From NCBI GenBank assembly GCA_035387745.1, contig DAOOON010000001.1, positions 31,952 through 63,951 of the forward strand: a DNA stretch of 32,000 bases, given 5' to 3'. The translations under genes were made by a program, and so were the position numbers. Under the pieces are notes generated by a model. That model had not been told where the DNA came from and made no database searches. It was given only the letters and a program-made list of their open reading frames with translations. Origin of the DNA: an archaeon. Lineage in GTDB: Archaea; Iainarchaeota; Iainarchaeia; Iainarchaeales; CSSED10-239. Positions within the stretch are counted from its first letter, which is position 1. Each line of letters opens with the position of its first letter. Below are positions 1 through 32,000 of this stretch, in pieces.

Positions 1-244
1 TAGAACACTAGTCTTTAGGCTTTTTTGTAATCGCCCCCTCTCTTTTCTTTGCCCAAATAATTCGGAGTCTATTCCGAATGCTTTTTAAATCATAAACAGA
101 TTAGCTATTAAAATAATGCAAAGCTAGGCCAGCAACAAGTGGGTTTTTTGCCCACCCAAACCTTGTGCATCTGGAGCTTATTTATAAGTGTTCTTCTTTA
201 ATGCGAGAAATTCTATTTTTTTAACTTCCCCATTGAGAGAAATA

Positions 245-252
245 TTTATATA
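245..252 (+). promoter_or_regulatory. TATA-box-like element (tttatata) 22 nt upstream of the ATPase ATG, implying a leaderless or very short-leader mRNA
   Basis: tttatata was read directly at 245-252. Archaeal TATA boxes sit roughly 25 nt upstream of the transcription start. In a genome this AT-rich, such matches also arise by chance. Confidence 0.3.
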
Positions 253-274
253 GTTAACTAAACATACTATATTT

Positions 275-1534
275 ATGGATAAACAATATATAGAAAGAAT
301 AATACTTGATCAATCAGAAGATCTAAAAAAAATGGAACTTGGTTTTACAAGAAATAAACTCCAAGATATAGATAGCCACATAAAATCAAAAATAAATATT
401 GTAATAACTGGTGTTAGACGCTCTGGCAAATCAATATTATTATTACAGATAATGGATAAATACTATAAAGACAAGTTTTATTATCTAAGATTTGCGGACG
501 AAAGATTATCAGATATACAGATAGAAGATTATCAAAAAATATACGAAGTGTTTTTAGCAAATTTTAATAAAACAAATATTTTCTTTTTTGATGAAATACA
601 AGGAAAACCAAAATGGGACCAGTTTGTTAATAGATTATATGAAACCGGTAATAAATTTTATATAACTGGCTCTAACTCCGAGTTATTAAGTAAAGAGATA
701 TCAACTTATCTAACAGGAAGGCATCTAGATATAGAGTTATATCCTTTTTCGTTTAGAGAGTTTTTAGACTTTAAAAAAATAGATCTAGATTACAGGTATA
801 CAAAAAACCTAATAAAAATAGAAAAAGAAATTGTAAATTATTTAAAAATAGGCGGTTTTCCACAAGTAGTAGTAGAAAATAATACCTCTTTACTTGAAGA
901 GATATATGAGGACATAATAAACAAAGACGTTTTATTAAGATATAATATAAACGATGTTTCTGTTCTTAAAAAAACAGCAATATTTTTAATGTCAAACATA
1001 GCTAAAGAATTTTCATATAATTCCCTAAAAAAGATGTTTAATTTAGGTAATTCAAATACAATTCGAAACTATGTTTATTATTTGTCTAATGCCTATTTGT
1101 TATTTGAATTAAATAAATACGATTATTCTTTTAAAAAGCAAGAAAATTATTCAAAAAAGATATATTGTATAGATACTGGATTAATAAACAAAATGGCATT
1201 TTCTTTTTCTGAAAATCTTGGAAGACTATATGAAAATTGTGTTTTTATAGAGCTAAAAAGAAGAGGCAAAGATATATATTTTTGGAAAGATAAATCTAAT
1301 AGCGAGATTGATTTTTTAATGCTTGAAAAAAACAAGGTTGTTTCTTTAATACAAGTTTGTTATAATTTAAATGATCTTAAGACAAAGGAAAGAGAAGTTA
1401 ATGCTTTACTTTCTGGGCTAGATGAATTTAAGTTAAAGGAAGGGATAATAATAACAAAAGATTTAGACAAAGAAGAAAAGATAAGAAATAAGACCATTAA
1501 GTTTATTCCTTTATGGAAATGGTTATTAGAGTAA
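275..1534 (+). CDS. AAA+ superfamily ATPase, COG1373 / DUF4143-type
   Basis: 419-aa ORF with an ATG start. It has Walker A GVRRSGKS and a Walker B-like FFFDEIQ. The N-terminal P-loop domain followed by a long C-terminal region is the usual layout of COG1373 ATPases. The family assignment is from motif memory, not a search. Confidence 0.7.
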   Translation: MDKQYIERIILDQSEDLKKMELGFTRNKLQDIDSHIKSKINIVITGVRRSGKSILLLQIMDKYYKDKFYYLRFADERLSDIQIEDYQKIYEVFLANFNKTNIFFFDEIQGKPKWDQFVNRLYETGNKFYITGSNSELLSKEISTYLTGRHLDIELYPFSFREFLDFKKIDLDYRYTKNLIKIEKEIVNYLKIGGFPQVVVENNTSLLEEIYEDIINKDVLLRYNINDVSVLKKTAIFLMSNIAKEFSYNSLKKMFNLGNSNTIRNYVYYLSNAYLLFELNKYDYSFKKQENYSKKIYCIDTGLINKMAFSFSENLGRLYENCVFIELKRRGKDIYFWKDKSNSEIDFLMLEKNKVVSLIQVCYNLNDLKTKEREVNALLSGLDEFKLKEGIIITKDLDKEEKIRNKTIKFIPLWKWLLE

Positions 1535-1597
1535 TTTTAAAATAATAGTAATTAACATTTTAAACAAACAAAAAACAAACAACCGCCTGAAAAACCA

Positions 1598-1615
1598 ATA
1601 TATATATATATATAT
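1598..1615. repeat. (AT)9 dinucleotide microsatellite in the promoter region of the DGR target gene
   Basis: atatatatatatatatat was read directly. Its 3' end lies 53 nt upstream of the ATG at 1669, and a GGAGA Shine-Dalgarno-like motif sits at 1651-1655. It could double as the TATA element. Confidence 0.9.
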
Positions 1616-1668
1616 CTTTCATCTATTTATTTTATTAGTTAATTTAAATAGGAGATAAGTAGATAAAT

Positions 1669-2529
1669 ATGAAAAATCAAAAATTAAAAGCAATCACTCC
1701 AATTGTTACAACTATTCTTTTAGTAGTAGTTGCTGTAATTCTTGTAACAATAGTCTTAAACTGGGGCAGAGTTTTTACTACTAGTTCTTTAAGTAAAACC
1801 CAAGGCATAGAGTTAACAAAATCTGATGCAGTTTCTTTTGTTTATCCAACTCAGTTAAAAGATGGCATAATACAATTTAATTATTCTCCGCCTTCTTCTG
1901 AGTCTTTTGGTGATATCATAATTACAAGTTATAAAGTATTATCTGATTCTGGCGAGACTCCAGACACTAATCTTTCTTCAAATTACACTTTAAAGCAAGG
2001 TTCAAATCTAATAGATCTAACAGGTTTTTCTTCTTTAGGTCTAGACTCTTCTTCAAAAGTCACGCTTGTTTTACAAACAACTGACAACACCTATCTAGAC
2101 ATAAAAAACATAACAAATTATTATGCAGTGCCTGTGCTTTTACCATATGTTTTAACAAATTCAGGAGACAAATTATATATTCATCCAAGTGATTCTCCAA
2201 CAGCCTTAACTTGGGCAGACGCAGGCCCATATTGTGAAAATTTAGACTCTAACGGTTATGACGATTGGTATCTTCCAAGCATGTCACAATTAGCAGATAT
2301 TTGGCTAGCTTGCCCTGATCAAACAAAATCGAACATTTGTATGAATAATAATATAAACAAAGATAATCTTCCATACACAGAAACCTGGGTTGATTTTATA
2401 GCAGACTATTATTGGTCAAGTACGGAGTGTGGGGCGGACGGCGCTTACGATATCGCTATGAACTATGGGGGCATCGGCATTAACGGTAAGGCCAAGGGCC
2501 TCTACGTGCGTTGTGTTCGTGACCAGTAG
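1669..2529 (+). CDS. DGR target protein: archaeal pilin-type N-terminus plus S/T-rich middle plus C-terminal DUF1566 / C-type-lectin-fold-like domain carrying the VR
   Basis: 286-aa ORF. The N-terminus MKNQKLKAITPIVTTILLVVVAVILVTIVLNWG resembles the archaeal type IV pilin N-terminal domain (short basic stretch, [KR]A[IV][ST]P[IV][IV], then about 20 hydrophobic residues). The C-terminal LTWADAGPYCENLDSNGYDDWYLPSMSQLADIW ... YWSSTE ... YVRCVRDQ matches the DUF1566 pattern seen in many DGR targets. The VR occupies the last 34 codons before Q-stop. Confidence 0.85.
   Translation: MKNQKLKAITPIVTTILLVVVAVILVTIVLNWGRVFTTSSLSKTQGIELTKSDAVSFVYPTQLKDGIIQFNYSPPSSESFGDIIITSYKVLSDSGETPDTNLSSNYTLKQGSNLIDLTGFSSLGLDSSSKVTLVLQTTDNTYLDIKNITNYYAVPVLLPYVLTNSGDKLYIHPSDSPTALTWADAGPYCENLDSNGYDDWYLPSMSQLADIWLACPDQTKSNICMNNNINKDNLPYTETWVDFIADYYWSSTECGADGAYDIAMNYGGIGINGKAKGLYVRCVRDQ
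2422..2523 (+). repeat. DGR variable repeat (VR)
   Basis: 102 nt align without gaps to 3189-3290, with 79/102 identical. 21 of the 23 differences lie where the other copy has A. The 3' 21 nt (2502-2522, ctacgtgcgttgtgttcgtga) are identical to TR 3269-3289 and are the IMH-like candidate. The VR ends 3 nt before the stop codon of the target (TAG 2527-2529). Confidence 0.9.
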
Positions 2530-2572
2530 TAACCAGGGGTTTTTGACAAGCCGTGGGCTTGGCAAAAGCCAT

Positions 2573-2595
2573 CAAGACATCCAGCGGATGTCTTG
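2573..2595 (+). promoter_or_regulatory. Perfect 10-bp hairpin with a 3-nt AGC loop downstream of the VR
   Basis: caagacatcc-agc-ggatgtcttg was read directly, and the arms are exact reverse complements. It is GC-enriched relative to its surroundings. A weaker 6-bp hairpin (caagcc-gtg-ggcttg) lies at 2547-2561. Confidence 0.8.
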
Positions 2596-2611
2596 TTTGT
2601 GATTGTCAGGC

Positions 2612-2640
2612 AAAGTCACAACCCAGCGGGTTGTGACTTT
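2612..2640 (+). promoter_or_regulatory. Perfect 13-bp hairpin with a 3-nt AGC loop, the second of a pair sharing the apex CCAGCGG
   Basis: aaagtcacaaccc-agc-gggttgtgacttt was read directly, and the arms are exact reverse complements. It is followed by a T/A-rich tract before the avd ATG at 2674. Confidence 0.8.
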
Positions 2641-2673
2641 GATATGTTTTGAAAAAAAAATTTGTGAATAAAA

Positions 2674-3036
2674 ATGGTTAGTTACGAAAACCTTGGAGTT
2701 TACAAGTCTTCTTTTGATCTTTGTGTGTATTTTGAAAAGATTGTTAAAAATTTTAATAAGGGCAATAAGTTTACAATTGGCGCAGATTTAAAAAATAAAT
2801 CGCGAGAGATTGCAATGCAAGTGGTTAGAGCAAATATATCAAGTACAAAAATAAAAGAAATTCAAGAGCTAATAATTTTAATTGAAGAACAAAAATTGAT
2901 AGTAAGATTGTGTCAAGAAACAAACGGCTTTCCTAATAAAAATTCATACGGATATATCTCAAAATTATTAACAAACCTTACAACCCAAGCCAATAACTGG
3001 CTATTATGCTCGCAAAAGCGAGAACAAACAGAGTAA
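2674..3036 (+). CDS. avd: Accessory variability determinant (Avd)-like four-helix-bundle protein
   Basis: 120-aa ORF between the target and TR/RT, the canonical avd position. Its size, predicted all-helical character and pattern (LGVYKSSFDL...VKNFNKGNKFTIGADLKNKSREIAMQVVRAN...W near the C-terminus) resemble the Avd / 23S-rRNA-IVS-protein family (PF05635-like). The call is from memory of the family, not a search. Confidence 0.75.
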   Translation: MVSYENLGVYKSSFDLCVYFEKIVKNFNKGNKFTIGADLKNKSREIAMQVVRANISSTKIKEIQELIILIEEQKLIVRLCQETNGFPNKNSYGYISKLLTNLTTQANNWLLCSQKREQTE

Positions 3037-3188
3037 AACCCGGAGTTGTAAATGTGAATAAAAGCAGTTTTACAAGCGCGGTTATTCATGGTGATGAAAG
3101 ACACCTAAACGGTAGTAAGTATTTTAATTAAGCTCTACTTTTTCTAAAAGATGAACTTTTTTAATAAAAGATCTTTCACAAAGGATGC

Positions 3189-3290
3189 ACGGAGTATGGG
3201 GCGGACAACGCTTACAATATCAATATGAACAATGGAAACATCAACAACAACAATAAGACCAATAACAACTACGTGCGTTGTGTTCGTGAA
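3189..3290 (+). repeat. DGR template repeat (TR)
   Basis: This is the adenine-rich copy (41 A in 102 nt; 13 AAY codons in the VR-equivalent frame) of the VR. It lies immediately upstream of, and overlaps, the RT ORF. The boundaries are where homology to the VR decays, and 2 further matching nt are possible at the 3' end. Confidence 0.9.
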
Positions 3291-4463
3291 CACGAATTTA
3301 CTTTTCAAGAACTTCATAAAGCATATATGACTTGTAGAAAAAATAAAAGAAATACAATCAATGCTTTAAAGTTTGAAGTTGATCTGGAAAGTAATTTACA
3401 AGAGTTGGTGTTTTGTTTAAATAACAAAACCTATAAGCCAACTCGCTCTGTTTGTTTTTCTATAACCGACCCAAAGCCACGCGAGGTTTTTGCTGCTGAT
3501 TTTAAAGATAGGGTAGTTCATCATCTTCTTTATAACCGTCTAAACCCAATTTATGAAAAAATATTTATCTATGATAGCTATGCTTGTAGAAAAAACAAAG
3601 GCACTTTAAACTCAGTAAAAAGAGCACAAACCTTTACAAGAAAGATTACAAACAATTCAAAAGAAAAAGCCTATTATCTACAACTAGATATTCATAATTT
3701 TTTTATGAGTATTGATAAAGATATTTTGTTTGGGATTGTAAGCCGCAAGATAAAAGACACAAGTTGGCTCTGGCTTACAAAACAGATAATCTATTACGAC
3801 CCAACCGAGAAATACTTACAGAAAGGTTCAGATTGGAAACAATCTGGTGTTCCTAAACACAAAACCTTATTTAACACTAAAAAAAACAAGGGCTTACCAA
3901 TAGGGAACCTTACAAGCCAGTTCTTTGCAAATGTCTATCTTAATGAATTAGATCAATATATTAAACATAAAATGAAAGTAAAATATTACATAAGATATGT
4001 AGATGATTTTATTATCTTCTCAAAATCAAGAAAAGAACTATTATCTATTAAAAAAGAAATAGAAACCTTTCTAAAAGAAAAGCTATCTTTAGTTCTAAAG
4101 CCCCTAACCATTCTAAAACCCATTTCCTCAGGCATAAACTTTGTAGGCTATATCATAAAATCAAACTATCTTTTGCCAAGAAATAGAGTAGTTAATAATA
4201 TATATAAAAAAATAAACCTTTTTAAGAAAGACAGTATTTATTTAGAAAACAAAGCTCTTGTTTATGATTTCAAAAATTCGGTATATTTTATAAAATCTAT
4301 AAATAGCTATTTTGGATATCTTAAACCATCCAAGCACAAAAATCTCCTAAAGGATATAAAGACAAAAAACCGTTTTTTAAATATTTTATTTATTTTTGAA
4401 AATCATAAGATCAAAAATAAATACCAGACAAATTTTATAAATTTAAAAATTAAGGCCGTTTAA
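3225..4463 (+). CDS. DGR-type reverse transcriptase
   Basis: 412-aa ORF. It has DPKPREVFAADFKDRVVHHLLYN (RT motifs 1-2), LPIGNLTSQFFANVYLNELD (IGNLTSQ at 3900-3920, the SQ signature typical of DGR RTs) and the catalytic YVDD at 3996-4007. The start is uncertain: the only in-frame ATG upstream of the conserved FTFQELHKAY block is 3225, which lies inside the TR. GTG at 3273 is an alternative. Confidence 0.9.
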   Translation: MNNGNINNNNKTNNNYVRCVREHEFTFQELHKAYMTCRKNKRNTINALKFEVDLESNLQELVFCLNNKTYKPTRSVCFSITDPKPREVFAADFKDRVVHHLLYNRLNPIYEKIFIYDSYACRKNKGTLNSVKRAQTFTRKITNNSKEKAYYLQLDIHNFFMSIDKDILFGIVSRKIKDTSWLWLTKQIIYYDPTEKYLQKGSDWKQSGVPKHKTLFNTKKNKGLPIGNLTSQFFANVYLNELDQYIKHKMKVKYYIRYVDDFIIFSKSRKELLSIKKEIETFLKEKLSLVLKPLTILKPISSGINFVGYIIKSNYLLPRNRVVNNIYKKINLFKKDSIYLENKALVYDFKNSVYFIKSINSYFGYLKPSKHKNLLKDIKTKNRFLNILFIFENHKIKNKYQTNFINLKIKAV

Positions 4464-4485
4464 CAAGCAACGCATATTCTCGTTT

Positions 4486-4512
4486 AAGCTTAGCTTTATT
4501 AAAGCTAAGCTT
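4486..4512 (+). terminator. 13-bp palindromic hairpin followed by a T-rich tract downstream of the RT
   Basis: aagcttagcttta-t-taaagctaagctt was read directly and is followed by tttat. It starts 23 nt after the RT stop. Archaeal termination mainly uses T-tracts, so its function is inferred. Confidence 0.35.
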
Positions 4513-4651
4513 TATAATATATTTGTTTCTTATATTATATACTATTTAAATAAAATTACGATTTTCTACAAAAATGATTATGCGAATGGCATCTTTTAAG
4601 AAACCAAAATATAATAATAATTTGTTAAGGCATTTATAAGAGGAGATAAAA

Positions 4652-5332
4652 ATGATAAACAACAACGACATAATTGAGTTAGATTTAATAATAAAAGATA
4701 AAAACACTAATTCCGTTCTTGATACAACCCACGAAGATGTAGCAAAAGAAGGCAACATCTATGATTCAAAAACACAATATAAACCTTTAGTGGTTGTCTT
4801 TGGTAAAGGCGAGTTACTTAAAGCCGTTGAAGAGAATATTAAGGATTTAGATATTGGAAAAACAAAAGAATTTTCTGTAACAAAAGATAAGGCCTTTGGA
4901 GATAGAGACCCAAAACTAATACAGTTACTTCCATTATCTGATTTTAAAAAAGAAAACATAGATCCAAAGCCAGGCATGTTTATAAATCTTGGTAATCGCC
5001 AAGCAAAGGTTCTAAATGTTTCTGGCGGAAGAGTGCAAATAGATCTTAACCACGAGTTTGCAGGTAGAGATTTAGATTACAAGATTACTTTAAAGAAAGT
5101 TTGTGCAAACGACAACGATAAGTCACAAGCATTATTTGAGAAGTATTTCTTTTTCATGCCAAAGGATAAGGCAAAAGTTCAAGTTAAAGAAAAAACTTTA
5201 GAGTTAATAATTCCTGGCGCGATGCCAAAGGAAATCGAATATTTAAAGTACATTTTCATACAGTCTGTTTTTGACACCTGTAATTTTGAAAACATACATT
5301 TTATAGAAAATTATGAGAAGAAAAAACAATAA
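4652..5332 (+). CDS. FKBP-type peptidyl-prolyl cis-trans isomerase (SlyD-like, with insert-in-flap domain)
   Basis: 226-aa ORF with AGGAG 7 nt upstream. It has an FKBP core pattern (VVVFGKGELLKAVEENIKDLDIGKTKEF ... NHEFAGRDLDYKITLKKV) with an inserted domain, as in archaeal long FKBPs. Confidence 0.8.
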   Translation: MINNNDIIELDLIIKDKNTNSVLDTTHEDVAKEGNIYDSKTQYKPLVVVFGKGELLKAVEENIKDLDIGKTKEFSVTKDKAFGDRDPKLIQLLPLSDFKKENIDPKPGMFINLGNRQAKVLNVSGGRVQIDLNHEFAGRDLDYKITLKKVCANDNDKSQALFEKYFFFMPKDKAKVQVKEKTLELIIPGAMPKEIEYLKYIFIQSVFDTCNFENIHFIENYEKKKQ

Positions 5333-5954
5333 AGGGGGCAGAGAGATTTTGGAAACATATAAGACCGGTACAACTACAGTTGCTATCTTAGCAAAGGATT
5401 CAATAGTGCTTGCAGCAGACATGCAGGCAACCATGGGTAATCTGCAATCAAATACTGAGATGACAAAGATTTATAAGATAAACGACCAACTAGCAGTAAC
5501 AATCGCAGGTTCAGTCGGAGACGCCTTAGTTTTAGTAAGGTTTCTAAAAGTCCAAGCTAGTCTTTTTGATCTAGAGCACAAAACTCCAATGACTCCAAAA
5601 GCTTGTGCAACCTTACTTTCAAATATCTTAAATGCTAACAAGATGATTCCGTATGTTACGCAATTTATTCTAGCTGGTTCAGTTGGTGGCTTAGCATTAT
5701 ATAACATTGATATTGCAGGAGGAATAGTAGAGGAAAAGGATTTCTCATATTCGGGTTCAGGCTCAGAACTAGCTTTGAGTGTTCTTGATAGCCATTACAA
5801 AAAAGGCCTAACCACAGAAGATGCAGTTAAACTTGCAAAAGACGCAATAACATCAGCAAAGAAAAGAGACATCTACACCGGTGGCCAAGGCATAAAAGTA
5901 GTGATTGTAAAAAAAGACCGCATAGAGGAACTGCCAATAACAAAATACAATTAA
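5313..5954 (+). CDS. psmB: Proteasome subunit beta
   Basis: 213-aa ORF. A propeptide is followed by G|TTTVAILAKDSIVLAADMQAT with the catalytic Thr1 context. The length is typical. It overlaps the FKBP 3' end by 20 nt. Confidence 0.9.
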   Translation: MRRKNNKGGREILETYKTGTTTVAILAKDSIVLAADMQATMGNLQSNTEMTKIYKINDQLAVTIAGSVGDALVLVRFLKVQASLFDLEHKTPMTPKACATLLSNILNANKMIPYVTQFILAGSVGGLALYNIDIAGGIVEEKDFSYSGSGSELALSVLDSHYKKGLTTEDAVKLAKDAITSAKKRDIYTGGQGIKVVIVKKDRIEELPITKYN

Positions 5955-6011
5955 TTCTTTTTTTATTTTTAATTTTTTTTATAAACTAATTTCTAAAAAC
6001 AGGAAAAAAAC

Positions 6012-7898
6012 ATGGAAGACGAATTTAAAACCATAAAAGATTATATAGAAAAATTTCTAGCAAAGAAAAACATTAATGTGTCTAAAATTGATGCTGAAGG
6101 ACCAGAGATTGGCATCTACACAGATACTCCATTAATTTTCTTTGAAGAAAAAGCAATTATCGGCGAGCTTGCTGAGCAATTAAAAAAAAGAATAAACATT
6201 AGATCTGAAAAAAGTATTCTGATGGATCCAGCAGAAGCTTTAAAGATAATTAAAGAGATTGTCCCTGAAGATGCAGATGTCAAAAGCACCTTCTTTGATA
6301 CTTCTTTTAGCGAAGTGGTAATTGAAGCAATTAAACCAGGCGTTGTTATTGGTAAACAAGGCATGATCTCAAGAGAGATAATAAAAAGAACAGGTTGGAT
6401 ACCAAGAATAATAAGAGCTCCAACAGAGCAATCAGAGATTCTAAAAAGAGTAAGATTAACGCTATTAAAGAACAGCTCAGAAAGAAAGACTTTCTTAAAG
6501 TCAGTAGCTAATACAATCTATAGCCCGCCAGTAAGCAATAATGACTGGATAAGAGTAACTGCTCTTGGTGGTTTTAGAGAGGTAGGTAGAAGTTGTATTC
6601 TTCTAGAGACTCCTGACACAAAAATTCTTTTAGACTGTGGACTTAATGCTTCTGATAAAAACGAAGAAGCACCATACTTTGATGTTTTAAGATTTCCTTT
6701 AGATGAACTTGATGCAGTGATCATTGGCCACGCCCATGTTGATCATTGTGGTTTCTTGCCTTATCTTTTCAAAGCAGGCTATAACGGCCCAGTCTATTGT
6801 ACAGAGCCAACAAGGGATTTGATGGCATTACTTCAATTTGATCTGATTGATGTTGCAGTAAAAAGTGGAAGAGAACCACCATATCTTGAAGAGCATGTTA
6901 AAGAAGTAATCAAACACACAATAACAAGAGACTACAGAGAAGTAACAGACATTGCTCCAGGAATCAGATTAACTTTTCACGACGCGGCACACATTCTAGG
7001 TTCTGCTTCTGTTCACTTACATATAGGCGAAGGAAAACAAAATCTAGTATATACTGGCGATTTCAAGTTTGGCTTTACAAGGTTATTCAATAATATGGAT
7101 ATCAATTATCCAAGACTAGAATCAATGATAATGGAAAGCACATATGGTGGTAAAGAAGTTACACCATCAAGAATGCATTCCGAAACAAACCTTATTGACG
7201 TTATTAATGAGACTACAGAAAAAGGAGGGATAACTTTAATTCCAGTCTTCTCTGTAGGTAGAGCTCAAGAGGCAATGATTATTCTTGAGGAATACTATAG
7301 ACAAGGTAAATTAAAGGCCTCAAAGATTCTTGTTGACGGCATGACAAGACAGGCTTCTGCAATTCACACAGTTTATCCAGAGTATCTAAAGAAGAACATT
7401 AAGACAAGAGTTCTACAAAACAACTCTCCATTCCTTTCTGATATTTTTGTTACAGTTGATGATGCAAAAGAAGGCGAGGAATTAATAACTCCAGGAACAG
7501 TAATTCTAGCTTCATCTGGTATGCTAACTGGTGGCCCATCTTTAAGATATTTCCAGAGATTTGCAAGTGACCCAAATAACACAATGGTGTTTGTAGGTTA
7601 CCAGGCAAGAAATACTTTAGGTTACAAGATACAGAAAGGCTTAAAATCTATGCCTGTAGTTGAAGATGGAAAAAATAAAAACCTCGATATTAATATGAGA
7701 ATAGAGACTGTTGATTCTTTTAGTGGCCACTCTTACAGAGCAGAGCTTCTTAATTTCTTAAACATGTTAAAGCCAATGCCAAAAACCATTTTGATTAATC
7801 ACGGAGATTCTTGTCAAGAATTTGCAAACTATGTTGGCAGAAAATACAATGTTGATACAAAATCTATTCAGGATTTAGAAAGCATAAGGCTAAGGTAG
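6012..7898 (+). CDS. fttA: aCPSF1 / FttA: KH-domain beta-CASP metallo-beta-lactamase ribonuclease (archaeal transcription termination factor)
   Basis: 628-aa ORF. An N-terminal KH-like region (VVIGKQGMISREI) is followed by an MBL motif (HAHVDHCG) and a beta-CASP region. The length and architecture are typical of aCPSF1. Confidence 0.9.
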   Translation: MEDEFKTIKDYIEKFLAKKNINVSKIDAEGPEIGIYTDTPLIFFEEKAIIGELAEQLKKRINIRSEKSILMDPAEALKIIKEIVPEDADVKSTFFDTSFSEVVIEAIKPGVVIGKQGMISREIIKRTGWIPRIIRAPTEQSEILKRVRLTLLKNSSERKTFLKSVANTIYSPPVSNNDWIRVTALGGFREVGRSCILLETPDTKILLDCGLNASDKNEEAPYFDVLRFPLDELDAVIIGHAHVDHCGFLPYLFKAGYNGPVYCTEPTRDLMALLQFDLIDVAVKSGREPPYLEEHVKEVIKHTITRDYREVTDIAPGIRLTFHDAAHILGSASVHLHIGEGKQNLVYTGDFKFGFTRLFNNMDINYPRLESMIMESTYGGKEVTPSRMHSETNLIDVINETTEKGGITLIPVFSVGRAQEAMIILEEYYRQGKLKASKILVDGMTRQASAIHTVYPEYLKKNIKTRVLQNNSPFLSDIFVTVDDAKEGEELITPGTVILASSGMLTGGPSLRYFQRFASDPNNTMVFVGYQARNTLGYKIQKGLKSMPVVEDGKNKNLDINMRIETVDSFSGHSYRAELLNFLNMLKPMPKTILINHGDSCQEFANYVGRKYNVDTKSIQDLESIRLR

Positions 7899-7904
7899 AT
7901 TACT

Positions 7905-8393
7905 ATGAAGATATTAATTGCAGGAATTCCCGGCGTTGGCAAATCAGAGATTTCTAAAGTTCTAGGTAAACAAAAAAAATTTAAAGTAATAAACGACAAA
8001 GATTATTCCATAAAGAATAATCTAGGATATTATGAGGTAATAGATGGTTATAAGGAATATTTTGTTGGTTTAAACGCGCTAAATATTTCTGTTTTAAAAG
8101 AACTAAAATCAAAAGATAACATTATCTTTGAAGGCCATTTATGGTGTGAATTATCAAAAAGCAATTTAAAGTATTTTGATAAGATTATTGTTCTAACTAC
8201 TGATAAAAATACAATTAGAGAGAGACTAGAGAAAAGGAGATATAGGCTTGTTAAGATTGAAGAAAACATATTTTGTCAAGAACACAAATATATTCCTGAA
8301 GAGTTTGATAAGAAGAACACAAAATATATTGTGATAAAACTAAATAATAATTTAAAAGAGAATGTAAAAAAAATAAGTGAGAAAATATGGTAA
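7905..8393 (+). CDS. Fap7-like adenylate kinase / nucleoside-triphosphatase (COG1936)
   Basis: 162-aa ORF with P-loop GIPGVGKS, EGHLWCEL, and VLTTDKNTIRERLEKRRYRLVKIEENIFCQ resembling the Fap7/AK6 C-terminal pattern. Confidence 0.65.
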   Translation: MKILIAGIPGVGKSEISKVLGKQKKFKVINDKDYSIKNNLGYYEVIDGYKEYFVGLNALNISVLKELKSKDNIIFEGHLWCELSKSNLKYFDKIIVLTTDKNTIRERLEKRRYRLVKIEENIFCQEHKYIPEEFDKKNTKYIVIKLNNNLKENVKKISEKIW

Positions 8394-9178
8394 GAGCACT
8401 ATCCACTGCCCAAACACAAAGTGTTAGAGAGATTAAGAAGAATGCAGATATAAAAAAAGCAAATAAGAAATTATCTGTTTTTGTTGTAACTTTTTTTATT
8501 ATGCTTATTATTGGTTTTATTGCCTTTAAAGCCTACACCTATTACCAAAGCACAAAGTTTGATTTTAAAGAAACAGAGAAAGGAATTAATTTTTATTCAA
8601 AAGATATGCCGATTAAAGACGCCTTACAGGTTTCTTTAGATTCTAATAAAGTTGCAATATCTACCAATTTACTAATTAATTATTCTGGCACAACAAATCC
8701 TGTTCTTGAGCCATCAATTCTTGCAACAACAATCTTTGTTTTTAAAGACAAAAACACAATTAATATTAACAACCGACTTGATGAGAATTTTTCAATAATA
8801 AAATGCTCAACAAATTATGGAGACAATCTTACAAGCGTTGATTTAAATAGCACAGAGTGTTTAGCTTTATTTTCTCAAATAGAATCAAAGCTAGTAATTA
8901 ATACTCCAAATCCAAGTCTTAAAGAATCAAGGGTTGATATCTATCCTATGGAAAAAACAATAATAATCAATTCTAAATCTGAAACCGATTTGCTGGTTTC
9001 AACCTATCTTTTACTAAAGGCAAATTATTCAGACGTAGAGAGCATATTATTCAAAGTTGAAAACATAAAAAAGAAATTATCTAATTATTTAGATAGCAAT
9101 TCTGTTAAAGACACAAACTCTACAACCCCACCAGATTACAATAATCAAGATAGCAATTTAGAAGATTTAAATAACTAG
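8387..9178 (+). CDS. Hypothetical membrane-anchored protein (basic N-terminus, one TM helix, N/S/T-rich ectodomain)
   Basis: 263-aa ORF whose ATG overlaps the upstream stop. The TM segment is LSVFVVTFFIMLIIGFIAF. No recognisable family. Confidence 0.6.
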   Translation: MVRALSTAQTQSVREIKKNADIKKANKKLSVFVVTFFIMLIIGFIAFKAYTYYQSTKFDFKETEKGINFYSKDMPIKDALQVSLDSNKVAISTNLLINYSGTTNPVLEPSILATTIFVFKDKNTININNRLDENFSIIKCSTNYGDNLTSVDLNSTECLALFSQIESKLVINTPNPSLKESRVDIYPMEKTIIINSKSETDLLVSTYLLLKANYSDVESILFKVENIKKKLSNYLDSNSVKDTNSTTPPDYNNQDSNLEDLNN

Positions 9179-10155
9179 CTTATTTGATCTATTTTTATTT
9201 CTTTTTTTATATTAAAGATTTGTTCTATTTCTGTAGCTGAGATTATTGGTTTTTTAAAGCTATTAAAGTCGTCATAGGCTATTCTTGGGCAAGCAGTATT
9301 AATATAGCAGTCAACATCAATACCTAGAAGATAATTTTCGTTAATATAGTCACTAACAAGAATGTTTGCGATTTTTCCGTTTTTTTCTAATTTTGTTTTT
9401 ATCTTCTTTGCAAGTTTTAGTCTGTTCTGTCCTGGCTTACTACTAACAAGTATTCCAAAAGATCTACATTCTAATGCTCTAGCGACTGCAGCATATCTTT
9501 GCCTTAAAAACTTTTCATCATATGCTATTTTTTCAGATTGCCCAATAAGTGGGTTAATAAGATATACTTCTTGTTTTCTGTGATTGTAAGAGACATTGTT
9601 AATATGAAACCACCCGTCTCCAACAAAAACAATCGGATTAGCATTATCGCAAAGATTAGAGCAGTCACAGCCCAGTATCTGGTGTTCCTGTAGCCTTTTT
9701 GTTTTATTTGATTCTATTACTTCTATTTTCGCTTTTAGTAGTTCTTCTTTAATCACAGAGATATTTGAAAGATATTGCACAGTTGTAACTAGTGATATTT
9801 CCTTAAGCCCGTGTTTTTTAATTTCTGAAACAATAAAATCTATTTGTTCGTTAGTGTATTCAAAGTTTAATGGCACATATATTATCTTTACTGCTTTTGT
9901 TGTCTTTAGCCCAGGCAATTGTCTGTGCCCAAAATGAAGTAAGGTTTTACAGCCAAGATCTTTTGCTTCTCTAAATTTTATATCGCAAGCACCATAGCAA
10001 GGGTCAACAAAAAGAGCAGGAGAGTAGTCTTTTAGTTCTTCAAGAATAAGACTAGAGAACTGTTTAAGTCCTTCAGGTATCTGTATTCCCAGAGGCGAAA
10101 CAATTTCTGTTTTTGTTTTTTTTATTTCTGTAATTATTATATCTTTAAGTGACAT
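9175..10155 (-). CDS. dph2: Diphthamide biosynthesis protein Dph2 (2-(3-amino-3-carboxypropyl)histidine synthase)
   Basis: The Dph2-like length and pattern are present (FVDPCYGACD, ILGCDCS, three-domain repeat). The ORF-track start at 10191 is a TTG. The first ATG (MSLKDIII) is at 10155 and is preceded by ttttatatattatt, so the ATG start is preferred. Confidence 0.8.
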   Translation of the reverse strand: MSLKDIIITEIKKTKTEIVSPLGIQIPEGLKQFSSLILEELKDYSPALFVDPCYGACDIKFREAKDLGCKTLLHFGHRQLPGLKTTKAVKIIYVPLNFEYTNEQIDFIVSEIKKHGLKEISLVTTVQYLSNISVIKEELLKAKIEVIESNKTKRLQEHQILGCDCSNLCDNANPIVFVGDGWFHINNVSYNHRKQEVYLINPLIGQSEKIAYDEKFLRQRYAAVARALECRSFGILVSSKPGQNRLKLAKKIKTKLEKNGKIANILVSDYINENYLLGIDVDCYINTACPRIAYDDFNSFKKPIISATEIEQIFNIKKEIKIDQIS

Positions 10156-10265
10156 AATAATATATAAAACCCAAAAACTATTAAAACCCAAAGCATAGAG
10201 AGTAAGTTTATAATATCTTTGTTATTAATTTATATGTTGAATAAAAAAGAAAAAAACTGATTTTT

Positions 10266-11630
10266 ATGTATGTAGGAATAGACAAATCAAAGCTTGATAC
10301 TTATAAAGAAACAAAAAAGAAAATACTAGGTCTGATTAAACCAACAGACACACAGATACTTAAAGAAAAAGAATTTACAGACAAACTTATAAAGAAAGCA
10401 AAAGGCTTGCCAGGTAAACATCTAGATGTTGTTCTTGCAGGTTCTGCAGCGCGTAACACTAATCTAAAAGAAACAAAGGATTTTGATATCTTTGTTCTTT
10501 ATCCAAAGGACACTTCAAAAGAAGAATTTACAAAAGAGGCCTTAGATATTGGCCAAAATTTTTTTAAAGGTTATTTCTCAGAGAAAGTCTATTCCGAGCA
10601 CCCATATGTTCGAGGTGTTATTGATGGCTACAAGATAGATTTAGTTCCAGCCTACAAGATAGATTCAACAGACGAGATGATTTCTTCAGTTGACAGAACG
10701 CCTTTCCATCAAGCCTATATTTTTAAAAACATGAAAGAGGCACAGAAGGATGAAGTTAGGTTTTTAAAGTATTTTTTAAAGTATATTGGTGGTTATGGTG
10801 CAGATCCTCAATATCAAGGGTTCTCTGGTTATCTTTGTGAGCTATTGATTCTCTACTATGGTGATTTTATAAAAACCATAGAGCACGTAGCAAATTGGCA
10901 AACTCCAGTTAGACTAGTTCTTGCTTCAGAAGATATTGAACACTTAGGGCCGTTTGATGATGCCTTTGTAATGATTGATCCAGTAGACAAAAAAAGAAAT
11001 GTGGCAAGTGCTGTTAGTATGACAACGCTATCAAGATTTATTGCGGCGTCAAGGGCATTTTTAACTAAACCCACAACTGAGTTTTTCTCTAACAATAACA
11101 AGCCACAGACCTATCATCAGTTAGTTACTTGGGTAAATAATGTTCCATTAACAACAATTGAGTTTGATGTTGAAGGGCTTGTAAAAGATATTGTTTGGTC
11201 AAAGCTAAGAAAATATTTAACAAAGCTTTCCAATCATCTTGAAAACCAAAAGTTTACAATTTTAAAGTCAAATGTCTATTATGAGGAAAAATCAAAATAC
11301 GCTTATATCATTCTAATGACAGATATGCTTGTGCTTCCTAAGTTTGAAAAAGCAACAGGGCCTTTTGTTAGTGACATGTCAAACTCTGAGAAATTTATAG
11401 AAAACTCAAAAGCAATCTATGGTCCATTTGTTAAGGACGATAGATGGTATTGCATAAAGTCTCGAAGGTTTGTTGAGATAAAAGACGTTATTGAAGATTT
11501 CTCAAATATTAATTTTGATATAAAATGTGAGATCTTTGTAGAGCAAGATATCATTAAGCTTTACACAAAGAATACAGATGTTATGCCATATTTTACTGAT
11601 TTCTTCTATCCAAGAGAAAACTTTTTATAA
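10266..11630 (+). CDS. cca: CCA-adding enzyme (archaeal class I tRNA nucleotidyltransferase)
   Basis: 454-aa ORF with GSAARNTNLKETKDFDIFVLYP (class I nucleotidyltransferase G[SG]...D.D motif), SEHPYVRG and SSVDRTPFHQAYI, all hallmark blocks of archaeal CCA-adding enzymes. Confidence 0.9.
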   Translation: MYVGIDKSKLDTYKETKKKILGLIKPTDTQILKEKEFTDKLIKKAKGLPGKHLDVVLAGSAARNTNLKETKDFDIFVLYPKDTSKEEFTKEALDIGQNFFKGYFSEKVYSEHPYVRGVIDGYKIDLVPAYKIDSTDEMISSVDRTPFHQAYIFKNMKEAQKDEVRFLKYFLKYIGGYGADPQYQGFSGYLCELLILYYGDFIKTIEHVANWQTPVRLVLASEDIEHLGPFDDAFVMIDPVDKKRNVASAVSMTTLSRFIAASRAFLTKPTTEFFSNNNKPQTYHQLVTWVNNVPLTTIEFDVEGLVKDIVWSKLRKYLTKLSNHLENQKFTILKSNVYYEEKSKYAYIILMTDMLVLPKFEKATGPFVSDMSNSEKFIENSKAIYGPFVKDDRWYCIKSRRFVEIKDVIEDFSNINFDIKCEIFVEQDIIKLYTKNTDVMPYFTDFFYPRENFL

Positions 11631-11642
11631 ATTGTTCTTTTC

Positions 11643-12572
11643 TTATTTAATCCCTTTTTCTTTTTTATATCTAAACAACGTGTTTCTAAGAGCAATCATA
11701 GAAACTTCTGCCATCACTGGGTCTAGGTCGCCAGTTGTAAGTTCTTGTGCACTTATTCTTTCTCTTTTGGTTTTTCCTTTTTCAATTTTTAATAATTTTC
11801 CTTGAAATTTAGGCACGCCTTCAATATCTGTAATACTAAATTTATTAATATCAACATCTCCAAAATAATAATCTAGTTTTGGTTTAGAATATCGCGTTGC
11901 AAAAAACATCGCAGAATAACTTTTAATTTTTGGGTCAATGTCTGCTAAAACCAGCTGAAGCCTTTTAACACTTGTGCCATTGTATCCGCTATCTATAACA
12001 ACAACAGGTCTTTTAAGATTAATATTTTGTTTAATCCATTTTTTAAGTTCAATAATTGCAGAAGTTAATGGTATTTTCTTTGCCATTTTTTTTAATCTTA
12101 AAGAATTAGATTCTAGCAACATATATTCTTTAGGGTGAATATCAGCAATTAGTTTAGTGTCTGTGTGTTCTTCCGCTTCTTTACTGGATAGTATTTTTTT
12201 AAATTGTTCTTTTTTAAATCCATATTGAGAACAAAGCTCTCTTGCTATAAACATATATGGTAAAGCATCTCTGTCAATAAAAACAAACTCTGCATTTCTT
12301 AGTTTTGGATCTTTTGAAAATCTTTTAAGCATAGAAATTGTTTGGTTAATTATTTCTTTAGCGTTTTGTCTATAGGTTCTATATTTTAAGTAAACTTTCT
12401 GTTTATCTATAAACTTTCTATTTTCTGTTTTAAAATCTGTTTTTTTAAGATCAGATTGGCTTTCTAATTCCGATATTTGCTGTCGTTTTCGTTTTTCTAA
12501 TCTTTCAAAGAAATTTCCGGTCTTTGTCTTACTTCCAAAGGTCTTGAATGCTTTTGTTTTACCAATTGCCAT
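11643..12572 (-). CDS. Hypothetical protein with a lysine-rich N-terminus and a possible type I phosphoribosyltransferase-like PRPP-loop (PVVVIDSGYNGTS)
   Basis: 309-aa ORF with an ATG start. No confident family. The PRT-like assignment rests on a single short motif. Confidence 0.55.
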   Translation of the reverse strand: MAIGKTKAFKTFGSKTKTGNFFERLEKRKRQQISELESQSDLKKTDFKTENRKFIDKQKVYLKYRTYRQNAKEIINQTISMLKRFSKDPKLRNAEFVFIDRDALPYMFIARELCSQYGFKKEQFKKILSSKEAEEHTDTKLIADIHPKEYMLLESNSLRLKKMAKKIPLTSAIIELKKWIKQNINLKRPVVVIDSGYNGTSVKRLQLVLADIDPKIKSYSAMFFATRYSKPKLDYYFGDVDINKFSITDIEGVPKFQGKLLKIEKGKTKRERISAQELTTGDLDPVMAEVSMIALRNTLFRYKKEKGIK

Positions 12573-12597
12573 AATTATTCTGTTTTTCTTTAAAAAA

Positions 12598-12671
12598 CGG
12601 GTTTGGGAGGATTTGAACCCCCGTCAGCAGGTCCGAAGCCAGCTGCACTATCCAGGCTATGCTACAAACCC
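12598..12671 (-). tRNA. tRNA-Arg (anticodon TCG), no encoded CCA
   Basis: The reverse complement reads GGGTTTGTAGCATAGCCTGGATAGTGCAGCTGGCTTCGGACCTGCTGACGGGGGTTCAAATCCTCCCAAACCCG. It has a 7-bp acceptor stem GGGTTTG/CAAACCC, a D-arm GCAT/GTGC with the GG loop, anticodon loop CTTCGGA, T-arm GGGGG-TTCAAAT-CCTCC and discriminator G. There is one T-T mismatch in the anticodon stem. It was folded by eye. Confidence 0.8.
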
Positions 12672-12759
12672 ATTTATAAAAATATTCTTTCTATAATATT
12701 TATAGTATAAGTAATACTTTAAAGTATTCGTTTTTTAAGTTATTAAGGAGTGTTAACAA

Positions 12760-12915
12760 ATGGATAAATGTACAAGCTGTAACAAAGAAGTTACAACAGA
12801 CTATACACAGTTTAAATGCCCATCTTGTGGCAAAAATAAAATCATAAGATGTACAAGATGTAAAACCACATCAAAGACCTATAGATGTAAAGAATGTGGC
12901 TTTATTGGACCTTAA
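12760..12915 (+). CDS. Zn-ribbon RNA-binding protein (DUF1610 / COG2888-like), 51 aa
   Basis: Not in the supplied ORF track (too short). The sequence is MDKCTSCNKEVTTDYTQFKCPSCGKNKIIRCTRCKTTSKTYRCKECGFIGP, with four CxxC pairs. AAGGAG lies 9 nt upstream. The position immediately upstream of aEF-1beta is conserved in archaea. Confidence 0.65.
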   Translation: MDKCTSCNKEVTTDYTQFKCPSCGKNKIIRCTRCKTTSKTYRCKECGFIGP

Positions 12916-12928
12916 AAGGTGAAAATTT

Positions 12929-13198
12929 ATGGGAGACATTCTAACAGTTTATAAACTATTTCCAGAAGAAATAGAAGATACAGAGAAAATTCAGGAGTTT
13001 ATTAAAAACAACTCTCCAGGAACAGAGTTTAGACTTAATACTGTTGACTTAGAACCAATAGGTTTTGGTTTATCAGTAGTTAAGGTTTCTTATGTTTTTT
13101 CTGATAAAGTAGATGGTCTTTTAGATAAGCTTGAAGGCTTTTTAAAAGGGATTTCTGGAGTAAATGAAATAGAGGTTATTGCAACCACCCTAATTTAG
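12929..13198 (+). CDS. ef1b: Translation elongation factor aEF-1 beta
   Basis: 89-aa ORF. MGDILTVYKLFPEE ... EPIGFGLSVVKVSYVF ... ISGVNEIEV matches the aEF-1beta pattern and length. Confidence 0.85.
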   Translation: MGDILTVYKLFPEEIEDTEKIQEFIKNNSPGTEFRLNTVDLEPIGFGLSVVKVSYVFSDKVDGLLDKLEGFLKGISGVNEIEVIATTLI

Positions 13199-13253
13199 TT
13201 TTTTTAATAAAAAAGAATGGTTTTAAAACTATTCCTTTCTTTCTTTTTAGTAT

Positions 13254-13706
13254 ATGTTTACTAAAAAAGGTCAACTTTCAATAGAGGTTCTAATAATTAT
13301 AATTTTTTTTATTACCTTTATCTATGTTTATAATAATTTAGCAGAGCAAACAGTTTATTCTTTAGAAGTAAATAAGATAAAAGAGCAAGAGCTAACAATT
13401 GCTCTTTCTGTTAATGAGTTTTTAGAAGCGCAAAAAAATATTTTAGCAGACTCAACTATTGTAGATTATAATGCAACCTATCGTTTGCCAACAATAGCAA
13501 TAGCAAGTAGAAAATTAACTTCCTGTTTTGTAGATATTAATCTTGACACACAACAGCTGATTGTTCAAACAGATTATTCTAATATTCACACAGATATAGA
13601 TATTAATCTTTCAAGCACAGATTTTAATATTTCGGGCATTATAAGTTGCGGGCAGACAATTGTGTGTGATAAACCCTCAACAAAAATAGAGTGTAGACAA
13701 ATATGA
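13254..13706 (+). CDS. Class III signal peptide (type IV prepilin-like) protein 1
   Basis: 150 aa. MFTKKGQLSIEVLIIIIFFITFIYV has a basic leader, a G at the putative cleavage site, Glu at +5 and a hydrophobic helix. Cys pairs lie in the C-terminal part. It is the first gene of a four-gene overlapping cluster. Confidence 0.65.
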   Translation: MFTKKGQLSIEVLIIIIFFITFIYVYNNLAEQTVYSLEVNKIKEQELTIALSVNEFLEAQKNILADSTIVDYNATYRLPTIAIASRKLTSCFVDINLDTQQLIVQTDYSNIHTDIDINLSSTDFNISGIISCGQTIVCDKPSTKIECRQI

Positions 13707-14188
13707 TAAAGACAAAAAAAGGGCAAGTAATGTTATTAGATGTTTTATTTGCAGTAGTTATAGTTATACTTATGTTTTTCTTGTTATTAAAGTTTGTAGA
13801 AACAGACATCTACAAAACAAATGTGGACAGCAGAACAGAAGAGCTAACAAGTATTGGTTCTATAGCTTATCAGAAGTTTTTGAATAATCCAAAGATTAAT
13901 TGTAAAGTCACAGATTCACAAAATTCTTTTTATCTTCCAGGAACCATAGATACTTCTGAAACAATTACAAAAGCAGATTTGGGTATACCTGCAGATTATA
14001 ATTGTCATACTGACCCAACAGTTGATGGCTGTCAAGCAACCGCCTTTTCTGGTCCATCCTACACCATTCAATTTCCTGTAGTTACTTGTTCCACAGATTT
14101 AAACAAAAACACATATATCGATTATATTACAGATATTTATAATCCATCAACACAACTAATAACATTACAAGTATGGAGGGCGAGTTAA
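13703..14188 (+). CDS. Class III signal peptide (type IV prepilin-like) protein 2
   Basis: 161 aa. MIKTKKGQVMLLDVLFAVVIVILMFFLLL. The start overlaps the upstream stop (ATGA). The mature part contains several Cys. Confidence 0.65.
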   Translation: MIKTKKGQVMLLDVLFAVVIVILMFFLLLKFVETDIYKTNVDSRTEELTSIGSIAYQKFLNNPKINCKVTDSQNSFYLPGTIDTSETITKADLGIPADYNCHTDPTVDGCQATAFSGPSYTIQFPVVTCSTDLNKNTYIDYITDIYNPSTQLITLQVWRAS

Positions 14189-14481
14189 TGAAATCAAAGG
14201 CTTTTATATTTAGTGTTACTGCGCTTTATTTTGTTATGTTGTTTGTTTTATTTATGGGTCTGATTACTTATACTTATCATAACGCAGTCTATAAGCAAAC
14301 AACCTCGGTGGTTGATAAAACAGCAAGTGATTATATTCAAGGAAATGATTCTACATCTATTCCAACAAATGGCTGGTGTGTAAGAAGAATAGTCTATGAT
14401 GCAAACACACAAAGCAGTACCCAATCTCCAAGAGAAATAAAAACATATTGTGAGGATTATGGCACGCAAAGGTTTATTTGA
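14188..14481 (+). CDS. Class III signal peptide-like small protein 3
   Basis: The preferred start is the ATG at 14188 (MKSKAFIFSVTALYFVMLFVLFMG), which overlaps the upstream TAA. The ORF track also allows an ATG at 14173. Confidence 0.55.
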   Translation: MKSKAFIFSVTALYFVMLFVLFMGLITYTYHNAVYKQTTSVVDKTASDYIQGNDSTSIPTNGWCVRRIVYDANTQSSTQSPREIKTYCEDYGTQRFI

Positions 14482-14932
14482 ATTGGTTTTTATTTTAGTG
14501 ATGCTTGTGTTAATGCTTCCAGCAACAATGCATCACAGCGCTATTGTTACCTATAGTGCCCAAGCTCAAGCAAACGATCTTTTGTTATTAACAGACCAAG
14601 CAATTGCTGATGCCCTTGCAGATGGCTCTCACAGCGGATGTTTAGCAAGTTCTAACCAAGTAGCTAGTTATGTTAATAATCTTCAAACTGCATATCAAGA
14701 TATAGGAAACAATTGTGAGATTTTAGTAAATGTTTCTGGCACAAATCCATATACCGGCGATGCAAATGTAACTTGCTTTAAGAACAATGGCGATACCACC
14801 ACATACATAAAGAAAAGAATGACTTTTAATAAAACAGTTACTGCAACTTCTGGTGGTGGAACCTGTAGAGTAATAGTTATTGATAACCTTTCTAGTGGAG
14901 CAAACCAAGTAGATTATAATCTTTCAACTTAA
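14459..14932 (+). CDS. Class III signal peptide (type IV prepilin-like) protein 4
   Basis: The ATG at 14459 gives MARKGLFELVFILVMLVLMLPA. The ORF-track start at 14450 is GTG. The mature part contains four Cys. Confidence 0.6.
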   Translation: MARKGLFELVFILVMLVLMLPATMHHSAIVTYSAQAQANDLLLLTDQAIADALADGSHSGCLASSNQVASYVNNLQTAYQDIGNNCEILVNVSGTNPYTGDANVTCFKNNGDTTTYIKKRMTFNKTVTATSGGGTCRVIVIDNLSSGANQVDYNLST

Positions 14933-16707
14933 GTAGTATAATAATATTTATTTTCTTTTTTCTGTTCTTGGTCTTTTTGTGAGCCTGGCTTATTTGCTCT
15001 TGGCCTCTTTGTCTCTGGGTCTTGCCTAAAAGTCATGTTTTCAATCTTTAAAAAGCTATTAAATGCTTCTTGTATGCCAGTGATGCCTTTTGCAAAGCCT
15101 TTTTCTCCAGGAGCCCCCTCAAACAGAAGCATTCTGTCTGAGATATAATCTAAGAGAAGAAGATCATGATCAACAACAAACGCGCATTTCTCAGTTTTAG
15201 TTATGATGTTTTTAATAGCTGTAGAAACCACAAGCCTTAGTTCAACATCCAAGAACGCACTCGGCTCATCAATCAAGTAGATGTCTGCGCTCTTTGATAG
15301 GCAATTAGCTATAGCAACTTTTTGTAGTTCTCCTCCACTAAGTTCTCCAATCTTTTGATTAAATAAGCTTTCTAAATCAAATTGTCTTTTTAGTTCAGAG
15401 GATAAGATTTCTTGATCAATTTCTTTTCCACTAAACAAGTCTCTAACCAACATCTCTTGATCTAAGTCAATATATTGTGGCTTGTATGATATTTTTAGTT
15501 TTAAATCAATATTATTTTCTTCTGATTTTTCAAGACCAGCTAAGACTTTAATAAATGTGGTTTTCCCAATTGCGTTTGCCCCAAGTATTCCAATCACTTC
15601 GCCTCTGTTAACTTTTGCCTCGTTTGCCTCAAGCAAAAAGCTTCCTAGCTTTTTTGTAAAGCTCGGATATTCAAAGAACAAAAGTCTTTTTGTTATGCCT
15701 TTGTCTTGTGTGGAGCTAAAGGTTATGGCATTTGTTCTAATCCTTATATTTTCTTCTTTTAAAAAGCCGTCTAGAAATTCGTTTATTCCTTTCTTTGTGG
15801 TCTTCTTGTTTGAGGAGATACCATATGCTTGTTTCTGTCCAAAGAACACATGCACAAAGTCGCTTAGGTAATCCAAGATTGCAAGATCGTGTTCAATCAA
15901 AAGCATAGAATTTTCTGTAGTTATTTTTTCTCTTAGGATTTTTGCAATTCTAAATCTTTGCTTGATATCAAGAAATGTAGAATATTCATCAAAGAAATAA
16001 AGATTAGCAGCCTTTAAAAGAGTAGAAGCAATTGCAACTCTTTGTAGTTCTCCGCCAGATATTTCTTTTGGTGTTTTTTCAAGTAGTTTTTCAAGTTCTA
16101 GTTCTTTAATTATTTGCGCTTTATATTTTTCGTCTTTTGATATTCCATCTAAAAGCTCATATATTTTTTTGTTATAGGCTTTTGGGATGTCTTCTACCTT
16201 TTGTATCTTGTAAGCAATTGTTATCTTGTTATCTCTTAAGTCCTCAAAATGCTGTTGTATTGCTTTGCCTCTAAAGTATTCAATTACTTTTTCTTTGTCG
16301 CCAGGCAAGGAGTAGTCTCCAAAGTTAGGAACAAGGTTTCCGGATAAGATGTTAATTGCTGTAGTTTTCCCAGCACCGTTTCTTCCAATAACGCCAGTAA
16401 TAAATCCGTTCTCTATAGTTGGCAAAGAAAACAATCTAAACATATTTTTTCCATATTGGTGAAGAGGGTTGTCTAGTTCCATTCCAATATTAATGATTGA
16501 TATTGCTTTTTCTGGGCATCTGTTCTGGCATATGCCGCAGCCAGTACATAAGGTTTCATCAATTATTGGAAATATGTTTCCTTGTTCAACAATAATTGTT
16601 TCTTCGCCCATTCGTACCCCTGGGCAAAGTCTTTTACAAAGATAATTACAGTTCTTTGGTTGACATTTGTCTTTATCAACAATAGCAATTCGAATGTTTT
16701 TTGCCAT
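14929..16707 (-). CDS. ABCE1 (RNase L inhibitor homologue; ribosome-recycling ATPase)
   Basis: 592 aa. It has N-terminal 4Fe-4S motifs (CQPKNCNYLCKRLCP; CTGCGICQNRCP) and two ABC cassettes (GRNGAGKT / GANAIGKT; LSGGELQR / LSGGELQK). Confidence 0.95.
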   Translation of the reverse strand: MAKNIRIAIVDKDKCQPKNCNYLCKRLCPGVRMGEETIIVEQGNIFPIIDETLCTGCGICQNRCPEKAISIINIGMELDNPLHQYGKNMFRLFSLPTIENGFITGVIGRNGAGKTTAINILSGNLVPNFGDYSLPGDKEKVIEYFRGKAIQQHFEDLRDNKITIAYKIQKVEDIPKAYNKKIYELLDGISKDEKYKAQIIKELELEKLLEKTPKEISGGELQRVAIASTLLKAANLYFFDEYSTFLDIKQRFRIAKILREKITTENSMLLIEHDLAILDYLSDFVHVFFGQKQAYGISSNKKTTKKGINEFLDGFLKEENIRIRTNAITFSSTQDKGITKRLLFFEYPSFTKKLGSFLLEANEAKVNRGEVIGILGANAIGKTTFIKVLAGLEKSEENNIDLKLKISYKPQYIDLDQEMLVRDLFSGKEIDQEILSSELKRQFDLESLFNQKIGELSGGELQKVAIANCLSKSADIYLIDEPSAFLDVELRLVVSTAIKNIITKTEKCAFVVDHDLLLLDYISDRMLLFEGAPGEKGFAKGITGIQEAFNSFLKIENMTFRQDPETKRPRANKPGSQKDQEQKKENKYYYTT

Positions 16708-16711
16708 AATT

Positions 16712-17947
16712 TTAACTCACAATTTTCTCATATTGTTTTTCTGTAATCTTTGCACCCAAGTATTTCATCTCCTCGAGCGTGAAATCAAAGTGCGTTATAA
16801 GGTCTGTTGTGCATTTGTTTGTTTTTGCAATAATTAACATAAATGGGAGATAGTCTCTTAAGATTATTCTCTTAGAACAATGTATTCTTTGTTTCATTTT
16901 CTCTACAACAGATTTTTGTAGAATCTTATCTTTAGTGGTATACATTCTCATGACTCTTGGAAACTGAAATGGAGTATATCCACTACTTATTTCTCTTTCT
17001 TTCTTAGAATAAGCAACACCGACAGTCAAGTAGTCAAAAACATACTTTAAAAGAACCCAGTTGCTGCCTCTTATCCTTGAGTAATTGATATCGGCTTTAC
17101 TTAGATTATCAAAGGCACGATTAAGATTATTTGCGTTCTTGTATTGTCTAGGAATATTCTCCTCAACCCAAAGCATTAACAAGTCCCAATTGATATTTAG
17201 GCTGTCAATAACATTACGAGTTTCATAAAAGTCTTTTGGGTAAAATATTTTCTGTAAAACCTTAAACACATCCTCGTCTTTCTTTCTATCGCCAAGGCTT
17301 TCGGTGTCTTCTAATGTTATTTTTTTATTAAAAGATAGAGTGTAGATATCAATCATTGTTGCTCTGACATCGTTAGCAGCATTTTCAATAATACTATTTA
17401 GAGCCACAAGATCATAATCAATTTCTTCTTTATCGCAAATCTCTTTAGCAAACTTTAGAATTGAAGGTTTATGTGGAAGATCAAATTTTATTTTTTCGCA
17501 TTTTTCAAAGATTGGCCGTAGTTTTTTATTCTCGTAAGGGTCGTTAGCAATAATTATGATTGGCTGTTTAGATTTGTCAAAGGTTTTTTCAAGCTCTGTA
17601 AAAAAACCAAAGTCTTCTCCGCCTTTCTTATCAGCAACAGAGTCAATCTCATCAATTAATACTAGTCTTGTTGTTCCAAAAAGAGTGTTACTAGTGCATG
17701 CCGCATTAAGCAAGTTCTTTGTGTTTTCTTTGTCTCTTAAGTCAGAAGCATCAGTTGTTAGTATTGCCCATTTTTTTTCTTTTGCTAAGAGATTAGCAAC
17801 TAAAGTTTTACCAATACCAGGGGCTCCATAGATAAATAAAGGTTTATCATGTTTCTCACTCCATCTTCTTATGGTTTCAATTGCTGGCTTGTTTCCAACA
17901 ATTTCCTCAAGGCTTTTTGGAGTGTATTTATCAAAAAAGCTCTTCAT
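16712..17947 (-). CDS. rfcL: Replication factor C large subunit
   Basis: 411 aa with FDKYTPKSLEEIVGNK, P-loop GAPGIGKT and Walker B LVLIDEID. The length and C-terminal region are typical of archaeal RfcL. Confidence 0.85.
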   Translation of the reverse strand: MKSFFDKYTPKSLEEIVGNKPAIETIRRWSEKHDKPLFIYGAPGIGKTLVANLLAKEKKWAILTTDASDLRDKENTKNLLNAACTSNTLFGTTRLVLIDEIDSVADKKGGEDFGFFTELEKTFDKSKQPIIIIANDPYENKKLRPIFEKCEKIKFDLPHKPSILKFAKEICDKEEIDYDLVALNSIIENAANDVRATMIDIYTLSFNKKITLEDTESLGDRKKDEDVFKVLQKIFYPKDFYETRNVIDSLNINWDLLMLWVEENIPRQYKNANNLNRAFDNLSKADINYSRIRGSNWVLLKYVFDYLTVGVAYSKKEREISSGYTPFQFPRVMRMYTTKDKILQKSVVEKMKQRIHCSKRIILRDYLPFMLIIAKTNKCTTDLITHFDFTLEEMKYLGAKITEKQYEKIVS

Positions 17948-17986
17948 AATATAATATAACTAAAGAAAGTATTAAAATAGGTTTAT

Positions 17987-18937
17987 TTAGATTTTTTTGT
18001 CTTCGTTTTTTGTGTTTTTCAAGACATCAGCAAAGCTTTGCTTTTTCTTGGATGCTTTTTCTAGTAATTTCTTTTTCTTAGTTTCCCATTTTTTTCCAGT
18101 TCTTGTCTTTGCAAGTCCACCCCTTGCTGTTTCTTTTAATTCATCATCCATTCTGTTTCCAATCTCATCCATAGCGCTTGCAACTTCGTCAAAAGGGATA
18201 TAAGACTTGATTCCGGATAATGCCATCTGTGCAGCAACAAAAGCTATGCCGATGCTTGTTGCGTTTCTTTTTCTGCAAGGAACAGAAACAACACCTGCTA
18301 CAGGATCACAAACAAGCCCAAGCATATTTTTTAATGCAAGTGCTGCAGCATTTTCGACCATCTCTGGGTTAGTGTTGTCTTTATAGAGAAGATGAATGAT
18401 TGCTCCTGCTGCCATTGCAGTAGCAGAGCCACATTCTGCTTGACAGCCGTGTGCTGCTCCAGAGATTGATGCGTTTTTAATAATTGATAGTTCTATTGCT
18501 GCAGCAGTCAAGAGTGCATTTTGAATATCTTTCTCTGAACAATTATAATCCTGGGAAACAGCCATGATACAGCCAGGAACTATTCCTGAGGAGCCGGCAG
18601 TTGGGCAAGCAATGACTGTTCCCATGTTAAGATTATTTTCGCTGATTGCTAATGCATAAACGCAGGCCTTATGAAGGGTATTACCTAGGATTCTAGTTTT
18701 CTTGTTTGCCATCTTTATGGAATCAGAAGAAAACATAAGATTCTTGAATTTGTAGTTCCCTTTAAGTCCTGAAGTTATTCCTCTATTAAATGTGTTTATG
18801 GAATTATTTAGTTTATTTGAAATCTCTTTATCGCTTCTCTTAAAACTAACTCTCTCATCTTCTTTTACAATTTCTGCAATTGTTATTTTTCGTTCTTTTG
18901 CAAGTTTAACAATATCTCTAAGTATATACTCGGTCAT
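17987..18937 (-). CDS. sdaAA: L-serine dehydratase (iron-sulfur dependent), alpha subunit, with a lysine-rich C-terminal tail
   Basis: 316 aa with CPTAGSSGIVPG, GAAHGCQAECGSA and LVCDPVAG blocks. It overlaps the beta-subunit gene by 4 nt. Confidence 0.85.
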   Translation of the reverse strand: MTEYILRDIVKLAKERKITIAEIVKEDERVSFKRSDKEISNKLNNSINTFNRGITSGLKGNYKFKNLMFSSDSIKMANKKTRILGNTLHKACVYALAISENNLNMGTVIACPTAGSSGIVPGCIMAVSQDYNCSEKDIQNALLTAAAIELSIIKNASISGAAHGCQAECGSATAMAAGAIIHLLYKDNTNPEMVENAAALALKNMLGLVCDPVAGVVSVPCRKRNATSIGIAFVAAQMALSGIKSYIPFDEVASAMDEIGNRMDDELKETARGGLAKTRTGKKWETKKKKLLEKASKKKQSFADVLKNTKNEDKKI

Positions 18938-19350
18938 AAAGATGCAACCTCGTTAAATTTTATTCTCCCGCCACCAATAGAAGTGCCTCTAAAAAATCTG
19001 GTGATATTTGCTTTGTTTTTTACTGCAAGAAACACTGTATTAGGATGGTATTTTTCATCAATGTGATGATGCCATTCAATCTTTATGCCTTTACTATACG
19101 CATATTCAAAAGAGAACGGGATCTTTGGGTCTGTTTCTTTAAACCCCAAAAGCCCAGCAACAAGTGCGCTCTTTGTCATGTGTGCGTCTCCAGTGTCTGC
19201 TAATGAGTTATAAAGAACAATTTTTACTGCTTTAATATCTTTTACTTTACCAGATACCTTAAGGCCGATGTTCATTACTCCTGCAGTATGAGAGCTAGAA
19301 GGCCCGACAATCTCAGAAGTAACAAGGTCAAGTAAGCTTATGTATGGCAT
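18934..19350 (-). CDS. sdaAB: L-serine dehydratase, beta subunit
   Basis: 138 aa. It has an N-terminal GPSSSHTAG motif and an ACT-like remainder, and lies directly upstream of sdaAA. Confidence 0.8.
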   Translation of the reverse strand: MPYISLLDLVTSEIVGPSSSHTAGVMNIGLKVSGKVKDIKAVKIVLYNSLADTGDAHMTKSALVAGLLGFKETDPKIPFSFEYAYSKGIKIEWHHHIDEKYHPNTVFLAVKNKANITRFFRGTSIGGGRIKFNEVASL

Positions 19351-19463
19351 ATTAATCTTTCTCCAATTTCTATTATTATGATAAACAAAAAATATTATAA
19401 ATAGCTTGTCTTATAATTACCTTTTTAAAATAATTGTTGTTTATTCTAATAGAGTGAATAATT

Positions 19464-20180
19464 ATGATATCTACAAAAAATACAAATCTATTAACTAAAA
19501 GCTTAGAAACTATAACCCCATTAATTCAGGAAACAAATGTTAGGTTTAAAGATGAAGGCATATATATCAAAGCAATAGATAAGACACAGATTCTTCTAGT
19601 GGACTTTTTCATGTCAAAAAAGGCCTTTGATACTTATGCAGTTGAACCAAGCCTTGTAGGTCTAAATATTCTAGAATTAAAAAACATGCTTTCTCGTTCA
19701 TTTGGTGAAGACAAGTTACAACTAAATCTTAAAGATCAAGGACTGGATGTGTATTTGCTAGGTAAAATTGAAAGAAAATTTTATCTGTCTTTTCTAGATC
19801 TTTCAGAACAAAACATTAATCTCCCAGAGATAAGATACGAGGTTGAGTTTAATATTGCTGCCGGTCTTTTAAAAGAAATATTAACAGACATTAATCTTGT
19901 AGCTTCGACCATAATTTTTAAGATAAATGATGGAAAATTAATAATAGAAGCAACCGGAGAAAAAGGGAATATCAAAACAACACTTCCAGAGATAAAAGTA
20001 AAATCTAAGAAAAACTTCTCTGCAAAGTTTTCTTTGTCTTTTTTAAGAAACATAGTTAAATCTATGGATAATGATAAAGTGTTATTAATAAAGCTTGCTG
20101 AAGATGTTCCAATATATATAGAATACACTCTAAGTAAAGATTGTATAATAAAGTTCTATTTAAGTTCTATGTTAATCTAG
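19464..20180 (+). CDS. pcn: DNA polymerase sliding clamp (PCNA)
   Basis: 238 aa, about the usual PCNA length, with a two-domain repeat pattern (FKDEGIYIKAIDKTQILLVDF ... KINDGKLIIEATGEKG). It lies near RFC in a replication context. Confidence 0.8.
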   Translation: MISTKNTNLLTKSLETITPLIQETNVRFKDEGIYIKAIDKTQILLVDFFMSKKAFDTYAVEPSLVGLNILELKNMLSRSFGEDKLQLNLKDQGLDVYLLGKIERKFYLSFLDLSEQNINLPEIRYEVEFNIAAGLLKEILTDINLVASTIIFKINDGKLIIEATGEKGNIKTTLPEIKVKSKKNFSAKFSLSFLRNIVKSMDNDKVLLIKLAEDVPIYIEYTLSKDCIIKFYLSSMLI

Positions 20181-20189
20181 AGACAAAAA

Positions 20190-20720
20190 ATGAATTCTAT
20201 TAAAAAATTTAATTTTAAAACAAAAAACGAGTTTCATCAATTTATAATAAAACACACACGTTTTTTAGCAGATTTAATAGATATACAAAATTATTCAGGA
20301 ATCGACTATAATTTTAATAAAGACGGGCTTTATAAATTTTTAAAAGCTGATTTTAAAAAAGGGGGGTCTGTTTTTTTAATATATGACGGTAAAGACCCAA
20401 TTGGTGCGATTTATGGTTATAATAATGTCTATGGTGATCGCGAATTTACTTTAAGTTTCTTTGCAATAAAAAAAGAATATCAAAGAAAAGGATTTGGCAA
20501 AAAATTATTGAAATTTGCATACGACGAATTATTAAATACTCAAGGTTATAAAAATGTCTGCATGTTTAGTTCTTCAGGCACAAGAGCAATAAATAAACAG
20601 ATTAGTGGTTTAAAAAATAATGGGAAATTAAAGCCTGGCCCTAAATCATATAAATTAGATAGCACACACGGAACAGATAAAGTTTATTTAATACCAAAAC
20701 CAAGGCACATACTAAAATAG
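20190..20720 (+). CDS. GNAT-family N-acetyltransferase
   Basis: 176 aa with the acetyl-CoA motif A, FAIKKEYQRKGFGKKLLKFA (Q/R-x-x-G-x-G/A). Confidence 0.7.
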   Translation: MNSIKKFNFKTKNEFHQFIIKHTRFLADLIDIQNYSGIDYNFNKDGLYKFLKADFKKGGSVFLIYDGKDPIGAIYGYNNVYGDREFTLSFFAIKKEYQRKGFGKKLLKFAYDELLNTQGYKNVCMFSSSGTRAINKQISGLKNNGKLKPGPKSYKLDSTHGTDKVYLIPKPRHILK

Positions 20721-20727
20721 AAAAATT

Positions 20728-21420
20728 ATGTCAAGACCTATTAGACCAATGGGCCCGATGCTTAAGGGGGGTTATTCCGAAAGATTAACTAAAAGAGTTT
20801 CAAGAAAGAAAACAAATACCGTAAAACCAATAAAATTCAACAAACCATATCTTTCTGATTACGATACAAGACTTATAAAGTTTAGATTTGCGTTTGAAAA
20901 TAAATATGGTTTTAATATCTTTAAAACAAAAGGACAAGAGCTTCACGTTTTCTTACCAATGACATCTATGTCTCCTCAAGGTTATCTATTAAAATCCTTT
21001 TTTGAACAGACTCTGCCACAAGCAAGAGTTACATTTCTAGTAACTCCAAAGACTGATGCGCTAGCAAAAACAAAAGATTCCGAATTTAGAAGAAAGGCTT
21101 TAGATAATTTAGAAAATAATTTAAGAAGGTCTCTTAATATACATGACAAATACTTTGTGTGTTTTGATTATATTGACACAGGAAAAACCCAAATAAACAT
21201 TATGCAAGCATTAAACAAAATATATAACAGAGAAGTAAACTATATGGCCGTAAAATCGCCAGAAGGTGGGGCAGTAACAACTCACCTAAAAGAAACAGAC
21301 GGTAGTTCTATAAGGCTATACCATTCAAAAGCAAAAACTAAAAACATAATACAAGAACATTATAACGCAGGCATGGAACTATCCAGAAAAAAACAATTCA
21401 TGTTAAAGTTATTAGAATAA
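20728..21420 (+). CDS. Hypothetical protein with a type I phosphoribosyltransferase-like PRPP-binding loop (FVCFDYIDTGKT)
   Basis: 230-aa ORF with a basic N-terminus. FVCFDYIDTGKTQINIM resembles the HGPRT-type motif (hydrophobic x4, acidic, x2, DTGKT). No other family signal was recognised. Confidence 0.5.
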   Translation: MSRPIRPMGPMLKGGYSERLTKRVSRKKTNTVKPIKFNKPYLSDYDTRLIKFRFAFENKYGFNIFKTKGQELHVFLPMTSMSPQGYLLKSFFEQTLPQARVTFLVTPKTDALAKTKDSEFRRKALDNLENNLRRSLNIHDKYFVCFDYIDTGKTQINIMQALNKIYNREVNYMAVKSPEGGAVTTHLKETDGSSIRLYHSKAKTKNIIQEHYNAGMELSRKKQFMLKLLE

Positions 21421-21424
21421 AGAT

Positions 21425-23362
21425 TTATACTAATTTAATAGCATAAGTCTTATTTATTCTTTTTATTAATTCTTCTTTCTTTATAGAGTCTTTAAATGCA
21501 TGAAGTATTACTTCCCAAATTGTTTTAACCGGAATAATTTCTAGATCTTTAGCTACTTCTGGAGAAAGAACCAAGTCTTCTTTGTTTGATTCGGGAATTA
21601 TAACTTTTTTTATTTTTGCGTTTTTTGCAGCATTAACTTTAGCAGTAACTCCCCCTATTGGTAAAACGTCTCCTCTAATAGAAAGCGAACCAGTCATTGC
21701 TATATCTTGCTTAATTGGAATATTTTCAAGAACCGAAATAATTGCTGTAGCAATAGAAATAGACGCCGAGTCTCCTTCAACATTATAGGTTTGTAAAAAC
21801 TGCACATGTATGTCATAGTTAGAGATGTCTTTGCCTGTTAATTTCTTAATGATTGCAGAAACATTTTCTACTGATTCTTTAGCTATGTTTCCAAGTTGTC
21901 CGGTTGCTATGATTCTGCCTTCGTTTTTTGAAGCAGCAGGAGTTATTTCACACTCTATTGGTAAAAGAAGCCCAGCATCGCTTTCATTCATGACAGCTAG
22001 GCCATTAACTCTCCCAACAGAGTATCCTGTGGTTTTAAAGATATCATAGTCTTTCTTAACAATCATCATCTTGTTAACCATTTGTTCTTCAAGAGTCTTT
22101 GCTGTGCTTTTTGCTTTAATAACTAAATCTCTTGTTACAAGTTTTTTGTTTTCTTCTAAAGCCAAGTCTCCCGAAGCTCTAATAAGTCCACCTAGTTCTC
22201 TTAGTTTTAATGTTAGGCTATTCTTTCTTGTTGCTCTCTTTCTTGCTTCAAAGATTATTTCATCAACTGCTTCTTTAGAAAAATGTGGAATCTTTTTATC
22301 TTTTGAAATTTCTTGAGCAACAAATTGCACAATTTTGTTTCTATTCTCGGCAGAGTCTGTCATATCTATATTCATATGGCATTCATATCCTGAACCTCTG
22401 ATTCTTGATCTGATTGCAGGATGCACTTTTTCAAGGTCGATATAATTTCCTGCAGCTACAAGTATAAAGTCACATGGAGCAGGAGTGGTTCTGACCATTG
22501 CGCCGCTTGACATTTCGGATTGTCCAGTAATACTAAATTTTTTTTCTTGTAATATAGTTAATAAGTCTTGTTGTGATTTTGGTGAAAGTGCAGAGATTTC
22601 ATCAATAAATAATACTCCTCCATTTGCTTTGTGAATCATTCCAGGAACTACTCTCATATGTGCAGGTGTTCCAAGGCCTCCAGATTGTAACGGATCATGT
22701 AAAACGTCTCCTAGTAAAGCCCCTGCTTTAGCACCAGTTGCATCAATAAAAGGAACTTCTTTCCTATTTCGATTATCAATAATAATTTTAGGAATAAGTG
22801 CTCTTTCTTTTTGCATCATCTGCATGCTTATAGAAGTTGAGACCATTAAAAATCCAGATAAAAGAAGCATTGCTGCAAACACAACGTCTGGAACCCATCC
22901 AAGTCTCCAAAAAACAATAGAAATTATTAGCCAGATTGTTGGAAGAAAAAACCCAATTATTCTTCCTGCGCCCATTTGTCTTGCTACTTCAATTTTTGTG
23001 GCATCAGTTATTTTTTTACCGTCTCCTGCAGGAACTTCTACAATTTTAGGGGTGTGAGAGTCTTCGTCATTAGGATAACACATGATATCTGTAAGCTTGT
23101 TTGTTGGCATTAATTCTGCAAGTGCCGAAGCAATCATTGATTTACCGGTCCCAGGAGCACCAATAAGCATTATGTGTCTTTTTTGGCCAGCAACCTTTTT
23201 TATAAGATTGATAGAAGCATCTTGCCCAATAACCTGATCAATCATTTTTTTTGGGATTTCTATTTCGCTCGTATCATTATAAATAAGTTCTTTAACATCA
23301 TTTTTTGCTTCTGCCTTTGTCTTTGTTTTATTTTGATTTTTTTTTGGCATTAATTCCACCAT
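21425..23362 (-). CDS. lonB: Archaeal membrane-bound Lon protease (LonB)
   Basis: 645 aa with Walker A GAPGTGKS and two TM helices inserted in the AAA+ module ([33 protein letters not shown]). The protease domain has [16 protein letters not shown] (Ser) and [11 protein letters not shown] (Lys). Confidence 0.92.
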
Positions 23363-23436
23363 TAGTAAAAAATAGTATTTAATATATATTTAGTGTTCCA
23401 AATTGCTTAAAAACATATTTATACCTATATATTATT

Positions 23437-24375
23437 ATGTCTAACAAAATAAAAGTGTTTTTTTTAGGAAATTCGGCTTCTTTGCCAACAGCAGAGCGAA
23501 ATCTATCTTCTATGCTAATAAATTATAATGGTCAAAACTATTTGTTTGATTGCCCAGAGAATTGTCAGCAACAGATTATGAGGTCAAAACAAAGTATAAT
23601 GAAAATTAATAATATTTTTTTATCTCATATGCACGGGGATCATTTTTTTGGCATTTTAGGGCTTCTTTCGAGTTTTAAATTAAATAACAGAATAGCACAA
23701 CTTAATATATTTGTTCCAAAAAATGAGAAGAAGAACTTAGAACAATTAATAAAATTAACAATATATGATAAATATCCGCCAGAATATAAGATTAATATCG
23801 TAGAAGTTGAAAAAAATATTGCTTATCAGGATAAAGAAATAAAAGTAGAAGCAATTTCTCTAGACCACACCACGCGAACAAACGGCTATATCTTTAAAGT
23901 AAAGGACAAGGTTGGTAAATTTAATAAAGAAAAAGCACTAAAACTAAAGATTCCAGAAGGGCCTCTATTTTCTCAGCTTCAGAAAGGCAAGAGCATAAAG
24001 CTAAAAGGAAAAACAATAAAACCAGAGATGGTAATGGATTATAAGTTTAAGAAGATTGGCAAGAAAATAGCATATCTTTGTGATACCCAAGTTTTAAAGA
24101 ATATTCCAAAAGAGCTTATTGATATAGACATAATGGTCCATGAGTGCACTTTTTTTGTTGAAGATAAAGATAAGGCAAGGCTTGTTAAACATGCAGTGGC
24201 TGAAGAGGTTCCAATATTTTCTAAAAAAGCAAAAGTTAAACATCTTTACTTAACTCACATATCTAGTAAATATAATGATTTAGAAAAAAGAGAAAAGCAA
24301 TTACAAAAGAAAAATAAAGGCCAAAAAATAAATATAGTTCACGGCTTAAAAGAAATAGAACTTAATGATTATTAG
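23437..24375 (+). CDS. rnz: Ribonuclease Z (tRNA 3' endonuclease)
   Basis: 312 aa with FLGNSASLPTAERNLSS, the MBL motif LSHMHGDHFFG, and the C-terminal LTHIS typical of RNase Z. Confidence 0.85.
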   Translation: MSNKIKVFFLGNSASLPTAERNLSSMLINYNGQNYLFDCPENCQQQIMRSKQSIMKINNIFLSHMHGDHFFGILGLLSSFKLNNRIAQLNIFVPKNEKKNLEQLIKLTIYDKYPPEYKINIVEVEKNIAYQDKEIKVEAISLDHTTRTNGYIFKVKDKVGKFNKEKALKLKIPEGPLFSQLQKGKSIKLKGKTIKPEMVMDYKFKKIGKKIAYLCDTQVLKNIPKELIDIDIMVHECTFFVEDKDKARLVKHAVAEEVPIFSKKAKVKHLYLTHISSKYNDLEKREKQLQKKNKGQKINIVHGLKEIELNDY

Positions 24376-24438
24376 GTATATTTTTAAACATATCTCTAAA
24401 TAACATAAATACAATATAACATTAATTGGTGATTAAAG

Positions 24439-25398
24439 ATGGCAATAGCAAAAAGAGCAGCAAAAAGAATTGCTCCAAAAACTTTGGAAAAAATGAGAAA
24501 CAGAACTGCAGAAAAAGAAAGAATGAATGCAGAAAAAGAAAAAAACAAAATATTAAAATTAAAAGAATATAGAGAAAAAACTCAAGAAGATTTACAATAT
24601 GAAGCAAGATATGGTAAACTTTTAAGTAATTTAAGAAAGCAAAAGCGCTCAAAAATTGCAGATAAAGAAAGATTTACTCCTAAGATAGGTTTATCAGAAG
24701 CTGAGCGATCAAAAAACATGAGAAATATAACTCAAGAGAAGATTGATGCTTTAAAAAACAGAATAAATTCTATTGAAAATGCTTGGAAGCATTTAGAAAG
24801 CCAAAAATATGTTCCTGATAATAATAATCCACAAAAAGGAATGATTATTAGATTTCTAACAGAAGCAAAAACTAAGAAACAGTGGAAAGAGAGGGGTTTT
24901 CAAGAAGGGCACATAGTTTCAGAAAAACAATATAAAGATGCATTAAATAGAAACAGATTAGCATATAATACCGCAGTAAATGAATTGAACAGAGCAGAAT
25001 TTTTATATTCTCTAAAAAGACAAGAAAGATGGTTGTCTGGTAAAAATGTAGGAGAATTTAAAGAAGCTCACGCAAAGGCAATAGATGTTTTAGCACAAAG
25101 ATATGAACGCGGACAAATTAATGGAGAAACTTTAAAAAAATTTATGTCTGTTTTAGATTCTTCAGTAAATAGAACTCTTGAACAGCACAGAGTTTTAGAA
25201 AAAACAAAAGGTTCTGAATATTTTGATGCGCACTCAAGGGTTGCTGGGAAAGTGTTATTGTCTTTCATGAAAGAAGCAAATTTAAAGAACTTTAACGAGT
25301 CAGCAAAAAAGTTTGAATTAAAAATGAGTGCAATTGCGGGCACAATAGATAAACCAAATAGATCAGTAGAATTAGAATGGCTTTATAAAAGATTATAA
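24439..25398 (+). CDS. Hypothetical K/E/R-rich, probably coiled-coil protein
   Basis: 319-aa ORF with an ATG start and a highly charged N-terminal third. No recognisable family. Confidence 0.55.
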   Translation: MAIAKRAAKRIAPKTLEKMRNRTAEKERMNAEKEKNKILKLKEYREKTQEDLQYEARYGKLLSNLRKQKRSKIADKERFTPKIGLSEAERSKNMRNITQEKIDALKNRINSIENAWKHLESQKYVPDNNNPQKGMIIRFLTEAKTKKQWKERGFQEGHIVSEKQYKDALNRNRLAYNTAVNELNRAEFLYSLKRQERWLSGKNVGEFKEAHAKAIDVLAQRYERGQINGETLKKFMSVLDSSVNRTLEQHRVLEKTKGSEYFDAHSRVAGKVLLSFMKEANLKNFNESAKKFELKMSAIAGTIDKPNRSVELEWLYKRL

Positions 25399-26088
25399 TT
25401 ATTTATATTTCCATTCTTTTCCAGGCTCAATCACTATTGGTTTAATAGTATACCTGGTGTTCTCAAATTTATTTTTTAGAATATAAGGGTCTTGTTTTAT
25501 ATGAGCAAAAGTATTGTAGCTCATTGGTATTAGATATTTTGGTCGGATTTTTTTTGCAACACTAACTGCGCTACCAAGATCTAGTGTTGTTTTTCCACCA
25601 ATCGGTAAAATTGCAATATCTGCTTTTATCTTGTCGTGCTCCTTTGTCATAAAAGTGTCTCCAGAAAAGTAAATGCTGTTTTTTTTATCAGCAATAAGAT
25701 AACTCAATGGATAAAAAGACGTTGGGTGATGTGCAGGATATGCAGTATAATATATGTCGTTTATTGTTTTTGTCTTATATTCGTCCATAGACACTTTATA
25801 GTTTTCTCCGCAATCAATTTTATTTAGTACACTTCGGTGTGCAATTACTTTTGGTTTATTTTTTTTAACAATAAGATTAGTATTTGCTATATCAAATGAA
25901 TCAAAATGTTCGTGACTAATTAAAATGCTGTCTATTGAAGGTATGTTTGTCACTGGCATTGCGCAATCAATAAGTCGTTTATAGCTGCATTTGTCGTTAT
26001 TATCAAAATAAGGGTCAGTAAGTATATTATTTCCATTCATATTAATAATGAATGATGAATGTCCTAAATATCTAATCTTAATCCCCAT
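25399..26088 (-). CDS. Metallo-beta-lactamase-fold hydrolase (UPF0173-like)
   Basis: 229 aa. It has an N-terminal IRYLGHSSFII, an HxHxD-type motif ISHEHFDS and GDT further on. Confidence 0.7.
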   Translation of the reverse strand: MGIKIRYLGHSSFIINMNGNNILTDPYFDNNDKCSYKRLIDCAMPVTNIPSIDSILISHEHFDSFDIANTNLIVKKNKPKVIAHRSVLNKIDCGENYKVSMDEYKTKTINDIYYTAYPAHHPTSFYPLSYLIADKKNSIYFSGDTFMTKEHDKIKADIAILPIGGKTTLDLGSAVSVAKKIRPKYLIPMSYNTFAHIKQDPYILKNKFENTRYTIKPIVIEPGKEWKYK

Positions 26089-26213
26089 ATATAGATTAAA
26101 GTAAGTAATATATTTAAAGCAATCTTCTAAATTTAGTAATATGTCGTTTATATAAACATTTTTATACCATATATTACAATATACTATATAAATATTTATA
26201 GGAGAAGAAGAGA

Positions 26214-27023
26214 ATGGCTAAGAAACACATATTAATTGGGATATTATTTTTAGTTTTATTGATGCCAGTATATGCAGTCTCCCTAAAAGACTTTGATATT
26301 TCTATTAACGTTTCTTCGCCAGATAAAGCAACAATAATTGAGACTTGGAATGTAGATGCCGGTTCTGAAGAAGAACTATCTGATTTTAAATCAGCTATTT
26401 TAAGAAACAGTGGGAATTTAGCAGAATTAAGGGAAATAAATCCAGATTTAAATCCACACATTTTTGTTGATGAGATTAATATTAGAAATTTTGCAATATC
26501 TTTTGATGATTTCACCAAAAAAATAAGATTAGAATATACTATCGCGGATAAATGTCTAATTAATTTTCTGGATTATCAAGATCAAATAATTTGGGAGTTA
26601 AACAATCATCTATTTAATCAATTTATAATTACAGGGGTATTTAATATTCCAACAAATTCACAAATATCTATTACTCTTTATGATCCACTATTGATAGGAG
26701 ATGTCGTACCGACTGCGAAAATTACTGGGCGAACAATATTGTGGGGTGGCTCTTCATCAAATGAAATAAGAGTTCTTGCAATAGAAAAGAAACCACCAAA
26801 GCCAAGTTTTGTATTTTCTAATTTATTTTCTAAAGATTATCTTAATAAATCATATTTTACTGTTTTATTTATTTTATTAATTATCGTTTTAATATTATTA
26901 ATTTTTAAGAACAAAGTAAATTCCGGAATAAAAAAGTTTATTACCAAACATTCTGTAATAAAGCCAAGAAAACAAATAAACGACATTGTTGATTTTGATT
27001 TTGTTAGTAAAAAAAATAAATGA
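26214..27023 (+). CDS. Hypothetical secreted/anchored protein (N-terminal signal peptide, C-terminal TM helix)
   Basis: 269 aa with a signal-like MAKKHILIGILFLVLLMPVYA and a C-terminal YFTVLFILLIIVLILLIF followed by a basic tail. Confidence 0.6.
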   Translation: MAKKHILIGILFLVLLMPVYAVSLKDFDISINVSSPDKATIIETWNVDAGSEEELSDFKSAILRNSGNLAELREINPDLNPHIFVDEINIRNFAISFDDFTKKIRLEYTIADKCLINFLDYQDQIIWELNNHLFNQFIITGVFNIPTNSQISITLYDPLLIGDVVPTAKITGRTILWGGSSSNEIRVLAIEKKPPKPSFVFSNLFSKDYLNKSYFTVLFILLIIVLILLIFKNKVNSGIKKFITKHSVIKPRKQINDIVDFDFVSKKNK

Positions 27024-27029
27024 ATACTT

Positions 27030-28523
27030 ATGAATTTAAAATTTCAAGAATCAGACGCGATAGTTTATGAGTATCTAAAGGAGAACAAATCTGCAATGCT
27101 TGAAGAACTATTAAAAAATACAAACTATAATCAAGACTCTATAAGGCGCTCTATCGAAACTCTTAAATTAAATGGCGTAATTGAAGAAAACACAACAATT
27201 TCTTATATTTACGAATTAGACACAAATGGCAAATTGGCTTTAGAGAACGGCTTTATAGAAGAGTTATTCTGCAATTATATAAAAGATAAGAAAATAAAAG
27301 TTACTGAAATAAATAATCTAGAAATACCAAATTTAAATAAAGAAGACATAATTTTGGCCTTTGGTATTGCTAAAAGGAAAGAACTCATAGAAATAATTGA
27401 CGGCACTCTAAAAACTAAAAAAGAAAGTAAAACACAAATTTCTAAACAAAAAGAAATGCTTTCAGATATTTCCTTAAAAAAACCAATTATAGAAAATTTA
27501 GATTTTCAAGAACTTCTAAAAAGAAAAAATTTTATTTTAAAAAAAGAAAAGCAAAACAAAGAGTATAAGCTATTACAGATTATAAGCTACAACATTATTT
27601 CAGATCAACAACTTTATTTGACGCCCGATATTTTAAAATCAGGAGAATACCGTAATATTAATTTCAAAGAGTTTGAGGTTACTGCTTTGCCTTTGCCAAA
27701 AGAGCAAGGCAGAATAAATCCTTTAAGACAAGTAATCTATCAAATAAGAGAATTATTTTTACAAATGGGTTTTAAAGAAATGCAAGGCCCATACATTGAA
27801 AGCTGTTTTTGGAATATGGATTCTATGTTTATTTCTCAAAATCATCCAGCAAGAGACATTCAAGACACTTTCTATTTAGATCTTTTCGGAGAATTACCTG
27901 CCGAAAGAAATTTAACTGCACAGATTGCAGAGATTCATAATAATGGCTGGAAAACCGGTTCAAAAGGCTATCAGTATGAATGGAATTGCGAAGAATCTAA
28001 AAAATTAATATTAAGAACACACACCACCGCAACAACCTACAGAACTTTTTTTAATTTGTCTTCTGAAGAAAAAGACAATTCTAAATATTTTTGCATTGAT
28101 AAAGTCTTTAGAAACGAAACAATAGATTTTACACATCTTCCTGAATTTCATCAAGCGGAAGGCTTTATTATTGGAGACAACTTGTCTCTAGCTGATCTTT
28201 TAGCATTTATTAAAGAGTTTTTTTCAAAACTTGGAATAGAAAAAGTAAAATTCAAGCCAACCTATAATCCATATACGGAACCGAGTGTTGAAGCAAGTGG
28301 TTATCAAGAAAGCACAGGTAAATGGATAGAATTAATTAATGCAGGAGTATTCAGACCAGAGTCTTTAGCACCATATGGCATAGAAAAAACAGTTATTGCC
28401 TGGGGCCTTGGCGTTGAAAGACTAGCAATGTTACTATATCAAAAGCCAATAAAAGAGATTCATGGCGATGAAGAAAACATTGATTGGTTAAAGGAATATA
28501 TAATACCAAAAAGAGAACTATAA
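27030..28523 (+). CDS. pheS: Phenylalanine--tRNA ligase alpha subunit (archaeal type)
   Basis: 497 aa with class II motifs (FRNETIDFTHLPEFHQAEG; GLGVERLAML) and the archaeal-type long N-terminal extension. Confidence 0.92.
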   Translation: MNLKFQESDAIVYEYLKENKSAMLEELLKNTNYNQDSIRRSIETLKLNGVIEENTTISYIYELDTNGKLALENGFIEELFCNYIKDKKIKVTEINNLEIPNLNKEDIILAFGIAKRKELIEIIDGTLKTKKESKTQISKQKEMLSDISLKKPIIENLDFQELLKRKNFILKKEKQNKEYKLLQIISYNIISDQQLYLTPDILKSGEYRNINFKEFEVTALPLPKEQGRINPLRQVIYQIRELFLQMGFKEMQGPYIESCFWNMDSMFISQNHPARDIQDTFYLDLFGELPAERNLTAQIAEIHNNGWKTGSKGYQYEWNCEESKKLILRTHTTATTYRTFFNLSSEEKDNSKYFCIDKVFRNETIDFTHLPEFHQAEGFIIGDNLSLADLLAFIKEFFSKLGIEKVKFKPTYNPYTEPSVEASGYQESTGKWIELINAGVFRPESLAPYGIEKTVIAWGLGVERLAMLLYQKPIKEIHGDEENIDWLKEYIIPKREL

Positions 28524-28525
28524 AT

Positions 28526-30199
28526 ATGGCAACAATAGAATTAAATTTTTCTGATGTAAAAAACGAATTTAATAAAGACATTTCTATTGATGAGTTTGAA
28601 GAAGTATTATTCAATTATGGTTTTGAAATTGACAGTTATAATAAAGTCACAGATGAATTAAGAATAGAAGTAACTGCAGAAAGAGCAGACGTTCTTTCTA
28701 AAGAAGGATTATTAAGAGTTTTAAAAGTCTTTGGCGGCCATGGCAAACCTTTAAACTATTCTGCAAAAAAGCCAACACACATTTTAAATATTGATAATTC
28801 TGTCAAATTAGTCAGGCCATATAGCGTTTGTGCAATTATTAAAAATCTCAAGTTAACAGATGATAGATTAAAACAAATTATTGCAGTTCAAGAAAAGCTT
28901 CACTTTACGGTTTTTAGAAAAAGGACTCTTGGGGCTATCGGAGTCTATCCATTAGATAAAATAAAATTTCCAATAACTTTCTGTGCAAAAACTCCAAAAG
29001 ATATTAGATTTACGCCTCTTGGTGAAAATAAGGAAATGTCTGGAGAAGAAATTTTAAAAGATACAGAAACTGGTAAAGAATATGCTCACCTGTTATTAGA
29101 GAAGGATAAATATCCTATTTTTATAGATAATTCTGGCCAGATTCTATCAATGCCGCCGATAATCAATTCAGATGTCACCGGGAAAGTCACAGAGAATACA
29201 AAAGAAATTTTTATAGAGTGTTCTGGTTTTGATTTAGTAAGATTAAATCAAGTTTTAAATATAATGTGTTGCATGTTTAGCGACTTTGGTGGAGAGCTTC
29301 ACGCAATGGAGATTAATTTAGGAAATTCCTATGCCGAAAAGCAGATTATTACTCCAAATCTAAATGAAGAAAAAAGATTAGTGACATTAGCAAATGTTAA
29401 TTCTTTAATAGGTCTAAATCTAGATATTGATAAGGCTAGTGTTCTTCTAGAAAAGATGTGTTACAAGACAAAGAAGTATGGTAAAGACAAAATAGAAGTC
29501 TCAATTCCACCATACAGAACAGACATCTTACACGAAGTTGATATTATCGATGACATTGCAAGAGCATACGGCTTTAATAATATTCCATTAAAGATGCCAA
29601 AAGTATTTACCGTTGGCGAAAGATTAAAGGATTCAATAAAACAAGACAACATAATACAGATACTAGTGCAATGTGGTTTAATAGAAGTAAGCCCATTGTC
29701 TCTTTCAAGCAAAAAAGAGTCTTTTGAAAACTTTAATATTTCTTTTACAAAAGACAAGGCAATTGAACTTGGTTATTCAAAAGATAAGTCTTTAGATATA
29801 GTTAGCCCTTGGCTTTTACCAAAGCTATTAAAACTTTTAACAAACAACCAGCACATGAGCTATCCTCAAAAGATTTTTAGCTGTGAAAAAGTTGTTATTC
29901 CTGATAAACAAAAAGACGTTAAATCAAAAACCATTCTTCATTCTGCGATTGCCATAGCAAATTCCAAGGTTAGTTTTACAGAAAGCGCAAGCATTCTTGT
30001 AACTTTATGTAATACTCTTGGTTATAGTTTAGAATTACAAAAAAAAGACTATCCTTTCTATATTTCTGGGAGATCAGCAACAATAATAATAAACAATAAA
30101 GAAGTAGGGCACATTGGTGAAATTAATCCAGAAGTATTAAAGCGCTTTGATTATAATATTCCTGTTGTGGCATTTGAAATAGATGTTAATGATTTATAG
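28526..30199 (+). CDS. pheT: Phenylalanine--tRNA ligase beta subunit (archaeal type)
   Basis: The ATG at 28526 (MATIELNFSD) lies 2 nt after the pheS stop. The ORF-track start at 28484 is a TTG inside pheS. B3/4- and B5-like regions are present, and the length is typical of archaeal PheT. Confidence 0.9.
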   Translation: MATIELNFSDVKNEFNKDISIDEFEEVLFNYGFEIDSYNKVTDELRIEVTAERADVLSKEGLLRVLKVFGGHGKPLNYSAKKPTHILNIDNSVKLVRPYSVCAIIKNLKLTDDRLKQIIAVQEKLHFTVFRKRTLGAIGVYPLDKIKFPITFCAKTPKDIRFTPLGENKEMSGEEILKDTETGKEYAHLLLEKDKYPIFIDNSGQILSMPPIINSDVTGKVTENTKEIFIECSGFDLVRLNQVLNIMCCMFSDFGGELHAMEINLGNSYAEKQIITPNLNEEKRLVTLANVNSLIGLNLDIDKASVLLEKMCYKTKKYGKDKIEVSIPPYRTDILHEVDIIDDIARAYGFNNIPLKMPKVFTVGERLKDSIKQDNIIQILVQCGLIEVSPLSLSSKKESFENFNISFTKDKAIELGYSKDKSLDIVSPWLLPKLLKLLTNNQHMSYPQKIFSCEKVVIPDKQKDVKSKTILHSAIAIANSKVSFTESASILVTLCNTLGYSLELQKKDYPFYISGRSATIIINNKEVGHIGEINPEVLKRFDYNIPVVAFEIDVNDL

Positions 30200-30908
30200 A
30201 AGAGATAATCTTTAACATTTCCTTTTCTGCAGCCGCAAATACTTTTTCTAAATTTTTAATATGTTTATTTTTTAAGTCTTTATTCGGATTAAGTAGTTTT
30301 TTTAGATTAATTGGTTTCTTATAAAACAAGACTGCCAAAAGATCTAAATAGGATTTTTCTTTTTTCATATATTTTTTATGAATTATTCTTTTTTGTATTT
30401 CTTTTAAAAACAGGTAATATCCCATTAGTTTGATTTTTGTAACATAGGCTTTTTTGGATTTTATATTCTTGTAATATCTATTAAGCGTTTCTTCTATAAT
30501 TCCGTCAGGATAAAGCACAGGAGAAACTCTTATATTTTTAAATTTACAATCATAGTAAAACTCAAGCATTAAGTGGTCTTCTGGGTTATCTGCAGTAATT
30601 CCGTTTTTATTAAAATAATTATGAAAGTGTTTGTCTAAGACATTGTGGCTAATAAAACCAATAGCAAATGATTTTTCGGCTTTAGTTCTTGCTATAGCAT
30701 ACATTCTTTTTCCAAAGGTTGTGCCTTTCTTATTTCTAATTTCATAAAAGAATTCAGGATTAAGTTTTGTTTGTATTTTATAAAAACCGTAATAATCCGG
30801 AAACAAAGAACCAGAGACAAGATATCTCAAATCTAGTTTTTTAAAAAAAGCAGGTCTTTTTTTTTCTAGTATTTCAACAAACCCAAGATGTGTAAGAACC
30901 GTTGGCAT
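30186..30908 (-). CDS. Hypothetical protein, possibly a zinc-dependent phospholipase C / metal-hydrolase-like fold
   Basis: 240-aa ORF with an N-terminal THLGF and an internal SHNVLDKHFH histidine cluster. The functional call is weak. Its 3' end overlaps pheT convergently by 14 nt. Confidence 0.45.
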   Translation of the reverse strand: MPTVLTHLGFVEILEKKRPAFFKKLDLRYLVSGSLFPDYYGFYKIQTKLNPEFFYEIRNKKGTTFGKRMYAIARTKAEKSFAIGFISHNVLDKHFHNYFNKNGITADNPEDHLMLEFYYDCKFKNIRVSPVLYPDGIIEETLNRYYKNIKSKKAYVTKIKLMGYYLFLKEIQKRIIHKKYMKKEKSYLDLLAVLFYKKPINLKKLLNPNKDLKNKHIKNLEKVFAAAEKEMLKIISSINH

Positions 30909-30936
30909 TAATTAAAACCATTTAGAAAGAAATGAA

Positions 30937-31344
30937 TTATTTCTTTCTTGATATTTTAATCATTGATCCGGCTTTTAGGTATTCGATTTCATTACCTGCA
31001 ACAAGATCAGTAAACTCGTCTTTATCAACTTCATAAGTTTGATAGCTTGCCATATCCATTACTTGATATTTGTTTCCTAGGTCTGCAATTACTTGTGCGT
31101 TTCCTTTGTCAAGTATAGGAATTTGAACATCTTCTGAACTTGGCTTTAATAGATTCATCTTCTGTCCAGTAAAAACCGCAGTTGCTGTCATTCTTATCTT
31201 TGCAGCCCCGTGTTTTCCTGGCTTTGATTTAGTAATTGTGTCTACTTTACAAATTACGTCATCAATTAAGATGAACTGTTTTTCTTTAACTTGTCCAAGT
31301 TCCATAAATTTAATTTCATAATCTCTTGCCATTGATTTCACCAT
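30937..31344 (-). CDS. eif5a: Translation initiation factor 5A (aIF5A)
   Basis: 135 aa. The hypusination loop TKSKPGKHGAAKIRM is present, and the length is typical. Confidence 0.9.
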   Translation of the reverse strand: MVKSMARDYEIKFMELGQVKEKQFILIDDVICKVDTITKSKPGKHGAAKIRMTATAVFTGQKMNLLKPSSEDVQIPILDKGNAQVIADLGNKYQVMDMASYQTYEVDKDEFTDLVAGNEIEYLKAGSMIKISRKK

Positions 31345-31460
31345 TTTTCTATTTTAAAAAAAGCGTTTTTGTATTAAAAACTATATAATTAGGTATAAAT
31401 ATATTTTAAATATGTTTTGTTTAACAAATACTATATTATATCTATATAATTTACAAGAAG

Positions 31461-31928
31461 ATGATCATAATGTTAAAGATATTCAAAAAAATATTTAAAA
31501 AAGTACCAAAAGAAAATACAAGAAATAATATTGCTGTTTTTGTTGACGGCCCAAATATGTTAAGAAAAGAGTTTAATATAGATTTGTCAAAAATTAAATC
31601 TCAATTACAAAAAGACGGGTCTTTAAAGATTGCAAGAGTTTATCTTGATCAGTACGCTACAGATAAATTAATTGAGGCTGTAGTTAATCTGGGTTTTGAA
31701 AGTGTAATAACTGTTGGAGATGTAGATGTTGCAATGTCTGTGGATGCTACAGAGGCCGCATTTAGTCAAGAGATTGATTCAATTGTTTTTATTACAAGAG
31801 ACTCTGACTATCTGCCTGCAATTTTAAAAGCAAAAAGACAAGGCAAGAAAACAATAGTCTATCTTGTCGAAGAAGGCTCTGCAGTTGCATTAAAAAATAC
31901 CGTTGATCGGGTTGTTTTCATAAAGTAG
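31461..31928 (+). CDS. NYN-domain (LabA-like, TIGR00288-type) putative RNase
   Basis: 155 aa with IAVFVDGPNM, GDVDVAMSVDA and ITRDSDYLPA acidic motifs typical of NYN/LabA domains. The start could be one of the nearby downstream Met codons. Confidence 0.7.
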   Translation: MIIMLKIFKKIFKKVPKENTRNNIAVFVDGPNMLRKEFNIDLSKIKSQLQKDGSLKIARVYLDQYATDKLIEAVVNLGFESVITVGDVDVAMSVDATEAAFSQEIDSIVFITRDSDYLPAILKAKRQGKKTIVYLVEEGSAVALKNTVDRVVFIK

Positions 31929-31936
31929 GTTAAAAA

Positions 31937-32000
31937 ATGAATTTGCCAGTAACAAACCCAATTGTAAAGAATGTTCCACTAGATAAGATTATTTCTGAAA
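31937..32000 (+). CDS. 5' fragment of an unidentified ORF running off the window
   Basis: ATG at 31937, open to the window end (MNLPVTNPIVKNVPLDKIISE...). Too short to identify. Confidence 0.3.
   Translation, partial: MNLPVTNPIVKNVPLDKIISE

What the first reader, a model, noticed from the sequence alone, without database searches (positions are those of the whole stretch)
1669..4463. Complete diversity-generating retroelement (target-avd-TR-RT) in an AT-rich, DPANN-like archaeal genome
Four co-oriented, tightly spaced parts lie in the canonical DGR order. (i) The target ORF 1669-2529 carries the VR in its last ~100 nt. (ii) A 120-aa helical Avd-like ORF lies at 2674-3036. (iii) The TR lies at 3189-3290. 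(iv) An RT ORF runs to 4463 with the DGR-type motif LPIGNLTSQFFANVYL, catalytic YVDD and the PKPREVFAADFKDRVVHH block. All ORFs are intact, so the element looks functional. DGRs as a class are known and have been reported in metagenomic DPANN/CPR genomes. No archaeal DGR has, to my knowledge, been reconstituted experimentally, and this locus has several atypical details listed as separate findings. It is the only obviously accessory, hypervariation-generating system in the window.
Basis: partly seen in the sequence, partly recalled or inferred. Interest (0 to 1): 0.9.

Follow-up and report, generated by a model that had tools for sequence, protein, structure and literature searches.

The report
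Working mutator retroelement in tiny archaeon
This is a genuine, complete and apparently recently active diversity-generating retroelement that rewrites the tip of a pilin-like surface lectin in a DPANN-type archaeon; it is a good example of a class already known from such genomes, not a new kind of system.

Summary
VR 2422-2523 and TR 3189-3290 align without gaps. Of 23 mismatches, 21 fall at TR adenines (Fisher P=1e-8).

- a target with an Lcl_C/DUF1566 C-terminal domain;
- a four-helix Avd (AF2 pLDDT 91; TM about 0.75-0.8 to Bordetella bAvd);
- an RT whose best solved relative is Bordetella bRT (1e-35, against 1e-16 for group II intron RTs).

Near-identical contigs from other assemblies carry almost the same TR but all have different VRs. 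Of 39 variable VR columns, 33 are at TR adenines. A relative also has a second, remote VR about 150 kb away that matches the same TR. The element has therefore been active in nature.

Details beyond the finding:
- The RT start codon lies inside the TR.
- Three hairpins follow the VR, two of them with a conserved CC-AGC-GG apex.
- A 150-nt RNA domain supported by covariation lies between avd and the TR.
- The RT lacks the MutS_I tail that its closest homologues carry.
- The cassette sits in a roughly 4.3-kb island that a sister lineage lacks.

The host is archaeal and Diapherotrites-like. DGRs with DUF1566 targets are already well documented in DPANN/CPR genomes, so this is a new member of a known kind. 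Interest is modest.

The parts
1669..2529 (+). Target (variable-protein) gene, 286 aa. It has an N-terminal archaeal pilin/archaellin-like hydrophobic helix, a middle beta-sandwich and a C-terminal Lcl_C/DUF1566 (C-type-lectin-like) domain that carries the VR.
   Evidence: Pfam Lcl_C covers aa 177-284, E=1.3e-12. In the AF2 model (pLDDT 81) the C-terminal domain best matches the Legionella Lcl C-terminal domain 8q4e (E=5.8e-6, TMt 0.70). The N-terminal part matches archaeal pilins 6w8x, 6w8u and 8q30. The N-terminus matches TIGR02537 arch_flag_Nterm at E=0.0044, below the cutoff, and PDB flagellin 8fk7 at E=0.019. JGI labels homologues 'flagellin-like protein'.
2422..2523 (+). Variable repeat (VR). 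It encodes the last 34 codons of the target (TECGADGAYDIAMNYGGIGINGKAKGLYVRCVRD).
   Evidence: Ungapped 102-nt match to the TR with 23 mismatches, 21 at TR adenines. It is different in every related assembly.
2499..2529 (+). IMH-like 3' end of the VR (…CTACGTGCGTTGTGTTCGTGACCAGTAG). It is invariant and G+C-rich, and differs from the TR counterpart (GAACAC) only at its very end.
   Evidence: The T/C polymorphism at core position +18 (2519 in the VR, 3286 in the TR) disagrees between VR and TR in three assemblies. That base therefore lies outside the copied segment.
2538..2570 (+). Hairpin 1 downstream of the VR (imperfect stem of about 14 bp, GTG loop).
   Evidence: Folding 2502-2650 as DNA gives z=-7.8. 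A perfect 10-bp version follows the remote VR in L074.
2573..2595 (+). Hairpin 2 (10-bp stem, apex CC-AGC-GG).
   Evidence: It is identical after the remote VR in L074. L077 has compensatory stem changes (acat/atgt to atgt/acat).
2611..2641 (+). Hairpin 3 (14-bp stem, apex CC-AGC-GG, followed by a T-rich tract). It probably serves both as a DGR target-site cruciform and as the end of the target transcript.
   Evidence: L076 has compensatory changes, and L080 has an unrelated stem with the same apex. Hairpins 2 and 3 are the only hairpins in the 32-kb window with an AGC loop and a stem of at least 8 bp.
2674..3036 (+). avd (accessory variability determinant), 120 aa, four-helix bundle.
   Evidence: PHROG phrog_3206 'Avd protein of DGR' 3.5e-12. 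Pfam bAvd 1.3e-7 and NCBIfam DivGenRetAVD 7e-8, both below their curated cutoffs. AF2 pLDDT 91.5. Foldseek TMq is 0.84 to 2gsc and 0.74-0.79 to bAvd 4dwl/8ub7.
3037..3188 (+). Conserved, structured non-coding RNA domain between avd and the TR (inferred 5' part of the DGR RNA). Helices: 3046-3052/3069-3075, 3096-3101/3172-3177, 3103-3105/3111-3113 and 3124-3142/3146-3164. Segment 3079-3095 is predicted to pair with TR 3219-3235.
   Evidence: The sequence is conserved across cassettes with 50-75% RT identity. In a 6-sequence alignment, 96.4% of cells are paired, against 42-48% when partners are slid. Twenty pairs changed on both sides, against 6.9±1.7 in shuffles (0/500) and 0-3 when slid. No Rfam family matches.
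3189..3290 (+). Template repeat (TR). It has 41 adenines, 8 AAC and 5 AAT codons, and lies in frame with, and partly inside, the RT ORF.
   Evidence: It is nearly invariant among eight related assemblies. The theoretical repertoire is about 3e23 DNA variants and 2e22 protein variants.
3278..3295 (+). TR-specific 3' hairpin (UUGUGUU-CGUG-AACACGA), formed by the IMH*-like end of the TR and the next 5 nt. The VR cannot form it because it has GACCAG. It is a candidate counterpart of the stem-loop or primer duplex that lies just downstream of the TR in Bordetella.
   Evidence: It is present in all six aligned cassettes, but most pairs are invariant, so the support comes mainly from conservation.
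3225..4463 (+). DGR reverse transcriptase, 412 aa. The start codon is inside the TR. There is no C-terminal MutS_I domain.
   Evidence: Pfam RVT_1 1.6e-22. PDB bRT 8ub7 1.4e-35. phrog_1423 1e-104. Alignment with homologues shows the in-frame TR and the missing roughly 100-aa MutS_I tail.

Best explanation
The locus is a chromosomal diversity-generating retroelement of the avd-TR-RT type, sitting next to its target gene.

Inferred mechanism. A transcript covers the structured leader (3037-3188), the TR and the start of the RT gene. It is bound by the RT-Avd complex and reverse-transcribed from near the 3' end of the TR. The RT copies C, G and U faithfully and misincorporates opposite A. The mutagenised cDNA then replaces the VR (2422 to about 2515) at the end of the target gene. 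Targeting is guided by the invariant G+C-rich IMH-like end and by the hairpins just downstream.

Consequence. Up to about 1e22 variants are possible in the ligand-binding face of a C-type-lectin-like (Lcl_C) domain. That domain is carried on a protein with an archaeal type-IV-pilin-like N-terminus. It is therefore most likely a surface- or pilus-displayed adhesin that this DPANN-type archaeon uses to bind hosts or substrates.

Shown here: the anatomy, the protein families and folds, the A-restricted TR/VR differences, the diversification of VRs among natural strains, the second remote VR in a relative, and the conserved hairpins and RNA helices.

Inferred only: the RNA intermediate, the priming site, the role of the hairpins, the display of the target on the cell surface, and its ligand.
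For: TR/VR pair: 21 of 23 mismatches at TR adenines, P about 1e-8. TR adenines are confined to codon positions 1 and 2 of AAC/AAT codons, and only one codon can mutate to a stop.

RT: closest to Bordetella bRT and to phage RT family phrog_1423.

Avd: profile matches and fold.

Target: Lcl_C domain and fold.

Natural activity:
- Contig L001 is 100% identical to the window over 12.7 kb except in and next to the VR and TR.
- Across seven VR copies, 33 of 39 variable columns are TR-A positions, while the TRs differ by only a few SNPs.
- Several assemblies break exactly at the VR.
- In the genome of L002, a second target about 150 kb away has a VR with 19 of 21 mismatches at TR-A positions and the same hairpins.

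cis elements: the hairpins are conserved with compensatory changes, and the upstream RNA domain shows covariation.

The same target-avd-TR-RT cassette occurs in other genomic contexts.
Against: - No reads were available, so heterogeneity within a single population was not shown.
- Three assemblies (P0129, P0131, P0132) share an identical VR at the protein level although P0132 differs elsewhere. Diversification is therefore not constant, or some assemblies are mosaics.
- Two of the 23 mismatches are not at A.
- The L005 VR has a 3-nt insertion relative to its TR, which simple retrohoming does not explain.
- The RT lacks the MutS_I tail present in its closest homologues.
- The Avd and pilin-N-terminus profile hits fall below curated cutoffs.
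- The RNA structure rests on six sequences, from which it was also derived.
Confidence: 0.93

Rival explanations
1. The cassette was once active but no longer homes: a fossil or currently inactive DGR. The VR differences among strains would then be old and spread by recombination.
For: - An identical VR protein sequence appears in three assemblies, one of which diverges elsewhere.
- There are clear mosaic or recombination patches around the VR and TR between L001 and the window.
- The RT has lost the MutS_I domain of its nearest relatives.
- A relative (L024) has lost hairpins-avd-TR-RT, and a sister lineage lacks the whole island.
Against: - All ORFs and catalytic motifs are intact.
- The TR is conserved almost perfectly while every full VR differs.
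- L001 and the window are otherwise identical over 12.7 kb yet differ at 21 VR positions, which implies very recent change.
- Contigs break at the VR.
- Diapherotrites-labelled RT homologues (P0093, P0108) also lack MutS_I.
Confidence: 0.06
2. The element is not a DGR. The RT would belong to a group II intron, a retron or a defence (DRT/Abi) system, and the 102-nt repeat would be an ordinary partial duplication of the gene's 3' end.
For: NCBIfam's best profile hit is group_II_RT_mat (109 bits, far below its cutoff of 300), and several DRT profiles hit the RT domain. The neighbouring ATPase matches a candidate defence family, PDC-S01.
Against: - bRT scores twice as high as any group II or retron RT.
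- No intron RNA or retron ncRNA was found by Rfam.
- There is no maturase/X or endonuclease domain.
- An A-restricted mismatch pattern at P about 1e-8 is not expected from a duplication.
- Avd is present.
- The ATPase is not linked to the cassette in other genomes.
Confidence: 0.01
3. The three hairpins after the VR are simply transcription terminators or mRNA-stability elements of the target gene, not DGR target-recognition elements.
For: Hairpins 2 and 3 match a terminator-like pattern (stem plus T-run). They lie directly after the stop codon.
Against: - The same hairpins follow both VRs served by one TR in the L002 genome.
- Their CC-AGC-GG apex is conserved across divergent cassettes while the stems covary or are replaced.
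- The deletion in L024 removes the hairpins together with avd-TR-RT.
- Hairpin/cruciform elements downstream of the VR are required for homing in Bordetella and are described for Nanoarchaeota DGRs (PMC4372165).
- The two roles are not exclusive.
Confidence: 0.15

Closest known systems
DGRs of DPANN archaea and CPR bacteria (Paul et al. 2017, cited in PMC5758913 and PMC6349945; the 'CPR set' of Wu et al. 2018; Nanoarchaeota DGRs of Paul et al. 2015, PMC4372165)
   Same: The host type is a small-genome archaeon. The cassette is chromosomal. The target is a C-terminal lectin-like VR protein of the DUF1566/Lcl_C category. Avd is present and hairpins lie downstream of the VR. Closest RT homologues with a source-given name are labelled Woesearchaeota, Diapherotrites, Omnitrophica and Thermodesulfovibrionales.
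   Different: Nothing differs at the level of kind. Local particulars are three hairpins with an AGC trinucleotide loop (GRA loops were reported in Nanoarchaeota), a pilin-like N-terminus on the target, and an RT start inside the TR. I could not read Paul et al. 2017, so I cannot say which of these are already described.
Bordetella phage BPP-1 DGR (mtd-avd-TR-brt), the prototype (PMC3240598, PMC6182149, bioRxiv 10.1101/2023.10.23.563531)
   Same: The gene order is target-avd-TR-RT. The RT is homologous (E=1.4e-35) and the Avd fold is shared. Variation is restricted to adenines. The VR/TR ends are IMH-like, and there is a hairpin after the VR. Structured RNA flanking the TR is needed in Bordetella and is present here.
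   Different: In Bordetella, a non-coding spacer of about 140 nt downstream of the TR supplies the primer (Sp A56), the Avd-binding stem-loop and the stop duplex. Here there is no spacer, because the RT ORF begins inside the TR, and the large conserved structured RNA lies upstream of the TR. The target is a cellular pilin-like protein with an Lcl_C domain, not the phage tail-fibre protein Mtd. There are three hairpins rather than one.
Legionella pneumophila DGR (LdtA target, category 'd' DUF1566 VRs, MSL accessory gene; PMC5758913)
   Same: The VR lies in a DUF1566/Lcl_C-type domain ending in …YVRCVR. The target is predicted to be surface-exposed. The close RT homologues of this element carry a MutS_I-like module, comparable to the MutS-like (MSL) accessory genes and the three RT-MutS_I fusions noted by Wu et al.
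   Different: The window's RT has no MutS_I domain, and no MSL gene lies in the cassette. The target is anchored by an archaeal pilin-like helix rather than a lipoprotein signal.
Bacteroides DGRs that diversify type V pilus adhesins (bioRxiv 10.1101/2024.11.15.621889)
   Same: Both involve a DGR diversifying the adhesive tip of a pilus-type surface protein.
   Different: The pilus system is different (bacterial type V, against an archaeal type-IV-pilin-like N-terminus), and the domain of life is different. Pilus incorporation is only inferred here.

Membership tests
Diversity-generating retroelement (DGR) | Reverse transcriptase of the DGR clade (palm YxDD, motif-4 [ILV]GxxxSQ; closer to bRT than to group II intron or retron RTs) | tested here: met
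   YVDD and LPIGNLTSQ are present in the translation. The top solved-structure hit is bRT 8ub7 at 126.5 bits, against 64.3 bits or less for group II, retron and Drt3a RTs. phrog_1423 matches at 1e-104. No full phylogeny with reference clades was built.
Diversity-generating retroelement (DGR) | A TR/VR repeat pair whose differences are almost all at TR adenines | tested here: met
   102-nt ungapped pair with 21 of 23 mismatches at A. Binomial P=4.7e-7, Fisher P=1.2e-8.
Diversity-generating retroelement (DGR) | VR at the 3' end of a target ORF that encodes a variation-tolerant (C-type-lectin-like) domain | tested here: met
   The VR forms the last 34 codons of ORF 1669-2529. Pfam Lcl_C 1.3e-12. 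The model matches the Lcl C-terminal domain 8q4e. The aligned homologues are hypervariable exactly there, on a conserved scaffold.
Diversity-generating retroelement (DGR) | Accessory protein (Avd or HRDC) next to the TR/RT | tested here: met
   PHROG 'Avd protein of DGR' 3.5e-12. Pfam bAvd at 32.5 bits and NCBIfam DivGenRetAVD at 32.7 bits are both below their curated cutoffs. The fold matches bAvd with TMq 0.74-0.79 and rmsd about 2 Å.
Diversity-generating retroelement (DGR) | IMH/IMH* ends and a hairpin/cruciform downstream of the VR | tested here: met
   The 21-nt G+C-rich end is invariant and diverges between VR (GACCAG) and TR (GAACAC). Three hairpins follow, z=-7.8, conserved with compensatory changes and present after a remote VR. 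Their function in homing cannot be tested here.
Diversity-generating retroelement (DGR) | Evidence of ongoing A-directed diversification of the VR in natural populations | tested here: met
   Tested by cross-assembly comparison. The TR is nearly constant. Seven VR copies all differ, and 33 of 39 variable columns are at TR-A positions. L001 against the window is the cleanest case. Read-level heterogeneity within one sample was not testable.
Diversity-generating retroelement (DGR) | Adenine-mutagenic, cis-primed cDNA synthesis from TR RNA by RT-Avd | not testable with these tools
   This needs biochemistry or cDNA sequencing. Only RNA structural elements consistent with it were found.
Archaeal type IV pilin / archaellin-like proteins (class III signal peptide) | N-terminal class III signal peptide with a prepilin-peptidase site, followed by a hydrophobic helix | tested here: inconclusive
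   TIGR02537 arch_flag_Nterm scores 16.5 bits against a cutoff of 20. PDB flagellin 8fk7 matches the N-terminus at E=0.019. The AF2 helix spans residues 11-38, and Foldseek hits archaeal pilins with probability 1.0 but low TM. JGI labels homologues 'flagellin-like'. Neither the cleavage site nor pilus assembly was tested.
RT-MutS_I fusion / MSL-containing DGRs (Wu et al. 2018 architecture D and related) | A MutS domain I-like module fused to the RT or encoded in the cassette | tested here: not met
   The closest homologues (P0004, P0008, P0027, P0092) have PF01624 at E=1e-9 to 2e-5 in a C-terminal extension of about 100 aa. The window RT ends before it, and only 188 nt follow before the next gene.

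The most novel reading that the evidence does not exclude
In this DPANN/CPR-associated DGR clade the RNA machinery may be arranged differently from the Bordetella paradigm.

- The TR doubles as the 5' coding end of the RT gene, so there is no non-coding spacer downstream.
- A conserved, covariation-supported RNA domain of about 150 nt upstream of the TR pairs with the TR interior, including the RT start codon.
- A TR-only hairpin formed by the IMH*-like end (3278-3295) could supply the cis-primer or Avd-binding element.

This arrangement would couple RT translation, template folding and priming in a new way.

The product would diversify the lectin tip of one or more archaeal type-IV-pilin-like proteins. 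That would make it a programmable attachment organelle for an episymbiotic archaeon.
Probability: 0.25. Interest if true: 0.55.

Novelty: new member of a known kind. Interest (0 to 1): 0.3.

Why it matters
DGRs are the only known prokaryotic systems that direct hypermutation to a chosen protein surface. They are unusually common in DPANN and CPR organisms, where they are thought to tune attachment to hosts.

This locus adds no new principle. It is, however, a compact and complete example with natural evidence of activity from many public assemblies. It also has a presence/absence polymorphism, and a relative has a second, remote target.

It would therefore be a reasonable candidate for the first biochemical reconstitution of an archaeal DGR. 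It would also suit a test of whether the RNA requirements worked out for the Bordetella phage hold when the TR is embedded in the RT gene.

The pilin-like architecture of the target gives a concrete, testable idea of what DPANN cells diversify.

Tried and rejected
- Remote VRs in the window. The 21-nt core with up to 3 mismatches is found only at the VR and the TR. The rest of the 75.6-kb source contig and the MAG could not be read.
- Collection scans with CGTGCGTTGTGTTCGYGA in genome contigs and metagenome contigs. Most hits were unrelated bacterial loci sharing the …VRCVR-coding motif. Only L024, L048 and L060 were related.
- Viral-contig scan for the conserved leader motif: no hits. The clade is therefore not represented in IMG/VR.
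- Rfam at gathering and E-value thresholds: only tRNA-Arg and one chance miRNA-like hit on hairpin 3.
- Test for a spacer-like RNA hidden in the RT 5' coding region, using synonymous-codon conservation. Conservation is raised over roughly the first 150 codons, not specifically after the TR. The result is inconclusive.
- A long-range pairing of 3069-3076 with 3331-3338, proposed by RNAalifold and resembling the Bordetella stop duplex. It has several broken pairs, and the local hairpin 3046-3052/3069-3075 is better supported.
- The idea that the 8 SNPs at 3293-3331 and the 17 at 2329-2421 between L001 and the window are DGR products. Rejected: they are not A-specific, and they match the L002-type haplotype, so they reflect recombination or mosaic assembly.
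- Linkage of the AAA_14/DUF4143 ATPase to the DGR. Rejected: other cassettes have different neighbours.
- Paul et al. 2017 could not be opened, so the comparison with it rests on how other papers cite it.

Full report
**Observation**

- The VR (2422-2523) and the TR (3189-3290) align without gaps over 102 nt. There are 23 mismatches, and 21 are at positions where the TR has A (15 A>G, 3 A>C, 3 A>T). The TR has 41 A in 102 nt, so the pattern is far from chance (binomial P=4.7e-7, Fisher P=1.2e-8).
- The 21-nt core CTACGTGCGTTGTGTTCGTGA occurs only at these two places in the window, with none expected by chance.
- TR adenines lie almost only in codon positions 1 and 2 (39 of 41), in 8 AAC and 5 AAT codons. 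Only one codon can mutate to a stop. The theoretical repertoire is about 3e23 DNA sequences and 2e22 protein sequences. This codon design is typical of DGR templates (established knowledge of DGRs).

**Proteins**

Among solved structures the best match is the Bordetella DGR RT (8ub7; 126.5 bits, E=1.4e-35). The best group II intron RT scores 64 bits, and retron, Cas-associated and Drt3a RTs score less. It hits the phage RT family phrog_1423 at 1e-104.
- *The 120-aa ORF (2674-3036).* It matches 'Avd protein of DGR' (phrog_3206, 3.5e-12). It also matches Pfam bAvd (1.3e-7) and NCBIfam DivGenRetAVD (7e-8), both below curated cutoffs. An AlphaFold model built from 16 homologues is confident (pLDDT 91.5). 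It superposes on the pentameric four-helix-bundle family: 2gsc at TMq 0.84, and Bordetella Avd 4dwl/8ub7 at TMq 0.74-0.79 with rmsd about 2 Å.
- *Target (1669-2529).* It has an Lcl_C/DUF1566 domain at aa 177-284 (1.3e-12). In the model (pLDDT 81) the C-terminal domain best matches the Legionella Lcl C-terminal domain (8q4e, E=5.8e-6). The long N-terminal helix and the following beta-sandwich hit archaeal pilins (6w8x, 6w8u, 8q30).
- *Target N-terminus (MKNQKLKAITPIVTTILLVVVAVILV…).* It resembles archaellin/type IV pilin N-termini at sub-threshold level (TIGR02537 E=0.0044; PDB flagellin 8fk7 E=0.019). JGI labels several homologues 'flagellin-like'.
- *Target family.* Across 26 homologues the scaffold YWSSTEYGA..AY.I.M..G.I....K....YVRCVRDQ is conserved and the intervening positions are hypervariable.

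**Evidence that the element works in nature**

The window comes from an NCBI 'MAG TPA: archaeon' contig of 75.6 kb. I fetched eight related contigs from other assemblies.

- L001 is 100% identical to the window over 12.7 kb, with four exceptions: 21 differences inside the VR, one TR position (3248, C/T) and two small flanking patches.
- Across all relatives the TRs differ by only a few SNPs, while every VR is different.
- Mismatches of each VR to its own TR fall mostly at A: 21/23, 16/18, 18/19, 13/14 and 13/14.
- Over seven VR copies, 33 of 39 variable columns are TR-A positions.
- The C/T polymorphism at TR 3248 accounts for one of the window's two non-A mismatches.
- Several assemblies break exactly at the VR or TR, as expected where a population is micro-heterogeneous.
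- In the genome of L002 (429-kb contig), a paralogous target about 150 kb away has a second VR that matches the same TR, with 19 of 21 mismatches at A. The same hairpins follow it. This cassette type can therefore serve remote targets. The window's own genome may have one outside the 32 kb I could read.

**cis elements**

- *3' boundary.* The VR and TR share the invariant G+C-rich end and diverge only at GACCAG (VR) against GAACAC (TR).
- *Copied segment.* The T/C polymorphism at core position +18 (3286 in the TR) disagrees between VR and TR in three assemblies. A3271 does vary in VRs. Information transfer therefore seems to stop between 3271 and 3286, which is IMH-like behaviour (inference).
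- *Hairpins.* Three hairpins follow the VR (2538-2570, 2573-2595, 2611-2641). Folded as DNA, the segment gives z=-7.8. Hairpins 2 and 3 have a CC-AGC-GG apex that is conserved in divergent cassettes, while the stems show compensatory changes or are replaced. They are the only such hairpins in the window. A hairpin/cruciform after the VR is required for homing in Bordetella, and trinucleotide-loop hairpins are described in Nanoarchaeota DGRs (PMC4372165).
- *Upstream RNA domain.* The 150 nt between avd and the TR are conserved in cassettes whose RTs are only 50-75% identical. On a six-sequence alignment, a structure of 57 pairs has 96.4% of cells paired, against 42-48% for slid partners. Twenty pairs changed on both sides, against 6.9±1.7 in shuffles (0/500) and 0-3 when slid.
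- *Helices in that domain.* It includes a closing helix (3096-3101/3172-3177), a long hairpin (3124-3164) and a predicted pairing of 3079-3095 with TR 3219-3235.
- *TR 3' hairpin.* A hairpin at 3278-3295 can form in the TR but not in the VR.
- *No Rfam family matches*.
- *Comparison with Bordetella.* There, RNA both upstream and downstream of the TR is needed. The downstream non-coding spacer supplies the primer, an Avd-binding stem-loop and a stop duplex (bioRxiv 10.1101/2023.10.23.563531). Here there is no downstream spacer.

**Atypical details**

- The RT reading frame is open from 3168 and reads the TR in the VR's frame. The first start codon is ATG 3225, inside the TR. The alternative GTG 3273 is also inside the TR. 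The next ATG (3327) is not conserved among strains, and using it would remove N-terminal residues that align with bRT.
- All aligned homologues, including those labelled as bacterial, have the TR in frame with the RT. This is why many database 'RT' proteins carry a spurious Lcl_C hit.
- The closest homologues carry a C-terminal MutS_I-like domain of about 100 aa (PF01624, 1e-9 to 2e-5) that the window's RT lacks. Two Diapherotrites-labelled RTs (P0093, P0108) also lack it. RT-MutS_I fusions and MutS-like accessory genes are already reported (PMC5758913).

**Context**

- The surrounding genes are archaeal housekeeping genes: FKBP, proteasome beta, aCPSF1, diphthamide synthase, CCA-adding enzyme, aEF-1beta, RLI, PCNA, LonB, PheRS and aIF5A.
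- Several belong to clusters of at least 90% identity with proteins that NCBI labels Candidatus Diapherotrites. This supports the description 'DPANN-like'.
- In a sister lineage seen in many samples, the helicase gene is followed directly by FKBP. The ATPase, target, avd, TR and RT are all absent. In the window, about 245-4500 is therefore a variable island.
- A short contig of another relative (L024) joins the VR end directly to the FKBP upstream region, without the hairpins, avd, TR or RT.
- The same target-avd-TR-RT cassette lies in unrelated neighbourhoods in other genomes.

**Comparison and verdict**

Every defining feature of a DGR that can be tested in silico is met. Only the biochemistry is untested.

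The kind is well known. DGRs with DUF1566-type targets are established in DPANN and CPR genomes (PMC5758913, PMC6349945, PMC8144416). Remote targets, hairpins, MutS-like modules and flanking RNA elements have all been described.

The pilin-like target, the TR embedded in the RT gene and the upstream RNA domain are interesting particulars. They could mark a mechanistic variant, but my evidence does not establish that. I also could not read the main DPANN DGR survey to check whether they are new.

I rate this a new member of a known kind, with interest 0.3.

Noticed in passing
window 275-1534 (+): The AAA_14/DUF4143 ATPase just upstream of the target matches the PADLOC candidate defence family PDC-S01 at E=1.4e-114. 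It lies in the same roughly 4.3-kb island as the DGR. The sister lineage lacks the island but keeps the last 19 nt of this gene as a remnant. Other DGR cassettes of the clade do not have this neighbour.
   Followed up: partly
window ~245-4500, compared with L081-L090 (e.g. L081 6221-6651): The whole block (ATPase + target + avd + TR + RT) shows presence/absence polymorphism. In a sister lineage with aCPSF1 at least 90% identical, seen in many samples, the helicase gene is followed after 430 nt by FKBP.
   Followed up: yes
L024 1542-1300 (- strand), corresponding to window 2502-2548 joined to ~4495: A GTDB-representative 'uncultured archaeon' contig has the VR 3' end and 26 nt after the stop codon joined directly to the FKBP upstream region. 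The hairpins, avd, TR and RT are missing. This is either a natural deletion of the diversifying machinery that leaves an orphan target, or an assembly artefact in a 1.5-kb contig that ends in the VR.
   Followed up: partly
L074 6001-6954 with VR core at 6927 (same 429-kb contig as L002, ~150 kb from the cassette): A second, remote target gene (P0170, 64% identical to the window's target). Its VR matches the L002 TR with 19 of 21 mismatches at A. It has the same downstream hairpins and the same promoter-region sequence as the cassette-linked target.
   Followed up: yes
window 2329-2421 and 3293-3331, compared with L001: Apart from the VR and TR, the only differences between two contigs that are otherwise identical over 12.7 kb are two SNP patches: 17 SNPs upstream of the VR and 8 just downstream of the TR. 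They are not A-specific and match the L002-type haplotype. This suggests homologous recombination between strains around the DGR repeats, or mosaic consensus assembly.
   Followed up: partly
L005 ~3193-3297 (VR), compared with its TR at ~3965-4066: This strain's VR carries a 3-nt (one-codon) insertion relative to its TR, and the target is 287 aa. Simple length-preserving retrohoming does not produce this.
   Followed up: no
window 1608-1625: An (AT)n tract lies about 45-60 nt upstream of the target start codon, in a conserved promoter-like region. Its length varies among strains and paralogues, from about 8 to 12 units. The remote target and the L076 cassette also have it. It could be the TATA-box region, possibly with length-dependent expression.
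   Followed up: partly
window 4340-4463, compared with homologues P0002-P0012: The RT ends about 100 aa earlier than its closest homologues. These carry a C-terminal MutS_I-like domain (PF01624). Only 188 nt separate the RT stop from the next gene, so the domain has been lost rather than frameshifted.
   Followed up: yes
RT homologues P0018-P0119: Many database RT proteins of this clade are annotated with an Lcl_C (PF07603) domain. The cause is that gene callers extend the RT ORF upstream through the in-frame TR. This annotation artefact could mislead domain-architecture surveys.
   Followed up: yes
window 12597-12672 (-): tRNA-Arg(TCG) is the only RNA gene detected in the window. It is not associated with the island.
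   Followed up: no

Follow-up and report, generated by a model that had tools for sequence, protein, structure and literature searches.

A probable diversity-generating retroelement and its DUF1566-type target protein in the genome of an Iainarchaeota-like archaeon

The analysed stretch of 32,000 nucleotides (hereafter called the window) contains a compact cassette in which a target gene with a variable repeat (VR) at its 3' end is followed by three hairpins, an avd homolog, a template repeat (TR) and a reverse transcriptase (RT) gene (Table 1). The cassette is flanked by core archaeal housekeeping genes, such as those for FKBP26, a proteasome beta subunit, aCPSF1/FttA and diphthamide synthase as well as those for a CCA-adding enzyme, ABCE1, PCNA, LonB and PheRS, and a gene for an AAA_14/DUF4143 ATPase lies upstream of it. 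The genome has a G+C content of 31%, and the host, a tiny archaeon of the DPANN type, looks Iainarchaeota/Diapherotrites-like. Synteny of the locus extends over four strains and one ortholog with 73% identity.

Table 1. Positions of the cassette features in the window
Feature	Position	Strand	Remarks
(TA)8 tract	1599..1614	+	about 55 nt 5' of the target start codon
Target (variable protein) gene	1669..2529	+	ORF, 286 aa, acidic, pI 4.4
Putative class III (type IV pilin/archaellin-like) signal and hydrophobic N-terminal helix, KA/ITPIVTTILLVVVAVILVTIVLNWGRVF	1687..1791	+	sub-threshold profile matches and model; putative cleavage after Ala8
VR	2422..2525	+	last 34 target codons minus the final Gln codon and the stop
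VR 3' constant part and VR-specific boundary GAC-CA	2502..2525	+	21 nt identical to TR; candidate IMH
Hairpin H1, TTGACAAGCC-GTG-GGCTTGGCAA	2543..2565	+	loop sequence varies among relatives
Hairpin H2, CAAGACATCC-AGC-GGATGTCTTG	2573..2595	+	AGC loop invariant
Hairpin H3, CAAAGTCACAACCC-AGC-GGGTTGTGACTTTG	2611..2641	+	AGC loop invariant
avd (accessory variability determinant) homolog	2674..3036	+	120 aa, pI 9.15; between VR and TR
avd-TR spacer, predicted structured 5' part of the DGR RNA	3037..3188	+	RNA structure prediction
TR	3189..3292	+	41-42 adenines, 13 AAY codons; shares its reading frame with the RT ORF, which it partly overlaps
DGR reverse transcriptase ORF	3225..4463	+	412 aa as called; start uncertain
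Deletion scar	4447..4495	+	about 300 nt of the syntenic ortholog replaced by 48 nt

The two repeats align over 102 nt without gaps (VR 2422-2523 against TR 3189-3290) and differ at 23 positions. A sequence-only reading of the same DNA had arrived by hand at this alignment, with 21 differences on TR adenines, 41 template adenines in total and two differences among the 61 remaining positions, and the computed alignment reproduced all of these figures. The per-base table, a check proposed in that reading, shows a strong enrichment of mismatches at TR adenines (Fisher exact p = 1.2e-8): the template is composed of 41 A, 21 G, 20 C and 20 T, with 15 of the altered adenines changed to G, three to C and three to T, while the non-adenine differences comprise a C>T change at 3248 (VR 2481) and a T>G change at 3263 (VR 2496). 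The former coincides with a site at which the TR itself is polymorphic (C/T) among strains, and at the equivalent position strain L001 shows the opposite of the window, its TR having T and its VR C. An independent repeat finder returned the pair as the sole long direct repeat, spanning 104 nt (2422-2525 and 3189-3292; 78%), and a search of the whole window on both strands with the TR adenines masked yielded no VR besides the one at 2422-2525.

One of the adenine differences needs to be read differently. TR position 3290 and VR position 2523 (GAA versus GAC) are fixed as A and C, respectively, in every relative examined and thus represent a boundary difference between the repeats rather than a product of mutagenesis, so that the earlier count of 21 stands but only 20 of these differences are mutagenic. 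This position belongs to a fixed distinction, GAC-CAG in the VR versus GAA-CAC in the TR, that directly follows a stretch of 21 nt common to both copies (VR 2502-2522, TR 3269-3289) in all relatives. The invariance of these 21 nt had been noted correctly, together with their proposed role as the IMH/IMH* pair; however, as 3' homology that is merely shared, they cannot by themselves distinguish VR from TR, and the distinction lies just 3' of them. The translations given for the two repeats agreed exactly with ours, and a renewed count of the AAC/AAT (AAY) codons in the TR again gave 13. The estimate of 15^13 protein variants derived from them is correct as a lower bound, with a codon-wise ceiling of about 1e23 (4^41 DNA variants) if every TR adenine is mutable. 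A single TR codon, AAG at 3255-3257, could give rise to a stop under adenine mutagenesis.

The proteins encoded next to the repeats resemble those of a diversity-generating retroelement (DGR). The avd product matches Pfam bAvd (E = 1.3e-7; 32.5 bits, below the cut-off of 40) over profile positions 9-104 of 107 and NCBIfam DivGenRetAVD (E = 7e-8; 32.7 bits, below the cut-off of 80) over nearly the full profile; a sequence search of the PDB gave no match for it. The RT contains an RVT_1 domain (E = 1.6e-22) as well as the motifs IGNLTSQ (3900-3920) and YVDD (3996-4007), and its best match among solved structures is the 328-aa RT of PDB entry 8ub7_A (E = 1.4e-35), which we take to be the Bordetella phage enzyme bRT. 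In the same PDB sequence search, group II intron RTs reached 1e-16 and retron-type RTs 1e-14, and the NCBIfam models for group II intron, retron and Drt proteins gave sub-threshold matches only. As regards the start of the ORF, relatives retain the ATG at 3225, which lies within the TR, and the one at 3327 is missing in sister strains. The RT clade includes loci from Woesearchaeota, Pacearchaeota, Nanoarchaeota, Iainarchaeum, Patescibacteria and Omnitrophota, and of the first 85 sequences scanned, made up of the window and 84 related loci, 50 had adenine-specific TR/VR pairs, with the TR mostly abutting the RT gene. One feature that counts against a functional DGR is the absence from the RT of the MutS_I-like C-terminal domain that its closest relatives carry (36-37 bits for MutS_I in proteins P0003 and P0004). 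This domain corresponds to the part lost at the deletion scar, as seen from the comparison of window positions 4447..4495 with positions 3009..3309 of the syntenic ortholog L165.

Between avd and the TR, RNA folding predicts three helices (3046-3052/3069-3075, 3096-3101/3172-3177 and 3124-3142/3146-3164) and a possible long-range pairing of spacer positions 3079-3095 with TR positions 3219-3235. Eleven pairs in this structure show double-sided covariation, compared with 4.3 +/- 1.5 in shuffled alignments (0 of 500 reach 11) and 0-2 in slid controls, a result based on 7 sequences and on a structure predicted from the same alignment. A counterpart of the Bordetella Sp element was also sought 3' of the TR, where RNAalifold proposed stems but only one covarying pair, because this region is conserved coding sequence. 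Covariation thus backs no RNA structure on this side of the TR, which in Bordetella holds the priming elements, and this counts against the DGR explanation. The only Rfam match in the window is a tRNA (12598-12671).

Hairpins located 3' of the VR are a known element of DGR target sites (PMC3240598; PMC4372165). The three hairpins that follow the VR in the window are conserved with covariation. Pairing is maintained in 68 of 70 cells for H1, with compensatory changes among 7 distinct relatives, in 69 of 70 cells for H2, with clean double-sided changes at three stem positions, and in 97 of 104 cells for H3, whose stem is wholly different in relative L085 while its loop is the same. Pairs were counted on loop-anchored arms because a MAFFT alignment of the whole region misaligned H1 and H3, and the compensatory counts of these two hairpins are inflated by register shifts, whereas those of H2 are clean. 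All three hairpins are also found in a sister genome (L176), where they follow a remote second VR near which RT, avd and TR are all absent and whose mismatches show the same adenine-specific asymmetry. Across the loci compared, the module occurs 3' of VRs only and never 3' of the TR, and it may have a role in marking target sites.

The comparison of strains shows how the repeats have changed. Each of the four syntenic strains has a VR allele of its own, which deviates from the TR of that strain mainly at adenines (21/23, 16/18, 18/19 and 13/14 differences), and 29 of the 42 columns with a TR adenine vary among the four alleles, as opposed to 4 of the 62 other columns. The TRs differ at 0-3 positions and the VRs at 14-25. 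Strain L001 is identical to the window over the 12.7 kb compared before a diverged end block, except for two short flanking patches and the VR, which differs at 18 TR-adenine positions, although these comparisons are based on metagenome consensus contigs, which may include chimeras. Four adenine-specific alleles facing a near-constant TR indicate, as far as sequences can tell, that the VRs have undergone recent mutagenic retrohoming. Turnover does not appear to be fast, given that one VR allele is common to the window and the assemblies L003 and L004, the last of which is otherwise 8.5% diverged, unless these are re-assemblies of the same data. Further differences, at 2329-2421 and 3293-3331, form dimorphic haplotypes among the four strains that are common to a diverged strain and are attributed to recombination or an assembly mosaic rather than to a DGR. 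A second template for the differences upstream of the VR was also considered, but 2329-2421 has no homolog in the window (best match 52/108). One of the dimorphic patches covers 2329-2352, and the target residues that vary outside the VR are aa 186-191, 221-228, 236 and 242-247.

These data bear directly on the possibility that the repeats are ordinary paralogs, derived from a duplicated 104-nt gene fragment by normal mutation. While an A-rich copy could arise by drift in such an AT-rich genome, and the TR is indeed in frame with the neighbouring ORF, the mismatches fall on the adenines of one copy only and lead mostly from A to G, opposite to the AT bias of the genome. Moreover, this asymmetry is seen again in four strains and at the remote locus, the A-rich copy is invariant among strains whereas the other is hypervariable, and a DGR-type RT and an Avd homolog adjoin the pair. 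The probability of this explanation is thus negligible, and the mismatch tables rule out the case that the sequence-only reading had named as its refutation, namely paralogous repeats with substitutions spread over all bases. With a full cassette in place and an adenine-specific pattern that recurs independently, its interpretation of the locus as a DGR is upheld, and we regard it as very probable that the cassette is a chromosomal DGR of the DPANN/CPR clade with the architecture target-(hairpins)-avd-TR-RT.

It is conceivable that this DGR is a relic, once active but now inactive, for instance through the loss of the MutS_I-like domain, with frozen alleles that are shuffled by ordinary recombination. 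The RT is shorter than that of the syntenic ortholog and most close homologs, the VR shared with the otherwise diverged assembly L004 would fit frozen alleles, the surroundings of the cassette are a recombination mosaic, with dimorphic patches and a DGR core that is much more conserved than its flanks, and each VR allele contains one or two non-adenine mismatches, which count against the DGR explanation in general. However, the RT is truncated in all four strains with different alleles (396-412 aa), suggesting that these alleles arose or were maintained after the deletion, and the 18 TR-adenine differences between L001 and the window stand in an otherwise identical sequence. In addition, the catalytic motifs of the RT are retained, neither it nor avd nor the TR is disrupted, and many functional-looking relatives as well as the Bordetella RT (328 aa) lack the extension. 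We therefore consider a relic improbable.

The target protein, identical to GenBank entry HOZ35396.1 ('DUF1566 domain-containing protein [archaeon]'), has an N-terminal helix resembling that of pilins, a stalk folded as a beta-sandwich, and a DUF1566/Lcl_C head, recognised by Pfam Lcl_C at aa 177-284 (48.5 bits; cut-off 34.9), whose C-terminal end is formed by the VR. Its AlphaFold model (pLDDT 82.9), which places the helix at aa 11-41, matches the C-terminal domain of Legionella Lcl (8q4e_A; E = 1.7e-5, TM 0.68) and a pilus subunit of S. solfataricus (6w8x_A; E = 8.6e-4) in Foldseek searches. At the level of sequence, the N-terminus gave sub-threshold matches to TIGR02537 (16.5 bits, cut-off 20), to positions 1-23 of Pfam Pilin_N (14.1 bits) and to the 'Flagellin' chain 8fk7_A (E = 0.019). 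These sub-threshold pilin and flagellin matches agree with one another. Four relatives likewise match positions 1-23 of Pilin_N below threshold (14-17 bits), the target of one more distant relative passes the cut-off of Pfam Class_IIIsignal (27.4 versus 23.7), JGI labels target homologs as 'flagellin-like protein', and the pilin-like N-terminus is present in the targets of all close archaeal relatives. Genes for the ATPase, the platform protein or the prepilin peptidase of a pilus assembly system were not found in the 32-kb window. Upstream of the target gene, the TA tract varies in length between strains, with eight units in the window and two more in sister strain L174, and two independent contigs (L001 and L004) both break at it; this tract may belong to the promoter region.

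The prototype DGR and many others are encoded by phages. A virus or prophage could accordingly have contributed a cassette that varies a receptor-binding protein instead of a cellular surface protein, and the ATPase gene upstream would be compatible with such an origin. Yet the housekeeping genes on both flanks, the synteny across four strains and the 73%-identity ortholog, and a target with a pilin-like N-terminus instead of a tail-fibre architecture all make a viral element very unlikely. A scan of a viral contig collection with the H2 pattern was in line with this assessment, returning six matches attributable to chance, of which the two inspected are GC-rich and without the module and the other four fail a tighter H2 pattern.

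If a chromosomal DGR operates here as in the Bordetella phage, an RNA that runs from the structured avd-TR spacer through the TR into the beginning of the RT gene would be bound by an RT-Avd complex and reverse-transcribed, with random nucleotides placed opposite template adenines, and the resulting cDNA would then take the place of the VR in the 3'-terminal part of the target gene. The VR-specific boundary GAC-CAG could provide directionality, together with the three hairpins, which are present after VRs but not after the TR. In this manner, the C-terminal face of the lectin-like DUF1566/Lcl_C head would be re-randomised at about 13-20 residues. Since the head is borne by a type IV pilin-like stalk, the protein is likely to act as a variable adhesin on the surface of a host-dependent archaeon. 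It is tempting to combine these elements into a broader proposal, in which the DGR of Iainarchaeota-like DPANN archaea acts on a modular type IV pilin and varies its lectin-like head, with the resulting adhesin carried by a pilus subunit, or anchored in the manner of one, and serving to attach the cell to host cells; in which the three-hairpin module with its two invariant AGC triloops marks target sites, including remote ones; and in which the RT-fused MutS_I-like domain is dispensable for diversification. We advance this proposal tentatively, giving it, for all parts taken jointly, a little less than an even chance.

The cassette resembles the prototype DGR of phage BPP-1 (mtd-avd-TR-brt) in the adenine-specific transfer from TR to VR, a VR that encodes the C-terminus of the target, the order target-avd-TR-RT, the homologous RT, a small basic Avd-like protein and the presence of stem-loops 3' of the VR, in which the loop is under constraint but the stem sequence can vary (PMC3240598). 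It differs in being hosted by a cellular archaeon and in having a DUF1566/Lcl_C head on a pilin-like stalk as its target, as opposed to the tail-fibre protein Mtd. BPP-1 has a single hairpin within the first 24 bp downstream, whereas the window has three, the first of which begins 18 nt past the end of the VR homology and two of which have AGC triloops. Furthermore, the TR runs up to and into the RT ORF, leaving no free spacer of about 140 nt on its 3' side, and the covarying RNA structure lies on its 5' side. Trinucleotide-loop hairpins by the VR and an IMH/IMH* arrangement are likewise found in the archaeal, chromosomal DGRs of Nanoarchaeota, but there the loops are GRA and the hairpin is located within the target ORF (Paul et al., 2015, PMC4372165), in contrast to the intergenic position of the three hairpins described here and their AGC (H2, H3) or variable (H1) loops. 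A DUF1566-type VR domain also occurs in LdtA, the target of the Legionella pneumophila DGR, which is surface-anchored with an exposed, diversified C-terminus (PMC5758913), consistent with the fold match of the predicted head to Lcl. LdtA, however, is a bacterial outer-membrane lipoprotein, unlike the target with its archaeal pilin-like anchor, and Legionella has a separate MutS-like (MSL) gene, whereas the clade of the window has a MutS_I-like module fused to the RT that the window has lost. The combination of an N-terminal pilin helix, a beta domain and a C-terminal adhesive module has a counterpart in modular type IV pilins such as PilB of Streptococcus sanguinis (PMC8179133), and the match to the S. 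solfataricus pilus links the target to archaeal type IV pilins. It would differ from known pilins in that its head is hypermutated by a retroelement, and assembly into a filament is putative, with the window lacking pilus machinery genes.

Existing catalogues already list DGRs of this clade from DPANN archaea and CPR bacteria. The main paper on them is reportedly that of Paul and co-workers in Nat Microbiol in 2017. They were further covered by Wu et al. (2018, PMC5758913), as the 'CPR set', and by Roux et al. (2021, PMC8144416). With its avd-TR-RT arrangement with an upstream target (architecture B1) and its DUF1566-type VR (target category 'd'), the cassette fits the classification of Wu et al. 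(2018, PMC5758913), who noted a MutS_I-like extension for three RTs; relatives of the window RT carry this extension, which the lineage of the window has deleted. According to Roux et al. (2021, PMC8144416), neither a transmembrane domain nor any other conserved one can usually be recognised in archaeal and CPR targets, whereas the target studied here and those of all close archaeal relatives start with a putative archaeal pilin-type signal and helix.

Since thousands of members of the DGR family have been catalogued, the core finding is confirmatory and adds one well-documented archaeal DGR to a known family. Beyond that, the four nearly identical strains and the one remote target constitute a natural experiment, both on VR turnover after the loss of the MutS_I-like domain from the RT and on a defined three-hairpin element that is linked to target sites and not to the template. 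Where the variable proteins of DPANN archaea are located is a question left open by the global survey (PMC8144416). Should the target indeed be pilin-like, it would place such proteins on the cell surface, on a pilin scaffold, in keeping with a role in host attachment.

The repeat pair in the window belongs to a genuine diversity-generating retroelement (DGR), correctly interpreted in the sequence-only reading: the full cassette is present (see table) and the adenine pattern recurs in other strains. DGRs of its clade have been described before, in DPANN archaea and CPR bacteria. Computation reproduced the mismatch table of the hand-made ungapped alignment of 2422-2523 with 3189-3290, in which 21 of the 23 mismatches sit at adenines of the downstream copy, which has 41 of them, and 2 at its 61 other bases (Fisher p 1.2e-8), as well as the quoted translations of the variable repeat (VR) and template repeat (TR) and the count of 13 AAC/AAT codons in the TR. 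The changes at TR adenines comprise 15 A>G, 3 A>C and 3 A>T, and the only non-adenine mismatches are 3248 C>T and 3263 T>G, the former coinciding with a C/T polymorphism among the strains' TRs. The pair is the only long direct repeat that a repeat finder returned in the first 8 kb, and a scan of both strands that ignored TR adenines found no further VR copy in the 32 kb.

Three details of that reading require adjustment. The 21 adenine differences stand as a count of positions, but the one at 3290/2523 (TR GAA, VR GAC) is fixed across all strains and relatives compared and, on this comparison, is no mutagenic event but indicates where the transferred segment ends on its 3' side. The 21-nt 3' block proposed as IMH/IMH* is indeed identical between 2502-2522 and 3269-3289; since it is common to both repeats, it cannot alone separate VR from TR, and the distinction lies directly 3' of it (VR GAC-CAG, TR GAA-CAC) and in the sequence downstream of the VR. 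Finally, the estimate of 15^13 variants holds as a lower bound, with a codon-wise ceiling of ~1e23 proteins, and the AAG codon at TR 3255-3257 can mutate to a stop.

Features of the DGR cassette (window positions)
Feature	Position	Strand	Description
Target ORF	1669-2529	+	286 aa; Pfam Lcl_C/DUF1566 hit over aa 177-284, exceeding the curated cut-off
Hairpin H1	2543-2565		between target stop codon and avd
Hairpin H2	2573-2595		between target stop codon and avd
Hairpin H3	2611-2641		between target stop codon and avd
Avd-like ORF	2674-3036	+	120 aa, pI 9.15; bAvd and DivGenRetAVD matches
TR	3189-3292	+	repeat alignment
RT ORF	3225-4463	+	motifs YVDD and IGNLTSQ

The VR forms the last 34 codons of the target, the final Gln codon excepted. 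The Avd-like ORF covers nearly the whole length of both profiles, with scores below their cut-offs. In sequence searches, the reverse transcriptase (RT) matches PDB 8ub7, a 328-aa 'Reverse transcriptase', with E 1.4e-35 and group II intron RTs with 1e-16, and it is also far closer to 8ub7 than to retron-type RTs. This entry presumably represents the bRT of the Bordetella phage from a cryo-EM series (bioRxiv 10.1101/2023.10.23.563531), the link between entry and paper being our assumption. Of the 85 sequences scanned first, comprising the window and 84 loci with homologous RTs, 50 contain recognisable adenine-specific TR/VR pairs, and the TR mostly abuts the RT directly. Two thirds of the TR are read in frame with the RT ORF in every close relative, counting from an ATG within the TR (3225). 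This putative start is conserved, whereas the one at ATG 3327 is missing from sister strains. TR bases 3225-3292 may thus have a dual use, as template and as coding sequence for the RT N-terminus.

Comparison with related strains yielded four VR alleles. An independent contig, L001, carries an RT identical to that of the window and differs from it at only three places over 12.7 kb: the VR, where 18 of 21 differing positions are TR adenines; 93 nt immediately 5' of the VR; and a segment that starts at TR position 3248 and extends 40 nt past the TR. Beyond this region of near identity, the two diverge sharply at 14307-14463 (~92% identity, indels); this block, within an unannotated ORF, appears to be variable between strains. 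The other two alleles come from the syntenic strains L174 and L175, whose target is 87% identical to that of the window. Measured against its own TR, each VR shows the same bias, with 21 of 23 mismatches at adenines in the window, 16 of 18 in L001, 18 of 19 in L174 and 13 of 14 in L175. Across these alleles, 29 of the 42 columns with a TR adenine vary, as opposed to 4 of 62 others, while the TRs differ at only 0-3 positions; in five additional close homologs, protein alignments place the hypervariability at the same positions. These adenine-specific alleles are indirect evidence that the DGR works or worked until recently.

The cassette lies among archaeal housekeeping genes, for FKBP26, a proteasome beta subunit, aCPSF1/FttA, diphthamide synthase, the CCA-adding enzyme, ABCE1, PCNA, LonB and PheRS. 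Together with the best named relatives of aCPSF1, from Candidatus Iainarchaeum (68%) and Diapherotrites (55-60%), and a G+C content of 31%, these flanks place the element in the chromosome of a DPANN archaeon. Directly upstream of the target lies an AAA_14/DUF4143 ATPase gene (275-1534), a synteny kept in sister strains. A (TA)8 tract at 1599-1614 precedes the start codon of the target by ~55 nt; in L174 it is longer by two units, and two assemblies are interrupted at it.

The DGR core (hairpins, avd, TR and RT; 2526-4463) has diverged far less between strains than the target's 5' half (1669-2300) and the flanking housekeeping genes (4652-5954). Between window and L175, divergence is 0-0.4% in the core, 1.5% in the FKBP gene and 5-8% in the target N-terminus and proteasome gene; for L174, it is 1-7% in the core and 7-13% in flanking genes. 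This pattern suggests that the cassette was recently exchanged between strains, or swept. Two patches, at 2329-2352 (just upstream of the VR) and 3293-3331 (just downstream of the TR), are dimorphic, one haplotype occurring in the window and L175 and the other in L001 and L174, whatever the overall relatedness; we read them as probable recombination or assembly mosaics. The short contig L004 (GCA_029566455.1, JAKQMI010000126.1) is 8.5% diverged in the target's 5' two-thirds and identical to the window across 300 nt (2314-2617), VR and hairpins included, which could reflect recombination or a chimeric contig.

Hairpins H1-H3 are present in every relative with an RT identity of at least ~60%. 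Paired stem cells amount to 97-99% in H1 and H2 and 93% in H3 (7-8 distinct sequences); the H2 stem shows three clean double-sided changes among relatives, and H3 of one relative's locus, L085, has a wholly different stem. Among the same 7-8 sequences, the AGC loops of H2 and H3 are invariant and the H1 loop is variable. The sister genome of L174 contains a second target gene ~150 kb off, with no RT, avd or TR nearby, whose VR differs from that genome's TR at 23 positions, 19 of them adenines, and which is followed by the H1-H3 module (locus L176, 5955-6090). The occurrence of the three hairpins behind a target without avd argues that they are part of the target site rather than an avd leader. 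Several + strand G-T wobbles hint at a single-stranded form of that strand, RNA or DNA. The module agrees with findings in phage BPP-1, where a stem-loop downstream of the VR is required, with stem structure and loop sequence both mattering (PMC3240598), and with the occurrence of triloop hairpins in nanoarchaeal DGRs (PMC4372165); the window hairpins differ from both in number, position and loop sequence.

The spacer between avd and TR (3037-3188) is also conserved, with predicted helices that covary: 11 pairs changed on both sides, compared with 4.3 +/- 1.5 in shuffles (0/500 reach 11) and 0-2 in slid controls. In the best helix (3096-3101/3172-3177), GAAAGA/TCTTTC alternates with AGAAGA/TCTTCT, and the pairing predicted between 3079-3095 and the central part of the TR shows little covariation. 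Support for a conserved RNA structure is moderate, since a single alignment of only seven sequences served both to predict the structure and to count covariation. The Bordetella DGR has its priming and Avd-binding elements downstream of the TR; the corresponding region of the window cassette is conserved RT 5' coding sequence, in which the alignment of relatives gave no covariation to support an RNA structure.

The target N-terminus (1669-1791), with the sequence KA|ITPIVTTILLVVVAVILVTIVLNW, resembles archaeal pilin/archaellin class III signals. Its matches to TIGR02537, Pfam Pilin_N and a PDB 'Flagellin' chain (E 0.019) are sub-threshold but mutually agreeing; Pilin_N also matches four relatives, at the profile start and again sub-threshold, and JGI names several homologs flagellin-like. 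AlphaFold predicts (pLDDT 82.9) a long helix at the N-terminus, a beta-sandwich and an alpha/beta head; Foldseek matched this model to the Lcl C-terminal domain of Legionella (E 1.7e-5, TM 0.68) and to an S. solfataricus pilus subunit (E 8.6e-4). Targets of all close archaeal relatives begin alike, with a type IV pilin/archaellin-like signal and helix, the QG|TIEY motif in those of more distant relatives scores above the Pfam Class_IIIsignal threshold, and other proteins combine the same stalk with different heads (Hint, DUF5018, FGE-sulfatase). The 32-kb window contains no pilus machinery genes. In a global survey, archaeal and CPR targets usually had no recognisable membrane or conserved domains (PMC8144416), and we found no description of pilin-like archaeal DGR targets in the accessible literature, a key 2017 paper excepted. 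Head residues 186-191, 221-228, 236 and 242-247 (2224-2409) vary among strains outside the TR homology; they may form loops around the VR or binding surface, under ordinary diversifying selection.

The closest RT homologs are ~500 aa long and carry at the C-terminus an extra region scoring 36-37 bits against Pfam MutS_I, as seen in three DGR RTs by Wu et al. (PMC5758913). The window has 48 nt (4447-4495) where the syntenic ortholog L165 has 300 nt (3009-3309), and its RT is without the ~95-aa MutS_I-like domain of L165 and most close homologs. This deletion is common to all four strains with differing VR alleles, which argues that diversification continued after the domain was lost, unless recombination brought in all of the alleles. 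Collectively, the analysis offers useful details rather than surprises: a pilin-like target, a three-hairpin target module that recurs at a remote target and, under the same proviso, continued diversification despite the missing MutS_I-like domain.

What the first reader, a model, noticed from the sequence alone, without database searches (positions are those of the whole stretch)
1669..2529. The diversified protein is pilin-like: an archaeal type IV pilin-type N-terminus fused to a DUF1566/CLec-like VR domain
The N-terminus MKNQKLKAITPIVTTILLVVVAVILVTIVLNWG looks like the archaeal pilin N-terminal domain / class III signal peptide. An S/T-rich linker-like middle follows. The protein ends in a DUF1566-like ligand-binding domain (WADAGPYCENL..DDWYLPS..L...YWSST...VRCVR) whose binding-face residues are the VR. 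This implies that the retroelement reprograms the distal binding domain of a pilus subunit or pilin-anchored adhesin. For an episymbiotic small-genome archaeon this is an attractive host-attachment or host-range switching device. A separate four-gene prepilin-like operon lies at 13254-14932 and could supply the fibre or share the prepilin peptidase. I am not aware of functional work on a pilin-anchored DGR target in archaea.
Basis: partly seen in the sequence, partly recalled or inferred. Interest (0 to 1): 0.8.

Follow-up and report, generated by a model that had tools for sequence, protein, structure and literature searches.

The report
Retroelement-diversified archaeal pilin-like adhesin
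A small-genome archaeon carries a retroelement that hypermutates the tip domain of a protein built on a complete type IV pilin module, an apparently undescribed archaeal counterpart of the retroelement-diversified pilus-tip adhesins of gut Bacteroides.

Summary
ORF 1669-2529 (286 aa) is the target of a complete DGR: VR 2423-2522, Avd 2674-3036, TR 3190-3289, RT 3225-4463. 21 of 23 VR/TR differences lie at TR adenines. A near-identical strain from another sample differs in the VR at 21 positions, 18 of them TR-adenine sites.

The C-terminus is an Lcl_C/DUF1566 domain. The N-terminus (K7-A8|I9-T10-P11 plus a hydrophobic helix) scores below threshold against pilin HMMs on its own. It is clearly pilin-type at family level: 24/30 homologues hit TIGR02537, and the family profile hits the solved Pyrobaculum type IV pilus subunit (8FK7, E 1e-5).

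The "S/T-rich linker" is actually a folded beta-sandwich. It is homologous to ~150-aa stand-alone pilins encoded in T2SSF-T2SSF-pilin operons of related DPANN MAGs. The protein is therefore a whole pilin plus a grafted, DGR-diversified lectin-like head.

At least four separate DGR cassettes, with two CLec types, target this module. An A24 prepilin peptidase and a second, remote target are assigned to the same NCBI MAG.

I could not find PilB/PilC for this genome, and incorporation into a filament is inferred.

New variant of known kinds; interest about 0.6.

The parts
1669..2529 (+). DGR target gene: a 286-aa modular pilin-like protein made of leader, hydrophobic helix, pilin beta-sandwich and an Lcl_C/DUF1566 head
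   Evidence: ORF. Identical protein in NCBI as HOZ35396.1, 'DUF1566 domain-containing protein [archaeon]'. AlphaFold2 model with mean pLDDT 81.7.
1669..1692 (+). Predicted class III (prepilin-type) leader M1-A8, with predicted cleavage between A8 and I9
   Evidence: The K7-A8|I9-T10-P11 motif aligns with MKTKG|LEPIV of the 8FK7 pilin. It also aligns with the first residue (VSPIIATILL) of the deposited 8REY chain, taken here as its mature N-terminus. Cleavage itself is inferred.
1693..1767 (+). Hydrophobic N-terminal pilin helix (I9-G33)
   Evidence: TIGR02537 and Pilin_N both align residues 7-29. Nearly invariant across 99 family representatives: I16, L17, L18, V20, G33. Helix 11-37 in the model.
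1816..2121 (+). S/T-rich globular pilin beta-sandwich (residues ~50-151) carrying four N-x-S/T sequons
   Evidence: Strands 58-151, block pLDDT 73-90. phmmer of residues 1-176 finds 161 clusters, including 140-165-aa stand-alone pilins aligned over most of their length. Homologous to operon pilins of L001. Sequons at N71, N101, N105, N147.
2197..2520 (+). Lcl_C / DUF1566 CLec-like ligand-binding domain (residues 177-284)
   Evidence: PF07603 at E 1.3e-12, above the cut-off. Foldseek 8q4e (Lcl C-terminal domain) at E 6.8e-6, TM 0.68 normalised to the target. Profile hit to 8q4e at E 2.2e-5.
2423..2522 (+). Variable region (VR)
   Evidence: Pairs with the TR at an offset of 767 nt; 21 of 23 differences (counted over 2423-2523) lie at TR adenines. 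A sister strain (L007) differs at 21 VR sites, 18 of them TR-A sites. Family entropy is about 3 bits at AAY-coded positions and below 0.6 at framework positions.
2538..2641 (+). Three GC-rich hairpins between the target stop codon and avd; possible DGR target-recognition or terminator elements
   Evidence: DNA fold -37.8 kcal/mol, z = -7.1, 0 of 200 shuffles fold as well. No Rfam family. Function not tested.
2674..3036 (+). Avd accessory protein
   Evidence: bAvd PF22296 at E 1.3e-7. 84-92% identical in the syntenic cassettes L013 and L016.
3190..3289 (+). Template region (TR), 40% adenine, overlapping the 5' end of the RT ORF
3225..4463 (+). DGR reverse transcriptase. The true start may be the GTG at 3273, as called in L013
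   Evidence: RVT_1 at E 1.6e-22. The sequence shows IGNLTSQ and YVDD motifs. 96% identical in L013 and 74% in L016.
13254..14932 (+). Four overlapping small ORFs (150, 161, 102, 160 aa) with [KR]-[GA]-hydrophobic N-termini; candidate minor pilin-like proteins, peripheral to the finding
   Evidence: ORFs. Pattern match is confined to these ORFs and the target. Only ORF 1 hits Class_IIIsignal, at E 0.015; none hits TIGR02537.

Best explanation
The gene at 1669-2529 encodes a modular archaeal type IV pilin. A short basic leader ends in K-A (shown by sequence and homology). An A24 prepilin peptidase probably removes it between A8 and I9 (inferred). The hydrophobic helix and the S/T-rich, probably glycosylated beta-sandwich form a complete pilin module. 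That module is homologous to the ~150-aa pilins encoded behind two T2SSF (TadC/FlaJ-like) genes in related DPANN archaea (shown). A C-terminal Lcl_C/DUF1566 lectin-like head is grafted onto this module (shown). The adjacent DGR (Avd, TR, RT) copies the TR by adenine-mutagenic reverse transcription into the last ~100 nt of the gene. This randomises about 15 residues of the head and leaves the framework intact (pattern and population variation shown; mechanism by analogy with characterised DGRs). The pilin module would then display the variable head outside the cell, most likely at the tip or as a minor subunit of a type IV pilus. That would give the cell a rapidly re-programmable adhesin (inferred). 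The same TR also appears to serve a second, remote pilin-module target in the same genome.
For: DGR anatomy:
- A-specific VR/TR mismatches.
- bAvd and RVT_1 hits.
- IGNLTSQ and YVDD motifs in the RT.

Activity:
- Strain L007, from another sample, differs at 21 VR positions, 18 of them TR-A sites, over an otherwise near-identical 2.7 kb.
- VR positions coded by AAY have about 3 bits of entropy in 34 homologues, against less than 0.6 at framework positions.

Pilin module:
- TIGR02537 hit in 24/30 homologues, UpsA pilin in 23/30, Pilin_N in 20/30.
- Family profile against PDB: 8FK7, the P. calidifontis archaeal type IV pilus, at E 1e-5. Also 8REY, whose deposited chain starts at the residue aligned to I9.
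- Foldseek: 6w8x S. solfataricus pilus at E 2e-3 and the Aap filament 8q30.
- phmmer with residues 1-176: 161 clusters, ranging from stand-alone pilins to 1271-aa proteins.
- Cargo domains in that family include GLUG, Lcl_C, FGE-sulfatase, RCC1, Kelch and Laminin_G_3.
- Eight loci carry T2SSF-T2SSF followed by tandem short pilins with the same N-terminus.

Recurrence:
- A-specific VR/TR pairs occur on pilin-module targets in L016, L027, L028 and L003, with two CLec types.

Peptidase:
- Peptidase_A24 lies directly after the RT in L016 (E 8.4e-10, above the cut-off).
- It lies about 4.5 kb from a pilin-CLec gene in L022.
- A24 peptidase HOZ35688.1 and a second DUF1566 pilin-module protein HOZ35696.1 share the target's accession block (HOZ35396.1).
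- The peptidase contig has the same samples and coverage as the window contig: 20.97 versus 19.93.
- The VR of L050:14860-15828 matches this window's TR, including the identical 3' 20-mer.
Against: - The window protein itself is below the curated cut-offs of both pilin HMMs. It fails a strict FlaFind-like pattern because of P at +3 (the pattern is recalled from memory).
- No PilB/FlaI-type ATPase or TadC/FlaJ gene is in the window or in the 10 kb beyond its end. Four attempts to find them for this genome failed.
- The target gene is not in a pilus operon.
- Class III signal peptides also occur on archaeal surface proteins that are not filament subunits.
- I could not map VR residues onto the model surface.
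- No expression, cleavage or localisation data exist.
Confidence: 0.7

Rival explanations
1. Class III-signal surface protein that is not a filament subunit. The prepilin-type leader is used only for export and processing. The hydrophobic helix keeps the protein in the membrane or in a bindosome-like surface assembly, so the DGR-diversified head is displayed directly on the cell envelope.
For: - The target gene sits among housekeeping genes, not in a pilus operon.
- No PilB/PilC was found for this genome.
- Many family members carry very large cargo, up to 1271 aa, that might be hard to fit into a fibre.
- From established knowledge, Sulfolobus sugar-binding proteins use class III signals without forming pili.
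Against: - Homology extends beyond the helix into the globular domain of stand-alone operon pilins: residues 4-95 at 42% identity, phmmer 5e-18 in a small database.
- Bacterial modular pilins with bulky modules are assembled into pili (PMC8179133).
- Related MAGs with this target type do encode T2SSF x2, T2SSE and pilin operons.
Confidence: 0.22
2. An ordinary N-terminal transmembrane anchor or Sec signal. The resemblance to pilins is only hydrophobic-composition noise.
For: The single-sequence HMM scores are below threshold and cover only 23 residues.
Against: - Two independent pilin models align in register from their start.
- Other membrane proteins of the window do not hit them.
- There are strong family-level hits.
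- The profile hit to solved pilin 8FK7 includes the charged leader and the [GA]|x-[ST/E]-P motif.
- Stand-alone homologues lie in T2SSF operons.
- An A24 peptidase is adjacent to the orthologous DGR.
Confidence: 0.05
3. A virus- or mobile-element-borne DGR whose target is a viral receptor-binding protein rather than a cellular appendage protein.
For: - Many DGRs are phage-borne (general knowledge).
- An AAA_14/DUF4143 ATPase lies upstream.
- KilA-N and RadC genes lie near the second target in L050.
Against: - The cassette is flanked by FKBP, proteasome beta, aCPSF1 and CCA-adding enzyme genes, with the same synteny on a 429-kb contig of a relative.
- No capsid, terminase or integrase genes are in the window.
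- The N-module is shared with cellular pilus-operon pilins.
Confidence: 0.03

Closest known systems
[quoted passage not shown]
   Same: A chromosomal or ICE-borne DGR with Avd hypermutates a C-terminal CLec-fold head. The head is carried on an N-terminal pilin domain, which gives a variable pilus-displayed adhesin.
   Different: Type V pilins are Sec/lipoprotein-exported and polymerise by strand exchange in diderm bacteria. Here the carrier is an archaeal type IV pilin module with a class III signal, an A24 peptidase and a hydrophobic helix core. The head is Lcl_C/DUF1566. No experimental localisation exists.
Modular type IV pilins of bacteria, e.g. Streptococcus sanguinis PilB (vWA) and PilC (lectin) (PMC8179133)
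   Same: A complete pilin module is joined by a short linker to a functional binding module. The family shows many alternative cargo modules, including lectin-like and M26-peptidase-related ones.
   Different: That concept is defined on the bacterial IPR012902 N-methylation motif, and the paper does not mention archaea. Those modules are not DGR-diversified.
Legionella pneumophila DGR target LdtA and other DUF1566-type (CLec2) DGR targets (PMC5758913)
   Same: The VR lies in a DUF1566/Lcl_C-type domain at the C-terminus of a surface-displayed protein, with a ...VRCVR framework.
   Different: LdtA is a lipoprotein anchored in the outer membrane. Here the anchor or display device is a pilin module in an archaeon.
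Archaeal DGRs of DPANN lineages (Paul et al. 2015, PMC4372165; Paul et al. 2017; Handa et al. 2016)
   Same: Archaeal DGR with Avd, a CLec-fold target and a suggested attachment role.
   Different: The 2015 paper does not mention pilins, signal peptides or transmembrane anchoring. The 2017 paper was not available to me, so I cannot exclude that it lists such targets.
Archaeal type IV pili with solved structures: P. calidifontis 8FK7, S. solfataricus 6W8X, S. acidocaldarius Aap 8Q30
   Same: N-terminal leader and helix sequence, followed by a beta-sandwich fold.
   Different: Those are ~130-145-aa major pilins without an extra C-terminal domain and without hypermutation.

Membership tests
Diversity-generating retroelement (DGR) | TR/VR repeat pair whose differences are confined to TR adenines | tested here: met
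   21 of 23 differences at TR adenines over 101 nt. The 3' 20-mer is unique to the VR and TR.
Diversity-generating retroelement (DGR) | DGR-type reverse transcriptase ([LIV]GxxxSQ and YxDD motifs) next to the TR | tested here: met
   RVT_1 at E 1.6e-22. IGNLTSQ and YVDD are read in the ORF translation; the motif definition is from established knowledge.
Diversity-generating retroelement (DGR) | Avd-type accessory protein | tested here: met
   bAvd PF22296 at E 1.3e-7, but 32.5 bits is below the 40-bit cut-off. The protein is conserved in the syntenic cassettes.
Diversity-generating retroelement (DGR) | Ongoing diversification in populations | tested here: met
   Strain L007 has 21 VR differences, 18 of them at TR-A sites. 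Homologues vary at AAY-coded positions.
Archaeal type IV pilin / class III signal peptide protein (TIGR02537, PF07790) | Scores above the curated cut-off of the family HMM | tested here: not met
   Window protein: TIGR02537 16.5 bits against a cut-off of 20; Pilin_N 13.8 bits against 25.2. Homologues do better: 24/30 hit TIGR02537 (best E 3.9e-7) and 20/30 hit Pilin_N.
Archaeal type IV pilin / class III signal peptide protein (TIGR02537, PF07790) | Short basic leader ending in [KR]-[GA], then about 20 hydrophobic residues | tested here: met
   MKNQKLKA|ITPIVTTILLVVVAVILVTIVL. Only the target and the four operon ORFs, of 51 window ORFs, fit the pattern.
Archaeal type IV pilin / class III signal peptide protein (TIGR02537, PF07790) | Sequence or fold homology to solved archaeal pilus subunits, including a beta-sandwich after the helix | tested here: met
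   Profile against 8FK7 at E 1e-5. Foldseek 6w8x at E 2e-3, probability 1.00, and 8q30. The model has helix 11-37 plus strands 58-151.
Archaeal type IV pilin / class III signal peptide protein (TIGR02537, PF07790) | Prepilin (A24) peptidase encoded in the genome | tested here: met
   A24 peptidase HOZ35688.1 lies in the same accession block as target HOZ35396.1. Its contig has the same samples and coverage as the window contig. That contig carries a VR matching this TR. The assignment to one genome is an inference, not a closed assembly.
Archaeal type IV pilin / class III signal peptide protein (TIGR02537, PF07790) | Assembly ATPase (PilB/FlaI) and platform protein (TadC/FlaJ) in the genome | tested here: inconclusive
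   Absent from the window and from the 10 kb downstream. Searches did not reach this genome. Both are present in the closest GTDB MAGs that carry the same target type.
Archaeal type IV pilin / class III signal peptide protein (TIGR02537, PF07790) | Leader cleavage and polymerisation into a filament | not testable with these tools
   Needs biochemistry or imaging.
Lcl_C / DUF1566 CLec-like variable-protein domain | Family HMM above the cut-off and matching fold | tested here: met
   PF07603 at 48.5 bits against a cut-off of 34.9. Foldseek 8q4e at E 6.8e-6, TM 0.68 normalised to the target.
Lcl_C / DUF1566 CLec-like variable-protein domain | Variable residues clustered on one solvent-exposed face | not testable with these tools
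Only the interleaving of invariant framework and hypervariable positions was shown.
Modular type IV pilins (sensu PMC8179133) | Complete pilin module plus an extra functional module joined by a short linker | tested here: met
   Pilin module at residues 1-151, conserved LPY linker at 158-160, Lcl_C at 177-284. The same N-module carries other cargo domains or none.
Modular type IV pilins (sensu PMC8179133) | Bacterial IPR012902 N-terminal methylation motif (G|FxxxE) | tested here: not met
   The sequence has KA|ITPIV with no Glu at +5. It is an archaeal-type pilin, so it works like a modular pilin but is not a member of that bacterial set.

The most novel reading that the evidence does not exclude
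DPANN (Iainarchaeota-like) archaea possess a plug-and-play family of modular type IV pilins. DGRs have been recruited to this family repeatedly: at least four cassettes, two CLec types, one DGR serving both a cis and a remote target, and in one lineage a cassette with the prepilin peptidase gene directly downstream. The result would be hypervariable pilus-tip adhesins, a programmable attachment organelle for partner or surface recognition in small-genome archaea. This would be the first archaeal, type IV counterpart of the DGR-diversified type V pilus tips of Bacteroides.
Probability: 0.45. Interest if true: 0.75.

Novelty: new variant of a known kind. Interest (0 to 1): 0.6.

Why it matters
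DGR targets in DPANN archaea have so far been described mainly as CLec-fold proteins of uncertain location. This finding gives a concrete display mechanism, a type IV pilin carrier, and concrete partners: an A24 peptidase and T2SSF/T2SSE pilus operons. The idea that small-genome archaea use hypermutation for attachment becomes directly testable through cleavage assays, filament proteomics and read-level VR profiling. It extends the bacterial "modular pilin" principle to archaea. It also shows convergent use of DGRs on two unrelated pilus types, type V in Bacteroides and type IV here. The pilin-module family, with its many alternative cargo domains, is a catalogue of candidate archaeal adhesins.

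Tried and rejected
- PilB/PilC of this genome. I looked up a candidate ATPase, P0208, and it came from other samples. I checked NCBI accessions of 10 ATPase clusters and found no HOZ35 accession.\n- Contig walking. The window starts at base 1 of its ENA contig. The 10 kb beyond the window's end holds ribosomal, enolase and ParA-type genes only.\n- Tetranucleotide similarity to link contigs was not discriminating: all DPANN loci gave r about 0.97-0.99.\n- A strict FlaFind-like regex, recalled from memory, rejects the target because of Pro at +3, although solved pilins of the same type carry S/E-P there. I therefore treated the regex as too narrow.\n- Rfam search of the hairpin, Avd and TR region found nothing.\n- The VRs of L022 and L023 did not match the TRs tested.\n- Paul et al. 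2017 (Nat Microbiol) could not be retrieved.\n- Full-text searches found no paper that links DGRs to archaeal pilins or class III signal peptides.
Full report
**What is in the window.** The window is 31% G+C and carries archaeal housekeeping genes: proteasome beta, aCPSF1, CCA-adding enzyme, ABCE1, RFC, PCNA, archaeal Lon, PheRS and aIF5A. Bases 1669-4463 hold a complete diversity-generating retroelement (DGR):
- a 286-aa target ORF (1669-2529);
- an Avd gene (2674-3036; bAvd E 1.3e-7);
- a template region (TR 3190-3289);
- a reverse transcriptase (3225-4463; RVT_1 E 1.6e-22, with IGNLTSQ and YVDD motifs).

The last ~100 nt of the target (VR 2423-2522) pair with the TR at an offset of 767 nt. 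Over 2423-2523, 21 of 23 differences fall on TR adenines, mostly in AAY codons. The shared 3' 20-mer occurs nowhere else in the window and in none of 100 shuffles.

**Is the DGR active?** A contig from a different sample (L007, JGI 3300010355) is nearly identical over 2.7 kb. It differs from the window at 21 VR positions, 18 of which are TR-adenine sites. In 34 homologues, AAY-coded positions have about 3 bits of entropy. The interleaved framework (Y248, W249, A259, Y260, M264, G267, RCVRD) has less than 0.6 bits. Diversification is therefore recent or ongoing.

**The C-terminal domain.**
- Residues 177-284 match Pfam Lcl_C (the former DUF1566) above its gathering cut-off.
- The AlphaFold2 model (mean pLDDT 81.7) matches the solved Legionella Lcl C-terminal domain 8q4e (E 6.8e-6, TM 0.68 normalised to the target). 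It also matches the Bdellovibrio Bd2740 C-terminal domain.
- The family profile hits 8q4e by sequence as well.
- DUF1566-type VRs are a recognised DGR target class; Legionella LdtA is the example (PMC5758913).

**The N-terminus: pilin or plain anchor?** On its own, the window protein fails both curated pilin models:
- Pilin_N: 13.8 bits against a cut-off of 25.2.
- TIGR02537: 16.5 bits against a cut-off of 20.

Both models nevertheless align residues 7-29 from the model start, and other membrane proteins of the window give no such hit.

The decisive evidence is at family level:
- Of 30 homologues, 24 hit TIGR02537 (best E 3.9e-7), 23 hit the UpsA pilin model and 20 hit Pilin_N.
- JGI annotates several of them as "flagellin-like".
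- A profile of the family hits the subunit of the solved Pyrobaculum calidifontis archaeal type IV pilus (8FK7, E 1e-5). The alignment pairs MKTKGLEPIVAAVLLIVVAVIG... with KLKAITPIVTTILLVVVAVIL...
- The profile also hits the Cuniculiplasma filament subunit 8REY. Its deposited chain begins at the residue aligned to I9, which I take as the mature N-terminus. This places the predicted cleavage between A8 and I9.
- Foldseek independently finds the S. solfataricus pilus and the S. acidocaldarius Aap filament.

**The middle is a pilin domain, not a linker.**
- Residues 34-151 are S/T-rich (28-38% against 11% in housekeeping proteins) and hold all four N-x-S/T sequons.
- They are predicted to form a confident beta-sandwich.
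- An exhaustive phmmer search with residues 1-176 finds 161 clusters (E <= 1e-3). Many are 140-165-aa stand-alone proteins aligned over nearly their whole length.
- In related MAGs these short proteins lie in a conserved operon: two T2SSF (TadC/FlaJ-like) genes followed by three to five tandem pilin genes with the same KK[AG][IV][SE]P[LI]IATILL N-terminus. A T2SSE ATPase lies nearby.

The target is thus a whole pilin plus an extra head. Other family members carry GLUG/M26-related, RCC1, Kelch, Laminin_G_3, PKD, DUF5018, Hint or FGE-sulfatase modules on the same carrier. This mirrors the "modular pilins" described for bacteria (PMC8179133).

**Recurrence of the DGR-pilin combination.** A-specific VR/TR pairs sit on pilin-module targets in at least four cassettes:
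- the window/L013/L016 lineage (Lcl_C type);
- L003, L027 and L028 (FGE-sulfatase-type CLec...FRCVVVP). Their RTs are only 37-42% identical to the window's.

On a 429-kb contig of a close relative the cassette is syntenic. A second pilin-module target about 155 kb away matches the same TR.

**Machinery.**
- In the closest GTDB representative (L016: target 56%, Avd 84%, RT 74% identical), a Peptidase_A24 gene directly follows the RT (E 8.4e-10, above the cut-off, GGGDIK motif). The same MAG has the T2SSF-pilin operon and a T2SSE.
- For the window's own organism, an A24 peptidase (HOZ35688.1) and a second DUF1566 pilin-module protein (HOZ35696.1) share the NCBI accession block of the target (HOZ35396.1).
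- The peptidase contig comes from the same assemblies at matching coverage, 20.97x against 19.93x.
- A variant of that contig carries a VR that matches this window's TR, including the identical 3' 20-mer.
- I could not find PilB/PilC for this genome despite four attempts. This remains the main gap.

**The four-gene operon (13254-14932).** All four products begin with [KR]-[GA] plus a hydrophobic stretch. Among 51 window ORFs, only they and the target do so. HMM support is weak, and I found no informative homologues in the loci at hand. The one hit was a single weak tblastn match (E 0.002) for the second ORF in L047. They are plausible minor pilin-like proteins of a different sequence class. 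They are not needed for the main conclusion.

**Interpretation.** The best-supported reading is a DGR-diversified modular type IV pilin. An A24 peptidase would process it, and it would display a hypervariable lectin-like head outside the cell. Whether it is polymerised into a pilus, at the tip or as a minor subunit, or merely anchored at the surface is not settled. An ordinary TM anchor and a viral origin are both unlikely.

[quoted passage not shown] The closest architectural analogue is the bacterial modular type IV pilins. Full-text searches found no report that links DGRs to archaeal pilins or class III signal peptides. I rate this a new variant of known kinds, with moderate-to-high interest.

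**Caveat on lifestyle.** The nearest named relatives are Iainarchaeota ("Ca. ainarchaeum", "Ca. Iainarchaeum") MAGs. An episymbiotic lifestyle and a host-attachment role are plausible but not shown.

Noticed in passing
window 2538-2641: Three strong GC-rich hairpins (stems of about 8-14 bp) lie between the target stop codon and avd, in a 31% G+C genome. DNA fold z-score is -7.1 and there is no Rfam match. They could be DGR target-recognition (cruciform) elements or terminators.
   Followed up: partly
L050:14860-15828 (same lineage as the window; protein cluster of HOZ35696.1): A second pilin-module + Lcl_C protein (314-322 aa) has a VR that matches the window's TR, including the identical 3' 20-mer. 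It lies six or seven genes (about 5.5 kb) downstream of the A24 prepilin peptidase. This is a probable remote second target of the same DGR.
   Followed up: partly
L016:5848-6678 and L022:3-509: A Peptidase_A24 gene lies immediately downstream of the DGR RT in the closest GTDB relative. An 89%-identical copy lies about 4.5 kb from a pilin-module + CLec gene in another MAG. This suggests a recurrent genomic link between the prepilin peptidase and these targets.
   Followed up: partly
L013 / L014 (ENA ERZ15185023 NODE_5, 429 kb): A close relative has the syntenic DGR cassette plus a paralogous pilin-module target (P0007, 317 aa) about 155 kb away. That target's VR matches the same TR with adenine-specific differences.
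   Followed up: yes
window 2481 and 2496: The window VR has two non-adenine differences from the TR (C->T and T->G). The sister strain L007 has the TR base at both sites. These are likely ordinary point mutations after retrohoming.
   Followed up: yes
window 2329-2421 vs L007: A cluster of 17 non-adenine-specific differences lies just upstream of the VR, between otherwise near-identical strains. L007 resembles the P0003 lineage here, which suggests recombination or gene conversion between target alleles.
   Followed up: no
window 275-1534: An AAA_14/DUF4143 ATPase lies immediately upstream of the target. It is kept in that position in the 429-kb relative at only 44% identity. Its function is unknown.
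   Followed up: partly
window 3225-3289: The longest RT ORF starts inside the TR. In the relative L013 the gene was called from a GTG equivalent to window 3273. The RT 5' end overlaps the TR either way.
   Followed up: partly
family-wide: The same pilin N-module carries many other cargo domains in DPANN MAGs: GLUG/Peptidase_M26_N, RCC1, Kelch, Laminin_G_3, PKD, DUF5018, Hint/intein, Fn3_assoc+CHB_HEX_C. One MAG (DAOOUC01) has nine such loci. This is a large, undescribed repertoire of candidate archaeal modular pilins.
   Followed up: partly
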